From positions 160,001 through 224,000 of the forward strand of contig JBHLMN010000001.1 in NCBI GenBank assembly GCA_048938105.1: a stretch of DNA of 64,000 nt. The letters run 5' to 3'. Position numbers and translations under genes: made by a program. Positions 1-64,000 of this stretch are shown one piece after another; the stretch's first letter is position 1; each line of letters opens with the position of its first letter. This DNA is from Promethearchaeota archaeon (GTDB lineage Archaea; Asgardarchaeota; Heimdallarchaeia; Hodarchaeales; Hodarchaeaceae). A model generated the notes under the pieces. It was not told the DNA's origin. It did no database searches and saw only the letters and a list, made by a program, of their open reading frames with translations.

Positions 1-169
1 AAGAATCCAAGACTTTATAATTGAGAAAAAAGAGAATTTTATTACATTTCTAAGTATAAAAATCAGATCTCTCTGTTAATATCATGTATAGGAAGAAACA
101 TTAAAGAATTCATTCTTATTTTTCTTAAAGAACCTTTAATGAATAAATTTTTCTATTTCTGTGATCGAA

Positions 170-1105
170 ATGAGTCTTAAGCCTAGGATTTCGAGACTAA
201 CTCTAGGAACTGCTCAAATTGGTTTTAAATATGGAATTTCAAATAAAGAAGGTAAAATTCCTACTAATAAAGCGAAAGAAATCCTCAGGACAGCTATAAC
301 AAATGGTATTACATGTTTTGATACAGCCCCAAGCTATGGGGAAAGTGAAAGAATCTTAGGTGAATTTTTTTCCTCAAATGATCAATTTCAATTACCAATA
401 ATAGTTACGAAACTTCCCCAAGTAATTATTCAAGATAAATTCAAAGAGAAACTTGTATATAACAATGTTAAGAAGCAATTACTATCGTCTACACAAAAAC
501 TTAGATTGAATAAAATTCCAGTCTATCTAATACATCATCCATCAAATATTACAGATTATAAGGGACAAATTATTGATGCTTTAGTGAGACTAAGGGAGGA
601 ACAGCTAGTGGGGAGAATAGGAGCTTCAATTTACACCCCCGATGAAGCTCAAAGTGTACTGGATAATGGAAAATTAACAGCGATCCAACTCCCTTTCAAT
701 ATATTTGATTTAAGATTCATAACTTCTGGTTTACTAGAAGAATTAGAGAAACAAAGGTTTGTAATCTTTGCTCGGAGCATTTTTCTCCAAGGGTTATTTT
801 TCCTAAATCCAGAAAAGCTACCTAAAGGATTAAAAACTGCTCAAAAACCTCTAAATAGGCTTAACGAGATCGCTTTAAGTGAAAATTATTCCATTGCCGA
901 ATTAGCATTACTTTTCGTTAAAGAACAAACGGAAATAACCAGTGTGGTTATTGGGGCTGAAACCCAAGACCAAATTTTAGAAAACATAAAAATTTTCACG
1001 TCGCCGAACTCACTATCCTTAAATTTGAAGAGTGAAATTATGTCTACTTTTGTAGATTTACCAGAGAACCTTATCGAACCAAGACTATGGAAATTAACTC
1101 TGTAG
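170..1105 (+). CDS. Aldo/keto reductase
   Basis: LTLGTAQIG, FDTAPSYGESE, YLIHHP and AIQLPFNIFD motifs. ATG170 is preceded by a GTGAT RBS; the ORF track starts at GTG161. Confidence 0.9.
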   Translation: MSLKPRISRLTLGTAQIGFKYGISNKEGKIPTNKAKEILRTAITNGITCFDTAPSYGESERILGEFFSSNDQFQLPIIVTKLPQVIIQDKFKEKLVYNNVKKQLLSSTQKLRLNKIPVYLIHHPSNITDYKGQIIDALVRLREEQLVGRIGASIYTPDEAQSVLDNGKLTAIQLPFNIFDLRFITSGLLEELEKQRFVIFARSIFLQGLFFLNPEKLPKGLKTAQKPLNRLNEIALSENYSIAELALLFVKEQTEITSVVIGAETQDQILENIKIFTSPNSLSLNLKSEIMSTFVDLPENLIEPRLWKLTL

Positions 1106-1176
1106 ATGATTGATATTCGATTTTAGATTTTGTGACTAGACCAAATTTATCGAAGGATTTGTGAATATTTCAAGTT

Positions 1177-1974
1177 TTAATGGACTCTCCTTTCTTCATC
1201 TTCTTGAATTTGCTTTAGGAACTTCCAATTCCTTTTGCTGTCCGAATTGATAGCCATTATATGAGGATTTTTAATTAAAAAGTCAAGAATATCCTTCATA
1301 TGAAAAGTTTGTTCTCCCTTTTCAAAGAAATGATTGTAAACCGCTTTTATAAATTCAAAATCTTCAGGAGTGTCTAAAGTCCAACGATGATATGAATAAT
1401 CAACATCATTCCTTAAACTGGCTAGTCTAAATAAGTTTGGATTTTTGTAAATATATGGAGAAACGTGTTCCCTTTCATAGCCTTTCTTTGCTTCTCCCCA
1501 GGCTTTTTTCAGCGTTCTAAAGGGAATTAATTCCACATCTAATCCATCAGGCAAAGTTGGCTCCAAACAGTTACTAAAATAGTCATATTCATTTTTATGA
1601 TCTAAATAAAACTGAATCAGCTTATCGATCCATTGAGAATCAATTAAAGGGCAATCTGAAGTTAATCTAATGATTGCTTCAGGAGTGTAAAGTTTCGCAC
1701 ACTGATAAAATCTATCTAATACATCTTCTTCATTTCCTTGGTAAGAATCTACATCAAGCTTATCACACAAATTTATAATTGGTAGATCTTGTTTATTTGT
1801 AGTTGTGGCAACAACAACCTTACGCAAGAGTTTACAAGGCGTTACACGATTTATCATTAATTCCAGTATTGTAATTCCGTTAATAGTTTTCATTACTTTG
1901 TTTGGTAATCGAGTAGATCCAGTTCGAGCCTGAATAATTGCAATAATATTGTTATTCGATTTCAAATATTTCAC
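1177..1974 (-). CDS. spsF: SpsF/PseF-like cytidylyltransferase (CMP-ulosonate synthetase family)
   Basis: IIQARTGSTRLPNKV, DVLDRF, IIRLTSDCPLID, REHVSPY and RWTLDTPED motifs. Confidence 0.88.
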   Translation of the reverse strand: MKYLKSNNNIIAIIQARTGSTRLPNKVMKTINGITILELMINRVTPCKLLRKVVVATTTNKQDLPIINLCDKLDVDSYQGNEEDVLDRFYQCAKLYTPEAIIRLTSDCPLIDSQWIDKLIQFYLDHKNEYDYFSNCLEPTLPDGLDVELIPFRTLKKAWGEAKKGYEREHVSPYIYKNPNLFRLASLRNDVDYSYHRWTLDTPEDFEFIKAVYNHFFEKGEQTFHMKDILDFLIKNPHIMAINSDSKRNWKFLKQIQEDEERRVH

Positions 1975-2008
1975 TATTCCCTAAAAATGGAATAAATTAG
2001 AGTCAATT

Positions 2009-3322
2009 TTATGTTAATCTTTGAAATCCACTATGAGCAACAGGACCAGCTAAAAGTTTTCGTACATTATTTTTTTCAATGGCATTAGCAATAATACCAA
2101 ACACTTGATCAACAGATTCAAAATATTTCTCTATAACATCTTCTGTATGCTTCCAGGAAATATAAACTCCATTAGAGGCTAAATATTCATATTTAAGCAT
2201 TTCTTGTGTAAATAATGTCCGAAGCTCCAATGATTTTTCAGCATAATTAAATTCAAAATGAGGAAGGGGAGAGATCCCTGATATCCGTAACTTTAGATCA
2301 TGTTCATTTGCTATATTGACCCATTCATCTTTTATTAATTTCCCCATACTAATTAGATGTGAAGGAACGTCTTTATCTTGCATTTTTTGAATTGTAGCTA
2401 GTGCTGCAGTAGGGCCAATTCTTTCTGTCCAATACGTACTACTAATGAAACTATTTTGAGCTTCATCCATGATTTTTCCTCTCCCCACTACTGCTGCCAT
2501 TGGATAGCCATTACTCATTGCTTTAGCATATACAGCAATATCTGGTTCAATCCCTAAGATTTGATGGGCTCCACCAACATTCAATCGCCATCCTGATGAA
2601 ATCTCATCAATGATATACACAGCTCCAATTTCATTAGCAATTTGTTGAACCTTTTTCAAGAAATTATCCTTGGGGTAATAATTTCGGATTGGCTCCATAA
2701 TTATGACTCCCACTTCGTTGTTTTCAACAATTGTTTCTAGTTCAGTTATCTGATTATAATTAAAAGGAAAAACGGTCCCTTTCAAATTACGAGGTAGTCC
2801 AGCAGGATGAAGCCCTTTAAGTAGATGACCATCTAAGCTTCTTTTATCTGATAAATTTGCAGCTAAATACCAATCTGACCAGCCATGATACCCACAAAAA
2901 GCAACAATATCCTTTTTGCTGTATGCACGAGCTATTCTTATGGCTATTGAGACGGCTTCAGCACCAGTCCTAGCATATCTTACCATTTTTGCCCAAGGAT
3001 TCAATTCTAATAACAATTCAGCTAATTCAACCTCTTCAGGACAATTGAGTGTTGCCATAGTTCCTAAATCAATTGCCTCTTTTACAGCTCGATTGACATC
3101 CTCATCTGCATAGCCTAAATTGCAGGCTCCTATCCCCATTATACACATATCAATAAAGTGATTATCATCTAGATCCCAAACTTCCACCCCTTTACATCTT
3201 TTAAAATAAGAAGGCCAAAGATTTGGTAGGAACATCTCTGCTCTTTTTGATAATAGTTGAGAACCTCCAGGGATAATTTTTTTAGCTCTATTCCACAGAG
3301 TTGGACCTGTTTGAATTTTCAT
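2009..3322 (-). CDS. Class III PLP aminotransferase (glutamate-1-semialdehyde aminomutase-like, sugar-modifying)
   Basis: IIPGGSQLLSK, WDLDDNHFID, GYHGW and IIDEISSGWR motifs; PLP lysine in YAKAMSNGYP; same operon as spsF. Confidence 0.88.
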   Translation of the reverse strand: MKIQTGPTLWNRAKKIIPGGSQLLSKRAEMFLPNLWPSYFKRCKGVEVWDLDDNHFIDMCIMGIGACNLGYADEDVNRAVKEAIDLGTMATLNCPEEVELAELLLELNPWAKMVRYARTGAEAVSIAIRIARAYSKKDIVAFCGYHGWSDWYLAANLSDKRSLDGHLLKGLHPAGLPRNLKGTVFPFNYNQITELETIVENNEVGVIIMEPIRNYYPKDNFLKKVQQIANEIGAVYIIDEISSGWRLNVGGAHQILGIEPDIAVYAKAMSNGYPMAAVVGRGKIMDEAQNSFISSTYWTERIGPTAALATIQKMQDKDVPSHLISMGKLIKDEWVNIANEHDLKLRISGISPLPHFEFNYAEKSLELRTLFTQEMLKYEYLASNGVYISWKHTEDVIEKYFESVDQVFGIIANAIEKNNVRKLLAGPVAHSGFQRLT

Positions 3323-3607
3323 AATATTTTCTTCTCCAATTTATTCTTTATAAGTTTATCTTTAAATATGTTCTAGGATATTTCTAAAAGTTCTGTTTCG
3401 GAGAATTTCCACTTTAACAACTTATCAAAGAGAAAGAAGAGTAATAATGACAAAAAAGGAGAGAAAAATTGGAAATATCTATTAAAGTAAGATGAACCGC
3501 TAAGGGCTAGGAGAAGGAGATTTCTTTGTATTTTGAAGATTTATAGCGTAAAAACTCAAATATTATATTTTTATTAGTAGAACCTTCCATATACATATTT
3601 GTGATTA

Positions 3608-4933
3608 TCATTCCAAATAATGATAATAACAAGATTCACTATAGACTTTGTTGATTACATCCTCCATATTTTTCACATCTTTTTGTGAAATTCTTTCTGT
3701 ACGACCTATTTTCTGATAATACGTTAATTTTCCTCCATGAATGATTCTTGAAAGTATAGAAATAGTCTTTTTCCCAGGTGTGCTTCCCTTAAGAATCTTA
3801 AAAAAGTCCATAAGATTAATTCGTCTTGTCGTTCTAATTGAGTTCTGATGGTTCTGAATAAATTCATCTATTCCTTTTACACACCTTATAGAAGAAAAGC
3901 CATCGATTTTATAAAACCACTTTGCAACAAATTCTTCCTGTTTTATGGTAATTTCTTCTGTCATTCGTCCCAAACTGAGGCATTTTTCAACTAAAAGGGC
4001 GAATTCATTATAATCTCTTGCTTTTGGTAAAGATTTTACATTTTCGATAATGTATTCCTCATATTCTTCCTCAAACATCAAAGTTATTACTGGTTTCTCC
4101 AAGAATGACGCTTCTGAACTTACTGTGGAATTTGTGTGTAATAATAAATCGATATCATTAAGAATTAGAGAAATATCTAAATTAGTTATCATATAAACAT
4201 TTTTTAATGAAACTAAATCTTCGTATTTTTCTCCTAATTCAAGAGGATGGAGTTTTATTACTAATTGTAAATCAAGATTTTTTGAAAAATACTTTTTTAG
4301 GATATTCAATGTTTTTTCAAATAATTTCCTTTCAATTTCTAGAATTTCGGAATAATTCGGTCCATAATTCTTTTCGAGCATTTTTACGTTTTTATCAAGA
4401 TTAACGAAATTACTTGCAAAAAGTATGACCTTTTTATTAGGATCTAAAGGGATTTTTTGAGAAAGTGTGTTTTGACTTAATAAAATTGAAAGGGGTTCCC
4501 TATAAATATCAAAACGAGGATTTCCACATATTTTTATTTTATCAGGGGAGAGATCTGTATTTTTGATGACAAGCTTTTTAAATTCTGGTCCCCACACAAT
4601 TTTTAAATCATTATAATCCTCAACCTTCATAGTAGGATCGAATTCGAAAAAAGATCTTTCACTATGAGGAGAAACTGTACCTTCTGAATGAATAACACAT
4701 ATTTTTGATCCCATTTTTTTTGCTAGTTGAGCTTTATCCTTTTCTGCGACCACTTGAGGAAATATTGTAAGTTCAGGCTTATGGTAAAAAATATTCCACA
4801 TAGCATTAGTGTGATTTGAATAGAAAACGTCGTAACCTAGATGTTTTAGTAATAATCCCACCTGTACTGCTGGTCTTAAGTCTCTATTCTTCCAGTTGAT
4901 CAATAAAAGGATTTTGACTACTCTTTTTGCCAA
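3608..4933 (-). CDS. Surface carbohydrate biosynthesis protein, GT-B-like (candidate ulosonate transferase)
   Basis: N-terminal KNRDL, then HSEG, VWG, CGNPRFD, KLHPLE and NSTVSSEA motifs typical of the family. Confidence 0.65.
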   Translation of the reverse strand: MAKRVVKILLLINWKNRDLRPAVQVGLLLKHLGYDVFYSNHTNAMWNIFYHKPELTIFPQVVAEKDKAQLAKKMGSKICVIHSEGTVSPHSERSFFEFDPTMKVEDYNDLKIVWGPEFKKLVIKNTDLSPDKIKICGNPRFDIYREPLSILLSQNTLSQKIPLDPNKKVILFASNFVNLDKNVKMLEKNYGPNYSEILEIERKLFEKTLNILKKYFSKNLDLQLVIKLHPLELGEKYEDLVSLKNVYMITNLDISLILNDIDLLLHTNSTVSSEASFLEKPVITLMFEEEYEEYIIENVKSLPKARDYNEFALLVEKCLSLGRMTEEITIKQEEFVAKWFYKIDGFSSIRCVKGIDEFIQNHQNSIRTTRRINLMDFFKILKGSTPGKKTISILSRIIHGGKLTYYQKIGRTERISQKDVKNMEDVINKVYSESCYYHYLE

Positions 4934-5136
4934 AGTATAAACCCATTACGTTGTTTTATCGGAAAAAAGGATCTAATTTTTAATTTTAAAAGTCTTATTT
5001 CGAAAAGTTAACATAGAATCCCTTCAAGTCTTTTTTAATATAAATTCTTGTGACATAATTCTAAACTCTTAAAAAAAAAACTAAAAAGGAACATCATTAC
5101 CTCGTTCTAAGAGTGAAGAACCCTAGGGAATGAACT

Positions 5137-6333
5137 TTGCAGCTTAAGAGAAAAACTTTTGAATATGGCATTTTGTCAATGGCAATTTCTTGTGTTCTCA
5201 TCTTTATAGTTTTGTTATTAGATGTGATTTCTTATGTTTTTTACATAATGATGAATTTTGATCCCAAAGAAGCGGTTCAAATCATAAGTGCATTAATTGA
5301 GGGAGGGAATTATCTTCAAGTTATCCTCATCCTTATTTGGACATTATTTTTCCTTGGATTATTCCTTGTTTTATTTTCAATGGTGTTAGGTTTCTTTTCA
5401 AATCTCTTTATCAGGAATAAACTCCTCAAAGAGATACCTGAAGACATTACACTAAATCCAAATGATGTTGCAATAGTTATACCTGCTTATAATGAAGAGA
5501 TGACAATTGAAAAGGTAATTCTTGACTGTAAGAAATATTCAGAACATATAATAGTAGTAGATGATGGTTCAACTGATAAAACACCAGAGATACTATCTAA
5601 ATTTTCAGGCATTCATGTATTGACTCATAAGATGAATCAAGGCCTTGGAAAAACAATGAAAGACGGGATTGAATACGCTGCAAATATAAATGTTGAAGTA
5701 ATTGTCACTTTTGACGCTGATGGTCAATATCGAGCAACTGAAATTCCCAAGATTGCTAACCCAGTAATATCGAAGCAAGCTGAACTCGTTTTAGGATCTC
5801 GATTTGCTGGGAAGATAGAAAAAATGCCTTTCAGCAAAAAAATTGGGAATAGACTAATGAGTTTTGCGTTATCTATTATTTTAGGGTTTAAAATTACTGA
5901 TGGTCAAACTGGATTTCGTGGAATATCGAAAAACCTTGCCCAAACATATCGGTTAAGAGGAGAGTATACTTATACACAAGAAATGATTATTCAGGCACGA
6001 TTCTTAAAGAAAGGTATCATTGAAATTCCCATCTTTTTTGATAGACGAATCTCGGGATCATCAAGATTGATCCGATCACCGATAGACTATGCTTGGAAAG
6101 CATGGCTCACCATATTTAGAACATTAAGAGATTTTCAGCCAATCTGGTTTTTTGGAGGGATAGGAATTGTGTCACTGCTATTAGGATTGTTTTTCTTCTC
6201 AATTTCAGCTGTTTCATCTGTATATATTACAATGCCATTCGATATCGCGATTTTTTCTACTATTTTATTATTAGTAGGCATGCAATTCATTTTTTTCGGT
6301 TTTTTAGCTGATGCAAACAGACCTTTAGACTGA
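5137..6333 (+). CDS. GT2 polyprenol-phosphate glycosyltransferase (DPM1-like) with N- and C-terminal TM helices
   Basis: IVIPAYNEE, VVDDGSTD, FDADGQY, LVLGSRF and DGQTGFR motifs. Confidence 0.9.
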   Translation: MQLKRKTFEYGILSMAISCVLIFIVLLLDVISYVFYIMMNFDPKEAVQIISALIEGGNYLQVILILIWTLFFLGLFLVLFSMVLGFFSNLFIRNKLLKEIPEDITLNPNDVAIVIPAYNEEMTIEKVILDCKKYSEHIIVVDDGSTDKTPEILSKFSGIHVLTHKMNQGLGKTMKDGIEYAANINVEVIVTFDADGQYRATEIPKIANPVISKQAELVLGSRFAGKIEKMPFSKKIGNRLMSFALSIILGFKITDGQTGFRGISKNLAQTYRLRGEYTYTQEMIIQARFLKKGIIEIPIFFDRRISGSSRLIRSPIDYAWKAWLTIFRTLRDFQPIWFFGGIGIVSLLLGLFFFSISAVSSVYITMPFDIAIFSTILLLVGMQFIFFGFLADANRPLD

Positions 6334-6416
6334 ACATTTAAATGGATACAACTTTCGAGATAAGAGTCACTTTAATCTAGTACAAAATTAAATGAAACCT
6401 GCTACCTTGAAATGGA

Positions 6417-7571
6417 TTGAATCCGATGATTAATCTTTTATCAATAACATCGACCTTCCCTCGTAATAAACAAGATTCATGGGGTAATTTTATCTTAGAA
6501 TTACTACAAGAGTTTGAAAAAAAATCCATTAAGGTGTTTGTACTAACCCAACGTTATAGAAATGACAAGAAAGACGAGAAATTCGGAAATATTACTGTTA
6601 TACGGTTTCCTTGGCTTCATCCTGCAGAATTCATTCGAATAGTAGATTTTAAAAAAACACCTATGATTCGTCTTTTGACTTATTTTTCTTCTGCAATGGT
6701 TTCTATAAATAAATTAATCAAAAGGGAAAAAATCCAAATTATTCACGCAAATTGGATTATTCCAGCAGGTTTAATTGGATTTTTAGCTAAAATAATTTAC
6801 AAGCGTCCATTGATAATAACGGCTAGAGGATCTGATGTCAATATATGGAGCAAGAAAAGGTTTTTTTCTCCGTTAGTCAGATTCATACTCAAATATTGTG
6901 ATGCAGTTGTAGTTGTAAGCCACGAGCTTTCGAAAAAAATAGAAAAATTCGGTATTAGACCTCAAAAAATCCATATAATTTGGCATGGAGTACATCCGAA
7001 AAAGATAATAATTAAACAAAGATATAAAAAATCTTTGTTATTCGTTGGTGCCCTCAGAGAAGTAAAAGGGCTAACCTATTTAATAAGAGCTTTTAAAATA
7101 GTTAAAGATCACTTTAATGACGTTAGACTAAACATTGTTGGAGATGGGATTTTTCGTGATGAGTTGATTAAAGAAATTAATAACTTAAATTTGTCTTCCC
7201 AGGTCAAGCTACTTGGAAAAATTCCAAACAACCGTGTAATAGAACTTATGGCCGAGTCAGGGATTTTAATTCTACCTTCTATTTCAGAGGGACTCCCACG
7301 TGTTATTATTGAAGCAATGACACAAAAATTACCAGTTATAGCCACAGCAGTTGGAGGAAACATCGAAATCATTGATCCAAATGTAACTGGATTATTAGTT
7401 CAACCAAAAGATGAAAAAAAACTATCTAGAGCAATTATAAACTTGATAAAAGATCCTAATTATGCTGAAATGCTGGCTGAAAATGCATTTCAATTTGCAA
7501 AAGAGCAGTTCAATTGGGAAAATACGGTTAAGAAATACCAGAATGTATTTCGTTTAGTCACAACTCGTTAA
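6417..7571 (+). CDS. GT4 glycosyltransferase
   Basis: IIHANW, TARGSD, FVGALREVKG and SEGLPRVIIEAM (EX7E) motifs. Confidence 0.92.
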   Translation: MNPMINLLSITSTFPRNKQDSWGNFILELLQEFEKKSIKVFVLTQRYRNDKKDEKFGNITVIRFPWLHPAEFIRIVDFKKTPMIRLLTYFSSAMVSINKLIKREKIQIIHANWIIPAGLIGFLAKIIYKRPLIITARGSDVNIWSKKRFFSPLVRFILKYCDAVVVVSHELSKKIEKFGIRPQKIHIIWHGVHPKKIIIKQRYKKSLLFVGALREVKGLTYLIRAFKIVKDHFNDVRLNIVGDGIFRDELIKEINNLNLSSQVKLLGKIPNNRVIELMAESGILILPSISEGLPRVIIEAMTQKLPVIATAVGGNIEIIDPNVTGLLVQPKDEKKLSRAIINLIKDPNYAEMLAENAFQFAKEQFNWENTVKKYQNVFRLVTTR

Positions 7572-7578
7572 ATATCCT

Positions 7579-8700
7579 TCATTGACTTAATAGATGACTA
7601 TAAACTTCAAAATATTTGGGAAGGACAACATTCCAGTTAAATTTTGTTTTATTATAAATAAAGGAGGCAGCGGCGAACTCTTCTCTTTTCTGAGGATTCT
7701 CAACATAGAATATGATGGCTTTAAACAAAAGCTCCACGTTCTTGGGAGGAATCAATATTCCATTGTTCATATTGACGACCATTTCTTTCATACCCCCAAC
7801 AGAAGAGGCAATAATAGGACATTGTGCTGCAGCTGCTTCTAATAAAATGTTTGGAAATCCTTCTGAGAATGAGGGTAAAACAAGGATACGATTTGATCCA
7901 TATAAGTATTTAATAGGATTCTTTCGCCAACCTAAAAAAGATACGCCATTTTCTAATTCTTTTTCGGATACAACATGTTCTAGGTTTTTTCTTTCGGAAC
8001 CATCCCCAATGAAATATAATTTCAGTTTATTTTGAGAATAAAAATAGGCCTTTTGGAACGCTTCAATTAGGATATAAACACCTTTAACTTCTTCTAACCT
8101 ACCAATAAAATAGATGTCTAAAGAACCATCCTTTTCATTTTTCGATTTTGATTCTTTTGGAAAATTAATAGCATTTGATATAAGAAATACCTTTTGACTA
8201 TCTTTTACAAATTTCTGTGTTTGATTAAGCAATGAACGAGATTTTGCAATGATTATATTTGATCTGTTGAAAAGAAATGTCATAATAGCACGGTATATTG
8301 GATTCTTAGGGTGAATGAAAACATCTGAACCTGCAACTGTATGAATTACTGGTTTTTTTTGAATTTTTCCCACAATAACGGAAGAGAATAAAGCAAAAAT
8401 ATGAGAATGAGTGTGGAGAACATGGATTCTCTCTTTCTTTACTATTTTCGTAATCGAATAAATGAATGGAATGATATTAAGAAAATAACCTATTGACTTT
8501 TTATTCACACTAATTGGATTAAATCTGACAATCTGGACACGATCAATTTTTTCATTCTTTTTGAATTTTTTCCAAGAATTTGTTACTACAAAGATTTTCC
8601 AGCTGTATTTCGATATTAGCTGATTTGCTAAGTTATGGGCTGAGATTTCTGCTCCTCCGATTAAAGGATAGTAAAAATTTAACGGAAAAATGACCTTCAA
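7579..8700 (-). CDS. GT4 glycosyltransferase
   Basis: YYPLIGGAE, FIGRLEEVKG and EGFPNILLEA motifs. Confidence 0.92.
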   Translation of the reverse strand: MKVIFPLNFYYPLIGGAEISAHNLANQLISKYSWKIFVVTNSWKKFKKNEKIDRVQIVRFNPISVNKKSIGYFLNIIPFIYSITKIVKKERIHVLHTHSHIFALFSSVIVGKIQKKPVIHTVAGSDVFIHPKNPIYRAIMTFLFNRSNIIIAKSRSLLNQTQKFVKDSQKVFLISNAINFPKESKSKNEKDGSLDIYFIGRLEEVKGVYILIEAFQKAYFYSQNKLKLYFIGDGSERKNLEHVVSEKELENGVSFLGWRKNPIKYLYGSNRILVLPSFSEGFPNILLEAAAAQCPIIASSVGGMKEMVVNMNNGILIPPKNVELLFKAIIFYVENPQKREEFAAASFIYNKTKFNWNVVLPKYFEVYSHLLSQ

Positions 8701-8843
8701 AACCAGAAAATCCCCTCTAGTTATTTTTTTCAGTTCATCATCTACTGGAATATTTAACGGAAGATATTAAGAACATTTCGATAACAATTCTTTGCAAAAA
8801 GCTCCTTTTATAGGTCATTTTATAAAAATAATTGAAATACTCT

Positions 8844-9794
8844 TTAGACATCAAAATAGTAAGGATTTTCTAAATTCCAATTATATGTTAGTGTAAGGCC
8901 TTCCATGACAGAAGTTTCCGCCTCAATCCCCAGAATTTCTGTAGCTAATTTTGTATCGGCTGGAGATCGTATTATATCTCCATGACGCCAATTTCCATAG
9001 TTTACTTCTATTGTTCGCCCAGTTATCTCTTCTAGATATTGAATTATTTGATTCAATGATACTTCTGTCTCACTTGCAATGTTTAAAATCCTAGCTGTAG
9101 CTCTATCCGATTCCATTGCCGCTATAGTTGCTTTTATATTGTCTTTTACAAAAGTAAAATTACGTGTTTGAGTTCCATTACCAAAGACTGTAAGTGGTCT
9201 CCCCTCTATAATATTTTTAATAAAAATTGGAATTACAGCAGCATATTTCACCTTAGATGACTGTCTTGGCCCATATACAGCGAAATACCTCAGAATCTTG
9301 ACTTTTAAACCATAAAGATAATTAAAAACATCACAATAATGTTCTGATGCTAGTTTTCCTACTGCATATGGATGAGATGGCCAAGTTTTCCCATTCTCTT
9401 TTCTTGGCAGCTCATCTGACCTCCCATATACGGATGAACTTGAAGCAAATACAATTCCATCAATATCGTGTTTTCGAGCTGCTTCTAATATATATAGGGT
9501 TCCAGTAATGTTTGTCTCATTTGATTTTATAGGATTTTCTATACTACGAGGTGCTCTATTCATTGCAGCGAGATGGAAAATTTTAGAGCAATTCGAGACC
9601 ACTTCATCAACTATATCGAGATTTGTGATATCTCCTTCAATTATTGTAACATTCCTTAATTTTCGCAGAAAGGGTAAGTTATAAAAGCCTATTGAAAAAT
9701 TGTCTAGGACTATTATTTCTTCGTTTAATTTTGACAGGGATTCAACTAGATGTGAGCCAATAAAACCAGCACCACCCGTAACCAATGTAACCAT
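8844..9794 (-). CDS. Extended SDR NAD-dependent epimerase (UDP-Glc/GlcNAc 4-epimerase-like)
   Basis: LVTGGAGFIGSHL, ASSSSVYG, YAVGK and YFAVYGPRQ motifs; start placed at ATG9794. Confidence 0.9.
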   Translation of the reverse strand: MVTLVTGGAGFIGSHLVESLSKLNEEIIVLDNFSIGFYNLPFLRKLRNVTIIEGDITNLDIVDEVVSNCSKIFHLAAMNRAPRSIENPIKSNETNITGTLYILEAARKHDIDGIVFASSSSVYGRSDELPRKENGKTWPSHPYAVGKLASEHYCDVFNYLYGLKVKILRYFAVYGPRQSSKVKYAAVIPIFIKNIIEGRPLTVFGNGTQTRNFTFVKDNIKATIAAMESDRATARILNIASETEVSLNQIIQYLEEITGRTIEVNYGNWRHGDIIRSPADTKLATEILGIEAETSVMEGLTLTYNWNLENPYYFDV

Positions 9795-10154
9795 TATGAT
9801 TTTTTCCCATTTCAACTTATTAAGTCAGTTTTAAGGAAAATCAAAGTGTCAAAGAAAGGTTTATGGATGACAACAATGAATGATTCATGCTTTTCAAGTA
9901 GGATTATTTTCACCTTTTTATCACATATATTCCTATCATCAATCATTTAATTTATAGCCACAAAATTCAGGTTGAAATACAGAAATTTAATTAATATCAA
10001 TTATTACTTATAATATTACTTATCGACATAAAATGTTTTACTTAATTTGTAAGAACCAGGACGAAAATTATATCAAGGCTTCAGATGTAATAAAGTTCTC
10101 AAAAAAAAATAATTATAATATAACATTTTCTATGGAATATTGTGATCTTGTTCG

Positions 10155-11498
10155 ATGAAAGAGGATATAATGGTGTCTTCAAAACTCAAAAAAATAGAAG
10201 AAAATGAAAATGGCACCAATTCGATAGATAGAATTAAAAGTTTTTTAAAAACAATAAAAAAAGAAATTCGATCTTATTATATAATCATCTTCTGTGTTGG
10301 AACAGGAATCCTGATTTCTTTATTAAGAATGCAGATTGATGGAGTGGGGTACTCTAGTGATGAATATGATATATATGCAGAATATTTTAAAGGAATATTT
10401 CAAAATAAGCTAAGTTTTGAACAAGAATTATGGTTTGATGGATATAGATTAAAAAATCGAATATTATACCCTTTTATTCTCTCTATAGGTTCTTTAATAA
10501 CCACACTTGAACCAGCAATAATTGCAATTCCTCTAGGTATAATATTTTTCCTATTATCGATTTTAACAACAATTCAAATTTTAAAAGAAAGAGGAAACTC
10601 TCAGAAAGAAATCAATATTATAGTTTCTCCTTTCGCAGTTACCCCTGGTCTATTACCACATATGGTGAGACCAACTACTGATCACCTGTTCATGTTATTA
10701 GTTTTAATTGTACTTTTATTCATCATTAGGTTTGTAAAGAGAGGAGATAACCTAAACCTCTTAATTGCTATATTTTTTTCACTTTTAGCAATAATCACCA
10801 GAGAATTTGGTTTTCTATTATTATTTATTCTCCCAATACTCTATATCGTGAAATGGATGGAGGAAAAACGGTATCTAATGATTCTTGTATGTGGTATATT
10901 TATTATAATATTGATTTGGATACTTCTTCAAATTTTAAATTTCACCCCATCTTTTGTATTATCATTGATTTTCGGTGTTTATACGGAGAAGATTCAAGAA
11001 ATCATTATAAGTGGAAATGTCTCACTTGAGGGTGTTTTTCAAATTTTGCATATAAGATTTATAGAACAATGGACACAAAAAGGCTTCCTGAGAACATATG
11101 AACTTATTGAAAGTGTAATTTACACCATTTTTATAGCTTTTATCTTTTCCTTTCTTGGATTCCTTTCTTGGGATAAAGAAAAAAAAGTTAAAGAAGTTAA
11201 AAATGTTGAACGATCAGTATTAGTTGTTTGGTTCATTCTAGGAATATTTTCTTTGATGATATTGCATGGAACTCTTCAAGCACGCTATTGGATGCCTATT
11301 ATGATAATTCCATATTTAGAAATACCCTCTGGCATAAATTATCTTCATATAAAATTAAAAAGAAAATTAAGTGAAAAAATGATTTTATCCTTAATATTGA
11401 TAATCCAGATTACTATCTCAATAATTAGGATAGTTTTTACGACTATGAATATTAGTTTAAGAGATGTAATAAATGTTTTGAGTTTATATATTGCCTAA
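10155..11498 (+). CDS. Polytopic membrane protein, GT-C-like (ArnT/PMT-type) glycosyltransferase candidate
   Basis: About 10-11 hydrophobic segments; SSDE acidic motif after TM1; TRE and ARYW motifs. Confidence 0.55.
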   Translation: MKEDIMVSSKLKKIEENENGTNSIDRIKSFLKTIKKEIRSYYIIIFCVGTGILISLLRMQIDGVGYSSDEYDIYAEYFKGIFQNKLSFEQELWFDGYRLKNRILYPFILSIGSLITTLEPAIIAIPLGIIFFLLSILTTIQILKERGNSQKEINIIVSPFAVTPGLLPHMVRPTTDHLFMLLVLIVLLFIIRFVKRGDNLNLLIAIFFSLLAIITREFGFLLLFILPILYIVKWMEEKRYLMILVCGIFIIILIWILLQILNFTPSFVLSLIFGVYTEKIQEIIISGNVSLEGVFQILHIRFIEQWTQKGFLRTYELIESVIYTIFIAFIFSFLGFLSWDKEKKVKEVKNVERSVLVVWFILGIFSLMILHGTLQARYWMPIMIIPYLEIPSGINYLHIKLKRKLSEKMILSLILIIQITISIIRIVFTTMNISLRDVINVLSLYIA

Positions 11499-11665
11499 TG
11501 TTCTGTTAGAAATGATGAATCCAACTCGAATCTTTGTCTCTACTCTGTAAACAAATAAAAATTCGATTTTGATCAGATAATTGTAATATATCATGAAGTT
11601 AATCCAGTTTTTACTACAATTGTTATCTCTACTGTCCACTATAATATTTTATTAATTTCTTTTTA

Positions 11666-14218
11666 CTATCCTGAAAATATGATTAAAAATTTTTTCAATA
11701 TTTTTAAGATAATAACTTGTGAGGTCAAAAATAGTAATATTATTAAGATTAAGAACAGGAATAATGGGAAACTCCAGCTAATACTTTCACGGCTAAGATT
11801 GTTGCTATATATACTATTATTAACAATAGTGGTGTTATCCGAATCGATCAGCTGAATACCAGAACGGCCATTGTTATAAATTATATTGTTTGAAATAAAA
11901 CAATTATCTGAGTTTTCCAGATAAATTCCATAGAAACCATTTTCAAAAATGATATTATTCTTAATTTTACTATTATTTGAAAATTCCAGAAAAATACCAG
12001 TCCAACTATTATTGAAAACAGAATTCTTGATGATAGAAGTATTACCTGAAATATCTAAGTGAACACCATTCCATTTGTTATTAGTAATGGTGTTGTTAAT
12101 AATGATGCCATTACATGAATAATCCAGGCGAATCCCATCTTTACTATTGTTTGAAATGGTGTTGTCAGCAAGAATGCAAGTTTCTGAATTATTTAGTCTA
12201 ATTCCATAACGATTGTTATTTAACACGGAATTATTAGCAATTAGGCTGTTCCCCGAGGACCCTAGAAAAATACCAGTATATGTATTGTTGACAATAGTAT
12301 TTTCGATAAGAATGCTATTAGCGGAATAATCTAAGTGAATACCCCTCCCTTTATTGTTGGAAATAATATTATTCATAAAAGTGTTAGAATCCGAAGAATC
12401 TAACCAAAGACCATATCTATTGTTGTTAGAAATGGTATTATTAACAATGGTACTGCTGCACGAATAAATTAACTGGATTCCAGATTCAATGTTATTATAG
12501 AAGGTATTATTGACAATAGTACAATGATCTGAAGAATATAGGTGAATGCCTGACCAACTGTTATTATAGATGGTATTCGTGGAAAAAATGTTACCATAGG
12601 AGGAAAAAAGGTAGATACCATCTTGATTATTCTTGAAAATGGTATTGTTGATAATAATGTTATCAATTGAAGAAGAAAGAATAACACCGTACTTGATGTT
12701 ATTAGCAATGGTATTATTGACAATGGTACTTGAGTTCGATGAAGATAAGTAGATACCGTGAGGATTATTAAACAAAGTATTTATGTTAATAATGTTATTA
12801 AGTGAAGAATCTAAGAAGATACCTGACCAACTGTTATCAAAAATAGTATTAGTAATAATATTGTTGATACTTGAAAAAGATACGTAGATACCATGAATGT
12901 TATTAAAAATGGTGTTATTAACACAAGTATTTGAATCCGAAAACGATAAAAAAACTCCATTACTGTTATTAGTAATGGTATTGTTGATAATGGTGTTGTT
13001 AACTGATGAAGACAGGGAAATACCATACTTGGTGTTATCAAAAATGGTATTACAATTAATAGTACTTGAATTTGTTGAGGATAAATAGATACCATGAATG
13101 TTATTGAAAATGGTGTTATTAGCACAAGTATTTGAATCCGAAAACGATAAAAAAACTCCATTACTGTTATTAGTAATGGTATTGTTGATAATGGTGTTGT
13201 CAACTGATGAAGATAGGGAAATACCATACTTAGTGTTATCAGAAATGGTATTACAATTAATAGTACTTGAATTTGTTGAGGATAAATAGATACCTGCCCA
13301 ACTGTTATTAATAATAGTATTGTTAACAATAGTGTCGGCAACTGCAGAAGAAAGGAAGATACCATGAGGATTATTAGAGATAGTATTGTTGACAATAGTG
13401 CTATCAACTGAAGAATTTAAATAGATACCTGACCAATTGTTATTAGTAATAGTATTGTTAACAATAGTGTCGGTAACTGCAGAAGAAAGGAAGATACCAT
13501 GAGGATTATTAGAGATAGTATTGTTGACAATAGTGCTATCAACTGAAGAATCTAAATAGATACCTGACCAATTGTTATTAGTAATAGTATTGTTAACAAT
13601 AGTGTCGGCAACTGCAGAAGAAAGGAAGATACCATGAGGATTATTAGAGATAGTATTGTTGACAATAGTGCTATCAACTGAAGAATTTAAATAGATACCT
13701 GACCAATTGTTATTAGTAATAGTATTGTTAACAATAATGTCGGCAACTGAAGAAGAAAGGAAGATACCATGAGTATTATTAATAATTACATTGTTTGTAA
13801 TATTACTATTTGTTACATTAGAGAGAAATATTCCACGTAATCCCCCTATTAAGAGACAATTGCTGATTCTGAAATAATATTCAGTATTAAAGATACCAAT
13901 CAAAACAATTGATCCAGAACCAATGATTTTCAAACTATCTATACAATAGGGATTAAATACTGTTCCATTTCCCCGCCAGCCTTTTATTTTCGCCTGATTA
14001 CTAAAATCAGCATTACCGTCGATTCTAATAGGATCAGAATCATTTACTTGAATTAAATATAATTTATTATGAGGAAAGTCGTAGATATTGTGTTCAAACT
14101 GGTGCAAATTTGATGTGTTTTCGAAGATCTGTTCATATTTGCCGTTTAAGAAGAAAGCACTTAAAACAACTATTGTGATCAACGTAAGATTAGATACATT
14201 TTTTTCCAAACCTATCAC
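11666..14218 (-). CDS. Cell-surface right-handed parallel beta-helix (NosD/PbH1 repeat) protein
   Basis: N-terminal hydrophobic segment, GWRGNGTVFNPYCI motif, about 30 NNTIxNNxxGIxL coils, C-terminal TM helix followed by a basic tail. Confidence 0.9.
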   Translation of the reverse strand: MIGLEKNVSNLTLITIVVLSAFFLNGKYEQIFENTSNLHQFEHNIYDFPHNKLYLIQVNDSDPIRIDGNADFSNQAKIKGWRGNGTVFNPYCIDSLKIIGSGSIVLIGIFNTEYYFRISNCLLIGGLRGIFLSNVTNSNITNNVIINNTHGIFLSSSVADIIVNNTITNNNWSGIYLNSSVDSTIVNNTISNNPHGIFLSSAVADTIVNNTITNNNWSGIYLDSSVDSTIVNNTISNNPHGIFLSSAVTDTIVNNTITNNNWSGIYLNSSVDSTIVNNTISNNPHGIFLSSAVADTIVNNTIINNSWAGIYLSSTNSSTINCNTISDNTKYGISLSSSVDNTIINNTITNNSNGVFLSFSDSNTCANNTIFNNIHGIYLSSTNSSTINCNTIFDNTKYGISLSSSVNNTIINNTITNNSNGVFLSFSDSNTCVNNTIFNNIHGIYVSFSSINNIITNTIFDNSWSGIFLDSSLNNIININTLFNNPHGIYLSSSNSSTIVNNTIANNIKYGVILSSSIDNIIINNTIFKNNQDGIYLFSSYGNIFSTNTIYNNSWSGIHLYSSDHCTIVNNTFYNNIESGIQLIYSCSSTIVNNTISNNNRYGLWLDSSDSNTFMNNIISNNKGRGIHLDYSANSILIENTIVNNTYTGIFLGSSGNSLIANNSVLNNNRYGIRLNNSETCILADNTISNNSKDGIRLDYSCNGIIINNTITNNKWNGVHLDISGNTSIIKNSVFNNSWTGIFLEFSNNSKIKNNIIFENGFYGIYLENSDNCFISNNIIYNNGRSGIQLIDSDNTTIVNNSIYSNNLSRESISWSFPLFLFLILIILLFLTSQVIILKILKKFLIIFSG
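12885..13294. repeat. Intragenic tandem repeat, 201-bp unit x2 (67 aa)
   Basis: agataccatgaatgttatt at about 12886 and 13087; shadow ORFs at 12897 and 13098 are near-identical and offset by 201 bp. Confidence 0.9.
13283..13773. repeat. Intragenic tandem repeat, 135-bp unit x about 3.6 (45 aa)
   Basis: accatgag recurs at 13361, 13496, 13631 and 13766 within near-identical flanks. Confidence 0.92.
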
Positions 14219-14638
14219 CTATTTCAAGATCAAACAAATCCAAAAGCACTGAATCATTATTATTAGCTTATTGACAATCATTCTCTCTTTGAATACAGAT
14301 ATAATAATAGAAACAATTATAATATGGTCTTTTAATCCGATACAAAGTTAATCCTATCAACTGTTTAATTTGAAAGCTTCATTTACAGATTATTATTGAA
14401 AATAAGTAAAAAATTTGGGGGATTCTTCTACATACCTCTTTGTAGGACGTGAAACAACTCTAATTGATTAAGAATTTCAAAATTTTTTATTTTCCTCATT
14501 ATTTTCCATTATACAAATACTTTTTGAGAGGCCTTCTTATAGAAATTTCAGTATGGGAGATTGAACTCATTTAAATGGTCTCCTTTTTATAATGAATATT
14601 TTAAAGTAATCACAAACTTCAAAACTATTGGTGTCTGT

Positions 14639-15763
14639 GTGGATATTGCAATTGTACATCCCTATTTAAATTATTTTGGAGGTGCTGAACAGGTAATAGC
14701 TGCAATCGTGAATAGCATCCCAGTAAAAATTAATGTTTGTCTATATTCATTTGATTTTGGTAAGATTTTTACTGAAAAATTAAATAGAACAGTTAAATTT
14801 CACTATCTACCATCCAATTGGTTTATTGAATCTAAAAAACTTCCAATAACAAAGTATTGGACTTTAAGAGCTCTTCTAAACGCTTTTCTATATAAACCAG
14901 AGGAGGTCGATGCAGATATCATCAACTATCATAATATTCCTGCATTTTTTCTTATAAAACCCCTATATCAGGATGTAAGAGAGGTATGGATGTGCCAAGA
15001 ACCCCTTGCCTCAGATTTTTTAATTCAAAATTTATCAAATCCCGAATTATTCTCTTTACCTCTTAAAATATTTGTAAACTTCTATAGAATTTTTGAAAAA
15101 CGTAGAATAAATAGCTTGAGTGATATTTTTGTGAATTCTTCAAAGATTAAAACATTTTTACATCAAACATACGGAATAAATGCTAAAATTCTGCCAATGC
15201 CAATTAAGGAATCCTTTTACAATGAAAAAGAAAAAGACTTTGAAAAAGAACGGAATTCTATTCTCATTATTAATGGAACCGAAAGAAGAAAAGGTTTCTT
15301 TGATTTTACATTCTCTTCAGATATCAAATCTTTGCTTAAAAGAGAACAAGCGAAGATTTACTGTGAGGGGGAAATTTATGATGATAAATTCTTGTTTAGG
15401 ATAAAAAACTATCTTGGGAAAGAATTACATCTTATTGGCCGTGCTAAAAGAATAAATGAATTCTATAAGAGAACAGAATTTGTATTAATAACGAATTATA
15501 ATGAACCCTTTGGACTTTCAGCTATTGAAGGTCTTTGTTTTGGTGCAATTCCCATTGTACCTAAGAGTAGTGGAGTAGCTAGATTAATTGAGAAATATAA
15601 GTGTGGAATAAGTTTCAGTTCTAGAGCTGACTTTGTTAGGAAATTTAGAACACTGCATGATCAAAAACGAATGGAATTTAGAAATAATGGAAAATTACTA
15701 CTTGATTCTTTATCACCAGAAAACTTCAAGAAAGCAGTGATGGAGATGTTTAAAATATATTAA
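14639..15763 (+). CDS. GT4 glycosyltransferase
   Basis: DIAIVHPYLNYFGGAE and NEPFGLSAIEGL motifs; GTG14639 start follows a GGTG RBS. Confidence 0.85.
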   Translation: MDIAIVHPYLNYFGGAEQVIAAIVNSIPVKINVCLYSFDFGKIFTEKLNRTVKFHYLPSNWFIESKKLPITKYWTLRALLNAFLYKPEEVDADIINYHNIPAFFLIKPLYQDVREVWMCQEPLASDFLIQNLSNPELFSLPLKIFVNFYRIFEKRRINSLSDIFVNSSKIKTFLHQTYGINAKILPMPIKESFYNEKEKDFEKERNSILIINGTERRKGFFDFTFSSDIKSLLKREQAKIYCEGEIYDDKFLFRIKNYLGKELHLIGRAKRINEFYKRTEFVLITNYNEPFGLSAIEGLCFGAIPIVPKSSGVARLIEKYKCGISFSSRADFVRKFRTLHDQKRMEFRNNGKLLLDSLSPENFKKAVMEMFKIY

Positions 15764-15932
15764 TTTTATTTTCTCCAGAATTTGTTATATATTTAAATCA
15801 AGATCCTCTTTATAGGTAGAATGGACAGAACCTTTAGAAAACGAAAAAATCCAGTCAATATATTTGAAAGACATTTGATATTTAACACTAATAATATGAT
15901 TTCATGCATATAACATTAATTCATACTAATTC

Positions 15933-16677
15933 ATGGCTTAAGAATGAGAGATTGATTATCTAAAAATTTGGGGGAAGAAGGAATTAAACATGCAGTCAAT
16001 AAACCATTTTCCGATAGCCAATGTAGTGGACATCTTATGATAATAGGTGCCATTATAACATTATTACCACCACTACCTGCCAAACTAGTGGATTTGGGCT
16101 GCGGTACAGGATGGATAAGTATTTTTTTTGCAAAAAGAGGTTATCAAGTAACAGGAACAGATATTTCAGAAGATATGATCTATTATACTAATCAGAATAG
16201 AAATAAGGAAAAAAAAGATAATTTAACCTTCACGGCGTCTGATTTCGAGAATATGGACTTTAAAAATGAATATGATTGCGCCGTTTTTTATGATGCTTTA
16301 CATCATGCAGAGGACGAAAAAGCAGCCTTGCGAATGACTTATAAAGCCTTGAAACCAAGTGGGTTTCGTATAATCTCAGAACCAGGGAAAGGCCACTCAA
16401 AAAGAGCTAAATCTATCCGTACTACAGAAAAATACAATGTTACCGAAAAAGATATGCCACTGTCAAAGATAATCAAAACAGGAAAAGAAGCAGGCTTCAA
16501 AAAATTTAAGGTACATCCTCCCCCTTATCCTCTCAACCTGGCGCTCTATGCCAATTTAGATGATGATATGAGATTTTTAAAAGGTTACTTAAGGTAAAAG
16601 GAATAAGGACTCTTACTGCAATTTATGTGATTCTTCTATTCAAACGACGTTATGGACTCGTCCAGATGTTTAAATAA
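15933..16677 (+). pseudogene. Class I SAM-dependent methyltransferase, probably frameshifted
   Basis: Core ORF 15968-16597 has VDLGCGTG and FYDALHH. A plausible N-terminus (EIDYLK) and C-terminus (KVKGIRTLTAIYVILLFKRRYGLVQMFK*) lie in other frames, each joined at an A-run that is one base short. Confidence 0.65.
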
Positions 16678-16976
16678 TGAGTAAAGAAATTCATTAAAAT
16701 CAATTAATAAACGAATTATTAAAAAAAAAGATTTTTAATCTAGATAAAAAACTCAAATACTATCAAGAATGTATCAGGATTGATTTTGTTATCATTTATC
16801 CACGTAACACCATTATTTTTTTACCTATGCAGGATTTCATCTGAAAAGACAATTGATAATTCTCCATTTGCAGTTTTAGATCGTAGAATAGCATAATTGA
16901 ATATATTACTAGTAGGAAATGAAAATTCAAGTTCAATTTTCCCTTAATTACCTTTGTTATAAACCCAAATTCTTGT

Positions 16977-18026
16977 TTAAAGGTCTTTATCTGGGAAATC
17001 ATACCCATTTTCAATCATAAACCAATTTTTGAATTCCTCAAGCCCTTTATCTAATGAACATTTTGGTGTCCATCTAAGGATTTGTTGAGCTTTTGAAATA
17101 TCTGCACAACGACGTTTGGGATCATCAATAGGAAGGGAGCCATACGAAATGCGGGCATTATTATTTAGTATGTTAATTATTTTCCTTGCAAGAGAAATAA
17201 TTGAAATCTCATCAATATTGCCAATATTAAAAACCTCACCTTTGGTTTGAGTAAGAAAAGCTGCTCTTAAAATACCTTCAATTGTATCAGTAACATAAGC
17301 GAATGCACGTGTTTGATGTCCATCCCCAAAAACAGTTAGAGGTTTATTCTGAAGACATTGTTCAATAAAATTTGGTATAACTCTTCCATAAAGATTACCT
17401 GATCGCATTCTTGGACCATAAGTATTAAAAATTCTTACAATTCTTGCATCAAGATTATGTTCTAAAATGTATGCCATTACAAAGGCCTCTCCAGCCCTCT
17501 TAGCCTCATCATAACATGATCGGGGGCCAATAGGATTTACATTACCATTGTATGTCTCTGGAGTAGGAATATAACGATCTTCTGGATTTCCATAAATTTC
17601 ACTTGTTGATGTATAAAGGAATTTAGCTTTTTGTAATCTTGCGATCTCTAAAGTGTTTAAGATCCCTAATGTGTTTGCTTTTAAGATTTCAATGGGAAAT
17701 TTTGCAAATTCAAAGGGGGATGCTCTACTAGCGAGGTGAAAAACATAACTTATACTTTCATCTATAGGTAAGCTTTTAGAAACATCATGTTCTAAAAAAC
17801 TGAAGTTTTCAAGTTCCTCAAGATGTTGAATATTCTTTCTTAGACCACTTGACAAGTTATCTATAATTATTACTCTGGAACCTTTTTGAACAAGGACATC
17901 AGCTATCCATGACCCTAGAAAACCAGAACCCCCAGTAATAAGTACAGTTTGTTTTTTCCATTTTATTCTCAAATCGATACAATTATCAATTATCCAATTA
18001 ATCCCTCTTTGAATAATATAGTTCAT
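16977..18026 (-). CDS. UDP-glucuronate decarboxylase (UDP-xylose synthase family)
   Basis: HLASRASP, TSTSEIYG, GNVNPIGPRSCYDEAKR, RIFNTYGPRM and DDPKRR motifs; ATG18026 follows AAGGAG. Confidence 0.9.
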   Translation of the reverse strand: MNYIIQRGINWIIDNCIDLRIKWKKQTVLITGGSGFLGSWIADVLVQKGSRVIIIDNLSSGLRKNIQHLEELENFSFLEHDVSKSLPIDESISYVFHLASRASPFEFAKFPIEILKANTLGILNTLEIARLQKAKFLYTSTSEIYGNPEDRYIPTPETYNGNVNPIGPRSCYDEAKRAGEAFVMAYILEHNLDARIVRIFNTYGPRMRSGNLYGRVIPNFIEQCLQNKPLTVFGDGHQTRAFAYVTDTIEGILRAAFLTQTKGEVFNIGNIDEISIISLARKIINILNNNARISYGSLPIDDPKRRCADISKAQQILRWTPKCSLDKGLEEFKNWFMIENGYDFPDKDL

Positions 18027-18398
18027 TCTATATAGCTCCTTCAAAGCGTCAAGTGAAATGATTTGTAAAACTGATATTTATTAATTATTTTCTATTTTAT
18101 TTATTATTCAGTTTCTAACAAGGATAGAAGTACTTTATATCAGTTTTTGGTTATAATTTCAAATATTATTGAAGAGTTGATTATTTTAAATTCTATAAAA
18201 ATATTCATCAAATACTTTTTCATAACTGTAGTAATAATATGGCTTTTTGGATTAATAGAAAAAAAAAAGGTCTATTTTATTTTATAATCAATATATCTGT
18301 CAAGATATTATAATCCAAATGCTTTAAAAAAAGAAGATTCAGTCTTAAAAAAGTGATAATAACTAGTTCTACTGCATAAGAGTAAAGGGAAAACTCAT

Positions 18399-19142
18399 AT
18401 GACAAAGAATACATTGATTTCAATCATTATTCCAGTTTTTAATGAAGAAGAAAACATCCGAGAATTATTATTCAATGTATTAGAGGTTGATTGTAACTAT
18501 TTACGAAAGATACATAAATGGAATACCGAAATAATAATTATTGATGATGGATCAACAGATAATTCATCGTATATCATTGAGGAAATAAGTTTAAAAACTC
18601 CAAACATACGTATAATAAATCATAATGGAAATAAAGGGAAGGGTTCAGCTATTTCCTCAGCCTTAAAAAGAGCAGAAGGGCAAGTTTGTATTATTCAAGA
18701 TGCTGATTTAGAATATAATCCACTAGAGATTCCAAAGCTCTTAGAACCTATTATTAATGGAAAATATGATGTTGTTTTTGGTAGTAGATTCTTAAATTTC
18801 CAGAATTACAGCGGATTATGGACTCATTTGGCTGGTAACAAAATTCTTTCTTTAATCAGTTCTCTCTTCTTACAACAACAAGTTACTGATATAATGACTT
18901 GTTATAAAGCATTTCGGAGAGACCTAATCCAGAACATCAATTCTAAGTCTTTTGATGTAGAACCTGAAATTGCAGCAAAATTACTCTATAAGAGAAATGT
19001 TCGATTTAAAGAGATACCTATTAGTTATAATCCTCGTTTAAAGGGAAAGAAGATAAAAAAGTTTCATGGAATAATTAGTTTATATAGATTAGTCTTAACA
19101 TTATTAAAGATCCAATACAAAGAGATTTTTAAAAATAATTAA
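18399..19142 (+). CDS. GT2 glycosyltransferase (DPM-synthase-like)
   Basis: IIIPVFNEE, IDDGSTD, IQDADLEY, VFGSRF and TDIMTCYKAF motifs. Confidence 0.92.
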   Translation: MTKNTLISIIIPVFNEEENIRELLFNVLEVDCNYLRKIHKWNTEIIIIDDGSTDNSSYIIEEISLKTPNIRIINHNGNKGKGSAISSALKRAEGQVCIIQDADLEYNPLEIPKLLEPIINGKYDVVFGSRFLNFQNYSGLWTHLAGNKILSLISSLFLQQQVTDIMTCYKAFRRDLIQNINSKSFDVEPEIAAKLLYKRNVRFKEIPISYNPRLKGKKIKKFHGIISLYRLVLTLLKIQYKEIFKNN

Positions 19143-19313
19143 AAAAAAGGACAAAATAACTCACCATTTTACGAATAATGCCAAAAATCTCTTGCTTACG
19201 AATGTATACTTGAAAAAAATTTAAAGAATCCTTAAAATAATTAATATTGTCTTTTATTATTTAAAAGCACAGACATTTTATCATATGGGATTATTAGATG
19301 AATAAAAGGAACT

Positions 19314-20021
19314 GTGATGATGACTCTGCAAACTGGAATTATTTTGGCAGGAGGAAAAGGATTACGTTTAAGGCCTTATACTAATGAAATTCCCAAACCA
19401 ATGATAGATTTATCTGGAAAACCATTAGTTGAATGGATAATTGAATGGTTGATATCTAATGGTTTAACAAAAATTGTCATTGGAGTAGCTTACAAGAAAG
19501 AAAAAATCATAAATTGGGTAAAAAGTAAAAATTTTGAATCTGAAATCATTATAAGTCATCATTATATTGAAAGTGGAACAGCAGGAGGAATAAAACATGC
19601 GATAAAGAATGCTAAAATTAAAGACGAGTATTTTCTCGCAATGAATGGAGATGAACTCACAGATTTATCTCTTAAAAACTTTTTTCGTTTTCATGTAGTC
19701 AACAAAAAGATAGTTACGATTTTAGCAACACCTCTTCGCTCTAATTTTGGAGTTATTGAGCTTGGAGATCAAAATATAATAACTGCTTTTAAAGAAAAGC
19801 CAATTATTGATAATATTTTTATTAACTCGGGTGTATACATTTTTAATAATGAGATAGATTCATATCTTCCTTGGGAAGGAGATATTGAAAAAACAACATT
19901 TGTTAAACTAGCCATGGAAAGAAAAATGGTCGCATTTCGTTACTTTGGATTCTGGCGAACAGTTAATACGGAAAAGGATCTTGAAATTATGAAAGATGAA
20001 ATAAAATATTTGAGGCATTAA
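19314..20021 (+). CDS. Sugar-1-phosphate nucleotidyltransferase
   Basis: ILAGGKGLRLRPYT..PKPM, GTAGG, NGD, FKEKP and INSGVY motifs. Confidence 0.92.
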   Translation: MMMTLQTGIILAGGKGLRLRPYTNEIPKPMIDLSGKPLVEWIIEWLISNGLTKIVIGVAYKKEKIINWVKSKNFESEIIISHHYIESGTAGGIKHAIKNAKIKDEYFLAMNGDELTDLSLKNFFRFHVVNKKIVTILATPLRSNFGVIELGDQNIITAFKEKPIIDNIFINSGVYIFNNEIDSYLPWEGDIEKTTFVKLAMERKMVAFRYFGFWRTVNTEKDLEIMKDEIKYLRH

Positions 20022-20022
20022 T

Positions 20023-20982
20023 ATGGAAACTTACAGAATTTTTTTAACAGGTATTACAGGTTTTATTGGGAATAGGCTTGCAGAACAGTTGATTAAAGAT
20101 GGCCACGAAGTACATGCCATTATACGTTATCGAGCAGCAGAGGACTACTTAACTAAACCTCATAGAATTGAAGGTGTCAAATATTATACATGCAATTTAA
20201 ATGATCATATAAATTTAAGAACAATAATCCAAAAAGTTGAACCAGAAATTATAACACACTTAGCCGCAATCTCACCAGTTCGACTTAGTTTTATTCATCC
20301 TCTTGAGTTTCAGCAAACTAATTATCTTTCAACAATAGAATTAGTGCATATGAGTCTAGAACTTAAATCTTTTACAAAATTTATTTTCGCGTCCACAATG
20401 GAAACTTATGGTTGGCAAGAACAACGTATACCATTCACAGAAGAATTACCATTAAACCCAGCAAGTCCTTACGCGGTTTCTAAAGCGGCTGCGGAAAAAT
20501 ATATTCAAATGGCAGGTAAAGCATACACTTTACCTTATCTAATTGCAAAACCCTGTAACACATTCGGTAGGATGCGATCTGTAAGGTTTATTACAGAATA
20601 TTTGATTACTTCAATGTTAAAAGGAGAAATCCCACAGATTGGTAGCCCAAATGCAGTAAGAGATATGATGTATGTTACTGATCATATAAATGCTTACATA
20701 TCTGCGATTTCGAGCTCAGTTAGAAGTGGAGTCTTCAATTTTGGAAATGGATCCACTTACACAATGTTAGAACTTGCAGAAATAATTCGGGGAAAAATTG
20801 GTTATAAAGGAGAGATTAAGACTGGTTTTCCATCAAATTATCCAGATCGTCCTGTAGTTGATCCCTATCTTTCTCTGAATTCAGAGAAAGCAAAGAAATA
20901 TCTAAATTGGAAACCAAAAGTAAGTATCGAAGATGGTTTAGATTTATCAATACAATATTGGAAAAAAAATATTCATAATTAA
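20023..20982 (+). CDS. NDP-sugar 4,6-dehydratase (GDP-Man/dTDP-Glc dehydratase-like SDR)
   Basis: TGITGFIG, HLAA, ASTMETYG and PASPYAVSK motifs. Confidence 0.85.
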   Translation: METYRIFLTGITGFIGNRLAEQLIKDGHEVHAIIRYRAAEDYLTKPHRIEGVKYYTCNLNDHINLRTIIQKVEPEIITHLAAISPVRLSFIHPLEFQQTNYLSTIELVHMSLELKSFTKFIFASTMETYGWQEQRIPFTEELPLNPASPYAVSKAAAEKYIQMAGKAYTLPYLIAKPCNTFGRMRSVRFITEYLITSMLKGEIPQIGSPNAVRDMMYVTDHINAYISAISSSVRSGVFNFGNGSTYTMLELAEIIRGKIGYKGEIKTGFPSNYPDRPVVDPYLSLNSEKAKKYLNWKPKVSIEDGLDLSIQYWKKNIHN

Positions 20983-21017
20983 CACTCTTTTGATGAAAAT
21001 ACGGATTGGGATTCATT

Positions 21018-21896
21018 GTGAAGATACTCATAACAGGCTCGAACGGATTCATTGGAAGAAATCTTCAAAGAAGTTTAGAAAATAGAAAGCACGAAGTAAT
21101 TGGCATAGATATAATCAAAGGAGATAATAAATGTTGTGATCTGAGAAAATTGAAAGAAGTTGAATCTTTATTTAAGGAGATTTCTCCTGAGATTATAGTT
21201 CACCTAGCTGCAATTTCTTCTTCTGATCTAAGTAGAACGAAGGTTATCTCAACACAGGAAGTTAATTTCATGGGTACAGTAAACCTACTTGAATGTGCTC
21301 AAAGAATGGACTCAGAACTCGACTTCTTTATATTAGCTTCTACAGCTGAAGTATATGGAGGCCTCGATAAGAAAATGTATGATGAAAATGACTTACCTCA
21401 ACCACTTTCTCCCTATGCGGCTTCAAAGGCTGCAGCAGAATCATTTGCATTGATGAAAAGCCGAATTACAGGATTAAAAACCTGTTGTATTAGATTTTGT
21501 AATGCTTTTGGAAGAAGGAATAATGATAAATTCGTGATTGAATATATTATCAATTGTTTTATAAGAAAAATACCACCTACTATAAAAACTCCTAATTCTG
21601 TACGAGAATTCATGTATCTACCCGATCATCTGTCTGTATATGAAACAATTATTAATAAGCAACCAACTGGTATCATCAACGCATCATCAGGGGAGTCTTA
21701 CAGTATCTTAGACCTTACATTGATGATTAAAGAAGTCACAAATAGTGAAATACCTATTGTTACAGAAAAAGATTCACAAACTACTAGTATAATTCTTAAT
21801 AATGAAAAATTACGAAATTTAGGATTTATTCCAAAATATTCTCTTAGGAATGCCATATCCCATTTTTATGACGATTTAATCAATACTAACAATTAA
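21018..21896 (+). CDS. NAD-dependent epimerase/reductase (SDR)
   Basis: ILITGSNGFIG, STAEVYG and PLSPYAASK motifs. Confidence 0.88.
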   Translation: MKILITGSNGFIGRNLQRSLENRKHEVIGIDIIKGDNKCCDLRKLKEVESLFKEISPEIIVHLAAISSSDLSRTKVISTQEVNFMGTVNLLECAQRMDSELDFFILASTAEVYGGLDKKMYDENDLPQPLSPYAASKAAAESFALMKSRITGLKTCCIRFCNAFGRRNNDKFVIEYIINCFIRKIPPTIKTPNSVREFMYLPDHLSVYETIINKQPTGIINASSGESYSILDLTLMIKEVTNSEIPIVTEKDSQTTSIILNNEKLRNLGFIPKYSLRNAISHFYDDLINTNN

Positions 21897-21912
21897 TCGT
21901 TTGGGAAAAATA

Positions 21913-23082
21913 ATGAAAATTGCTATTATCGACGATTTGATATATCCTTATTTCAGAGGAGGAGCAGAAAGAAGATATTACGATTTATATAACGAATTGG
22001 GAAAGAAACATGAAATTCATTGGTTTACGATGAAATTTCCCGAAATGAAAAAGTCACATTTTAAGTACGAAAATATTAATGTGCATTGTGTTATGAAAGT
22101 CCCAAAAGAAATATATTTTCACGGTAGAAGGAAAATAATACCCACTTTAATTTTTGCTTTTCGTGTTTTTAAAGAAATAAATCACTATAAATTTGATTTT
22201 ATTGATTCAGATGAATTTCCTTTTTGGCATAACTTTCTAATATTATTATATTCTAAATTTAAGAAAACCCCGACCTTTCTTACTTGGATGGAAGTATGGA
22301 AATGGTCGTATTGGAGAAAATACCTAGGAAATACAGGTGGGACTCTTGGTTATGTAACTCAGTTTCTTCTTGCCAAGCTATCCAATAATAATATTTGTAT
22401 ATCTAATATAACTGCTTCAAATCTTTCATCACTAGGTGTGAATAAAAAGAATATTAGAGTTATATATGGAGGAATAAATTTAAGATTATTGTTGAAAATT
22501 AAAGAATCAGTTAATTCAAAAAAGAATCAGATAATTAGTATTGGAAGATTAATTCCTGAAAAGAATTTTCCACTCTTAATAAATTCCATTTATCCTTTTT
22601 TAAAGAATAATGAATCATATAAATTAATAATCATTGGAGAAGGAACTGAAAAGAAGAGAATAATTGAATTAATTAATACATTAGATATGAATGATAGAAT
22701 CAAATTATTCTCAGGAAGAAATCCATACAACGAAATCATGAAAACTGTTTGTGAATCTAAAGTTCTAGTTTCTCTTTCTCATAGAGAGGGATTTGGTCTA
22801 ACCATTGTCGAAGCAAAAGCATTGGGAGTTTTAGTTATCACAAATGATCATGAAGAGAATGCTGGAAGATTTCTGATAAAAAATAACTTTGATGGATTGA
22901 TTATAAAATCAGATGGATCAGATTTAGCATTGACACTTCAAGGAATACTTTCTTCTAAGGAAAAAAATAAAATGAAAGAGATTATCCATAATGCTTTTCA
23001 AGATGTAAAAAAATTTGATTATCGAGAATTACGAAAAAAGCTTCAAGAATTACTCAATCTAGTGACTGAGATTCAGAAATGA
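21913..23082 (+). CDS. GT4 glycosyltransferase
   Basis: IYPYFRGGAE, IGRLIPEK and REGFGLTIVEA motifs. Confidence 0.92.
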   Translation: MKIAIIDDLIYPYFRGGAERRYYDLYNELGKKHEIHWFTMKFPEMKKSHFKYENINVHCVMKVPKEIYFHGRRKIIPTLIFAFRVFKEINHYKFDFIDSDEFPFWHNFLILLYSKFKKTPTFLTWMEVWKWSYWRKYLGNTGGTLGYVTQFLLAKLSNNNICISNITASNLSSLGVNKKNIRVIYGGINLRLLLKIKESVNSKKNQIISIGRLIPEKNFPLLINSIYPFLKNNESYKLIIIGEGTEKKRIIELINTLDMNDRIKLFSGRNPYNEIMKTVCESKVLVSLSHREGFGLTIVEAKALGVLVITNDHEENAGRFLIKNNFDGLIIKSDGSDLALTLQGILSSKEKNKMKEIIHNAFQDVKKFDYRELRKKLQELLNLVTEIQK

Positions 23083-24236
23083 TTATTTGGAGTAATAACA
23101 TATCCATAAAGCTCTATTATTTGATGGCTAATTTTTTCCCAAGAGAGATTTTCAGAGTATTTTAATGATTTTGATCGTAGGTTTTCTCTGATATCTGGAT
23201 TATTCAAATATTTCATTATATCAATTGCCATTTCCTCCCTTTTTATTCGAAAATAACCAATATTATCTCCAAAAGCTTTTTTTAATTGAACAATTTTTGA
23301 AGATAAGACAGGAACACCACACCTCATAGACTCAATTACTGACAAAGGAAAGCATTCGAAGTCTGAGGGTAATATCGAATACCAATAATCACCATTTCTG
23401 AGGATTTCACCAATTTGTTCATGAGAAACCTGACCATGAAATGCAACAATATTATTAATTTTACACTTTGAACAAAGATCTTTCAATTTCTCTCTTTCTT
23501 CGCCATCACCAAAGATGTCTAAATGTATTTTAAAATCTTTATTGGAATCTCTTATCTGTTTTAAGGCAACGAGTAAACGGTCAATACGTTTCTGAATATT
23601 AAGTCTCCCTATAAACACGATTCTTCTTATCTCTTTATTTATAATACGTGATGTTTCATTATTCCGTCCTGGATAAAAAATATCTTGATTTATCCCGTTG
23701 GGGATTATTTTAACGCTTTGTTTAGAATATTTTGATAGATAAAAAACTCTACGTATGGTTTCAATATTCGCACTCAAAATATATGAGCTTTGTTTAAGAA
23801 GAAATCGAAATATCGTCAAATAATGAATTGGTAATAAGTATTTACGCCATGTAGTCCCCACAACTTCCAGGTGTATGTTGAAAACCAAGGGAATTCGCAT
23901 TAACAAACTGAGAATTGCCCCAGCTTCAGGAAAACCACCAATAGGATAATGTATATGAATAATATTTGGCCTTCCATATTTTTTTGCGAAATGATAGCAT
24001 TCAAAAAGGAAACGGTGAGGAAAAGGGCCACCTAAGGGAGACGCAAAGGATGGTAATTTTATATGTGTGAAATTTTGATTAATTACTTTGGTTGATGATT
24101 TTTTGTTACCTAAATCACTTGTAAATGCAATTACGACATGCCCAGCTTTCGATTGCTCTAATGCAATGTTGAAGGCAATTCGTTCCAAACCTCCTCCTGC
24201 GGGAGGGAATAAAGAAGAAAATACCCAAATTTTCAA
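23073..24236 (-). CDS. GT4 glycosyltransferase
   Basis: FPPAGGGLE, IIPNGI, FIGRLNIQK and FECFPLSVIESM motifs; 3' end overlaps the convergent gene by 10 bp. Confidence 0.92.
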   Translation of the reverse strand: MKIWVFSSLFPPAGGGLERIAFNIALEQSKAGHVVIAFTSDLGNKKSSTKVINQNFTHIKLPSFASPLGGPFPHRFLFECYHFAKKYGRPNIIHIHYPIGGFPEAGAILSLLMRIPLVFNIHLEVVGTTWRKYLLPIHYLTIFRFLLKQSSYILSANIETIRRVFYLSKYSKQSVKIIPNGINQDIFYPGRNNETSRIINKEIRRIVFIGRLNIQKRIDRLLVALKQIRDSNKDFKIHLDIFGDGEEREKLKDLCSKCKINNIVAFHGQVSHEQIGEILRNGDYWYSILPSDFECFPLSVIESMRCGVPVLSSKIVQLKKAFGDNIGYFRIKREEMAIDIMKYLNNPDIRENLRSKSLKYSENLSWEKISHQIIELYGYVITPNNHF

Positions 24237-24282
24237 TTTCCTTTACACTTCTTGAAGAAGTATTTCAATTAACGTATTAAGT

Positions 24283-25782
24283 TCATTGTTCTTTGTTTCT
24301 ATTATTCTTGTTGAATCTCAAAAGTCCTTTTAAAGCGTGTTTGAGTATTTTTATATCCTCGCTGGAAAAGCCTTTAACAATTAAAAGAGTTAAAAAGTAA
24401 AATAAAGCAGAGACAAATATTATCGTTGATAAATTCAAAATATTCAAATTATTAGTGATTTCTTTTAAAAACAATACAAAAATCCCCATTAAACAAGACA
24501 CCATTACTGATTTAACAAATGTGGTCATTATGTCTCTATTTAATATTTTAAAATTAAATTTACCAAACAATACAACATAAATTAATAAATATGAAATATT
24601 AGATATTAAAATAGCAAAAGAAGCACCTTGAAAACTATAATTGTAAATGAAAATAAAATCTAGAATTATGTTCATTGTAAAACAAAGACCTGCAACTTTC
24701 GCTACAGTAGCTTGTCTATCTGTGGATATAAAAAACATTTCAAATGGACTACGAAGAAATAGAAAAACTATCGCCCAAATCGCTATTTTAAGCGAAATTA
24801 CTGAAGGAAGATAATCCGAACCAACTAATATCAGTATCATTTCACTTGATAATATTGTTATACCGAAACCGATCGGAATACTAAGTATAATCATTATTTT
24901 CAAGTAAATGAAAAACGTTTGATTTAGGGATTTTGTCGATGTTCTGTGAAATCTAGACATGATTGGTAATATTGTGGTATTCAAAATTGTAGGAATTAAA
25001 AGTAAAGCCATTAAAAATTTTCCAACAGTTGAATAGAATCCAGTTGCCATCTTATCATGTAAATAGGACAGAATTATTAGCTCGGTAGCTTGATTTCGAA
25101 AATTCAGCATGAAAATATCTACCAAAAAGAAAGGAAACGCTTCTTTGATGGAAAGTTTCCAAAAGCTCAAATTAAAACTTAAAATGGGTTTATAAAACTT
25201 CCAAATGGTGATTAAAAAGTTAAACACTAAAGTAATCAAATGTGATGAAGCATACATGATTGCTAATCCTATAATAGAAAAGCGTAAATATACTCCAATT
25301 ACAGCTCCAAAAAGAATTAAACTACTTGTTAGGATCATTCCAAAAGAAAAATATTCCATCTTTTCGTGAGCTTTGAAAATGGCATAAGATGTTTGATTCA
25401 GGGTTCGACTTATAATAACTGTACCCAATATACAATTCACTTCAAGAATTCGCTTCGAATAACCAGACAGATTAACAATAAATAAAAATAAAATAATCGT
25501 AAATAATAGAAGAAAAAGTCTTATTGTAACAATGTTCCCAAAATATTTTTTTCCTAACGACTTATCACAAGCAATTTCTTTTATTAAATATGTGTCTAAG
25601 CCTAAACTAGGTATCAAGCCACATAAAATCGTAAACGCGATTGCAGCAGAAAAAGCCCCAAAATAGTCGACACCCAAATATCGAGCAAGTAGAATAAAGA
25701 AGAAAAAATTAAAGATAGCTTGACTACTATTAGATACAAATAAAACAAGACTATTTTTAGCACCTCGTTGAATAGTATCCAT
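24283..25782 (-). CDS. Wzx/MOP-family oligosaccharide flippase
   Basis: About 14 TM helices; LARYLGVDYFG and GLDTYL motifs. Confidence 0.9.
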   Translation of the reverse strand: MDTIQRGAKNSLVLFVSNSSQAIFNFFFFILLARYLGVDYFGAFSAAIAFTILCGLIPSLGLDTYLIKEIACDKSLGKKYFGNIVTIRLFLLLFTIILFLFIVNLSGYSKRILEVNCILGTVIISRTLNQTSYAIFKAHEKMEYFSFGMILTSSLILFGAVIGVYLRFSIIGLAIMYASSHLITLVFNFLITIWKFYKPILSFNLSFWKLSIKEAFPFFLVDIFMLNFRNQATELIILSYLHDKMATGFYSTVGKFLMALLLIPTILNTTILPIMSRFHRTSTKSLNQTFFIYLKIMIILSIPIGFGITILSSEMILILVGSDYLPSVISLKIAIWAIVFLFLRSPFEMFFISTDRQATVAKVAGLCFTMNIILDFIFIYNYSFQGASFAILISNISYLLIYVVLFGKFNFKILNRDIMTTFVKSVMVSCLMGIFVLFLKEITNNLNILNLSTIIFVSALFYFLTLLIVKGFSSEDIKILKHALKGLLRFNKNNRNKEQ

Positions 25783-25892
25783 TATAACATAACCAATAAT
25801 AATTTTTTTTGTTGTATTTTATATTATGAGGAAATATAAGATGCAGTAAATACCTATATTAATTTATGGGCCTTACCTACGAATAAACTATC

Positions 25893-26594
25893 TCAGTATT
25901 TAAAATAAATAGTTTCAGCTTTTTCTAATAGTTTTTTATTAGCCTTAATCTTTAATTGGTCATTAAACTTCATTTTTATTGCTTCTTTTTTTTCAGAAGG
26001 GCGTGTTAATTGATTTTCTGTTAATGTACCTTTTCCTTTAGATATCAGGAAATCATTATCCATTTTACTAAAGATTCTATCAACATTCTGCTTTGTGTGT
26101 TCAAACAAAGTAAAATCAGTATTATATTTCTCATTTATTATTTGAATGACTTGACCAAAATTAGAAGTAACATCTTCAAAATGTCCTATCACAACTGATA
26201 ATCGGAAGTAATATGTTTTTTCATAAAAAGATATGTAACGTTTTAGGGCTACTTTAACTGACAATTTTGGCCTCATTGTTTTCAATGATAAAACGGAATC
26301 TTGTGGATTTCTGATAAGAAGTAATGTAGGAATACCCCATTCACACGCTTTAATAATTTGTGCCGGAACATGGGCATGATGTGCAATTTGATAATTTTTT
26401 TCTTGAGATAAGCGGAAAGCTCGTACTGCAAAAGTATTAGCACACCGTGGATAACCTTCAATAACTATATCGGTGTTTTTCTTTACCATTCTTTCATTGA
26501 ACTTTGGATATGCCTTCATTATTCCATAGTAAATTCTGGGGTTTTGACCAAGGAGTGAATAGGAATAAATCATTAAATCTGTTAAAAAAGCCAT
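25893..26594 (-). CDS. Putative PAPS-dependent sulfotransferase (paralog 1)
   Basis: 5'-PSB-like loop DIVIEGYPRCANTF and 3'-PB-like motif LLIRNPQDSVLS. Confidence 0.65.
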   Translation of the reverse strand: MAFLTDLMIYSYSLLGQNPRIYYGIMKAYPKFNERMVKKNTDIVIEGYPRCANTFAVRAFRLSQEKNYQIAHHAHVPAQIIKACEWGIPTLLLIRNPQDSVLSLKTMRPKLSVKVALKRYISFYEKTYYFRLSVVIGHFEDVTSNFGQVIQIINEKYNTDFTLFEHTKQNVDRIFSKMDNDFLISKGKGTLTENQLTRPSEKKEAIKMKFNDQLKIKANKKLLEKAETIYFKY

Positions 26595-26771
26595 TCTGTT
26601 TATATAAATCCATTGGAAACTTTTATATTTATTTCTAGATTCCTATACAGCCGCGAGAATGGTATTTTTATCTGTAATCATAAAAAAAAATATTCAAAAG
26701 AACCACTATAATTTTTAAAGATTAGTTGCATACTGATTTTAAATATGAATTGTTAGTTATACCATTATGTA

Positions 26772-27530
26772 TTACGTTTGGATACATATTTCGTTATATA
26801 CTATTTTTGCTCTTTTAAATAATTTCTGAGTTTTTAAATTATTTAATTTCGGTTTCAACCTCATTTTTAGTAATTCTTTTGTTACAGAAGGGCGTGGTAT
26901 TCTATTCATTCTACCTTGATCATATCTCTTATTTAATTGGGTTATTGTAGAAAATATTTTTTCAATATTCTTTTCAGAGTGGACAAATCCAGCATAATTA
27001 GTACCAAATTTTTTGTTAATTTTCTTTATAATACTGTTAAAATCCGTTGTAACCTCTTTAAATTCCCCAATAACAACATCATCAAGATATGGTTTTATTG
27101 ATTCATAATAGTGAATATATTTTTGAAGAGCAATTTCTGGGATTATATATGGGCCTCCTCGAACTAGATAAGATAGCATTGTCTCTTTGGGGTCACGAAT
27201 TAATACCACAGTGGGTATACCTAATTTAACTCCTTTTATTATCTGGATTGGAGTATGTATGTGATGAGCTACTGCTATTTTCTTTTTCTGAGCGAATAGG
27301 AACGCACACAAAGCAAATGTATTCCCACTCCGTGCAAACCCCTCTATGACAATGTTTGTTTTTTCTCTTACTAATCTTTCTCGAAAACCCATTTCTACTT
27401 GGAATGAACGCATTAAATTTAGAAAACTATCATATAAATGATAGTGTACTGAAATATAGTTCAATAATTTTCCAGAAAATGATAATAAAGGATAAGGTAA
27501 GGTTCTATTGGAAATTTCAATTAGAGACAT
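26772..27530 (-). CDS. Putative PAPS-dependent sulfotransferase (paralog 2)
   Basis: IVIEGFARSGNTF and VLIRDPKETMLS motifs; collinear with paralog 1. Confidence 0.65.
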   Translation of the reverse strand: MSLIEISNRTLPYPLLSFSGKLLNYISVHYHLYDSFLNLMRSFQVEMGFRERLVREKTNIVIEGFARSGNTFALCAFLFAQKKKIAVAHHIHTPIQIIKGVKLGIPTVVLIRDPKETMLSYLVRGGPYIIPEIALQKYIHYYESIKPYLDDVVIGEFKEVTTDFNSIIKKINKKFGTNYAGFVHSEKNIEKIFSTITQLNKRYDQGRMNRIPRPSVTKELLKMRLKPKLNNLKTQKLFKRAKIVYNEICIQT

Positions 27531-27639
27531 TAATTCCCATCCATAAGTTTAATTAAATTGTAATTTCTTGATCTTCAGGGGAATTAGGCATTTTAGTATT
27601 AGAATTATAGCACATATATTCTCCATTCATCTGAAATTT

Positions 27640-29331
27640 TCATCTCTTTTTTATTAATAAAAAGAATAAAAATCCAAATATGAAGAAAATAATAGCAAAA
27701 ATATTAGTTTTTCCCATAGTAGTACTTGTGTTGTTCAAAATAAAGTCTTTTATCGATATATTTATATTGTCATATGTAATATGTCCTCCTTCATCCACCA
27801 CAGATAAAGTGAGGGTATGATTACCATTTTCTAGTTGACCCAAACTACAATTAATTGTGATTGGATACCAATACTTCTTGAAATACAACGAACCATTATC
27901 GATTTTATCACCATCTAGAAATATTGAGAAAAACCCTACCATTTTTTGATTTGTCCTGAAATTATACCATGTTTTCCACGAAACATTAATTTTTTCGGTA
28001 CTCTTTGCTTCAATGTCCTTTGAGTTACTAATAATAGGAGCAAAACAAATACGTTCAGCTCTATAAACAGCAATTTTATAATCATTCACAGGAAAATTCA
28101 TTTCCCAAACTATGTTTCCTGTTTCATTGACTTCTGTAAGTCTTGCTCCATAAGCAGCTTCATCAGGATTTGGATCTTGCCAAAGAAGATTACCGAATGT
28201 CGCAAATCGATTTCCATTTGGTAATCTATCAGCATCTCCTACCACTGGACTGAAATAATCATAAGGGAAAATTCTTATCCAACTTTCACTAGCAATCATT
28301 GTCGTTGTATCTATTGTTATTTCAACTATTCGAGATCGCTCATTAAACGGGTCTGACTTGTTGTGCCAGTCATTATCAAAGAGAATGAATGTATTTTCAT
28401 TGATTTTTTCAACTGCATGAGCATGATAAAAAAGATTATCTTTTTGATTCCCATTTATATCAAAAAGAGTGAAATTTCCATATTCTCCTAGACCCCATAA
28501 TATTCTTTTTGTCTTGTGATTAATTTTATAAAAAGTATTTATATTTCGCATATTTACATAAATTACATCTTCATCAGGGTCATAAAAGATAGAATTAGAG
28601 TGGGTGATCGATTCTCCAAATGAACAATATGGACATCTTTGGGTATGAGAGATGAAAGACTGCGTATCTACAGACCATATTTCCTCTCTTGCGAAATTAA
28701 ACTCGATTATTCTATCAAATTCATATGTAGTACCGTTAATATCTTCTTTGTACGCAATAAATGTAAAATAGCTATGATTATTTGGATTATATTCAATTTC
28801 ATGATGTCCACATGGACCTATCTCTCTAGTTTTATTTGAAATAAAATTCCACATGAACATACTCCCGAACTCCAGAAGTCCTGGATCAACCTTATCTTTT
28901 ACTAAAAGAGTAGTTGAATTGTAGAGATCAAAAATAACTCCTAATGGTGCTCTGTTTATTATTTTTCCTTCCATATCTGTTATGATAAGTTTTCTTTTTA
29001 ACATAAGATCGGGATCTGAATAGTTAATACGAGTTGGTGTAATTCCAAAAATATTGTATCCATCGAAATACTTACCACTCTTAGTAACATTTATGAAGCC
29101 TGTAAAATCGCTCTCGGATTTTAACATGGTATTATGATCAAGAATGAATTGGTTATCATTTAGAGTACTAAGAAGTTCCTCTTGATTGGTGTATTTCTGA
29201 GATACAACCTTCAAAGGTCGATCTTTATTTTCTCTTATAATGTAGTTTAATGAGAAGAAGAAACACAATAATAATTGACATATGAATAAAAATCCAATCC
29301 AATTCCTATTTATCCACTTAATATTTTTCAA
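27640..29331 (-). CDS. Aryl-sulfate sulfotransferase (ASST) family, membrane-anchored
   Basis: GHHE, THSNSI, SMR-like NMRN, YHAHA, LFDN, GDADRLPNGN and VYRAER motifs; N- and C-terminal hydrophobic helices. Confidence 0.85.
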   Translation of the reverse strand: MKNIKWINRNWIGFLFICQLLLCFFFSLNYIIRENKDRPLKVVSQKYTNQEELLSTLNDNQFILDHNTMLKSESDFTGFINVTKSGKYFDGYNIFGITPTRINYSDPDLMLKRKLIITDMEGKIINRAPLGVIFDLYNSTTLLVKDKVDPGLLEFGSMFMWNFISNKTREIGPCGHHEIEYNPNNHSYFTFIAYKEDINGTTYEFDRIIEFNFAREEIWSVDTQSFISHTQRCPYCSFGESITHSNSIFYDPDEDVIYVNMRNINTFYKINHKTKRILWGLGEYGNFTLFDINGNQKDNLFYHAHAVEKINENTFILFDNDWHNKSDPFNERSRIVEITIDTTTMIASESWIRIFPYDYFSPVVGDADRLPNGNRFATFGNLLWQDPNPDEAAYGARLTEVNETGNIVWEMNFPVNDYKIAVYRAERICFAPIISNSKDIEAKSTEKINVSWKTWYNFRTNQKMVGFFSIFLDGDKIDNGSLYFKKYWYPITINCSLGQLENGNHTLTLSVVDEGGHITYDNINISIKDFILNNTSTTMGKTNIFAIIFFIFGFLFFLLIKKR

Positions 29332-29572
29332 TTGAAAGACCTCTTATGTATAAAACCATTGTTGCTTGAAATTTTCGATTTTATTAGCAAATTGATGGAT
29401 TTAGATATCTCTTATTTATTTAAATAATTAAAATTAGATGATAGAATATTATGAGAAGATCTTATGTGTAAAGATTTTAAACAGTTGTATATGGAATATT
29501 ACTGATTTTGATCTATAAATAATCAGTCTGGTTACATAATAGAACTTATAAGGAGGGAAAGCTGAATTTACA

Positions 29573-31348
29573 TTAACCGATATCTCCTTTTAATTTTAAT
29601 ACTCGGACATTCTCACCAATTTTATAGATTATGTCACTATTTTCCACAACTTTTTCCAAATCAAACGTTCTGAAATATTTGAGACCTGTCACATAAATTA
29701 CCCATATTTTAAGACTTTCATTATAAATTTGTGCTAGAATATTGTTAAAAAAAGCATTATCATTAATGATCTCTTCGGATTTTTCTGGTGTACAAACCCA
29801 AGATCCAGTTAATGCCACTATTCTCCTCCTAAGCGGATATCCATTAACCAATAACATGTCCCATAGACTAGAATCGCTTTCATTTCCATCTTTCAGGATA
29901 TCTAAAGCGGAATTAGCTATTTCGTCTAAATAAGTTCTATTGAGTGTTACTTCTTCATCAAGACTATATTTTCCTTGAAAAACTATAAATCTGAAGGAAC
30001 CATAACTACTAAGCAGTAAAATTATAAATATAATCGTTTTTGTATGTCTTTCCCTAAAAATTTTAAAATATGTAAAGATAGAATGATGTGTTCTTTTCAT
30101 ATCAAGAGAAAATGTAGGAGGATTTTTAGCAAAAACTAACCAATATGAAATTAAAAAGCCTAAGAATAGATTTCCAACAGAATTAAATTGATTGTGTAGC
30201 TTAACTAATGGCCTCTCTAATCCTAAGCGAGCTCCAAAATCCCAAAATTGCATTAAAACAGAAGTGGATTGAATGAGTACAATTAATATAATAATAAACA
30301 TTATATTTCTTTTAGAATGTATGAAGTTCTTTTCTTCGATGTCTATTATATCAAACAGAAATAATATCCATAAACATCCTAAAATTACGTAAAATAAAGA
30401 TTCTTTAATGTTGATTGGTGCTTTAAGTAAAAATGTACTCCAAAATAAGCTAGGAACCGATGTATAATAAACATTTTTAGGAAGATTGCTTTTGAACCAA
30501 GAACAAAACTTGAATTCTTCAAGACTTGAGGCAATTGACCACATTATTATAAAAATCAAGGATATTAAATAGATTAGAGAGAAGATGTTTCGTTGTTTGA
30601 ATTCGAAAAAATAATTCTTGAAAATCGTAATGTTTGAAATAAATAGGAGAATGATGGGTAAAATAATGAGTATGATGAGAAAAAATATTTCTATTCTCTT
30701 TAAGAAGTTATGATCTCTTGAACCAACAGATAAATAAAAAGTAAAAGCAACCCCAGTGTATATTACTAGCATTAAAACAACTTCATGGGTCAATGCGGCA
30801 ATTATGAACACAATAATTGTCAGAGCCATTCGTAACATAAATTTAAGCTCTGTTTGTTCTTGCTTTCGACTTGTCATATAAAGGTATAAACCAATAAAAT
30901 AGAAAGCAAGGGCACTAGTAAGCCTAATTCGATATAAAAACATGATATACGCTCCAAATTGTCCAAGTGTTGTAAATATCAAAACACTGAAACGCAATAT
31001 AATTTTCTCATTTGATAAAGCTGACATTATTAGTCTTGAAATAATCGTGAAAATACAGAAAACAGAAATTAATCGGATATAAAAAATCAATTCTAAATAC
31101 CCTCCAGCTTCTTTAATTCCAAGAAAATAACTAATATAACCGAAAATTGTGAAAAAGAAATCTGTTCCTATATTTGTAGTCTCACCACCTGAAACAAAGA
31201 TTCGGATATAATATTCGATATCTTTAAGCCCAATTTGAGACTTGCTTGTCGGATAAACAAGAAAAAGAGGTAAAACCCCAATGGTGCCACTTAAAAGTGA
31301 CAATAACAGATTTAATCTTTTATTTTCACCAACGATATGTTTAGACAT
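29573..31348 (-). CDS. Polytopic membrane protein (possible GT-C/polymerase)
   Basis: About 13 hydrophobic segments; acidic KDIEYY after TM1; soluble C-terminal domain. Confidence 0.5.
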   Translation of the reverse strand: MSKHIVGENKRLNLLLSLLSGTIGVLPLFLVYPTSKSQIGLKDIEYYIRIFVSGGETTNIGTDFFFTIFGYISYFLGIKEAGGYLELIFYIRLISVFCIFTIISRLIMSALSNEKIILRFSVLIFTTLGQFGAYIMFLYRIRLTSALAFYFIGLYLYMTSRKQEQTELKFMLRMALTIIVFIIAALTHEVVLMLVIYTGVAFTFYLSVGSRDHNFLKRIEIFFLIILIILPIILLFISNITIFKNYFFEFKQRNIFSLIYLISLIFIIMWSIASSLEEFKFCSWFKSNLPKNVYYTSVPSLFWSTFLLKAPINIKESLFYVILGCLWILFLFDIIDIEEKNFIHSKRNIMFIIILIVLIQSTSVLMQFWDFGARLGLERPLVKLHNQFNSVGNLFLGFLISYWLVFAKNPPTFSLDMKRTHHSIFTYFKIFRERHTKTIIFIILLLSSYGSFRFIVFQGKYSLDEEVTLNRTYLDEIANSALDILKDGNESDSSLWDMLLVNGYPLRRRIVALTGSWVCTPEKSEEIINDNAFFNNILAQIYNESLKIWVIYVTGLKYFRTFDLEKVVENSDIIYKIGENVRVLKLKGDIG

Positions 31349-31488
31349 TTTTAATGTCTCGTAAAAATTTAACTTGAGTAAGAGCTCATTAAATCTTGTC
31401 CTTTTTAAAACTGATTTGATGACCTTGAATTTCCAGATATTTGTATTTTATCCTACTCGATAAGATATAGTATGATAGATATAAGATA

Positions 31489-31548
31489 AAAAGCTAATTA
31501 TAAAATCAAGTCTTCAATTCACACTTTTTGAATACGAAAATTGGTGGT
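31489..31548 (+). promoter_or_regulatory. Putative archaeal BRE-TATA promoter and RBS of ugd
   Basis: A-rich BRE-like run, then TTATAAAA at 31498-31505; GGTGGT at 31543-31548 just before ATG31553. Confidence 0.4.
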
Positions 31549-31552
31549 TGGT

Positions 31553-32902
31553 ATGAAAAACCTCAGTGTTGCTATACATGGTACTGGATTCATTGGGTTG
31601 GTCAGTGGTTGCTGTTTTGCAATTAAAGGCTTTAAAGCTATTAATTCAACATTTAATGCAAAAAATTGTGAAAAGATCAATAAAGGTGAGTCACCCTTCT
31701 TTGAGAATGGGCTTTCAGAGTTACTTAGAAAAGCTATTAACTCTGGGAACTTTAAATGTGTTATTGGACGTGAAGATGCGGTTAAAGAATCAGATATCAG
31801 TATGATAGCCGTCGGTACCCCTATGAGAAAGGATAATAGCATTGATTTGCAATTCATCGAACAAACAGCTCGACAGCTCGGTCAAGCTCTTAGAAAAAAA
31901 GACAATTATCACACCCTTGTGGTCAGGTCTACCGTGGTTCCTGGAACCACGAGAAATTTGGTAGGTAGATTGATTGAAGAAGAATCTGGGAAGAAAATGG
32001 GGGAAGATTTCGGTTTATGTATGCAACCTGAATTTTTAGCAGAAGGACGGTCAATTTTGGATACACTGGAACCTGATAGAATTATCATTGGTGAATTAGA
32101 TACTCGTTCAGGGGATATACTCCAACAATTATATGAAGAATTCTATGGTGACCATTTAAAGAAGTGTCCCATTGTACGAATGAATATAGAAAGTGCTGAA
32201 CTCGTTAAATATGGAAATAACTGTCTTCTTGCCACTAAAATATCTTATGCAAACGAAATGTCCAGAATTGCAGAACTAGTGTCTGGTGTTGATGTTGTTC
32301 AAGTTATGAAAGGAGTAGGCCTTGATTATCGCCTTAATGAGGAATTCCTAGGCGCAGGTGTAGGTTTTGGAGGATCATGCTTTCCCAAGGATGTGAATGC
32401 TATTACAGCATTTGCTAAATCACAAGGCTATAATCCACGATTATTTTCTGCAGTTTTAGATATTAATGATGATCAAGCAATGCATGCAGTCGAGTTACTT
32501 CAAGAAGAGATTCCAGATTTAACAAATAAACGTGTCGCTCTTTTAGGGTTATCTTTCAAGCCTGGCACCGACGATATGAGATATGCGCCTTCTATCCGCA
32601 TAGCTAATCAATTACTTAAGCATGGTGCCACAGTTATAGGTTATGACCCAGTTGCAGAAGAAGCAGCAGAAAAAGTATTAGGTAATTCAATTCTTTATGC
32701 GGGAGGAATTCAGGAAGCTCTTGAGAATACTGATGCTGCAATTGTAGTTACGGAATGGAACGAAATTGCCTCAATTAAAGCTGAAGTTTTTAAAAAATGC
32801 ATGAAAACACCTATTGTTATAGATGGTCGTAGAGTTTATAACCCCACAACCTATAAAGATCATGTGACTCTTCTTAGTTTTGGTAGAAAGGAAAGAACTT
32901 AA
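31553..32902 (+). CDS. ugd: UDP-glucose 6-dehydrogenase (AglM-like)
   Basis: GTGFIG, AVGTP, RSTVVPGT, PEFLAEG, GFGGSCFPKD and GLSFKPGTDDMR motifs. Confidence 0.9.
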   Translation: MKNLSVAIHGTGFIGLVSGCCFAIKGFKAINSTFNAKNCEKINKGESPFFENGLSELLRKAINSGNFKCVIGREDAVKESDISMIAVGTPMRKDNSIDLQFIEQTARQLGQALRKKDNYHTLVVRSTVVPGTTRNLVGRLIEEESGKKMGEDFGLCMQPEFLAEGRSILDTLEPDRIIIGELDTRSGDILQQLYEEFYGDHLKKCPIVRMNIESAELVKYGNNCLLATKISYANEMSRIAELVSGVDVVQVMKGVGLDYRLNEEFLGAGVGFGGSCFPKDVNAITAFAKSQGYNPRLFSAVLDINDDQAMHAVELLQEEIPDLTNKRVALLGLSFKPGTDDMRYAPSIRIANQLLKHGATVIGYDPVAEEAAEKVLGNSILYAGGIQEALENTDAAIVVTEWNEIASIKAEVFKKCMKTPIVIDGRRVYNPTTYKDHVTLLSFGRKERT

Positions 32903-32970
32903 CTTAATATTGTTTATTAGTTTAATCTTTGCATAGGAAATAGCAATCTAAACCTTAGTCTGGAATTTTA

Positions 32971-33810
32971 ATGCCCCAAAAGACCCGAATTACGATTACA
33001 ATTGATCCTGACATTGTTAAGCAAATTGACGCCGAAATTGATGGAGTATTGATTCGTTCTCGTAGTGAAGCAATCGAAAAATTTGTCAAGCAATATTTAG
33101 GACAACAAAGAATTGCTGTAATTCTTGCAGGGGGGAATCCCGATTCATTACGTACCCTAGAAACAGCAGATTACAGACCCTTACTACCTATTAATGACAA
33201 GACTCTTGTTGAGTACATTATTGATAAGATCATCGCAGCTGGTTTTCAAAAAATCGTCATTATAGGTCAATCAAGTTTGATTAAAGCTATTTATTCTGTT
33301 ATAGCGCCAAATAAACCTTTATTGGAATCAATAGAGTTTATAGAAGAATCTGAATCCTTAGGAACAGCAAAAACGTTGGAACTTTCGCGAAGTTTAATTA
33401 AGAATGATTTCCTTATAGTTCCATGTGATACATATTTTGATTTCAATCTCCAAGATCTATATAATTTCCATCTGCAACAGAATACTTTAGCAACCTTTGC
33501 GATTTATAGTCGTACTTCCTTTGATAGCAAATATAAGGGGATTGTAGAGATGGACGGCTTTCGAATCGTCTCGCATGAAGAAAAACCTAAAGAACCCAAA
33601 AGCCATTTAATTAAAACAATGATTGGTATCCTGTCACCACAAATCTTTGAATATATTCCTCCTGGCCCAGTTGAATGGAGGATTGAACAGGAACTTCTTT
33701 CCCGACTTATTGAACAAAAAAAAGTGCTAGGATATCCTGTTGCAGGAGAATGGTTTAATATTCATACTTTACAAGACCTAACGATGTTGAAATCGTATTT
33801 AGGATATTGA
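32971..33810 (+). CDS. Ribbon-helix-helix domain fused to a degenerate nucleotidyltransferase domain
   Basis: N-terminal RITITIDPDIVKQID...SRSEAIE (RHH), followed by VILAGG, LGTA, VPCD and EEKP (NTP transferase). Confidence 0.8.
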   Translation: MPQKTRITITIDPDIVKQIDAEIDGVLIRSRSEAIEKFVKQYLGQQRIAVILAGGNPDSLRTLETADYRPLLPINDKTLVEYIIDKIIAAGFQKIVIIGQSSLIKAIYSVIAPNKPLLESIEFIEESESLGTAKTLELSRSLIKNDFLIVPCDTYFDFNLQDLYNFHLQQNTLATFAIYSRTSFDSKYKGIVEMDGFRIVSHEEKPKEPKSHLIKTMIGILSPQIFEYIPPGPVEWRIEQELLSRLIEQKKVLGYPVAGEWFNIHTLQDLTMLKSYLGY

Positions 33811-34082
33811 GTATTTAAGAAAACAAACAACGAAAACGGAAATACAATTATTTAACTGAACCTTTAGGAAATAAGCTACAATCCTCTTTTAAGCTTTTCA
33901 TGTTAGTTATTTTTGCCAAATAAATTCTCCTTGAAAAATCGTAGTTCAATGAGGGTCAATATTTAAAAATACTAACAAAATAAAACAACAGAAAATTCAC
34001 CAAATTGACTGTAAAGGTTATGTTTTTATTCTTCAAATTTAGTTGCTTGTAAATTGAATTGATCTTGTTTTTCAATTAGGAT

Positions 34083-35429
34083 ATGATTTATGTGTCTACT
34101 CATATCATTGTATTCGGAATGGGCTATGTAGGTATTCCATGTGCAGCATTACTTGCTGATGTTGAAGGATTTCATGTCACAGGTGTTCAGAGAAGATCTG
34201 AAAGATCAGGTTGGAAGATCGATTATCTGAACAGTGGAAAATCTCCTTTCAAGGGAAAAGAACCTGGTCTAGATGAACTTATTAATAAAGTTGTGAAAAG
34301 AGGAACTTTTAATGTTACAGATGATCCATCTGTGTGTTCTACAGCTGATTTTGCTCTCATTGACGTTCAAACACCAACTGATGGGGTACATATTCCTCAA
34401 TATGAGTCTTTAGAGGAGGTAAGTAAGCATATAGGAAAGCATATGGGGAAAGGGATAACTGTGATTGTCGAATCCACAGTTGCTCCAGGTACTACAGAAA
34501 ATATCGTCCGACCTATATTGGAACAAGAATCAGGTATGAAAGCTGGTAAAGATTTCTATTTAGCTTTTTCATTTGAACGTGTTATGCCTGGAAAGCTATT
34601 AGATTATATTATCAATATGCCGCGAGTAATTGGTGGTATTGACAAAACCAGCGCAGAAAAAGCCCATTGGTTGTACAAGCATATTGTAAAAAAAGAAATC
34701 TCAACTACCTCAAGCTGTGTTGCTGCTGAGTTAGCTAAGACAATTGAAAACTCCTATAGAGATGTGAATATTGCTTTCGCCAATGAAATGGCTCTTGTAT
34801 GCGAAAGTATGGGAGTGAATATTTTCGAGATTATTAAACTCATCAATACTCGTCATGACCGTCACATGCATCTCCCTGGAGCTGGTGTAGGAGGACATTG
34901 TCTTCCTAAGGATCCTTGGTTATTGAGATATGGTGTTATGAAGTATGGAACTTATTTTCGTGAACCTGAATTTATTTCTCTTGGAAGAAGGATTAACGAT
35001 CATATGCCTGTTCACATTGTCGAATTAATCAGTGACATGTTTGAAAATCATAATTTAGTGTTTCGTGAGTCAGTTATCACGATCCTTGGTTTGGCATATT
35101 TAGAAGATTCTGACGACCTAAGGAATACTCCTGCTAGACGTGTTGTATCGTTGTTGAGATCACGAAACGCTGAAATTAGACTACACGATCCGTACGTTGA
35201 TTCATTTGATAGTTTCTCTATAGAGAAAGATATCTGGAAGGCATTAAACCGAAGTGATTGTGCTGTTCTCATTACAAAACATTCACAATATTATGAAATC
35301 GATCTCCAAAGGCTGAAAGAGATAATGAGAACACCAATTATTATTGATGGGCGCAATATTTTTTCACAAGAAAAGGTTATGAAAATAGGTATTTCTTATA
35401 GAGGCATTGGAAAAGGAATAAATATTTGA
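34083..35429 (+). CDS. Nucleotide-sugar dehydrogenase (WecC/UDP-HexNAc 6-dehydrogenase family)
   Basis: GMGYVG, ESTVAPGTT, ERVMPG, ENSYRDVNIAFANE and GVGGHCLPKDP motifs. Confidence 0.9.
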   Translation: MIYVSTHIIVFGMGYVGIPCAALLADVEGFHVTGVQRRSERSGWKIDYLNSGKSPFKGKEPGLDELINKVVKRGTFNVTDDPSVCSTADFALIDVQTPTDGVHIPQYESLEEVSKHIGKHMGKGITVIVESTVAPGTTENIVRPILEQESGMKAGKDFYLAFSFERVMPGKLLDYIINMPRVIGGIDKTSAEKAHWLYKHIVKKEISTTSSCVAAELAKTIENSYRDVNIAFANEMALVCESMGVNIFEIIKLINTRHDRHMHLPGAGVGGHCLPKDPWLLRYGVMKYGTYFREPEFISLGRRINDHMPVHIVELISDMFENHNLVFRESVITILGLAYLEDSDDLRNTPARRVVSLLRSRNAEIRLHDPYVDSFDSFSIEKDIWKALNRSDCAVLITKHSQYYEIDLQRLKEIMRTPIIIDGRNIFSQEKVMKIGISYRGIGKGINI

Positions 35430-35602
35430 TTATTTTACCTCAACGAGGTATTTTACTATTGTTAGCATTTTTAATTGGAATAAAGTGTGAGGAAAGAAGA
35501 ATTCATTTCCCCGATGGAACACAAATATAGAGTTAATGAATTAGAATACATGATCAATTCTTTAAGGGGAAAATGACGGACAAAGCAATTCCATTGTTTT
35601 TA

Positions 35603-36571
35603 TTATGATTTTAGTTTTCCTTGCTTTTCAATCCAATGATATGTTTTTTCTAGTCCTTCTTCTAAACTTACAGAGGGTTCCCAGTTTAGTGTCTTTTTAA
35701 CCAAATTCAAATCAGCATTTCTTCCCCGTACTCCTTGTGGTTTTGTTAAATCATAAGTTTTTTCGATATCCTTTCCTGAGATCTTTATGATGATGTCTGC
35801 TAGCTCTGAAATAGTTACCAATCGATCTGATCCAATATTAAGCGGTTTTTCATAATCACTTGCCATTAATTTGTCTATTCCATATATACAATCATCTATG
35901 TAAAGGAAAGAACGTGTCTGTTCCCCATCACCCCAAATAGTGATTTTGCCTGGATTGGGAGACTGTGCTATTTTTCGACATAAAGCTGCAGGAGCTTTTT
36001 CCTTCCCTCCTTCATAAGTTCCCTCTGGACCATATATATTATGAAATCGGGCAATATGGATCATTAATCCGTAATCTTTTTGAGTAGCCTCACAAATCCT
36101 CTCCATCATCAGTTTTTCCCATCCATAATATGTATCAGGATGTGCAGGAATGGCATCTGTTTCTTTCAATGGAATAACATTTTCAGAGGCCTGTTTTTCC
36201 TCAGGGTAAACACAAGCAGAAGAAGCGAAGAAGAAGCGTTCAATATTATTCTTGACTGCAGCTTTCAGCATATTGATATTTATGAGTCCATTATTAAACA
36301 TTACATCAGCGCCAACTTGTGTAATATAACCAATTCCTCCCATATCTGCAGCAAAATGGAAAATATAATCAACTCCTTTTGTCGCTTTCAGACAATTAGT
36401 GAAATTTCTCATATCTAAGGTGACTTTTTCAGAGTAATATGGTTTCTGTAAATATCCGTCCCATTTAATGTCAACAGCACGAATAAAATTTCCATCCTCG
36501 AAGTATTTTTTCGCTGTATGAGATCCAATGAATCCACCAGCGCCAGTCACTAAGATTTTCTTATCTTTCAC
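35603..36571 (-). CDS. GDP-mannose 3,5-epimerase-like SDR
   Basis: AADMGGIGYI, ASSACVYP, YGWEKL, RFHNIYGP..GGKEKAPAALCRK and PQGVRGRN motifs. Confidence 0.85.
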   Translation of the reverse strand: MKDKKILVTGAGGFIGSHTAKKYFEDGNFIRAVDIKWDGYLQKPYYSEKVTLDMRNFTNCLKATKGVDYIFHFAADMGGIGYITQVGADVMFNNGLININMLKAAVKNNIERFFFASSACVYPEEKQASENVIPLKETDAIPAHPDTYYGWEKLMMERICEATQKDYGLMIHIARFHNIYGPEGTYEGGKEKAPAALCRKIAQSPNPGKITIWGDGEQTRSFLYIDDCIYGIDKLMASDYEKPLNIGSDRLVTISELADIIIKISGKDIEKTYDLTKPQGVRGRNADLNLVKKTLNWEPSVSLEEGLEKTYHWIEKQGKLKS

Positions 36572-36820
36572 TTGTTATTTACTCCTAGGCTATCTTCATT
36601 TGCATTTAGAGAAATCAATATGAAAGCTTTTTGCTTTTATTTTTCATAAAGGTGTGGATAGCCTACAACGTATAAAAAATTTAATTTTTTAATGACTTGT
36701 CGAGCTTAACATTTTCTAGATCATATTCCGGAAGGAAAGAAACACAAACCGAATTGTCATTTAATCAAATTTTGGATTTATGAGGTAAATCGTTAAAATG
36801 ATAACTATAGTCATTTTCTC

Positions 36821-37687
36821 TCAAGTTTGACAAAAAAAATAACTTTGAGTAAGAAAAACATTTATACCTAAAAATTTTATAAACAATAGGGGATTGGAGC
36901 GATATTTAAAAAAAGGATGATCATAAAGGGTCGGAATAATAGAAAATTTATTTATGTGGAACCCTTCTTTTTCCAATAGAGTTTTGAATGTCCTGTGTGT
37001 AAAATGATGAGGATGAGGAGTGTCAATTTTGTCAAGAAGAGGAATTAATAAGGTCATTAGAGGATTAATAGTGTGAACATCAATTAGAAGATTTCCACCA
37101 TTCTTAAGAACTCTTCTGAATTCTGCCAATACCTTGCGTGGGAAACTGACATGATCAATCACGTTTTGACATATTAAAATATCAACAGAATTGTTTCTAA
37201 ATGGTAGAATCTCTCCCAAAGCTGAAAAGCGAATAACATCTTTTGTTGCATATTCAAATACTTTAAATTCTTTATATATATCCAATAACGGGTCGATACC
37301 GATCAAGATATTCTTATTTGAGAATTGTTTAGAAAAATGACTCAACCCCGTCAAAAAACCATATGGACCACACCCTACTTCCAATATTGTCTTCGCTTCG
37401 AAACTTTTTCCCAAATACTGGAATCTTGTTAAAGATTTTTGGAAGAAATTAACAATCCGACTAAACTTTGGTGTAAACTTCTCATATTCTTTCTGCCAAA
37501 ATTTACTTTCTTTCTCTTGTGCTAAAATCCATCGGTTACTTAGTATAGTATTCCTCGGGATTAGATTAAGAAGCAACCCGTCATTATCTTTGAAAGTGAT
37601 TTTACAAGTTTTACAATGCGCTGAATCATCTAGCTCGCTTTTACAGTCTGGACAAATTAATAAATGAATAATTTTTTGAAAGCTCAC
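36821..37687 (-). CDS. Class I SAM-dependent methyltransferase with N-terminal Zn-ribbon (Trm112-like)
   Basis: CPDC...CKTC, ILEVGCG, GIDPL, NVIDHV and RVLKNGG motifs. Confidence 0.85.
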   Translation of the reverse strand: MSFQKIIHLLICPDCKSELDDSAHCKTCKITFKDNDGLLLNLIPRNTILSNRWILAQEKESKFWQKEYEKFTPKFSRIVNFFQKSLTRFQYLGKSFEAKTILEVGCGPYGFLTGLSHFSKQFSNKNILIGIDPLLDIYKEFKVFEYATKDVIRFSALGEILPFRNNSVDILICQNVIDHVSFPRKVLAEFRRVLKNGGNLLIDVHTINPLMTLLIPLLDKIDTPHPHHFTHRTFKTLLEKEGFHINKFSIIPTLYDHPFFKYRSNPLLFIKFLGINVFLTQSYFFCQT

Positions 37688-37946
37688 TAATAGACCACAG
37701 TTGCTATTGAATGTGTTAATTTAAAAAAAAATTTTTTAAGTATTAATAGTTAGAAGTTGAAGAAGTGTTAAATTAATTATATTCAACTAATATACAGATA
37801 AATAATGATGTTTAGATTGTAGAATCAATATCGACAATAATTAAACTATTTTAAGGATATTAATAACACGAATCTGCAAAAAATTGAAATTTAGGAAATT
37901 TTGTCTTCATTAACAACAAAAAGAAAATTCACAGAGTAAGAAAAAT

Positions 37947-39722
37947 ATGTTTAATGAGAAATATAGAAAAATTCTCCTCTTTTCTTATATGAATGTTATA
38001 ATAACATTATTTATTAGATCCTATATTCCAATATATTGGCAAATTGGTCGTTTTTTCTCAGTTCTATCAGGATTTTCCATCCTATTTGTCTCTGGATATT
38101 GGATCACGAATTTTTTAAAAGTTAATGAAGAGGAGGACCTAAAAAAAGATTCAAAATTAGGAATAAACCTATTCAACATATCATTAATCTTAGCTGCAGG
38201 TTTGACATTATCTACCCTCACTGTTGTAAGTAGTATTCTTTTAATTGGATTTTTTTCAAACGAATTATTCTATATTTTCCTTTTAGTTATTACTCTAATC
38301 TATTTGCCCTCATTAAAGGATATTGAATGGAGGAACTCTATTAAGAATAGAAATTTGGAATGGATTAATCAAGTTAAGAATAAAGTAATCCTAAAATTTA
38401 ACCCAAATTTTATAATAATCGTTATAGGCGTAATAATTTGGTTTTTTGGATGCACTTTAGATCCAATTTTGATTTATCGTATAGGATTAAATAGAATTCA
38501 GATCCAGATGTTTTCCTTTTTGCTAATTTTTTTTGCTTCGATATATTCGATTAGATCCAAGAATAATTGGACAACATTAATATCAATTTTTTTATTATTA
38601 TTATTCACAAGAATTTGTATTTACCAAGAAGAATTCATTATTGGATCTGACTCGACTACTCATTATGAGAGATTTCTACAAATATCTGAAAATCCTCAGG
38701 TTATGTTTGATCTAGTACCAATAAATTTATTTGCTCCAATAACTTATTCATGGATGATATTTCTGAATATATATGGCAATGATTATATTATTCCTTTCAG
38801 CTTCATTTTATTAAGTTGTTTCGCGTATATGTGTATATATGCTCTAGGAATAAAGTTAACATCTTTCAAAATCGCTAGTATAGGATTATTGTTTTCAACT
38901 ATTGAATTTACTACATTTCAATTTGGTTTTGAAATCAGAACTTTTACAATTGCCCTTATGTATATCGCATTATGGGCTCATTCTTTATTTGAATTTAAAG
39001 AACGCAAACAGAACCAAGTTATTCATATGCTACTTCTTGCCCTCATTGGACTTTCTCACATCACCTCATTCCTCATTATTTTACTAATTGAAGGTTGTTT
39101 ATCACTCTTTTTCCTGATTGAGAAATTGAATGATGTTCTCTTTCAAGGAACTATCATTCTTTCAAAGTTTCCTATTACTACACAATTGATTTTATTCCTA
39201 TCACCAATTTTTTTGATACTTTCTTTCTCTTTTTATTATTCCAACGAATCTATTAAATGGATTATAGATGTTTTACTTAATAGAAATCCCATTTATTACA
39301 TTTCATTTGATTTAAACCGTATTCCAGGACTTTCATCTGCGATATATGGCCCTATTGGAATGATAATTATCTGGTTAAGCAGAATTTCCTTTATGATAGT
39401 GATTCTTTTTGCTTTTGTTATCCATCCCAAAAACCTTACAAGATTTACAAAATATCTAAGAATATTAATTGAGGATCCTTTATCACGATTATTAATCTAT
39501 ATTGTTTTTTCGTTAAGTTTAATATTTTTCATAACCTTATTTATTCCCGAGGTGCTTTCTCCATCACGAATTTATGTTTTATTAGTATTACCTATGGGAT
39601 TTTTATTAGGCTTGTCAGAGAAGTCTTTAAATAAAAAGACAAATTATTATACAGGAATAATTTGCTTTCTCTTTTTATTAAACACCCTCATTAGATTTCC
39701 TAACTATTTTAAGATGGTTTAG
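37947..39722 (+). CDS. Polytopic membrane protein (GT-C-like candidate)
   Basis: About 15 or more hydrophobic segments; GSDSTTHY loop; LSH and PSRIY motifs. Confidence 0.5.
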   Translation: MFNEKYRKILLFSYMNVIITLFIRSYIPIYWQIGRFFSVLSGFSILFVSGYWITNFLKVNEEEDLKKDSKLGINLFNISLILAAGLTLSTLTVVSSILLIGFFSNELFYIFLLVITLIYLPSLKDIEWRNSIKNRNLEWINQVKNKVILKFNPNFIIIVIGVIIWFFGCTLDPILIYRIGLNRIQIQMFSFLLIFFASIYSIRSKNNWTTLISIFLLLLFTRICIYQEEFIIGSDSTTHYERFLQISENPQVMFDLVPINLFAPITYSWMIFLNIYGNDYIIPFSFILLSCFAYMCIYALGIKLTSFKIASIGLLFSTIEFTTFQFGFEIRTFTIALMYIALWAHSLFEFKERKQNQVIHMLLLALIGLSHITSFLIILLIEGCLSLFFLIEKLNDVLFQGTIILSKFPITTQLILFLSPIFLILSFSFYYSNESIKWIIDVLLNRNPIYYISFDLNRIPGLSSAIYGPIGMIIIWLSRISFMIVILFAFVIHPKNLTRFTKYLRILIEDPLSRLLIYIVFSLSLIFFITLFIPEVLSPSRIYVLLVLPMGFLLGLSEKSLNKKTNYYTGIICFLFLLNTLIRFPNYFKMV

Positions 39723-39761
39723 ATTACTAATAAAATAATAGATGGATTAAATTTTGATTTT

Positions 39762-40451
39762 TCAGTTTTTAATGAAGGTGTAGTTCCATTTGTCGATATT
39801 TACTAGATCATATTTCCTATTAATCAACTTACGAATCATATCTCTAACTTTAGATAGTGGCATAGGTTGATGAAATTCGACACATAAAATCTTTATTTCT
39901 AATCTATCTTCAATTATGCTCTCTAAAACCTCATATTCAGCCCCCTCTATATTGAGCTTAGCTAGATCTATGTGTTGATGACCTAAATCTTTCATTATAT
40001 TAGACAATCTTTTACATGACGCAATAAAGAATTTTCTTGTTCCTTGCAAATTTAAAATTGAATAAGATACGTGTAAAGGATTTCTAGGTGCGAAAAATTT
40101 TAATTCGACATCAGATGACCATAATCCAATATCATAAAAATGAAAGTTAGGGATTTTGGAAAAGTTTTTCTTAATATACTTTATTGCTCTTGGTGTTGGG
40201 TCAAAAGCATATACTTGACAAGAAAAACGATTTATAAGTTCCAAATCAAACGATATATCCTCACCTACTCCTATACAATAACAGATAGATTCTTTATCCA
40301 ATAAATTAATAGGAATAACCCATCCGCCATAATCACTTCCAAGTTTTTCGAGATGATCATATTTTTTAGGTTTAAAGTAAATTTTTAATATTAATCCTTT
40401 AATGAAATATAAGATTTGCTCCGAAATCCGAAAAAAAAGCATTATTATCAT
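39762..40451 (-). CDS. FkbM-family methyltransferase
   Basis: GSDYGGW, GVGEDISFD, FDPTP, KLNIEGAEY and VEFH motifs. Confidence 0.88.
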   Translation of the reverse strand: MIIMLFFRISEQILYFIKGLILKIYFKPKKYDHLEKLGSDYGGWVIPINLLDKESICYCIGVGEDISFDLELINRFSCQVYAFDPTPRAIKYIKKNFSKIPNFHFYDIGLWSSDVELKFFAPRNPLHVSYSILNLQGTRKFFIASCKRLSNIMKDLGHQHIDLAKLNIEGAEYEVLESIIEDRLEIKILCVEFHQPMPLSKVRDMIRKLINRKYDLVNIDKWNYTFIKN

Positions 40452-40945
40452 CTTATCTATCTGGGGAAGAATTTCCTTGAGAGTATGCCATATTTCCTTA
40501 AGTAATTATTAATAAATTAATGATGGATGTTTAGTAGACCTCTTAGATGGATTACAAGGTATTAATAAGAATGGATCAGAAACCAATTTTTAAAAGAGTT
40601 CTGCATCATGATGGACTTTTTTCAATAAACAGCTATTAAAAGCATTTTTCAGAAAATCAATCTCAGAAAAAAATGGATTAATGTAGATTATCACTAATTT
40701 ACCTTAAGTTGATATGTTATTTATCAATTAAGGCAAAAAGAAGATAACCTAATTTTTCGATTAGAAATGATGATGACCAAGCGCTTATAAAATTCCTTAA
40801 AAAAATGTGCTAATTTCCGCAGGTTAGCTCTTATATAATAATATTGTAACTTTTTAACTCAGATTTCTCAAAATCATTATTGAATCAAATCAATTTTAAG
40901 GATTAATTGATTTAAAATTTTCACCATTTTACAAGATGATTAAAT

Positions 40946-42106
40946 TTGGTTTTAGAGTCTTTAAAAGTAGATATTTCTCCTCAATTTAGAGCAGTCTTTG
41001 TAAGTGAAAGTATTGATTTCTTATCTAAAGCGATATTTTGGTTTATTTCTAGCATATACATGAACAAAACTGAATATGGTTATTTATCATACTTTATTTC
41101 TCTTTCAACATTCTTTTCTCTAATTTCCATTTTTGGATTAAACAGACTAGTGCTAATCAAGGGGGAAGATAACTCGAATCTTTTCTTTACTACTATAATA
41201 ACAATTTTTTTCACTTCTCTTCTTACTGGATTTCTTCTTATTCCTATAAATATTGCCTCATGGGTTTTTTTATTGAGTTTAAGCGTACAAAGTATCGTTA
41301 TTTCATTTATTTTAGCAAACCAACAGTTTCAAAATTACAGAAATCTAAGAATAGTCCAATTGGGAACTCTTCTTCTTTTCTATTTGCCATTAACTTTTTC
41401 CATGGGTTATAATGGCTCCATTTTAAGTTTGAGCATATCTAATTGCATGAGTCTTTTTCTCATTTTCTCAGAATTATCAGAACAAACTGAAAGAATAAAA
41501 TTTGACTTCAATATTTACAAATCAAATCTTCGTTTTTTGGTGATTTCTGCATTATTAGGAATTTTGGGTAGTTCGACGACAGCAATCGATAAACTTATGA
41601 TCGAGATCTCTTTTGGAATTGAATCTTTAGCGGAATTTCAATTCTCATCCCAATTCTTGGCAGCATTGAATATAATTGTGGTCATAGGATATTCTTATGT
41701 TCAACCTAAAAAGGTTAAAAGAGAAGATACCAAAAGAATAGAACGCTTTTTAATTTGGTTCTCGATTCTTTGTTGCAGCTTCATGTTAATAGGTTATCCA
41801 TTATTAATATTCTTTTTTTTCACAATTTATTCAAATACTATATTGCTAGGATTATTTCTTTTTCCCAATGTTGTTATACGTGTATTAATTATGTTGAAAC
41901 GTGCTGATTGTTATGCATTCGACAAAGTTACTACTTACCTAAGCTCTGAAATATTAATGATTCTAATCTATATTGGTGGTTTCGTCGGCACCAAAATATT
42001 TATTTCAATGATCGATATTTCAATAGTTGGTCTCTTCTTGATTGCAGGAAGCTTATCTCAATACCTTTTTTTAAATATTAAATTAAGATCACAATTAGAT
42101 TATTAA
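40946..42106 (+). CDS. Wzx-like flippase / polysaccharide biosynthesis membrane protein
   Basis: About 12 TM helices; EYG..Y, FGLN and IDKLMI motifs. Confidence 0.7.
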   Translation: MVLESLKVDISPQFRAVFVSESIDFLSKAIFWFISSIYMNKTEYGYLSYFISLSTFFSLISIFGLNRLVLIKGEDNSNLFFTTIITIFFTSLLTGFLLIPINIASWVFLLSLSVQSIVISFILANQQFQNYRNLRIVQLGTLLLFYLPLTFSMGYNGSILSLSISNCMSLFLIFSELSEQTERIKFDFNIYKSNLRFLVISALLGILGSSTTAIDKLMIEISFGIESLAEFQFSSQFLAALNIIVVIGYSYVQPKKVKREDTKRIERFLIWFSILCCSFMLIGYPLLIFFFFTIYSNTILLGLFLFPNVVIRVLIMLKRADCYAFDKVTTYLSSEILMILIYIGGFVGTKIFISMIDISIVGLFLIAGSLSQYLFLNIKLRSQLDY

Positions 42107-42239
42107 TTTTCCTATTAAGAAATCTGAAATTTTAAGAAATTAAATTGAATGATAGCTCTATAATGAAATTCATGTTAATTAATCTGATTACTAAAATCTA
42201 ATTCTATTATCTTTATGGTTATATCGCATAAATTTCTTT

Positions 42240-43448
42240 TTATTTCTCTATATGATAATTTTTCACATTATCATCTATTTTTAAATCTCGCTGTCTTTTA
42301 GTATTAACTAAAATAAATTTAATAGCCTCTATAAATGCTTGAGCCTCCTTTTCAATTGTAAATTCTTTTATTATATCTTTAGAATATTCACCCATCTTTT
42401 TAGCTCTATTGTTATTCGAAAGGATTTTATTGCATGCTTTCATGAGAATAACGGGATCATTTGGAGGAATTACATATCCATTCAAACCGGGATAAATTAA
42501 ATCAGTAGATGCTCCACAAGAATTTGTGGCAATAACTGGTAATCCATGTGCCATGGCTTCATTTAACACAAGGCCCCAAATTTCCCATCTTGATGGTAAA
42601 ACAAATAAATCAGCAGTTTGATAGATTTTCGTTAAGTCTTTTCCTTCTAAAAACCCTAAGAATTCAACATCTTTTTCAATTTGTAAATTTTCACATTTTT
42701 TCTTTAGAAAATGAAGTTGTTTACCTTCTCCAACGATTAAAAGCCTGGAATTATTGATCTTTGACTTTAATAGCTTAAAAGCACTGATTAATGTGTCAAT
42801 TCCCTTAATTTTAATTAGTCGTCCTACAAATAAAATATTTTTTGTCTCTTTGAAATAAATTTTTTGTTTAGGTTTTGGTGTTGCTAAGATGTGATTAATT
42901 GGTACTGTATTATATGCAATGAAAATTCTTCTTTCCTTAGCTTCTAAACGTTCCACAAATTTTTTTGCTTCAGTTCCATATACAATAATAATGCTTGATT
43001 TTGTAATCATCAGTTTTATAACAGGGAGAAAAAGTTTTCTAAAGAAAGATTCCCCTTTATTCGTGCTTCCAATCCATATAATAACTGGTATTTTTTTTAG
43101 TTTAGCCATTAAATAGCCAATTTGGGAGGCTAAATTAGAATATCCACAGATTATCACTAGATCAAATTTGTTATTTTTTATTATTCTAAAAAGACTAAGT
43201 GTGAGACTACTTGAAAAAAAATCTATTAAATTTAGCTTTAATTCTTTACCTCTAAGAATTTGATACTTGAAGTTGAGATTAGAAGGAATATTCCATTTTC
43301 TATTTTCTTTTGTTATCGTGGAAAAAAAAACACATAGATCAATATATGGAATTGAACTTATAAAATTAAATAAAGGTATTCGATAAGGAGTGATAATTTC
43401 GTGAATTAGAGCTATACGTACTTTTTTTCTTTTTGTCAAATGAATCAA
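42240..43448 (-). CDS. GT4 glycosyltransferase
   Basis: ITPYR, FVGRLIKIKG and EIWGLVLNEAMA motifs. Confidence 0.92.
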   Translation of the reverse strand: MIHLTKRKKVRIALIHEIITPYRIPLFNFISSIPYIDLCVFFSTITKENRKWNIPSNLNFKYQILRGKELKLNLIDFFSSSLTLSLFRIIKNNKFDLVIICGYSNLASQIGYLMAKLKKIPVIIWIGSTNKGESFFRKLFLPVIKLMITKSSIIIVYGTEAKKFVERLEAKERRIFIAYNTVPINHILATPKPKQKIYFKETKNILFVGRLIKIKGIDTLISAFKLLKSKINNSRLLIVGEGKQLHFLKKKCENLQIEKDVEFLGFLEGKDLTKIYQTADLFVLPSRWEIWGLVLNEAMAHGLPVIATNSCGASTDLIYPGLNGYVIPPNDPVILMKACNKILSNNNRAKKMGEYSKDIIKEFTIEKEAQAFIEAIKFILVNTKRQRDLKIDDNVKNYHIEK

Positions 43449-43583
43449 CTAATTATAAAGTCATCCAACCTATCTTTTAACATTAAAAAATTAGTTATTT
43501 ATGATTCTATAGTTTATATGATGTGAGAACCAGTTCTGATTTCCAAAAAAATAATTAATCAAACATTCCTAGATATGATTTAA

Positions 43584-45287
43584 ATGCCTAAAGACTCAAT
43601 TGTTGTTCTTGGTGTTCATGATGGCCATAATGCAGGAGTTTCGTTAATAAAAGATGGTAAAGTTCTTGTTGCAGTCAATGAAGAACGATATACTAATATA
43701 AAAAATTATAGTGGCATTCCAAGAAACTCAATTCAGAACATCTTCCAAATTTCACAGGTTTCGTCCAGTGAGATAACTGCAATTGCTATTGGTGGTCTTT
43801 TAAGAACAACAGCGCCTTTAGTTGAAGAAGAATCTTTAAAACTAAAGCTATATCGAAAACTTGGACCAATTCTAAAAAGCCATAAAATGACTAGTCTCTA
43901 TGTAAAATTTCTCCATAAAAGGAGGAAAATGAAGGAACTGAATAAAATTTTTCAGTCGTTAAATATTCACGAAAAACCTGTTTATTTTGTAGAACATCAC
44001 CTTGCTCATGCAGCCTGTGCTTTTTATCAGAGACCATGGAAAGATGATACGCTTATCTTAACCTTAGATGGAGCTGGTGATGGATTAAGTGCTACTGTAA
44101 GTGTTGGTACCACCGAGGGGATTAAACGAATTGCTTCCACAACTTCTTATCACAGTATCTCGAACAATATGTATAGTGAAATTACCGGGTATTTAGGGCT
44201 AAAAAGGTGGGAACATGAATACAAAATAATGGGTATGGCTCCTTATGGACGTTCTGAATTTGTAGCCAATATATTCAGAAAGTATTTTTCTTTGAATCCT
44301 AAAAATAGATTAGAGTTTAAAAATATGTTGGGGGCTATGGGGGATTATGTTCAACCCAAATTTAGAAAACTATTAGCTGAACATCGTTTCGATAATATTG
44401 CTGCTGCTTGCCAACTTCATTTTGAAAGTTTGATGAAGAAATGGGTAAATAATGCGATTATAGAAACTGACTTACATAAAATTGCTTGTTCTGGGGGATC
44501 ATTTTTAAATGTAAAAGCAAATAAAGAAATTAGGGAATTAGATCAAGTTACAGATGTCTTTTTTTACCCCGTATGTGATGATAGCGGAATTTCAACTGGA
44601 GCAGCATTAAGTATATATAATCAATTATGTGAAATAGATGGAAAAAAACCAAATATAAGTCCGTTATCAGATTTATATCTTGGTAGAGAATTTGAGGAAA
44701 AAAAGATCAAAAACACTATAGAAAAATCGTCAAAGCTAAATTTCACTTATAACGATGAAATTGAAGAAACAATTGCAGAAGAATTGAATCAAGGGAAAAT
44801 AATTGCGATTTTTAATGGTAGAGAGGAATTTGGTCCAAGAGCATTAGGGAATCGTTCAATAGTTGCTAAGGCTGATGATTTAGCAGTCATTAGAAAGATT
44901 AACTTCGCAATAAAACAAAGAGACTTTTGGATGCCTTTCGCTCCCTCAATTATCGAGGAAGATGCGGATAAATATTTAATAAACGCTAGACCAGCGAGAT
45001 ATATGATAGAAGCCTTTTCAACAAACCCAGAAGCTAAGGAGATAATCGCTGGACTGCATCCTTATGACAGCACTGCAAGACCACAAACTGTCAATGAGTG
45101 GAATAATAATTGGTTAAAAATTTTAACTATTTTCAAAGAACTGTCAGGATATTCTGGGATTCTTAATACTTCATACAATCTTCATGGATTTCCAATAGTG
45201 GGAACTCCTGAAGTTGCAATAAAAACTTTTTTAAAAAGTGGCCTCGATATTCTTGCTATTGGAAACTTCATTGTAAAAAAATGCTAA
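43584..45287 (+). CDS. O-carbamoyltransferase (NodU/CmcH/TobZ family)
   Basis: EER, VEHHLAHA, DGAGD, EYKIMGMAPYG, EFGPRALGNRS, MPFAP and LNTSYNLHG motifs. Confidence 0.93.
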   Translation: MPKDSIVVLGVHDGHNAGVSLIKDGKVLVAVNEERYTNIKNYSGIPRNSIQNIFQISQVSSSEITAIAIGGLLRTTAPLVEEESLKLKLYRKLGPILKSHKMTSLYVKFLHKRRKMKELNKIFQSLNIHEKPVYFVEHHLAHAACAFYQRPWKDDTLILTLDGAGDGLSATVSVGTTEGIKRIASTTSYHSISNNMYSEITGYLGLKRWEHEYKIMGMAPYGRSEFVANIFRKYFSLNPKNRLEFKNMLGAMGDYVQPKFRKLLAEHRFDNIAAACQLHFESLMKKWVNNAIIETDLHKIACSGGSFLNVKANKEIRELDQVTDVFFYPVCDDSGISTGAALSIYNQLCEIDGKKPNISPLSDLYLGREFEEKKIKNTIEKSSKLNFTYNDEIEETIAEELNQGKIIAIFNGREEFGPRALGNRSIVAKADDLAVIRKINFAIKQRDFWMPFAPSIIEEDADKYLINARPARYMIEAFSTNPEAKEIIAGLHPYDSTARPQTVNEWNNNWLKILTIFKELSGYSGILNTSYNLHGFPIVGTPEVAIKTFLKSGLDILAIGNFIVKKC

Positions 45288-45354
45288 TCACTTTTCAAAG
45301 GATTCAGAAATTATCAAGAAATTGGTATTATGAATAAAATGGTGAAATTCTAAT

Positions 45355-46530
45355 TTGAAAGTGTTATATTTTTCAAAAGGAATGACTTCTCCCACCCCAG
45401 GCCCAGAATCTGTAGGAAGAATTCTTATAAACCACTTGGTTGATTTAACCTCAATTTCGAATGAGGTCGAATTTTTCTTTGTAACAGATAAAATATATTC
45501 TAATAACTTTAAGGGAAAAATATTTAGCTATTTAAATAGTGTTATTCCTCTTCCTGAAGTTCCAATTTTAAGCTTTGAGTGGGAGAATTTTCTTTCATCA
45601 AAAACATTAAAAAATTTATGTAACGTTCTGAAACCAGATTTGGTTCACATTCATGGACGAGCAGGCTATTATCCAGCTCCACCTAAAGGTTATCCTTCCT
45701 TAGTAACATTTCACGAATTTCCTCCAATGACTGTATATGATGATTTCTCTTTTGGTCCATCAAAAATTCTTCTGAATTCATGGTTAAAGCGTGGCAAAAT
45801 GATAAGAATGAAAAGAATTCCTGATTATGATCATTTTCACGCTTTATCTTCAGAGATAGCTCTGTTTTTGAAGGCGTCTGGTATTGCTAACTCTAAAATT
45901 CATTTAATCCCTAATGGAACTCTAAAAACACCTAGATCTGTTAATAAAGAATATTTTAAAAAAAAGTTTAAGAGGATATTAGGATTATCAGACAATTCTA
46001 AGATCTTAACCATGGTAGGTACAATAAGTTATCATAAAGGTATTCATTTTATTAAGAGATGCATTCCAGAACTTCCTACTAATTATCATCTTGTCCTAGT
46101 AGGAAGTTCTACGAAATTTATTGGCCATCAGTATCTAAGAGCGATTTTAAAGGGAAAGCATTCGCATAGAATCCATTACGTTGGTTATCAATCACCTAAT
46201 GTTATATATTCAATATTAAATGCAAGTGATTGTTTTCTGTCTTTAAGTATTAGTGAAGCTTGTCAGCTTTCCCTTCTTGAGGCCGTTAGTACAGGAATAC
46301 CAGTGATAATAACGGAATGTGGCGCCGCAAAAGATATATTTGGTTCAGATTATTATTTTCTTCTTCCTACATATCCTAATATAAAACTGTTGCGAGATAA
46401 AATTGTAGAAATTGTTGAAAATGGTTCTAAATTCCAAAATATCAAAATAAATATAAAAAGCTGGAAAGATGTAGCAATTATGATGAAAAAGTTATATTTC
46501 TCAATAAAAACTGAAGAATTCATAGAATAA
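45355..46530 (+). CDS. GT4 glycosyltransferase
   Basis: PDLVHIH, IPNG, HKG and SEACQLSLLEA motifs. Confidence 0.85.
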   Translation: MKVLYFSKGMTSPTPGPESVGRILINHLVDLTSISNEVEFFFVTDKIYSNNFKGKIFSYLNSVIPLPEVPILSFEWENFLSSKTLKNLCNVLKPDLVHIHGRAGYYPAPPKGYPSLVTFHEFPPMTVYDDFSFGPSKILLNSWLKRGKMIRMKRIPDYDHFHALSSEIALFLKASGIANSKIHLIPNGTLKTPRSVNKEYFKKKFKRILGLSDNSKILTMVGTISYHKGIHFIKRCIPELPTNYHLVLVGSSTKFIGHQYLRAILKGKHSHRIHYVGYQSPNVIYSILNASDCFLSLSISEACQLSLLEAVSTGIPVIITECGAAKDIFGSDYYFLLPTYPNIKLLRDKIVEIVENGSKFQNIKINIKSWKDVAIMMKKLYFSIKTEEFIE

Positions 46531-46605
46531 TTTTTAATAGAATTAGACATTAATTAATAGAATTATCAAAAACAACTATATTGTAAATTCTTGGCATGGA
46601 TAACA

Positions 46606-47856
46606 ATGGCTCATATCTGTATTGTTTCTCAATATTTTATACCAGATATCGGTGGAGCTGTAACAAGACTAGTGAATTTACTAAAAATTCTTAATTCATT
46701 GGATCATGAAGTAACTATTGTTACAACTGTTCCTCATTATCCAAACGGTGATATTCCTATTAATTATCGAACAAGGTGGAAATTCATTGAGAAATCAGGT
46801 AATATTACAGTAATAAGAATACGTATGCCACAGAGGCCTCATAATTCATTTTTGAATCGGTTGATTAATTATTTTTCTTTCGTTTTCCTTTCAATTTCAG
46901 CACTTCCTTTACTAGGAAAGATAGATTTAATATGGGTGACTAGCCCAAATTTCTTTGGTAATTTTACTGGAGTCATCTATAAAGTTGTAAAACGAATCCC
47001 TTTAATCCTCAATGTAGATGATTTCTGGCCAGATGTTGTTGAGGAGCTGGGTATAGTAACATCACGTCTTTTACTTAAAATAAGTGATTTTGCCAATTTA
47101 TTTGTTTTTAATTACTGTGATTACATTACTCCTATCAGTTTGATGATAAAAAAGAAATTGATAACAAAATACCATGTAAACCCTACTAAGATCTATGTCA
47201 TTGAGGTAGGAGTTGATTATCCAAGATTCATGCAGGCTATTCATGAGTCAAAAGAAGGAATAAGCATTAAACAGGAAAAAAGACATTTTTCCTTGAGTGA
47301 TCCACAACCTTTGATTGTTTATAGCGGAGTACTAGGCCCTGCTTATGATTTTGAGTTGTTATTGAAGGCGACAAAAAAGTTGGAAACAGAAGTTGATACA
47401 TTTCAACTAATTATCCATGGGGATGGTCCATTAAAACCCTTTATCGAAACATATATCTCTAAAATAGGTTTAAAACGCACTAAATTATTAACCAATCATC
47501 TTACATTTAATGATTATATGAATTTTCTGTTAAACGCATTTATTTTTGTATTACCAATGAAAAAAGGAGTTTTCTCCGAAACAGCTATTCCAGCAAAGCT
47601 TTTCACTTACTTAATGCTAGATAAGCCAATTATATCTACTAAGGGAGGAAATATAGAGATAATCTTAAAAGAATCAAATGCAGGATTCGCTGTTCCACAC
47701 AACTACAAATCTCTCACTCAAGCATTAAAATTATTATTAAAAGATGACGTATTATATACCCACTTTTGTGGGAATGGCTCTAAATATGCCAGAAGTCATT
47801 TTGACCTAAAAGTTATTAAAAAAAAGGTAAAAAGTCTATTTATTGAATTAAAGTAG
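46606..47856 (+). CDS. GT4 glycosyltransferase (WbuB-like)
   Basis: SQYFIPDIGG, PHYP, TSPNFF, DFWPD and IPAKLFTY motifs. Confidence 0.9.
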   Translation: MAHICIVSQYFIPDIGGAVTRLVNLLKILNSLDHEVTIVTTVPHYPNGDIPINYRTRWKFIEKSGNITVIRIRMPQRPHNSFLNRLINYFSFVFLSISALPLLGKIDLIWVTSPNFFGNFTGVIYKVVKRIPLILNVDDFWPDVVEELGIVTSRLLLKISDFANLFVFNYCDYITPISLMIKKKLITKYHVNPTKIYVIEVGVDYPRFMQAIHESKEGISIKQEKRHFSLSDPQPLIVYSGVLGPAYDFELLLKATKKLETEVDTFQLIIHGDGPLKPFIETYISKIGLKRTKLLTNHLTFNDYMNFLLNAFIFVLPMKKGVFSETAIPAKLFTYLMLDKPIISTKGGNIEIILKESNAGFAVPHNYKSLTQALKLLLKDDVLYTHFCGNGSKYARSHFDLKVIKKKVKSLFIELK

Positions 47857-47997
47857 CACATTTTTTCAAGTACGTATTTAATTACTAATAATGTTTCTTA
47901 ATCCAATTCAACAACTAAAAAAATTGTAAAAAGAATTATAAAGACAAAATGTAGCTAAAGATAAGAACTCTTTTTCTAAATTATTATTAGTTTGACT

Positions 47998-49143
47998 TTA
48001 ATTAACTAAATGCATGTAAATCTTGAGTAGGTTTCTATTAATAATAGTACTGCTAAATGATCTAGCAATGGTTTTATAAGCTTTTATTACTATCCTTTTG
48101 GTACGATTGGGATTATTAATCAAAAATTCTATTGAATTTTCAAGGCTTTTGAAATCATGATTGATCAAAAATCCATTTTTTCTATTTTGAATGATCTGAG
48201 GAATGTCACCGACTGGTGTTGTAATCACAGGAACTTTTGCAGCCATAGCTTCAAGTAGAACTGTAGGGGATCCCTCCCAATAAGAAGGTAAGATCAACGC
48301 TTGTGATTCAGCTAATATTCTTGGTATTTCTTTATGTGGCTTTGAGCCTAAATAATCAACTGTGATATTACTATTTTTACATAATTTTTCTAAAGTTTTA
48401 AGTCTAGGTGAAAGAGACCCTTGCCCAACAAATCGGAAATTTAGCTTATTATTTAAGTTATTACGTCTTTTCCTTATCCATTCTTCAAGAAAACCTATTC
48501 CCTTCCAGGGTTCGATGTCCCCAATATAGAGAACAGAAAACGTTCCATCATTATCTTTCAGATCATAATAGTGATTATTTGAAAAGAGCTTAAAATTAAT
48601 GGTATTTGGGATATAAATCAGTCTATATTCAGGTACACTGTAATAGATTTTTACTTTTCGTAGATCGCTTTTTGATACTGATGCAATCCTATTGGCATGA
48701 GATATGGTTAAACGCCCTAAAGTTTTATCATAAAATGCTTTAGTGGTTATTTTCAAAGTAGATGCTTGATATGGGGGAAGTCCTATTCCCCCATGAAGAT
48801 GTAGTAAGGTTGGGATCTTTTTTATTTTTCCAAATAAGACTCCCTGGTTGGAAATAAAGTATAAATAGGAATGGATATGAATAATATCGAACTTTGATTT
48901 TCTTAGGTAATTTAATATGAAAGAAACTGGATTAATGTGCCAGATATCTTTTAAAGAATAGATTTTAACTTGTTTGATTCCATTTATTTCGCTTATTCCT
49001 GCTTTTTTTCTGGATTGAGTCGTTGTCAGAATCGTGACATCTATACCTGCTTTCTTTTGATGGGGTGAGATTGTGTTTACGTATCTTTCTGGACCCCCAT
49101 ATTGTTCTCCATAGAATGGTGCAATATGACATACTTTAAGCAC
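47998..49143 (-). CDS. GT4 glycosyltransferase
   Basis: YGGPE, DIIHIH and WEGSPTVLLEAMA motifs; GTG49143 start follows a G-rich RBS. Confidence 0.9.
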   Translation of the reverse strand: MLKVCHIAPFYGEQYGGPERYVNTISPHQKKAGIDVTILTTTQSRKKAGISEINGIKQVKIYSLKDIWHINPVSFILNYLRKSKFDIIHIHSYLYFISNQGVLFGKIKKIPTLLHLHGGIGLPPYQASTLKITTKAFYDKTLGRLTISHANRIASVSKSDLRKVKIYYSVPEYRLIYIPNTINFKLFSNNHYYDLKDNDGTFSVLYIGDIEPWKGIGFLEEWIRKRRNNLNNKLNFRFVGQGSLSPRLKTLEKLCKNSNITVDYLGSKPHKEIPRILAESQALILPSYWEGSPTVLLEAMAAKVPVITTPVGDIPQIIQNRKNGFLINHDFKSLENSIEFLINNPNRTKRIVIKAYKTIARSFSSTIINRNLLKIYMHLVN

Positions 49144-49576
49144 TAGTTTCTTGAACCCCCTTTTATGTAATTCTTTCAACAGGCACTTAATATCTAATTA
49201 TTTCTTAGTTTTTTAAATATTTGTTTTTCACTTTGATTACAAAGTCATTATCTTCATATTTAACAAAAATCTTTAAATCACCATCAATAAATCCTTCTTT
49301 CTTGAGATATTTTACCTAAGAATAATTTTTTATCCATATGTTTATTAAATTATTAGCCTGTACGATTTCAGGTAAAAATATTATTCTTAATTAGCCAATA
49401 ATGATCTGTTTAAATAAGTTCAATTCCAATGAATATTCTTAGCAATTACTGTTATGAAATTATTCTTCATGAAGTAATCTCTGCATATCGGTAAATTAAT
49501 TTTATTTGTTTAAATAAAGCCTTTAAAAAGATAAAAAGAATTCTCTTCAGTAAAATCAGCACTTTAGGAAACAATT

Positions 49577-50683
49577 ATGCCAACCATCGCTTATTTTATC
49601 AGCGATCACGGATTAGGACATGCTACTCGAAGTATTGCGATCATCCGTTCGATGTTCGAATGTGACTTAGAAACATCAGTCAATATCCACACTTCAAAGC
49701 CTCTGTCTTTAATGAAGAACTCATTATCCTTAATTGATGTACCAAAACGAGTGGATTTTCACGAACAATTGAATGATTTTGGTTTTATTGGGGATGAACT
49801 GACTGGGAAAATTGATCATCCAAAAACAGCCTTGGAAGTCACCTCGTGGATTCAAACCTGGCATTCTTCCTATATCTTTGATGAGTATACATATCTTAAA
49901 GCAAAGAATGTAGATTTAATTATTTCGGATATCGCTCCTCAACCCTTTTTACTAGCTAAGAAATTAAAAATACCCAGTATTGCGATTAGTAACTTCACCT
50001 GGTTAGATATATATCAGAATTCAGCTTTTAACTTAGTTGATCTTGATACTATTTGGAAAGCTTATCGTGAAGCGTCTCTTGGATTAATGTTACCCTTTAA
50101 TTTAGAAAACACCGTTTTTCGGTCTAAATTAGAGACAGCGTTGGTTAGTCGTAAACCAACACGTTCCAAAGAAGAAATGCGTGAATCATTAGGTTTTGAC
50201 TCTTCCTTATGTATTATTTATGCAGGAACAGGGACATCGCTTGAAAATCCATTTCTAAGAGAGTGGACTGAAAAAAAAGACCTAATCTTCATCCTCGGAG
50301 GACAACCTAATATTACAGGGCATAATACAAGAACAATCCCTCCTCAAGATCCTGAAGGACAAGATTACATTAACTGTAGTGATTTAGCTCTCATAAAAGT
50401 TAGCTATAGCTCAGTTTCTGAAGCTATTCGTTCACATGTTCCAATCATTGGTGTAGATTTCGTCCAATCTGCAGAGACTATTTTTATGAAGGATATTATC
50501 AAGAATTTAGGGATTGGAGTATGTATTTCCCCTGAAGAGTATTTTCAGGGCAAATGGATAGAATTTATCCCCTCGGTGTTAAAAATGAAACAGAATTATG
50601 TTAATTTACCCACACGTTTTACAAAACATGGAGAGGATCAGATTGTTAACATTATTTTGGATCTTCTAGAAGAAATTACTTAA
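49577..50683 (+). CDS. GT-B fold protein (GT28/MurG-like; resembles the arabinokinase N-terminal domain family)
   Basis: YFISDHGLGHATR, DLIISDI, ISNFTW and K.SYSSVSE motifs. Confidence 0.7.
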   Translation: MPTIAYFISDHGLGHATRSIAIIRSMFECDLETSVNIHTSKPLSLMKNSLSLIDVPKRVDFHEQLNDFGFIGDELTGKIDHPKTALEVTSWIQTWHSSYIFDEYTYLKAKNVDLIISDIAPQPFLLAKKLKIPSIAISNFTWLDIYQNSAFNLVDLDTIWKAYREASLGLMLPFNLENTVFRSKLETALVSRKPTRSKEEMRESLGFDSSLCIIYAGTGTSLENPFLREWTEKKDLIFILGGQPNITGHNTRTIPPQDPEGQDYINCSDLALIKVSYSSVSEAIRSHVPIIGVDFVQSAETIFMKDIIKNLGIGVCISPEEYFQGKWIEFIPSVLKMKQNYVNLPTRFTKHGEDQIVNIILDLLEEIT

Positions 50684-50711
50684 TTTTAATTATTTTCTAA
50701 ATGATCTATCT

Positions 50712-51275
50712 TTACGTTTTTAACAAATCAGCTTTAGTAATTATTCCTTTAATTTTCCCTTTCTCGGTAACTAATACTGCTGCAGAAAATTGGAGTAAGC
50801 TCATAATAACTTTCGAGGGTATTCCCTTATTAACCACAGGAAAGACATCATCCATAATTTCTTCTACTGGTTTTTCCATTATTTCTTCTAGGGTCTGTCC
50901 TTTCAATAATAAATCTAAAAGGGTTTGTTCTGATATACTACCAAGATTCTTTCCGTCCTTCGAAAAGACTGGTAGTTGGGATATACTATTCTTTTTCATT
51001 AACTCAAAAACATGCCGAATAGTGCCATCATTTTTTACAAATATTACTGGAGACATTATTTCATATGCTTTTACTTGATTTTTATCCTCAATTGAGTCCA
51101 GGATTTGATATATCCGACGTACTACGCTATAAGAGGGATTAATGGTTCCGCTTTCGATTTTTGCAATCATTGATTGAGATATCCCTGCTCTTTGAGCCAA
51201 TTGTGCTTGTGTGAGTCCAATAATTTTCCGCATGCGCCGTAATTCAATTAAATCAGGTAAAATCGGCCTCTTCAA
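50712..51275 (-). CDS. XRE-HTH + CBS-pair transcriptional regulator
   Basis: GLTQAQLAQRAGISQSMIAKIESG (HTH); ISQLPV and GIITKADL (CBS). Confidence 0.92.
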   Translation of the reverse strand: MKRPILPDLIELRRMRKIIGLTQAQLAQRAGISQSMIAKIESGTINPSYSVVRRIYQILDSIEDKNQVKAYEIMSPVIFVKNDGTIRHVFELMKKNSISQLPVFSKDGKNLGSISEQTLLDLLLKGQTLEEIMEKPVEEIMDDVFPVVNKGIPSKVIMSLLQFSAAVLVTEKGKIKGIITKADLLKT

Positions 51276-51395
51276 TTGATTTTACACCTTAAATATTCGT
51301 GTAAGTAAAGAATAATGTAGGTTTTTAATATTCCCTTCAATCATATTTTCATCAGTAACATATGAATAAACTCAAGATAAATCCCATTTTGACCA

Positions 51396-52469
51396 GTGTT
51401 GCCACAATATAGCTCTATACTAACAGGTATTCATCCTCTGTCTGAGTCTTTGATCAAAAAAATTTTCGATCTCAAATATGGTAGGACTTCTTCCCCCACC
51501 CAAGTTAAGAATGCATTTGAAAGCGATATTAAAGATTTAACAACTTTGTTACTGCAAATCTTTCCTATTGCTATTTCTACGGGAAATTTGGGTTGGTGGG
51601 ATCTTTTCAGGCCCTTCTCACATGAATTGCAAGGACTTGCTCACAGGAAGAATGTAAGAAACCTTCCTGTTGCTCGCATTCCTTTGACTAATACATTTTA
51701 CAGGCAACCAATTGTCAGTGGGAAGATCTTCCATGAAGGGGCAGTTCTCAAGGTCGCAAAACATCCTTTTCTGAATGGATCTATCCTTCAAACAAGATTT
51801 TTACCTGCTAAATACAAACAAAAAGGATGGACTTTATGTTTACCTGGGCCATTTTCTTTTTCGAGGGCTGTTGCCATAAATTCGGAAGGACAAAAAGAGT
51901 ACAGAACAAGAGACGATCTTATGGCTGATTTTTCTCAAATCTTGAAAGAGGAATTTCATTACCTTTCTTCTGAGGGATTCTCTCATATTATTCTAGATGA
52001 AGCCTCTCTCACTTGGGAGTCTGTTGATACTGATACTACTTCTTCTCTTACTGATGTGTGGAATCAGATTGTCACTAAGTCATCTTTGAAGATAGCTATT
52101 CATACTTATCATCATCTTGATGAAGAAAAGCTCCAACTGCTTTTAGATTCCAACGCTTGGGGTATTGGTATCGACTGTATCAGAAATGATCCCAGAAAAT
52201 TAGCTGATTATGACTTTGATGGCAAGTCAATTTTAGCTGGTGTCGTTGATGCACAAAGTTATCTTAGAGATTCTGATGGTGAGTTACTAGTGGAAGATGT
52301 TGATGAATTGGTCAAATTTACCAATATATTGGCGGAAATACAAACAAAGAATGTAATTCTAGCCCCCACTACTCGCTTGGAATTTGTTCCAAGGTCTGTT
52401 GCTGATCTAAAGCTAATAAAAATAGGTAAAGCACTTGAGATATTACTTGAAAAGGAGGGTATTGTTTGA
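51396..52469 (+). CDS. Split cobalamin-independent methionine synthase, N-terminal-half subunit
   Basis: W.DLFRP, TNTFYRQP, LPGPFSF, HTY and GVVDA motifs; lacks the HxC and C zinc ligands; overlaps the next gene by 4 bp. Confidence 0.75.
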   Translation: MLPQYSSILTGIHPLSESLIKKIFDLKYGRTSSPTQVKNAFESDIKDLTTLLLQIFPIAISTGNLGWWDLFRPFSHELQGLAHRKNVRNLPVARIPLTNTFYRQPIVSGKIFHEGAVLKVAKHPFLNGSILQTRFLPAKYKQKGWTLCLPGPFSFSRAVAINSEGQKEYRTRDDLMADFSQILKEEFHYLSSEGFSHIILDEASLTWESVDTDTTSSLTDVWNQIVTKSSLKIAIHTYHHLDEEKLQLLLDSNAWGIGIDCIRNDPRKLADYDFDGKSILAGVVDAQSYLRDSDGELLVEDVDELVKFTNILAEIQTKNVILAPTTRLEFVPRSVADLKLIKIGKALEILLEKEGIV

Positions 52470-53737
52470 TAACTAATCAAGAAGATCCTTTCAATCTTTT
52501 ATTGCCGACTCATGAAATAGGATCAATGCGGAAGCTTAATGCAACCATTCTTGCCCTTCAAGGGAGAGAAATCCCCCAAGAACATCTTGATGAAATTAAT
52601 TATTGGTGGCCTAAATTAGATCTGGGAGATCCTGAAGAAGCTATCTCAATCCTCCTAAATAAACCTGTCTCCAACGCTAAAGATATCGGGGAATGGCAGA
52701 TGGAGATTTTAAAGCTAAGATTACGTTTTAATGTTCGTTTCTTAGAAAGTACAGGATTAGATCATGTTTTTAGTGGAGAAGCGTGGAGACGGGAGATGTA
52801 CGAGCATGCTGCCAAAGATATTGATGGTATATATTTAGAAAAAGAACATATCCGCTCTTTCGATGATCGTTTTTACAAACCAGGCGTCCGTGTAAAAGAT
52901 GTGGATATTCAACGCAAGAAAAAGATCTATATTGATGAGTTGGAGTACACGCAAAAAGTTACTAACAAACCACTCAGGTTTTGCTTTACTGGTCCCTATA
53001 CGATTTTCAATTGGACAATTAAACCTTCTAGTGACTCTCAGTTCTTATTTGATTTGGTAGACAATGTGTTCATCCCCGAGGTTCGGGAAGCAATTAAAGC
53101 AGGTGCGCGTTTTATCATTTCTGATGAACCTGCTTACACTACTATTCCAAGTGACAGAGAACTCTATTTAGAAGCTTATAACAGGTTTTTCAACGGAATT
53201 AGGGGATATAAAAACGAATATAATTGTAGGATAGGATTTCATACTTGCTTTTCTCATAGGTATGATATTCTATTTGAAGACTTACCTGAGGTTTCGTGGG
53301 ATTATTGTAGTCTGGAGTATGCGAATCGTGATTCTAAAATCCCTGGAACATCTCATAATGAGCGTCCTTCATATCAAGAGGGGGTAAAAAGTGTTGTCAA
53401 TGCATATAACGAGGGAAGCCGTTGTAAATTCGCCCTTGGAGTTCTAGAGGTTCATGCTGATCGTCGTTTTACTGAAGAAGAGCTGAGATCAGGAACGGCT
53501 TTTCATCATCTGAGTGTTCTCGTTAGGGATCGACTTCTTTATCAAACAAGAGCCTTATACGATGAATTAGGAGAGGAAGGAGCGTTCTTATTATTGGTTG
53601 CTCCAGACTGCGGATTAAGACCTGTTCAAAAACTCAAAGATCTTTATACAATGCTTCTAGCAATGGTTAATGGAGCCAAAGAAGCTAGAGCAACGTTGAT
53701 CAACGAGTTAGATCTACCTCCTTACAAAACTAATTGA
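52466..53737 (+). CDS. metE: Split/core cobalamin-independent methionine synthase, catalytic subunit
   Basis: THEIGS, EMYEH, TGPYTI and DEPA motifs; zinc ligands in HTC, LEYANR and PDCGLR; AAGGAGG RBS. Confidence 0.85.
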   Translation: MITNQEDPFNLLLPTHEIGSMRKLNATILALQGREIPQEHLDEINYWWPKLDLGDPEEAISILLNKPVSNAKDIGEWQMEILKLRLRFNVRFLESTGLDHVFSGEAWRREMYEHAAKDIDGIYLEKEHIRSFDDRFYKPGVRVKDVDIQRKKKIYIDELEYTQKVTNKPLRFCFTGPYTIFNWTIKPSSDSQFLFDLVDNVFIPEVREAIKAGARFIISDEPAYTTIPSDRELYLEAYNRFFNGIRGYKNEYNCRIGFHTCFSHRYDILFEDLPEVSWDYCSLEYANRDSKIPGTSHNERPSYQEGVKSVVNAYNEGSRCKFALGVLEVHADRRFTEEELRSGTAFHHLSVLVRDRLLYQTRALYDELGEEGAFLLLVAPDCGLRPVQKLKDLYTMLLAMVNGAKEARATLINELDLPPYKTN

Positions 53738-53841
53738 AAAAAGGTATTTCGAAATATAAAAGTGAAAAACTAACCCTTAATTGAGAATAAAAATGTTCTT
53801 AAAATCTATTACAACGAAAAGTGTTATGAAGGAATGGAATT

Positions 53842-55005
53842 ATGGTTTCAACACGACATTTATTCACTTCTGAATCTGTTACTGAAGGTCATCCTGACAA
53901 GATGGCTGATCAAATTTCAGACGCAATTCTAGATGCTATTTTAGCAAAAGATCCTAATGCCCATGTAGCCTGTGAGACGTATTTAACGACAGGAATGGCC
54001 TTAATCGGTGGCGAAATATCAACAAGAACATATATTGATATTCAAGACGTCGTTCGTAAAAAAATCAAAGATATTGGTTATACTGATTCGAAAATGGGTT
54101 TTGATTACAAGTCAGTTGCAGTGTTAAATGCTATCCATGAACAAAGTACGGATATAGCACGGGGTGTTGAAAGACCCCAGCCAGAAGACCAAGGAGCAGG
54201 AGATCAGGGGATGATGTTTGGGTACGCTTGCAAGGAAACTGACTCATTGATGCCCCTCCCAATTATGCTGGCTCATGGTTTAACAAAGCAGTTAGCTGTT
54301 GCACGGAAAAAGAAGGAAATCTCTTGGTTACGTCCTGATGGGAAATCTCAAGTAACGGTTGACTATAGTAACGGCGAGCCTACTAGTGTAACAACTGTTG
54401 TTATTGCAGCGCAGCATGCCAAGGATGTCACTCATGATGAAATCAAAGAAGAAATCATTACTAAAGTGATCCAAAAAGTAATTCCATCAAAATACTTAAC
54501 AGATGATACGGAGTATTTTATTAATGAAACGGGCCGCTTTGTTATTGGGGGTCCTCATGGTGATACTGGTTTAACTGGACGGAAAATTATTGTAGACACC
54601 TATGGTGGTGTTGGCTCTCATGGTGGAGGGTGTTTCTCTGGAAAAGATCCATCAAAAGTAGACCGCTCTGGTTCTTATGTCGCTCGTTGGGCAGCTAAAA
54701 ATGTAGTAGCTGCTGGTTTAGCTGATGAATGTGAAATTCAAATTGCCTATGCGATTGGCGTGGCTAAACCCTTGTGTATCAACTTAGATACGAAAAGAAC
54801 TAATGTTATTCCTGAAACGGACATTCTACACTTAATTAAAAAGCACTTTGACTTTCGACCAGGAATAGTGATCGAACAGCTTAAACTTAAACGCCCTATC
54901 TACGCTAAAACAGCATCATATGGCCACTTCGGTCGTGATGATCCAGACTTTACGTGGGAACGGACCGATAAAGCCCAGATTTTACGTGAAGACGCTGGAT
55001 TGTAA
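53842..55005 (+). CDS. metK: S-adenosylmethionine synthetase, bacterial/eukaryotic type
   Basis: [49 protein letters not shown] and YGHFGR motifs. Confidence 0.97.
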
Positions 55006-55022
55006 TTTTAACCAATTTACAG

Positions 55023-55751
55023 TCATGAGTCGACTGTGTCCTTTGATTCCATTGGGTTTGCAGGGGCGATAAAGGTCTTTTCAATGAGTGTCCACGCCAC
55101 TGCCAAGAATGTTCCAATTGTAAAAAAAAATAAAAACCAATCTAATAGATTGAAAATAAGAAAGATCCATACTATGTAGATATTACCATTGCTAACTACA
55201 CTTGGTTCTTTTAATATCCAACTACCAAACGTACTCATTATACTAAGCCAAGAAGCACAAGCAAACATGATAGATATTGTAACCCAAACGTTTAACACAA
55301 TCAATTGAGTTCCTAAAAAGGAGAGAGTGAAGTTTCCGCTTGAATCTTGAATATATAATCCTAACGCAATGAAAAATGGATACCCTTTTCCTTCATCTAG
55401 AACTCTATCAAGCCATTCTCCCTTTTTACTTGATACACCTCTCATCCTCGCTAGTTGACCATCGAGACCATCAATGAGAGCAGATAGCCATATACAAAAA
55501 CCAACTATGAATAATAATACAATATTACCCATTGAGATAATTAAAATCATTGATCCAAGAATAACCATAAAATAACTGAACCAAGTCAAACGATTAGGAG
55601 TGATGATCCCGAATGGATAAATAAATCGGACAATAGGCCCACAGATTTTTTGCATGAATCGAGCAGTGAAGTCTTCTTTCATAAAACTATATTCTTCTGG
55701 TTTTTCTATATTTCTACGTGAGAATTTTGTGAATAACCTTTGTAAAGACAT
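55023..55751 (-). CDS. CDP-alcohol phosphatidyltransferase family
   Basis: TPNRLT and DGLDGQLAR...GEWLD..LD signature. Confidence 0.9.
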   Translation of the reverse strand: MSLQRLFTKFSRRNIEKPEEYSFMKEDFTARFMQKICGPIVRFIYPFGIITPNRLTWFSYFMVILGSMILIISMGNIVLLFIVGFCIWLSALIDGLDGQLARMRGVSSKKGEWLDRVLDEGKGYPFFIALGLYIQDSSGNFTLSFLGTQLIVLNVWVTISIMFACASWLSIMSTFGSWILKEPSVVSNGNIYIVWIFLIFNLLDWFLFFFTIGTFLAVAWTLIEKTFIAPANPMESKDTVDS

Positions 55752-55798
55752 TTTTTGAACTCCTAAAATCTTAGAATTCAATTATTTGCGTCTAGTTT

Positions 55799-56218
55799 CT
55801 AGCTTCCTTTATTTTGGAGCATTCGTTCTTCAATATTTGACGCTGATACTCCTTCTGTGTATGGAATGTATATTACTTTAACTCCCTTCTCTTTAAGTTG
55901 CTCTTCAAACATGTTATACGATTCAGAGTCATACCAATCATCCCCGATAAATAGAATATCGAATTTTAGCTTCTTCCATGCTAGTATTTTATCACTATTA
56001 TTATGGGGAATGGCTAAATCCACATATTTACATGCAGATAAAACTGCTATTCTATCCTCGAGATTAATAATTGGACTTTTTTTCTTTTCTTGCTTCGCTA
56101 ATTCGTCAGTAGTTGCACCAACAATAAGACGATCACAATAAGTCTTAGCAGCCTTCAGGAAATTTACATGACCCTTATGAAAGAGGTCAAAAACACCTGT
56201 AGTATATCCTACTTTCAT
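55799..56218 (-). CDS. tagD: Glycerol-3-phosphate (polyol-phosphate) cytidylyltransferase
   Basis: YTTGVFDLFHKGH, GDDW and YTEGVS motifs; start at ATG56218. Confidence 0.85.
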   Translation of the reverse strand: MKVGYTTGVFDLFHKGHVNFLKAAKTYCDRLIVGATTDELAKQEKKKSPIINLEDRIAVLSACKYVDLAIPHNNSDKILAWKKLKFDILFIGDDWYDSESYNMFEEQLKEKGVKVIYIPYTEGVSASNIEERMLQNKGS

Positions 56219-56340
56219 GTTTGATCTCCATTGTCGCAGAGGGTTTGAAGTTTTAATCATTTTTGAAAAAACTTTAGAAATAATCTCCTTTCTCGTCTCT
56301 GAATGACTTAATTAATTTAAGAAAAATTTACTTAGATCTG

Positions 56341-57711
56341 ATGAAAATGGTCACTAGAGTAGCTGTTATTGGCATGGGGTATGTTGGGATTCCCATTGCT
56401 GCCTTGTTGGCTGATACTGACATCTTTAATGTCACTGGTATTCAGAGACGCTCGAGACGATCAGGATGGAAGATTGATTACATCAATCAAGGAAAATGTC
56501 CAATAAAGAACGAGCCTGGACTTGCAGGATTAATAGCAAGAGTTGTCAAAGAGAAGAAATCGTTTTCAGTGACAGATGACATTACTAGCGTTAAAGAAAT
56601 GGACTATGTGCTAATTGATGTTCAAACACCAACTGATGAAAATCACATTCCTCAATATGTGTCACTAAAAGAAGTCTCTCATCAAGTTGGAGAACATCTC
56701 TCAAAAGGTACAACAATTATCATTGAATCAACCTGTGCTCCTGGTACCACAGATTTCATTGTAAAACCCATATTGGAAGAAACATCTGGATTCAAGAGTG
56801 AAAAGGATTTTTATCTGGCTTTTGCTTATGAGAGAGTCATGGTTGGTAGGCTGATTTATAACATTTTGAATTATCCCCGAATAGTGGGTGGAGTAGGACC
56901 TAAGAGTTCAGAAAAAGCGATTTGGTTATATAAGCAAGTTTTGAAGAATAAGATCATCCCAACAACAGCCTTAACAGCTGAGCTTGCAAAAGTAGTGGAG
57001 AACACTTATCGAGATGTCAATGTTGCTTTTGCAAATGAAGTAGCCCTGGTTTGTGAGTCGTTAGGAGTAAATGTCTATGAGGTACGAGAACTTGTGAATA
57101 ATTTACCCTTTATTGAAGGGAAAGGGAATCCTCATCGTAATATGCATATACCTGGCGCAGGAGTGGGTGGCCATTGTCTTCCTAAAGATCCATGGTTATT
57201 AAAATATGGATTGACTCAGTATGGAAAAAAAGCAGTACAACTAAGTGTAATCGAAGCTAGTCGTTATAGAAACTTGGATATGCCGAAACATGTTGTAACT
57301 CTGTTAGAAGAGTGCTTGACCGAAACCAAAAGAGAATTTCCCAATAACTTGAAAATTGCAGTACTTGGAGTGGCTTTTTTAGAGGATTCAGATGATCCAC
57401 GTAATACCCCTACAAGAGACTTAATAAATCTCTTAAATGAAAAGAACTACCAATTTTCTGTTCATGATCCTCATGTTCGCCAACAAGAGGTTGATTTTTC
57501 TTTTTCAACAATTTTAGATGAAGTTATTAAAGATTCAGACGCTTTAATTGTAGTAACAGCGCACAAAGAATACAAAGATTTGGATTTAGCTCACATAAAA
57601 ACAAAAATGAAAATAAATCCAATAATAATTGATGGAAGAAAGACATTTGACCCTAAAGAGGTCATTAAGTTAGGTTTCAGCTACCGAGGAGTAGGCCAAG
57701 GCCAAAGATAA
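56341..57711 (+). CDS. Nucleotide-sugar dehydrogenase (WecC family), paralog of 34083
   Basis: GMGYVG, ENTYRDVNVAFANE and GVGGHCLPKDP motifs. Confidence 0.9.
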   Translation: MKMVTRVAVIGMGYVGIPIAALLADTDIFNVTGIQRRSRRSGWKIDYINQGKCPIKNEPGLAGLIARVVKEKKSFSVTDDITSVKEMDYVLIDVQTPTDENHIPQYVSLKEVSHQVGEHLSKGTTIIIESTCAPGTTDFIVKPILEETSGFKSEKDFYLAFAYERVMVGRLIYNILNYPRIVGGVGPKSSEKAIWLYKQVLKNKIIPTTALTAELAKVVENTYRDVNVAFANEVALVCESLGVNVYEVRELVNNLPFIEGKGNPHRNMHIPGAGVGGHCLPKDPWLLKYGLTQYGKKAVQLSVIEASRYRNLDMPKHVVTLLEECLTETKREFPNNLKIAVLGVAFLEDSDDPRNTPTRDLINLLNEKNYQFSVHDPHVRQQEVDFSFSTILDEVIKDSDALIVVTAHKEYKDLDLAHIKTKMKINPIIIDGRKTFDPKEVIKLGFSYRGVGQGQR

Positions 57712-57737
57712 CAGAGAAAAAGCGTTTTATATTTCTA

Positions 57738-58277
57738 TCATCTATTTAAGAGTCCCGTTTCTTTGATATATGTCATTATCTTCGCAACACTCTCTTCAGG
57801 TGTTTCTTTATCTGTTTCAACAATTATTTCTGGGTTAGGAGGTTCTTCATATGGATGGCTAATTCCAGTGAAGTTTTCTATTTCACCAGCAATCGCTTTT
57901 TTATAAAGCCCCTTGATATCTCTTTCAATACAAACCTCGACTGGGCACTTCACAAACACTTCCATGAAATTGCTTGTCTCATCACGTGCTGCTTTTCTAG
58001 AAGCAATGTATGGAGAAATAAAAGAGACTAATGTCGCCACACCATTTCGACTAAGCAGTTTAGCTACAAAAGTGACCCGTTCAAGATTCGTTTTTCTATC
58101 TGCCTCTGTAAAACCTAGATCCTTTGTCAGGCTCTGGCGGACTATATCACCATCAAGAATTTCTACTTTTCTTTCTAGTTTCCTTAATTTCTCAGCAACT
58201 CTGGTGGCTAGTTCGCTTTTTCCAGAACCAGACAAGCCAGTAAACCACAGTACAAATCCATTATGTTCTTTTGTCAT
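57738..58277 (-). CDS. cysC: Adenylyl-sulfate kinase
   Basis: WFTGLSGSGKS, LDGD, DLGF, ISPY, KGLY and FTGISHPYE motifs. Confidence 0.96.
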   Translation of the reverse strand: MTKEHNGFVLWFTGLSGSGKSELATRVAEKLRKLERKVEILDGDIVRQSLTKDLGFTEADRKTNLERVTFVAKLLSRNGVATLVSFISPYIASRKAARDETSNFMEVFVKCPVEVCIERDIKGLYKKAIAGEIENFTGISHPYEEPPNPEIIVETDKETPEESVAKIMTYIKETGLLNR

Positions 58278-59655
58278 TTATTATCACTTTACCTTCGAAA
58301 TCTTCAGGGACTTCTATATCAAACATTTTGAGTATAGTAGAAGCAATGTCTTCTATTTTCGCATCAACCTTACCTTTCCGAAGTTCTTCCTGAGGATCAT
58401 ATAAGATGTACATCCCATCCCAATCGTGCATTGCGTCATCAGAACCAAGATCATTTTCAAGGAGATATAAGGTATTATGACCAATTGTTCCTGCTGCTCG
58501 CCAATAAAGGTCATCAAATATTACCATCAAATCAGGATAGTCTCCCTTTGGATTCTCGTAATACTCTTCAGGATGAAAGACAATATTTTGCATTTTTTGG
58601 CCGTTAATATCCTTCAAATTGAGTAATTTTCTCTTAAGTTCTTCAAGTTCCTTTTTATAATCTTTTACACTGATAAGGCCTGTTTTCTCCCTTCCTTTAA
58701 GGTTTAAGTAAATTTTTGAGCAATACCCTCCCCAAGCCCATGCTTTAGTTTTTGTCCAGTCAATTTCTGCCTCTGATAATCGTGTTTGTTTATCAGGGGG
58801 GTTTTTCAAAACTAAATATTTTTCCTTGATCAACCATTCATTAATGCAAAAAGCTCCTTTCATGGCTTTAACACCATGATCAGAAACTACAAGAATATAG
58901 GTCCTTTCATCGATTAATTTAAGGATTTCACCAATATATTTGTCTATTGATTTATAATAATCACGAATAACATGTTGATATTTACTATTGGGTTCATGCA
59001 TATGATGTGTTTTGTCATAATAACGCCAAAACGCGTGATGAACACGATCTACGCCAATTTCTACAAAAGCAAAAAAATCCCATGGTTTCTCTTGAATTAA
59101 ATGCATAATCATATTCATGTGATTATCTAGCATCTCAAATAGTTGTTTGTAAATATTATCACGATCTCCAGACCGATAATCAATATCTGGAATGTATGAA
59201 CCACACTTTTTTTCTAGCTCTTGTTTTAATTCAGGAGGATACGTATAATTGCTTTTAGAACTGGGGGTCAAAAAACAGCTGACTGACCAACCATTCACTA
59301 CAGGAGGAGGATAACTTGGAGGAATTGCAAATAAACACGATTTTTGTCCTGTTTTAGCAAGTATGTCCCATATTTTGGGTTCTTGTATATTTTTTGAAGT
59401 AGCTATTCTAATTTCTTTGTATGAATACTTTTCTCGATAGCGAAAACCGTATAATCCTAGTTTTCCAGGTGTTTTTCCTGTAAACATGACCATCCATGCA
59501 GGTATAGTGATTGGAGGCATAGATGATCTCAAATTACCAGAAAGTCCATTATTTATCAATTTAGATATATTTGGAAGATCATTTCGAAATTCGTCAAAAA
59601 TTAATCTTGGAGAAGCACAATCAAGACCTATAACTAGCATTTTACGATTATTCAT
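58261..59655 (-). CDS. Alkaline phosphatase superfamily protein (phosphodiesterase/nucleotide pyrophosphatase-like)
   Basis: IGLDC, PPITIPAW (Thr nucleophile), DRVHH, VSDHG and DAMHD motifs. Confidence 0.88.
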   Translation of the reverse strand: MNNRKMLVIGLDCASPRLIFDEFRNDLPNISKLINNGLSGNLRSSMPPITIPAWMVMFTGKTPGKLGLYGFRYREKYSYKEIRIATSKNIQEPKIWDILAKTGQKSCLFAIPPSYPPPVVNGWSVSCFLTPSSKSNYTYPPELKQELEKKCGSYIPDIDYRSGDRDNIYKQLFEMLDNHMNMIMHLIQEKPWDFFAFVEIGVDRVHHAFWRYYDKTHHMHEPNSKYQHVIRDYYKSIDKYIGEILKLIDERTYILVVSDHGVKAMKGAFCINEWLIKEKYLVLKNPPDKQTRLSEAEIDWTKTKAWAWGGYCSKIYLNLKGREKTGLISVKDYKKELEELKRKLLNLKDINGQKMQNIVFHPEEYYENPKGDYPDLMVIFDDLYWRAAGTIGHNTLYLLENDLGSDDAMHDWDGMYILYDPQEELRKGKVDAKIEDIASTILKMFDIEVPEDFEGKVIINDKRT

Positions 59656-59673
59656 TATTTTTCCGCCAATATT

Positions 59674-60819
59674 CTAAGTAACAAAGGGATTCTCATATTG
59701 GAGGATGATATCTGCTACTTCAGGTCTCATTAATTCTTTAGGAGGATGTTTTCCTTCAGTAAGCATCTTCCGAATCTTTGTACCGCTGAAATTTATATGA
59801 TATTCTGAAGAATGTGGACAAATTTTCTCATTTACCACTGATCCACATTTCGTACAATGAGAAAAAGATTTGAAAAACAATGGGACAATTCCTATGTCTG
59901 GGTAATCATCAAATATGTCTTGAGCTGCAAATGGAGGGTAGTAGTTTCCTACCCCCGCGTGATCACGACCAATAATGAAATGGGTACACCCATAATTTTT
60001 TCGCATGATAGAATGGAAAATAGCCTCCTTGGGCCCTGCATATCGCATTTCTGTCAGAAGTGTAACAAGAACTGAGCGCTCACGCAGATAATAATGATTA
60101 ATAAGTGCATTGTATGATTCTAAGATCACTTTGTCTTTAAAATCTCCTTTTTTCTTTTTACCTATTACAGGGTTTATGAAGATCCCATCCACAAAAGTCA
60201 GGGCTGCTTTTTGAACATATTCATGTCCAATATGGGGAGCATTTCTTGTTTGAAAACCGACTATAGTTTTCCATCCTTTTACTCTGAATAACACTCGAGT
60301 TTCTTTAGGTGTCAGATGGTTTTCAGGAAAGGGGACGATTGGTCGCTTTAAGAGATTAATAGTACCCCCTAGCAAGACCTCTTTTCTATTATATATTCGT
60401 TTGACTCCTGGGTGCTTCTCATCTGTAGTGTTAAAGACTGCTTTTACCCAATGTTTTTTATCTGGAATAAACTTATCTTCAAGATCTAAAAGAGCTACCG
60501 CTTCTCCTTGATATGATAAAGCATATTGATTTCCGTTTTCAAGAAGGTTTGCCTGTTCTTTGTCAACAGCAAGCGTAATTGGAATGGTCCATGCTAAGTC
60601 ATTTGTTAAACGACCTGTTTCCAATACAGAGTCCACTTCTTGTTGTGTCATATATCCTTCCAGTGGACTGAATGTGCCTATAGCAATATTTTCCAGCTCT
60701 ATAAAGGTTTCATAGTCAATTGGAATTTGTTTAAATTCTTCAATTTCTTCTCTTATGCGATTCAATTGATTTTCAGATAATAATTGGTCAATCAATTGTC
60801 CTCCATGGGGCTTAACCAT
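59674..60819 (-). CDS. sat: Sulfate adenylyltransferase
   Basis: PHGG, FSPLEG, FQTRNAPHIGHE, MRYAGPKEA, GRDHAGVG and SGTKIR motifs. Confidence 0.97.
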   Translation of the reverse strand: MVKPHGGQLIDQLLSENQLNRIREEIEEFKQIPIDYETFIELENIAIGTFSPLEGYMTQQEVDSVLETGRLTNDLAWTIPITLAVDKEQANLLENGNQYALSYQGEAVALLDLEDKFIPDKKHWVKAVFNTTDEKHPGVKRIYNRKEVLLGGTINLLKRPIVPFPENHLTPKETRVLFRVKGWKTIVGFQTRNAPHIGHEYVQKAALTFVDGIFINPVIGKKKKGDFKDKVILESYNALINHYYLRERSVLVTLLTEMRYAGPKEAIFHSIMRKNYGCTHFIIGRDHAGVGNYYPPFAAQDIFDDYPDIGIVPLFFKSFSHCTKCGSVVNEKICPHSSEYHINFSGTKIRKMLTEGKHPPKELMRPEVADIILQYENPFVT

Positions 60820-60834
60820 CTTTAAGTAACCTTC

Positions 60835-61041
60835 CTAAAGATAGCCGAGCTTTTCGAGGCGTTGTTTTATTTCCTCTTCTTCCTTGGGATCAAGGTCTTC
60901 GGAACCCTCTACTTGCAATAATTGCAACAAGAGATGTTCAACATAATTATCAACGGTATTGAATCTTTCTTGTTTGATTTTTCGCTCCAAGAATTCATAT
61001 AGATTTTTAGAAATCGTTATTGTTTTTGATTCTTTGGCCAT
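60835..61041 (-). CDS. Small CopG/RHH-like protein with C-terminal LEKLGY tail
   Basis: TITISKNLY...TVDNYVEHLL (strand-helix-helix); ends EEEEIKQRLEKLGYL. Confidence 0.8.
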   Translation of the reverse strand: MAKESKTITISKNLYEFLERKIKQERFNTVDNYVEHLLLQLLQVEGSEDLDPKEEEEIKQRLEKLGYL

Positions 61042-61284
61042 TGTTGTTTACCTGCAAACATTATAATTTTTATATAAAATGAACAATACTTTCTAGTTTT
61101 GAAGGTTAATAAAGTCATAAAAGAAGCAAAACATTTTTTTAATTAACTATTATGATATAAGATAACTTTGAACAAACTACTACAAAACTCATAATATTTT
61201 ATAAAAATGATAAATAATCATTATTATAATTCTATGGATATTATAAATGGTTTTGAGCGAAGAAAATAATGAATAGATAATTTT

Positions 61285-61500
61285 TTATGTGTATCCCAAT
61301 TTCTCTAACTTCTCTAATACTTTTTCTTTGTCTTCTTCTGAAAAAGGTTCTTTTCCTTTCTTCGACTCCGTTACTAATTCACGGAGAACATAAACAGTAA
61401 ATCTTGAGACTGATGTGAAACCAGTTCCTTTAATGCGTTCCTGTATCTTTTCATATAATGTTCTCGGAATGGAAACAGTTGTATAATCAGTTGGACTCAA
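61285..61500 (-). CDS. Small CopG/RHH-like protein with C-terminal LEKLGY tail (paralog)
   Basis: TTVSIPRTLYEKI...GFTSVSRFTVYVLRE; ends EEDKEKVLEKLEKLGYT; GCGGTGA RBS. Confidence 0.8.
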   Translation of the reverse strand: MSPTDYTTVSIPRTLYEKIQERIKGTGFTSVSRFTVYVLRELVTESKKGKEPFSEEDKEKVLEKLEKLGYT

Positions 61501-61688
61501 ATTATCACCGCAATTATCAAAACACAGTTTAAAATGGATTTAAATTTTTCTATTCTTGTAATATTTGTTAAGATTAATAATCATTCTTAAACTAATTTTC
61601 AATTTTGACCTCACAAATTAAGTATAATTCTCATTAATATCTAATGCATCATTTAGCGACCATGAACTTAAATTTGTTAATTTATTGC

Positions 61689-62942
61689 CTATTTATTCAA
61701 TCTTTGAAGTAATAAATACGTTCTATGTGCATTTTTGGCGTCACTAAAATCACGAAATAAACGGAAACAGAATTTTCTCCTTTCTGAGTCCTTTTGTGGA
61801 TTTTTAATATATAAATCGATAGTTTTAAGGAGATCTGTAAAATTTTTCACGATTTCTCCTGGAAAGCTTTTGAAAAAATCAAAACTGAATCCTCTTACCT
61901 GATTATAATATTTCCAATCATTAGCAAGAGCAATTATAGGGCGATTTAGATAAAGGAAGTCATAGATAATTCCAGAATAATCTGTAATAAGGATATCTGA
62001 ATATTTCAATAAATACTCTACATAAGGGACGATATGAAATGAAGCATTCTTAATTAATGGTGAATCCATTTTTCTATCAAATGTCTCTGCAATCTCTCTA
62101 GTATTTAGGTGATATCTATAAAGTAAGATTGCATTGTGCTTCCTCAAAGACTGTTCAAGTTGATTAAGTGAAAAATCCTTGAGAAATGGAAGATATGGGG
62201 GCCTAGAAATAAAATGGGGTCTAAATGTAGGTGCATACAATATTACTTTATCAAATTCATCGATTATAGATTTCACTAATTCCTCCCAAGGTGCATCTAA
62301 TGGAGATTGGGAAAAAAATAAATCATTTCTTGTAAATCCAATAGGAATGCATTGCTCAAACGGGATCTTTACAACGGAGGAGTATAGGAACCTTTCCAAT
62401 TCAGATCCTACAATATAGTACATTCGATAAGGCTTGTTTCTATTTAGTTTTTTACTTATAAACATCATTTTTTTAACTTTAGAAGGTTTTTTTTGCTGGA
62501 AAAGTTCTTTTCTATACTTCCACTCCCTAAATTCCGCAGGGACACCTGTTGCTTTCAGAGGGGTGCCATGTCGTAACGTAATGAATAATCTTCGTGGGTC
62601 TCTTCCTAACTTTGTCCAGTAGAAATCAGCATTACCATGAGTTATCAGGAAAATTTTTGATCTTAATATTATAAATAAATCTCTTAGATTCTTTGGATCT
62701 AGGTTACCTTTCAGGTTACGATTTGTAGTAATCATGAATACTGTGTAAGGAATAATTTTATTCTCTTGATGACGTTTTTTTAAATATCGAAGGAAGTAAT
62801 AATTATTGGAATCCAGATATAAACGTCCATGATTAGCTAAGATAATCATATAAGGATCTAGTGGAATTAAAAATGCAATGATACTTACTAATTCGTTGAC
62901 AATAGCTTTTACTAAATTTTTGATGGTATACATATGAAACAA
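61689..62942 (-). CDS. CDP-glycerol glycerophosphotransferase (TagB/TagF family)
   Basis: HGTPLK, GFTRND, ILYAPTFR, RYH and DILITDYSGIIYDF motifs. Confidence 0.88.
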   Translation of the reverse strand: MFHMYTIKNLVKAIVNELVSIIAFLIPLDPYMIILANHGRLYLDSNNYYFLRYLKKRHQENKIIPYTVFMITTNRNLKGNLDPKNLRDLFIILRSKIFLITHGNADFYWTKLGRDPRRLFITLRHGTPLKATGVPAEFREWKYRKELFQQKKPSKVKKMMFISKKLNRNKPYRMYYIVGSELERFLYSSVVKIPFEQCIPIGFTRNDLFFSQSPLDAPWEELVKSIIDEFDKVILYAPTFRPHFISRPPYLPFLKDFSLNQLEQSLRKHNAILLYRYHLNTREIAETFDRKMDSPLIKNASFHIVPYVEYLLKYSDILITDYSGIIYDFLYLNRPIIALANDWKYYNQVRGFSFDFFKSFPGEIVKNFTDLLKTIDLYIKNPQKDSERRKFCFRLFRDFSDAKNAHRTYLLLQRLNK

Positions 62943-63419
62943 ATTAGATAACCGCCTAGATCCTTCAAAAAAGAAGTAATTTAAAACTATTGATCTTTGG
63001 TTGCTACTTCTTAACCATTTATTTGTTATATATATTAACCTCTATTCGCTATAAAGCGCCTTAATATCTTGTTTTACAAGTTAATCATTAAATATTCCTT
63101 TATTACTTGAGTTAAATTTTTTTGGGGGTCATTTTTTGATCCGTATCAGTCATTTAGAGGACTTTAGAAACTTTAAAAATCAGTTAAATTCTATTGAATT
63201 CTAAAAATCGAAGATATAAACTAATAATTAAGATCCTATATCAAATCGATAATTATTCGACAAATATGAAAGAAATATTCAGATTTTGCATAAATAGAAT
63301 AATAAATATCGGAAACTCTTAAGAATGATTATAACCTAAATTGTCTGAAGTTATATGAATTACATGATTATAGAGATACTAAGAAGGTTAGTAGATTATT
63401 TTCAAAAGGAGAAAAATTA

Positions 63420-64000
63420 ATGCAAGCTGTTATCTTATCGGCTGGATTTGGAAAACGATTAAGACCAATAACAAATTCCATTCCAAAGGGCCTTGTAAAG
63501 GTCAACAACATACCTATTATAATTAATACCTTAAATATTCTAACAAGGTATTCTCTGGATCGAATTATAATTGTAACTGGGTATTTAGAAAATGAATTGA
63601 AAAAAGCAATCGGAGATTATTGGAATGGAGTAAAAATTATCTATGTGTATAATGAGATATTTGCGACAACCAATAATATTTACTCATTGTGGCTAGTTAA
63701 AGAATATTTGAAATCTGACACACTATTGCTCGAATGTGATATCTTCTTTGAGAAAGAAGTGATGGAGAGAATATTTACCCAAAAAAATAAAAATTTAATA
63801 GTACTAAGTGAAATTAAACCTGGAATGCATGGAACAGTCGTGGAAGTTAATAGGGTGGGAGAAGTTGCAAAGATGTACCCTTCTAAAGATCAAATAGAAA
63901 ATTTTGATTATTCTAATAAATTTAAAACAGTAAATATCTATTGGTTTAAGAAAGATTTTCTTGAGAATATTTTTATTCCTACTTTAGATACATATGTCAA
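63420..64000 (+). CDS. LicC-like phosphocholine/phospho-polyol cytidylyltransferase (partial, runs off the window)
   Basis: Not in the ORF track. Manual translation gives MQAVILSAGFGKRLRPITNSIPKGLV...VTGY...TTNNIYSLWL...LLECDI; AGGAG RBS at 63407-63411. Confidence 0.85.
   Translation, partial: MQAVILSAGFGKRLRPITNSIPKGLVKVNNIPIIINTLNILTRYSLDRIIIVTGYLENELKKAIGDYWNGVKIIYVYNEIFATTNNIYSLWLVKEYLKSDTLLLECDIFFEKEVMERIFTQKNKNLIVLSEIKPGMHGTVVEVNRVGEVAKMYPSKDQIENFDYSNKFKTVNIYWFKKDFLENIFIPTLDTYV

Follow-up and report, generated by a model that had tools for sequence, protein, structure and literature searches.

A candidate archaeal regulator of nucleotide-sugar supply joining a NikR-type ribbon-helix-helix domain to a degenerate nucleotidyltransferase fold

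The gene lying directly behind ugd in a 64,000-nucleotide stretch of a Hodarchaeales genome (hereafter the window) probably encodes a one-component transcription regulator, in which a NikR-type ribbon-helix-helix (RHH) domain is joined to an NDP-sugar sensor derived from a sugar nucleotidyltransferase (NTase) and would act on phased boxes of the ugd promoter. The core of this reading, a one-component regulator made up of an RHH and an enzyme-derived sensor, is strongly supported by comparative sequence analysis, namely by a linkage to ugd that is conserved among the loci, by phased boxes resembling operators and by the match between a NikR-type RHH and a NikR-type half-site. On balance we also lean towards a wider reading, according to which this protein would represent the first candidate archaeal transcription factor for nucleotide-sugar supply, belonging to a widespread unnamed family of DPANN and some Asgard lineages where the NTase has repeatedly lost catalysis to become the sensor of a NikR-type RHH repressor on phased 7-bp boxes; the Hodarchaeales-type gene would have moved behind ugd, with a shift of its operator to GTATGAT on the ugd promoter. 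What is new here is this rare Asgard branch, with the gene behind ugd and the candidate operator at the ugd promoter carrying a box identical to a NikR half-site.

To our knowledge, almost nothing is known of how the provision of activated sugars for cell-surface glycans is controlled in archaea, and nothing in the case of Asgard archaea. With the family described here come a candidate regulator, its proposed target, ugd, and a precisely located DNA site, all of them open to testing in vitro without culture. The family would also be a clear example, among prokaryotes, of a pseudoenzyme turned into a sensor of small molecules, and the databases label all of its members active enzymes. Should an NDP-sugar prove to be the ligand, a biosensor for nucleotide sugars could be made from the protein and its operator. 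A literature search found no description of the RHH-NTase architecture, a result limited to the literature searched and no proof of unpublished status.

Architecture and active site of the fusion protein

The coordinates of the fusion gene, its domains and its surroundings are collected in Table 1. The joining of an RHH to an NTase fold, as proposed in the preliminary description of this DNA, is borne out by Pfam, the N-terminal block scoring 25.4 bits against RHH_1 (PF01402, cutoff 20.5) and the remainder matching NTP_transferase (PF00483) with an E value of 2.5e-22. The AlphaFold2 model (pLDDT 93.2, pTM 0.84, from a 146-row alignment) begins with an extended segment followed by helices at residues 13-21 and 31-43, with block pLDDT values of 79-93 over residues 1-50, as expected for an RHH monomer. 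A profile built from 22 N-termini has the E. coli NikR RHH as its best PDB match, covering the entire domain (E 3.6e-7), with further matches to P. horikoshii NikR and CopG, so that the N-terminus does fold, by prediction, as the RHH initially suggested. Its beta-strand reads R6-x-T8-x-T10 and an RSRS motif caps helix 2; the DNA-reading positions R6, S30, R31 and S32 are invariant or nearly so in the orthologs. The closest solved relative of the domain, NikR (1q5v, 2hzv), has the R-x-T-x-T strand in common with it, and Schreiter et al. (2006) are said to have identified these strand residues as the base contacts of NikR.

The rest of the model resembles the UGPase tlr0611, RmlA, VTC1 and GMPPB (TM approximately 0.7; Foldseek probability 1.0 for RmlA, VTC1 and GMPPB), and the protein ends at residue 279, directly past the NTase domain, with no hexapeptide-repeat domain in Pfam or in the model. 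A homodimer prediction scored 0.36 against a mark of 0.42 and counts here neither for nor against dimerisation. In public databases the family goes under "sugar phosphate nucleotidyltransferase" or "NDP-sugar pyrophosphorylase"; the NCBIfam enzyme models nevertheless all score far under their cutoffs (82 against 292 bits for the best of the 25 models listed), and the NikR models reach 19-20 bits against cutoffs of 83 and 175, confined to the RHH. The C-terminal "LGY" tail was dropped as a lead, being only loosely common to two microproteins, rare in the genome and kept just in the closest orthologs.

Table 1. Position of the fusion gene, its parts and the neighbouring features in the window
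Feature	Position	Strand	Description
Candidate operator	31460-31492	+	ATAAGAT at 31460, GTATGAT at 31470, ATAAGAT at 31481, running into an A-rich TATA-like stretch
ugd, UDP-glucose 6-dehydrogenase-like	31541-32902	+	three UDPG_MGDP_dh Pfam domains; proposed regulated target
ugd-fusion spacer	32903-32970	+	68 bp, no boxes
Fusion gene	32971-33810	+	840-nt ORF, 279 aa; RHH and NTP_transferase-like domain
NikR-type ribbon-helix-helix domain	32986-33105	+	residues 6-45; Pfam RHH_1
Sugar-nucleotidyltransferase-like (GT-A/Rossmann-like) domain, proposed ligand sensor	33115-33783	+	residues 49-271; PF00483
Degenerate signature loop LAGGNPDSLRTLETADYRPL	33124-33183	+	residues 52-71; from alignments to the 19314 paralog and GMPPB

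The signature loop was said to be altered relative to an intact paralog, and the comparison confirms it: the fusion reads LAGGNPDSLRT...DYRPLL, whereas the canonical LAGGKGLRLRP...IPKPMI is found in the unfused paralog (19314-20021), and the NTase signature G-x-G-T-R-x-x-P...P-K is absent from the fusion. The replacement motif GGxPxxL...[YF]RPL is kept in about 60 Asgard and DPANN orthologs, so that the change is a conserved replacement and not random decay. In VTC1, the residues that hold pyrophosphate are Gly9, Thr12 and Arg13, with Lys23 as an alternative, and Asp111, Glu195-Lys196 and Asp219 are named as catalytically critical (PMC9168903). When these residues were mapped to the fusion through a HMMER alignment to GMPPB, Gly9 (G55) was found to be kept, while Gly11 is replaced by P57, Thr12 by D58 (acidic, Asp or Glu, in most orthologs), Arg13 by S59 (variable among orthologs) and Lys23 by R69, an Arg that is invariant in the subfamily. 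Asp111 is kept as D153, the Glu of Glu195-Lys196 is kept and its Lys lost (E239-Q240), and Asp219 is changed to N263, an Asn invariant in the subfamily. GlmU also has Asn at this last position.

Among 40 orthologs, there is little or no variation at the pocket residues G131, T132, D153, E204, P206, W261 and N263. The sugar-binding EKP reported as retained is indeed present in the fusion (E204-K205-P206), but across the orthologs only its E and P are invariant and the K varies (K/R/T/H). The pyrophosphate grip thereby appears to be gone and the base and sugar pocket to be preserved, which is the pattern expected of a binder and not of a catalyst, and we infer from it that catalysis is lost in the fusion. 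The strongly conserved loop, together with R69 and the nearly invariant K134, both basic, could in principle support an unusual catalysis.

Distribution of the family and linkage to ugd

An exhaustive HMMER scan covered 1.84 billion cluster representatives. In the majority of the 150 best hits the alignment starts at query residue 3-4, meaning that these relatives carry the RHH too, and a significant RHH N-terminus was found in 202 of the 267 collected proteins (cluster representatives). By a simple pattern, 22 of these 202 fused relatives have the canonical loop and Lys and 72 have the YRPL-type replacement, the remainder having other degenerate or shortened loops. The subfamily of the fusion, recognisable by the motifs AVILAGGxPxxL...[YF]RPL, PCD[TH]YFDF, LGTAKT and WFNIH, spans Asgard and many DPANN genomes (Aenigmatarchaeota, Parvarchaeota, Micrarchaeota). 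It is rare among Asgard archaea, a match at E <= 1e-40 being found in 5 of 300 sampled genomes, this one included, and in 2 of 19 other genomes of the same genus; near-identical proteins carry the names Hodarchaeales, Hodarchaeota or Promethearchaeota. The fusion is present in a single copy in this genome, alongside six unfused NTase paralogs. A quick FastTree of 193 sequences, with pattern-based loop classes and the motif columns left in the alignment, requires the loop to have changed between the canonical and degenerate states 12 times or more, and well-supported branches force at least 6 of these changes; the clade of the query is well supported and YRPL is found in all its members.

In 22 of 26 degenerate-loop loci, from both Asgard and DPANN, a member of the ugd family is found no more than a few kb from the fusion; it is usually the direct neighbour, whether in divergent orientation or as the preceding gene on the same strand. 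The position of the fusion behind ugd on the same strand, which had been pointed out from the window (the query locus, 100% identity), recurs in the closest orthologs (L008 at 87%, L001, the same as L009, at 85%, L010 at 77% and L011 at 70% identity to the query). In more distant relatives the fusion is head-to-head with ugd (L002, 57%, 103-bp spacer), with a ugd-NTase-epimerase-epimerase operon (L003, 47%, 92-bp spacer) or with an rmlC-B-D-A operon (L004, 38%, 68-bp spacer); another (L005, 50%) has a canonical NTase upstream and a convergent ugd downstream, and eight DPANN loci at 42-46% (L012-L015, L017, L019, L021, L027) have ugd head-to-head with the fusion. Two canonical-loop loci, one archaeal (L006, approximately 33%) and one from a CPR-like bacterium (L007, approximately 32%), have no glycan context.

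In the window, the best NCBIfam models of ugd are AglM/TuaD and the cutoff of the NDP-sugDHase subfamily is passed. Its true start is likely the ATG at 31553, after GGTGG, and orthologs have the ugd ATG at the equivalent position. The gap between ugd and the fusion is 35-79 bp in close orthologs, and this short spacer, together with a weak GG approximately 10 nt before the fusion ATG, suggests that the two genes are probably co-transcribed. Downstream of the fusion lies a UDP-ManNAc-dehydrogenase-like gene.

Phased boxes and the candidate operator

In three of the loci with a separate promoter for the fusion, L002, L003 and L004 (approximately 15-17 kb each, both strands), the exact palindrome TAGTAWTACTA is present a single time per locus, 13-37 bp before the fusion start codon. 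Its core is the 7-bp palindrome GTAWTAC, present in 2-6 copies per upstream region: when counted in the 90 bp upstream of the fusion in 21 own-promoter loci, 64 cores were found in 1,890 bp, where the remainder of the loci would predict 2.4, an excess of approximately 26 fold (Poisson 4e-66). The higher A+T content of these regions (74% against 59%) is insufficient for such an excess. The spacing is 10 or 11 bp in 39 of the 44 intervals, a typical array being four sites at 11-10-11. Dimers of an RHH bound in tandem need just such a phasing by one helical turn, and four boxes would point to four RHH dimers. Phased boxes adjoin the fusion in 20 of the 21 loci, and in the canonical-loop archaeal locus L006 the ATG is closely preceded by two boxes of the GTAATAC type, 11 bp from each other.

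The window has no exact TAGTAWTACTA. Its 1-mismatch versions were rejected as operators, since they lie within a repetitive beta-helix CDS (11.7-13.8 kb) apart from one unphased copy at 18229, and so were the GTAWTAC clusters of the window, all of them inside CDSs. The 68-bp spacer between ugd and the fusion contains no boxes or repeats, and a generic repeat finder run on three local spacers gave nothing convincing. The array in this genome was recognised only through cross-species footprinting. When five Hodarchaeales-type ugd promoters, including that of the window, were aligned, the only invariant block in otherwise diverged DNA was GTATGAT-N4-AT[AG]AGATAAA (31470-31490 in the window), preceded at a 10-bp phase by one or two more RTAWGAT units, so that phased RTAWGAT boxes span 31460-31487. 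The array has three units in the window and four, spaced 10-10-11, in L008 and L010. The composite block is unique in the 5.85-Mb genome at up to one mismatch; the three-unit phased array also occurs there only once, and in none of five block-shuffled genomes; no comparable array was found in the other intergenic regions of the window or elsewhere in the genome. The ugd promoter of the window has a single exact GTATGAT, the two flanking ATAAGAT units being weaker, and the 3' ATAAGAT unit may simply be the TATA box.

The operator of E. coli NikR is GTATGA-N16-TCATAC (PMC7055735) and the enterobacterial NikR consensus is GTATGAT-N13/14-ATCATAC (PMC545781). The invariant GTATGAT is thus identical to the enterobacterial half-site, a consensus published and obtained independently of our footprint. 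The DPANN box GTAWTAC in turn resembles the half-sites GTGTTAC/GTAACAC of delta-proteobacterial NikR (PMC545781). A genome-wide profile scan found neither NikR nor any other NikR-type RHH that could be a rival binder. A simple code relating the beta-strand residue (T or S) to the type of box was considered and discarded, as it is contradicted by L002, where an RxTxT strand goes with GTAATAC boxes.

These results allow the candidate target region, previously given as 31350-31552, to be narrowed to approximately 31455-31495. The idea of a one-component regulator put forward before keeps its core, an RHH plus a sensor, on the grounds of comparative genomics, but its extension to the control of the glycan island overreaches: the box array is found at the ugd promoter only, in the window as in the genome, and the regulon in this genome would rather seem to be ugd alone.

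Proposed mechanism and alternative readings

In the model that we propose, the RHH of two subunits would pair to form a DNA-reading ribbon, and the C-terminal NTase fold, in which the base and sugar pocket is kept and the residues gripping pyrophosphate are lost, would probably bind an NDP-sugar (or sugar-1-phosphate) without turnover. Oligomers could fill the phased RTAWGAT boxes, which run into an A-rich TATA-like element approximately 60-90 bp before the ugd ATG, and their occupancy would hinder TBP/TFB, leading to repression by promoter occlusion. The ligand state of the sensor domain would modulate this occupancy, so that ugd, and probably the fusion gene too, would be set by feedback on the nucleotide-sugar supply; given the probable co-transcription of both genes, the loop would be autoregulatory. 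DNA binding at the boxes, occlusion of the promoter, the nature of the ligand and the direction of its effect are what we infer here, and end-product co-repression by the NDP-sugar is our guess at the simplest model.

The overall plan is that of NikR, in which an RHH is joined to a tetrameric C-terminal ligand-binding domain and RHH dimers flank the tetrameric core (PMC7055735): in the fusion too, the RHH is followed by a proposed ligand-binding and oligomerising C-terminal domain. Unlike in NikR, this domain has the NTP_transferase fold and not that of the ACT-like nickel-binding tetramerisation domain, the presumed ligand is a sugar nucleotide instead of a metal, and the boxes are in tandem at 10-11 bp, whereas NikR has two half-sites 13-16 bp apart. 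The reuse as a regulator of an NTase fold without its catalytic residues is proposed here as for GMPPA, GalF and eIF2B gamma/epsilon; GMPPA, a paralog that does not catalyse the reaction, binds the product, GDP-mannose (PMC11228364). By sequence and by fold, the best matches of the fusion include GMPPB and VTC1; GMPPA, however, has a beta-helix, which the fusion lacks, having a DNA-binding-type RHH instead. The fusion is a member of neither the NikR nor the GMPPA family. It shares its fold and Pfam family with RmlA, GDP-Man pyrophosphorylase and the CugP-type UGPase tlr0611, and keeps the pocket motifs of sugar-1-phosphate nucleotidyltransferases (LGTA, the D153 of "PCD", E-x-P and W-x-N), but differs from the RmlA-type enzymes in lacking the GxGTR loop and Lys, in having an RHH and in scoring far below the equivalog cutoffs.

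PutA and BirA are "trigger enzymes" that double as repressors, and PutA has an N-terminal RHH. The fusion resembles them as an enzyme fold joined to a putative DNA-binding domain that would regulate its own pathway, and it could likewise be bifunctional, making an NDP-sugar by way of the non-canonical R69 and K134 and autoregulating its operon through the RHH. We regard this as rather unlikely. The strong purifying selection on the replacement motif and the pocket speaks for it, as do those fused relatives (22 of 202) whose loop is fully canonical and which by analogy may work in the manner of PutA and BirA, and the canonical-loop locus L006, whose two boxes 11 bp apart make an enzyme-repressor ancestor plausible. 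Unlike in PutA and BirA, however, the catalytic signature is lost in the fusion subfamily, which makes a pure sensor more likely: the Thr binding pyrophosphate has become Asp or Glu, the Arg is variable, the second Gly is Pro, the equivalents of the critical Lys and Asp are Q240 and N263, cousins have deletions in the loop, and canonical NTases are present in the same loci or operons, as well as in six copies in this genome. The protein could also be an active sugar-1-phosphate nucleotidyltransferase of the ordinary kind, its N-terminal extension being incidental. This would agree with the intact fold and with the enzyme names given by public databases, but is hardly credible, the extension being a bona fide RHH conserved in approximately 200 cluster representatives, the signature motif being absent and the best NCBIfam enzyme model staying at 82 against 292 bits.

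In a further reading, the protein would be a non-catalytic regulatory or scaffold subunit that acts, like GalF or GMPPA, through contacts with another protein, either a canonical NTase or Ugd, its RHH being mainly a dimerisation module and the boxes those of another factor or of the basal promoter. Inactive NTase paralogs do regulate active ones, as in the case of GMPPA (PMC11228364), canonical NTases often adjoin the fusion, and the 3' box overlaps an A/T-rich TATA-like element. We find this reading improbable, given that helically phased box arrays accompany the fusion gene in different phyla, that GTATGAT is the half-site of the closest characterised RHH, that no other NikR-type RHH was found in the genome and that R6, S30, R31 and S32 are conserved as described above. 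The regulator with a DNA-binding RHH and an NTase-derived sensor remains the reading that we prefer.

As regards the ligand pocket of this proposed sensor, E126 of the fusion corresponds to Asp80 of VTC1, which contacts the guanine N1. This acidic base-reading position resembles that of the GDP-mannose enzymes, whereas the genomic context of the fusion is one of UDP-sugars.

Pathways and distribution of the fusion family

Judged from gene order, the fusion family is not bound to a single pathway, since at the homologous locus L004 (DPANN-like) the divergent target operon is rmlC-B-D-A, of the dTDP-rhamnose pathway, and not ugd, the box type being unchanged. The fusion is patchy among Asgard genomes (5 of 300 in a phylum sample, the count including the genome of the window; 2 of 19 other genomes of the same genus) and common in DPANN. 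This pattern suggests that it travels with variable glycan islands, and its spread could possibly have occurred by horizontal transfer.

Variant forms of the sensor and of the DNA-binding module

In the archaeal relative P0065, encoded in L006, the GxGTR...PK loop is fully canonical, and two GTAATAC-type boxes lie 11 bp apart immediately before its ATG. P0065 may thus represent a version of the family that is both active enzyme and repressor. A NUDIX hydrolase gene is found downstream, and ribosomal and SecY genes are close by.

Three YRPL-type relatives, P0058 and P0122 (413-414 aa) and P0061 (279 aa), carry a different RHH-like N-terminus, MDRTTIQISENLRKNLK... This difference, together with an additional stretch of about 100 aa ahead of the sensor domain in the 413-414 aa forms, suggests that the DNA-binding module has been swapped.

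Start codon, motif matches and protein tails in the window

The mechanical ORF of ugd begins with TTG, but comparison with orthologs, together with a Shine-Dalgarno-like GGTGG, indicates that translation really starts at a downstream ATG.

Coordinates of the features discussed (window positions unless a locus is named)
Feature	Position	Strand
ugd, mechanical TTG start	31541	
ugd, probable ATG start	31553	
Lone TAGTAATAATA	18229-18239	
NTase gene of the GT2-NTase-epimerase operon	19314	
Repetitive beta-helix surface-protein CDS	11666-14218	-
C-terminus of the fusion, ...LKSYLGY	33787-33810	+
RHH microproteins, sulfate-activation operon	60858, 61308	-
rmlC-B-D-A region	L004 6474-7000	
Region with P0065	L006 6880-8345	

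The lone TAGTAATAATA, with one mismatch to the DPANN-type box, sits in the divergent spacer before the GT2-NTase-epimerase operon and is probably a chance match, because it is single and unphased. The beta-helix surface-protein gene contains multiple near-matches to A/T-rich palindromes, with TAGTAATAGTA recurring every 135 bp, and so gives rise to false positives when motifs are scanned for.

The two RHH microproteins end in ...LEKLGYL and ...LEKLGYT. Any connection with the tail of the fusion would be weak, since the LGY tail is conserved only among the nearest orthologs of the fusion, and such an ending is shared by few ORFs of the genome.

Follow-up and report, generated by a model that had tools for sequence, protein, structure and literature searches.

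The closest described system is the gene cluster PYCH_17520-17560 of Pyrococcus yayanosii (Jin et al. 2021, PMC8268124). This archaeal cassette is known at the level of annotation and comprises a putative copG gene, an ATP sulfurylase, a DHH pApase, a type I phosphodiesterase and an APS kinase. PYCH_17520 is named "a putative copG transcription factor" of the five-gene cluster, and homologous clusters are named in Aciduliprofundum boonei, Aeropyrum pernix, Ignicoccus hospitalis and Ferroglobus placidus (PMC8268124). In that report the copG gene is annotated only, the removal of PPi by the NPP enzyme is a guess, and no operator, tail or regulon is described. Our analysis retrieved the A. boonei locus independently.

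The 64,000-nucleotide stretch analyzed here (the window) carries the same gene set in the same order: copG, ATP sulfurylase, phosphodiesterase/nucleotide pyrophosphatase, APS kinase. It differs from the P. yayanosii cluster by having two ribbon-helix-helix (RHH) genes, by the lack of a DHH pApase gene in the operon and by its Asgard (Hodarchaeales-like) genome. We consider it probable (roughly 0.8) that this operon is a further copy of a conserved archaeal PAPS-synthesis cassette of copG-like RHH protein, ATP sulfurylase, NPP/AlkP-family enzyme and APS kinase, and that its two microproteins are the RHH transcription factors of this cassette. New with respect to PMC8268124 are the conserved family of the 71-residue protein, a conserved candidate operator and a lineage variant of this operator.

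The operon and its conservation

All five genes are located on the minus strand. The ORF listing confirmed the order RHH71, RHH68, sat, AlkP, cysC given in the earlier note, together with the gaps, the overlap and the C-terminal sequences described there. RHH71 (61285..61500, 71 aa, TTG start) is a type A RHH regulator with the core YTTVSIP...GTGFTSVS, followed by an acidic linker and the end ...LEKLEKLGYT. After a spacer of 243 nt, the type B paralogue RHH68 (60835..61041, 68 aa, end ...RLEKLGYL) is the first gene of a tightly packed operon. It is followed after 15 nt by sat (59674..60819, 381 aa), an ATP sulfurylase of the homo-oligomeric type (PF14306 and PF01747; 515.9 bits against NF003166, cut-off 387). 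The NPP/AlkP-family enzyme (58261..59655, 464 aa; PF01663, 165.8 bits, cut-off 23, E = 2.6e-48) starts 18 nt further on. This operon-type orthologue, AlkP in the following, is tail-less and ends with GKVIINDKRT. Its gene overlaps by 17 nt with cysC (57738..58277, 179 aa), which encodes an APS kinase (PF01583, E = 1e-59; TIGR00455, 226.6 bits, cut-off 138.7). The operon sits within a surface-glycan locus.

The comparison set comprised 80 type A loci from 290 species genomes. The gene directly downstream of type A is a sulfate-activation gene in 74 loci (sat in 62, a CysD homologue in 7, AlkP in 5), and the median gap between type A and sat is 11 nt (62 loci). Type A genes head operons with Sat as well as operons with CysD-CysN, the two types of ATP sulfurylase; the succession of type A, type B and sat is found in two of the 80 loci. 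Three loci were sampled starting from AlkP instead (one carries an Acidobacteriota label), and all three have the order RHH-sat-AlkP-cysC. The order sat-AlkP-cysC is seen repeatedly across archaeal phyla, and in DHVE2 archaea a sulfotransferase occupies the AlkP slot (locus L016 compared with L018). Both observations bear out the proposal of the earlier note that AlkP is tied functionally to PAPS metabolism.

A search with AlkP yielded 4646 relatives at E<=1e-10, and the best 120 of these 4646 are 51-86% identical. In an alignment of the orthologues (A3), residues D12, T50, D203, H207, D259, H260 and H410 are invariant. Judged by its sequence, the operon AlkP is an intact Thr-nucleophile, two-metal enzyme of the NPP type. 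Its substrate is most likely a (sulfo)nucleotide or the pyrophosphate of the pathway.

The RHH proteins and their candidate operators

RHH71 and RHH68 are paralogues (BLASTP E = 4e-11, 32% identity). RHH71 scores 17.9 bits against Pfam RHH_1, which is under the cut-off of 20.5, and RHH68 has no RHH_1 match. An AF2 model of RHH71 contains helices at residues 13-22, 31-46 and 55-67, a pattern that corresponds to the RHH fold; the terminal helix has a lower pLDDT than the core. Foldseek returned weak matches to NikR, Arc and ParD2. The assignment of both microproteins is therefore weak by Pfam and is backed by the AF2 helix pattern, Foldseek and family-level evidence. The RHH71 family is present in 290 species genomes, has 1944 cluster representatives at E<=0.001 and retains 60-65% identity across archaeal phyla. 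Type A is better conserved than its companion enzymes: relative to the window proteins, median identity reaches 61% for type A, compared with 54% for sat, 49% for AlkP and 52% for cysC. Type B relatives with the same tail are present in many related loci, and in one protein (P0361) types A and B are fused into one chain. A third RHH paralogue is encoded in the window genome on contig C28.

In 995,358 bases of these loci the palindrome TAATTA-N4-TAATTA occurs at 70 exact sites, with 0.42 expected from composition. All of them lie at operon promoters: 66 precede type A genes by at most 200 nt (61 of the 80 loci are represented), and the remaining four directly precede an operon-heading cysC. The spacer is nATn in 93% of the sites, and six further loci have palindromes with one or two mismatches. 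The consensus, tTAATTAwATwTAATTAa, is palindromic over 18 bp and places its two TAATTA half-sites 10 bp apart. In typical loci it covers the expected transcription start, downstream of the TATA-like box and ahead of the ribosome-binding site. The promoter of locus L042, for example, reads TATA-like box, about 19 nt, operator, GGTGA, ATG. From this position and conservation we infer that the palindrome is the RHH operator.

The window contains no canonical palindrome, and its best canonical-like matches have three mismatches, which is equalled in 40% of shuffles. A candidate operator of a lineage-variant type, TCATAATAGTTAATTA with the core ATAATWRTTAATTA, was found in the RHH71-RHH68 spacer (61140..61155, minus strand), where the copy of ATAATWRTTAATTA spans 61140-61153. 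The site precedes the RHH68 ATG by approximately 114 nt and the nearest TATA-like box by roughly 75 nt. A repressor acting by simple promoter occlusion would account less well for this distal position than for the canonical sites. The spacers of the window and of loci L008, L011 and L012 have otherwise diverged, but the 15-base core is the same in all four; at the sixteenth base L008 alone differs, with a G. The window genome (G000) contains exactly six matches to the core, compared with one for the reversed-pattern control. All six fall in three promoter regions, those of the sat operon, of a TauE gene and of an unknown/HTH operon, and the five besides the spacer site are tandem copies before the latter two. 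In two related genomes (G120 and G121) one variant site precedes RHH-B-sat, and a pair in tandem precedes the TauE orthologue by 80-135 nt, so that tandem copies before the TauE transporter gene are present in three genomes.

Based on the conserved family position, the promoter-restricted operator and its lineage variant, the most likely role of the RHH proteins is that of transcription factors of the operon. We propose that each half-site would be occupied by one RHH dimer, both dimers on the same face of the DNA, and that this would repress the operon together with the RHH gene itself. In the lineage of the window the site has probably drifted to T[A/C]ATAAT[A/T][A/G]TTAATTA, present once before RHH68-sat-AlkP-cysC and as 20-bp tandem copies before the TauE-type anion transporter. 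Since the variant precedes both the sat operon and TauE, transport and activation would be coupled through this regulon.

The LxxLGY tail

The tail of RHH71 (approximately residues 52-71, PFSEEDKEKVLEKLEKLGYT; 61288..61347, minus strand) matches our tail HMM with 47 bits (E = 2.8e-12), that of RHH68 (...DPKEEEEIKQRLEKLGYL; 60838..60894, minus strand) with E = 0.0044 against 43.7k ORFs. The HMM spans 24 residues and was built from RHH tails only. Residues L65, L68, G69 and Y70 (RHH71 numbering) are invariant in alignment A1. An acidic-helix LxxLGY ending is found in 3 of 43,437 ORFs of the 5.85-Mb window genome, namely RHH71, RHH68 and the C28 paralogue; among 43,494 ORFs of the same genome the HMM found nothing beyond RHH tails below E ~1. 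It does retrieve the extreme C-termini of a paralogous NPP/AlkP family (E down to 6.5e-7), and the same ending occurs on CysD homologues and some CysC proteins. The acidic linker together with the amphipathic LxxLGY helix is a real module of 20-25 residues, and the idea of a portable C-terminal module put forward in the earlier note has held up. CysD looks like its ancestral carrier.

The earlier note had further described an acidic end with RLRxLGY as common in the AlkP superfamily and had suggested that the tail-less AlkP receives it in trans from the RHH proteins, as a docking peptide coupling enzyme state to transcription. The description is correct for the paralogous PF01663 family, 89 of 120 members of which end with the tail, but does not extend to the orthologous group of the window AlkP (0 of 120 members). 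AlkP orthologues of at least 43% identity in 37 related loci are likewise tail-less. In the paralogues LxxLGY is as invariant as the catalytic residues, and in an AF2 model of one of them the tail helix has a pLDDT of ~80, compatible with docking on the enzyme. The predicted co-occurrence was also found, with tail-less AlkP and tail-bearing RHH together in 37 of the 80 loci and in the three loci sampled from the AlkP side; any operon regulator, however, would show the same. The RHH tail is kept in 12 of 32 fully flanked loci that have no AlkP orthologue, in the DHVE2 loci with a sulfotransferase instead of AlkP and at the head of CysD-CysN operons. The operon-type AlkP is tail-less in every lineage examined and only 24-29% identical to the tailed paralogues, which are located in polysaccharide loci with no RHH genes nearby. 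Because it belongs to a separate, tail-less orthologous group, the operon AlkP misses nothing. With this group tail-less and the RHH tails kept where AlkP is absent, supply in trans is unsupported, and we regard it as very unlikely. A role as DNA-binding regulators with a conserved operator is simpler and, as far as sequence comparison can tell, strongly supported.

The regulator explanation does not cover the tail itself. High conservation of a 71-residue regulator with a tail common to pathway enzymes suggests constraints beyond DNA binding. Our best guess is a protein-contact helix, acting between RHH dimers, between types A and B, or in docking to a reporter of the pathway state. A plainer reading would be a structural helix cap or self-association helix, a simple stable protein end of the type Leu-x-x-Leu-Gly-Tyr-hydrophobic with no pathway-specific meaning. 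The residue pattern indeed corresponds to an amphipathic helix whose C-cap is Gly, and there is a weak match between the A1 profile and the C-terminal helix of an RNA polymerase alpha CTD (...EIAEKLNDLGY, E = 0.0089). The tail is nevertheless limited to a few sulfate-metabolism families, its matches in 120 Asgard genomes are confined to three ORF size classes (64-117, 156-195 and 496-567 aa) apart from a single borderline match of 421 aa, and the shared part reaches past the helix into an [FY][ST]xEE linker, so that we think this reading unlikely. It is rather improbable, too, that the tail docks to a common putative receptor in the sulfate-activation machinery (Sat, CysN, CysC or other), for which enzymes and repressors would compete or which they would share, the repressor reading pathway occupancy as antitoxin tails read toxin levels. 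All tail-bearing families found do belong to sulfate activation or sulfation (RHH, CysD, CysC, NPP paralogues beside sulfotransferases or sulfatases), nothing in type A, type B and the C28 paralogue is conserved as well as the tail, and the RHH core with its flexible acidic linker and lower-pLDDT terminal helix resembles RHH antitoxins. The tail families occur, however, in lineages with differing enzyme sets (Sat or CysDN), and the internal type A tail of P0361 means that a free C-terminus is not needed.

We give very little credence to the terminal Tyr as a carrier of a sulfuryl or phosphoryl group, a shuttle or feedback mark written or erased by AlkP, a sulfotransferase or an arylsulfotransferase. 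The Tyr is invariant where Phe would do for a purely hydrophobic role, the same operon slot holds alternately AlkP or a sulfotransferase, and the C28 paralogue lies between genes for an arylsulfotransferase (PF05935) and a Sulfotransfer_3 protein. This reading rests on context only, and the C28 context is equally well explained by a regulator beside its target genes. LGK replaces LGY in Aciduliprofundum-type NPP paralogues, and the same GY ends bacterial CysD in the solved CysD-CysN structure. To our knowledge no modification at this C-terminal GY has been reported.

Comparison with known systems

Archaeal CysD homologues following type A RHH genes end with ...QDKEKxxMQ+LRALGYM, which aligns with the C-terminus of bacterial CysD (PDB 1ZUN, ...SMEEKKRQGY). 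CysD, subunit 2 of sulfate adenylyltransferase, is itself an enzyme and adopts the PAPS-reductase/ATP-PPase fold; in the window Sat is present instead. AlkP shares the Pfam family PF01663 with Xanthomonas NPP, ENPP1/5/6 and the phosphonoacetate hydrolase PhnA, and the Asp/His set and the Thr are invariant in its orthologues. The AF2 model of an NPP paralogue matches ENPP6, Xac NPP, ENPP1 and PhnA at E ~1e-15, whereas AlkP itself has very low identity to solved structures and no phmmer match at E<=0.001. Unlike known NPPs, the window AlkP is cytoplasmic and operon-linked to sat and cysC.

Type II antitoxins of the RHH type (ParD, RelB, FitA, CcdA) likewise combine an N-terminal RHH core with a flexible C-terminal segment that folds on a partner and tunes repression. 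Weak matches to the ParD family were found (TIGR02606, E = 0.0044; ParD2 by Foldseek). In contrast to antitoxin loci there is no toxin gene; what follows in 74 of 80 loci is sat, CysD or AlkP, and the tail is also found on enzymes. Compared with the Arc, MetJ and CopG repressors, the window RHH proteins show no detectable sequence relationship beyond the fold, and their DNA binding is a prediction. The acidic linker and LxxLGY helix are absent from those repressors. As proposed for the window RHH proteins, Arc/MetJ/CopG repressors are small and self-regulating, and their operators over the promoter repeat a half-site at intervals of one helical turn. Arc and CopG bind as dimers of dimers, and MetJ, which binds tandem met-boxes, also controls sulfur amino-acid metabolism.

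Organization and distribution of the sulfate-activation operon

The operon spans positions 57738–61500 of the window on the minus strand and comprises five open reading frames (ORFs): RHH71 (61285–61500, TTG start), RHH68 (60835–61041), sat, coding for an ATP sulfurylase (59674–60819), AlkP, coding for an enzyme of family PF01663 (58261–59655), and cysC, coding for an APS kinase (57738–58277). The first four genes are separated by 243, 15 and 18 nt, and AlkP and cysC overlap by 17 nt. RHH71 and RHH68 encode ribbon-helix-helix (RHH) microproteins of type A and type B, respectively. They are paralogues (E = 4e-11) and end in ...LEKLEKLGYT and ...RLEKLGYL; the AlkP protein ends in GKVIINDKRT. The ORF list matches exactly what the earlier note had described for the five ORFs, their gaps, the overlap and the tails. 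All three enzymes lie far above the cut-offs of their Pfam and NCBIfam models, sat with scores of 515.9 for NF003166 (cut-off 387) and 368.6 for TIGR00339 (cut-off 322.95), cysC with 226.6 for TIGR00455 (cut-off 138.7), and AlkP, a member of the NPP/type I phosphodiesterase family, with 165.8 bits for PF01663 (cut-off 23). A scan for sigma-70 promoters and terminators, a model ill-suited to an archaeon, gave no more than the shuffle expectation. According to Pfam, the neighboring genes code for a UDP-glucose dehydrogenase, a cytidylyltransferase, a CDP-alcohol transferase and a TagF-like enzyme. The operon is therefore located in a surface-glycan locus. The genome (G000) comprises 5.85 Mb in 65 contigs, and the closest relatives in the databases carry the labels Hodarchaeota, Promethearchaeota and Heimdallarchaeota. 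The sequence records listed for the stretch were DNA contigs from sediment and mangrove, with none from RNA.

The window operon contains a contiguous, co-oriented set of a copG-like gene, ATP sulfurylase, type I phosphodiesterase and APS kinase. This gene set was described by Jin et al. 2021 (PMC8268124) and is therefore not new. These authors named Pyrococcus yayanosii and Thermococcus onnurineus as carriers, cited a method of gene disruption for the former and listed homologous clusters for A. boonei, A. pernix, I. hospitalis and F. placidus. In P. yayanosii they described PYCH_17520 as 'a putative copG transcription factor' that 'potentially regulates the pathway', and PYCH_17550 as a type I phosphodiesterase for which removal of PPi was speculated. 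Our literature search combining RHH, ATP sulfurylase and archaea found no papers. Loci of Thermoproteota, Thermoplasmatota, Bathyarchaeia and Asgard archaea show the identical gene order. A gene for a DHH-family pAp phosphatase was found neither among the ORFs of the window operon nor by Pfam. The DHH protein of A. boonei, used as a query against G000, found no match in that search, which by itself does not prove absence. Three genes of the Inositol_P/CysQ family (CysQ/IMPase) are present elsewhere in the genome.

Gene order was counted in 80 fetched loci with a type A RHH gene. Directly downstream of this gene lies sat in 62 loci (median gap 11 nt, frequently an overlap), a CysD homologue in 7, an operon-type AlkP in 5 and, as in the window, a second RHH gene followed by sat in 2; another gene follows in 3 loci and the contig ends in 1. 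An AlkP orthologue (43–54% identity) is present in 37 of the 80 loci and a cysC gene in 52, many of them in the order sat, AlkP, cysC. All three loci sampled starting from AlkP, one of them labelled Acidobacteriota, have the order RHH-sat-AlkP-cysC. The type A family heads the operons of two unrelated ATP sulfurylases, Sat and CysD-CysN, which argues for a link to the pathway and not to one protein partner. We rejected a reading of the microproteins as part of a type II toxin-antitoxin system: the downstream gene is sat, CysD, AlkP or a second RHH gene in 76 of the 80 loci, and Pfam gave no toxin-family hit among the window genes.

Several loci deserve separate mention. In L028 (8176–11677) the arrangement RHH-sat-RHH is present in two copies that mirror each other perfectly about the operator palindrome described below; this is probably an artefact of the assembly, folded back at the palindrome, and not a biological feature. 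Between the CysD and CysN genes of a Bathyarchaeia operon that starts with a type A RHH gene lies a 230-aa ORF with a weak, sub-threshold match to PF01663 (L049:11055–11747). Cassette or type A RHH genes also occur in metagenome-assembled genomes (MAGs) with bacterial labels (L050, L057, L063, L083 and L094). Those labelled Chloroflexota/Dehalococcoidales have type A RHH genes with canonical or one-mismatch operators. The MAGs with the labels Actinomycetota (L083) and Acidobacteriota (L094) contain divergent RHH-sat-AlkP-cysC cassettes, and the operator was found in neither of the two. These bacterial occurrences could be due to transfer or to a binning error. Within the genus of the window's genome, a profile of the C-terminal tail had no match in three genomes rated 91–94% complete (G101, G106 and G118) versus three matches in G000; in this genus, the cassette for sulfate activation is perhaps an accessory island.

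RHH microproteins and their candidate operator

Proteins of type A follow the pattern YTTVSIP..GTGFTSVS.YV.YVLRE..EPF[ST]EEDKE..E+L+.LGY. The RHH71 of this Asgard genome has 60–65% identity to the proteins of Aciduliprofundum or Thermoprotei. With one genome scanned per species, the family was detected in 290 genomes, and an exhaustive HMM search yielded 1944 cluster representatives at E ≤ 0.001. Sequence identity amounts to 61% for type A versus 54, 49 and 52% for the accompanying sat, AlkP and cysC enzymes. This higher conservation matches the conserved operator, and further constraints may add to it.

The AF2 model of RHH71 consists of an unpaired N-terminal segment (residues 5–12) and two helices (residues 13–22 and 31–46) with a core pLDDT of 85–89, which fits the strand and two helices of an RHH fold. 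The N-terminal strand of RHH proteins pairs only in the dimer. A Foldseek search with the core resulted in weak matches to NikR, Arc and ParD2; a sequence search of solved structures likewise gave only weak matches, to NikR and to the C-terminal domain of the RNA polymerase alpha subunit. With the curated models, RHH71 stays below the cut-off (17.9 bits for PF01402, cut-off 20.5) and RHH68 has no Pfam hit. Generic RHH modules are recognized at the N-terminus of fused relatives, in P0361 by RHH_1 with 27.5 bits and in P0437 by DUF7557 with 32 bits and by RHH_1 with 20.0 (just below its cut-off); the type A and type B modules themselves fall below every RHH model. P0361 is a natural fusion of three RHH modules: a generic one, one of type A, whose tail is internal, and a tailed one of type B. 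Its existence is a hint that the two types may act together and that a free C-terminus may not be essential, and a single chain carrying both would be compatible with A–B pairing. Three other proteins of about 205–214 aa (P0365, P0404 and P0432) combine a generic RHH module (DUF7557/RHH_10), a domain of ~100 residues of no assigned family and a tailed type A RHH. A third, 72-aa RHH paralogue of G000, ending in ...ERLRGLGYL, is encoded on contig C28 (84244–84453; L002:1498–1716) between genes for an arylsulfotransferase (PF05935) and a Sulfotransfer_3 protein. Upstream of it no operator-like site was recognized.

The promoters of the related operons contain a palindrome, TAATTA-N4-TAATTA. In 995,358 bases of loci we found 70 exact sites, compared with 0.42 expected from the base composition. 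Sixty-six of them, in 61 of the 80 loci, lie at most 200 nt upstream of a type A gene. The other four are located directly upstream of a cysC gene that heads the operon of its locus, so that all 70 sites are at operon promoters. One- or two-mismatch versions are present in six further loci. The spacer is nATn in 93% of the sites and the flanks prefer T and A, which extends the element to an 18-bp palindrome, tTAATTAwATwTAATTAa (canonical duplex sequence: TAATTAAATATAATTA). The typical order, for example in L042, is a TATA-like box, ~19 nt, the operator, GGTGA and the ATG. The candidate operator would then cover the expected transcription start, where archaeal repressors usually bind. We consider it probable, at roughly 0.8, that the microproteins are the RHH transcription regulators of the cassette.

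The window itself does not contain the canonical palindrome; its best sites have three mismatches, a level reached by 40% of shuffles. Six exact canonical sites elsewhere in G000 were discarded: all are without the nATn spacer, and their number is near the ~8 estimated by hand from base composition. The spacers from type A to type B gene, in the window and in three related genomes (L008, L011 and L012), have diverged except for one common element. All four carry its 15-base core TCATAATAGTTAATT unchanged, and the base that follows, the sixteenth, is G in L008 and A in the other three. On the basis of this identity we assign positions 61140–61155, ~114 nt upstream of the RHH68 ATG in the RHH71–RHH68 spacer, as a candidate operator of a drifted, lineage-specific form. 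The site is ~75 nt away from the nearest TATA-like box, a poorer fit to simple occlusion.

The core ATAATWRTTAATTA has exactly six matches in the 5.85 Mb of G000, compared with one for the reversed control. One is the window site. Two, 20 bp apart, are located 65–100 nt upstream of a TauE/SafE transporter gene (contig C4:45800–45840), and three, again 20 bp apart (C4:47785–47840), lie upstream of an uncharacterized gene of 237 aa, after which comes a double-HTH gene of 345 aa. The genes behind these tandem repeats (loci L097, L101 and L107) are likely further members of the predicted RHH regulon. Two related genomes, G121 and G120, have one site each ahead of RHH-B-sat and two in tandem 80–135 nt upstream of a TauE orthologue (87% and 69% identity, respectively). 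TauE genes adjoin the cassette elsewhere too, in L096 and in P. yayanosii. Phylogenetic footprinting thus yields a small putative regulon joining an anion transporter to sulfate activation. A one-mismatch variant at C9:59275 was attributed to chance; it overlaps the start of an unrelated ORF.

The LxxLGY tail and the NPP-family enzyme AlkP

Only three of the 43,437 ORFs of G000 end in an acidic helix with LxxLGY: RHH71, RHH68 and the C28 paralogue. The tail is absent from the 120 closest relatives of AlkP (0/120) and from the AlkP orthologues of the related loci. In a paralogous PF01663 family of about 520–575 aa, 89 of 120 proteins end in ...[FY][ST]xEE..I.ERL+xLGY[LI], and the L, L, G and Y of this tail are as invariant as the catalytic residues. 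The ending which the earlier note had named for the AlkP superfamily is correct for this paralogous family. An HMM built from the RHH tails alone finds these NPP tails at E-values down to 6.5e-7 and nothing else among the ORFs of G000; the resemblance is therefore specific. The loci of the tailed NPP paralogues are polysaccharide loci and also encode flippases, glycosyltransferases, sulfotransferases and a sulfatase. CysD homologues following type A genes end in ...QDKEKxxMQ+LRALGYM, and bacterial CysD has a native C-terminus that aligns with this ending (...SMEEKKRQGY, PDB-entry 1ZUN); three CysC proteins of Bathyarchaeia type end in ...L+xLGYI. Matches to the tail profile were obtained in 52 of 120 Asgard genomes, in ORFs of 64–117, 156–195 and 496–567 aa and in one borderline ORF of 421 aa. 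In the AF2 model of RHH71 the tail forms a separate helix (residues 55–67) after a flexible linker, with a confidence below that of the core; in the model of an NPP paralogue the tail helix has a pLDDT of about 80. In a Micrarchaeota MAG, a 675-aa CysD homologue is split by a LAGLIDADG intein and has kept its LRALGYM tail (L069:1966–3993). Literature searches for the peptide strings of the tail returned nothing relevant.

The proposal that the tail is a portable module is borne out by the tail HMM and by the endings of CysD, some CysC and the paralogous NPP proteins. The further proposal, that the microproteins supply it in trans to the tail-less AlkP, is not supported. The RHH tail is kept in 12 of 32 fully flanked loci without an AlkP orthologue, in DHVE2 loci with a sulfotransferase in the slot of AlkP and ahead of CysD-CysN operons. 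A proteasome docking motif of the HbYX type was also rejected: tails with the endings LGYID or LGYLD are frequent, and in one fusion protein the tail is internal. A broader reading would make the tail a docking or signalling module specific to sulfate activation and common to RHH types A and B, CysD, some CysC and the NPP paralogues of glycan loci. The repressor would then sense enzyme occupancy or state via competition for a shared receptor or a modification of the invariant tyrosine, and protein contact instead of a small-molecule co-repressor would set the transcription of PAPS synthesis. We regard this as rather unlikely.

AlkP belongs to a group of 4646 relatives at E ≤ 1e-10, of which the 120 closest are 51–86% identical. 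It is not a member of the tailed NPP family, being tail-less and only 24–29% identical to these paralogues. A sequence search of solved structures with AlkP gave nothing. Residues D12, T50, D203, H207, D259, H260 and H410 are invariant in 40 orthologues. With catalytic roles assigned by analogy, this set identifies AlkP as a predicted two-metal enzyme of NPP type with a threonine nucleophile. The recurrent order sat, AlkP, cysC substantiates the earlier suggestion that AlkP is tied to PAPS metabolism. In many loci AlkP is accompanied by genes for DHH pAp phosphatases, and in DHVE2 it and a small sulfotransferase replace one another; AlkP is thus more than a stand-in for CysQ. A role as the sole PAP phosphatase was also considered, in view of these DHH genes and of the three CysQ/IMPase genes of G000. 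Candidate activities are the removal of PPi or nucleotide pyrophosphates (as speculated in PMC8268124), turnover of APS or PAPS, or sulfuryl transfer. In the DHVE2/Aciduliprofundum loci L016, L017, L032, L042 and L044, a sulfotransferase of 186 aa occupies the slot held by an AlkP orthologue in a related DHVE2 genome (L018). Operons of Aciduliprofundum type (L042, L044 and the A. boonei locus) are closed by a distant NPP paralogue ending in ...LKKLGKI, with Lys replacing Tyr.

Implications for the control of PAPS synthesis

What is new here is the candidate pan-archaeal operator, its lineage variant with a putative TauE-containing regulon, and the tail that regulator and pathway enzymes have in common. 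To our knowledge, few archaeal regulons have been described, and almost none can be traced across phyla. The probable 71-residue regulator and its candidate 18-bp operator are conserved in Thermoproteota, Thermoplasmatota, Bathyarchaeia, Hadarchaeota, one Promethearchaeota genome and a few bacterial MAGs, and the drifted operator is found in Hodarchaeales-like Asgard archaea. A candidate operator marking sulfate-activation operons with two unrelated types of ATP sulfurylase provides a testable model for the archaeal control of PAPS synthesis. PAPS is used for the formation of sulfated glycans and in some lineages also for sulfate assimilation. The tail is a short module not described so far; if it is a true docking or modification site, it would couple enzyme state to transcription in a novel manner. 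For the conserved NPP-type enzyme between sat and cysC, the context data narrow the candidate substrates. As for DNA recognition, the two palindromic hexamers are 10 bp apart, a distance that would suit two RHH dimers bound to one face of the helix. Arc and MetJ likewise place two RHH dimers on one face of the DNA; in the present case, this arrangement is suggested by the spacing of the half-sites.
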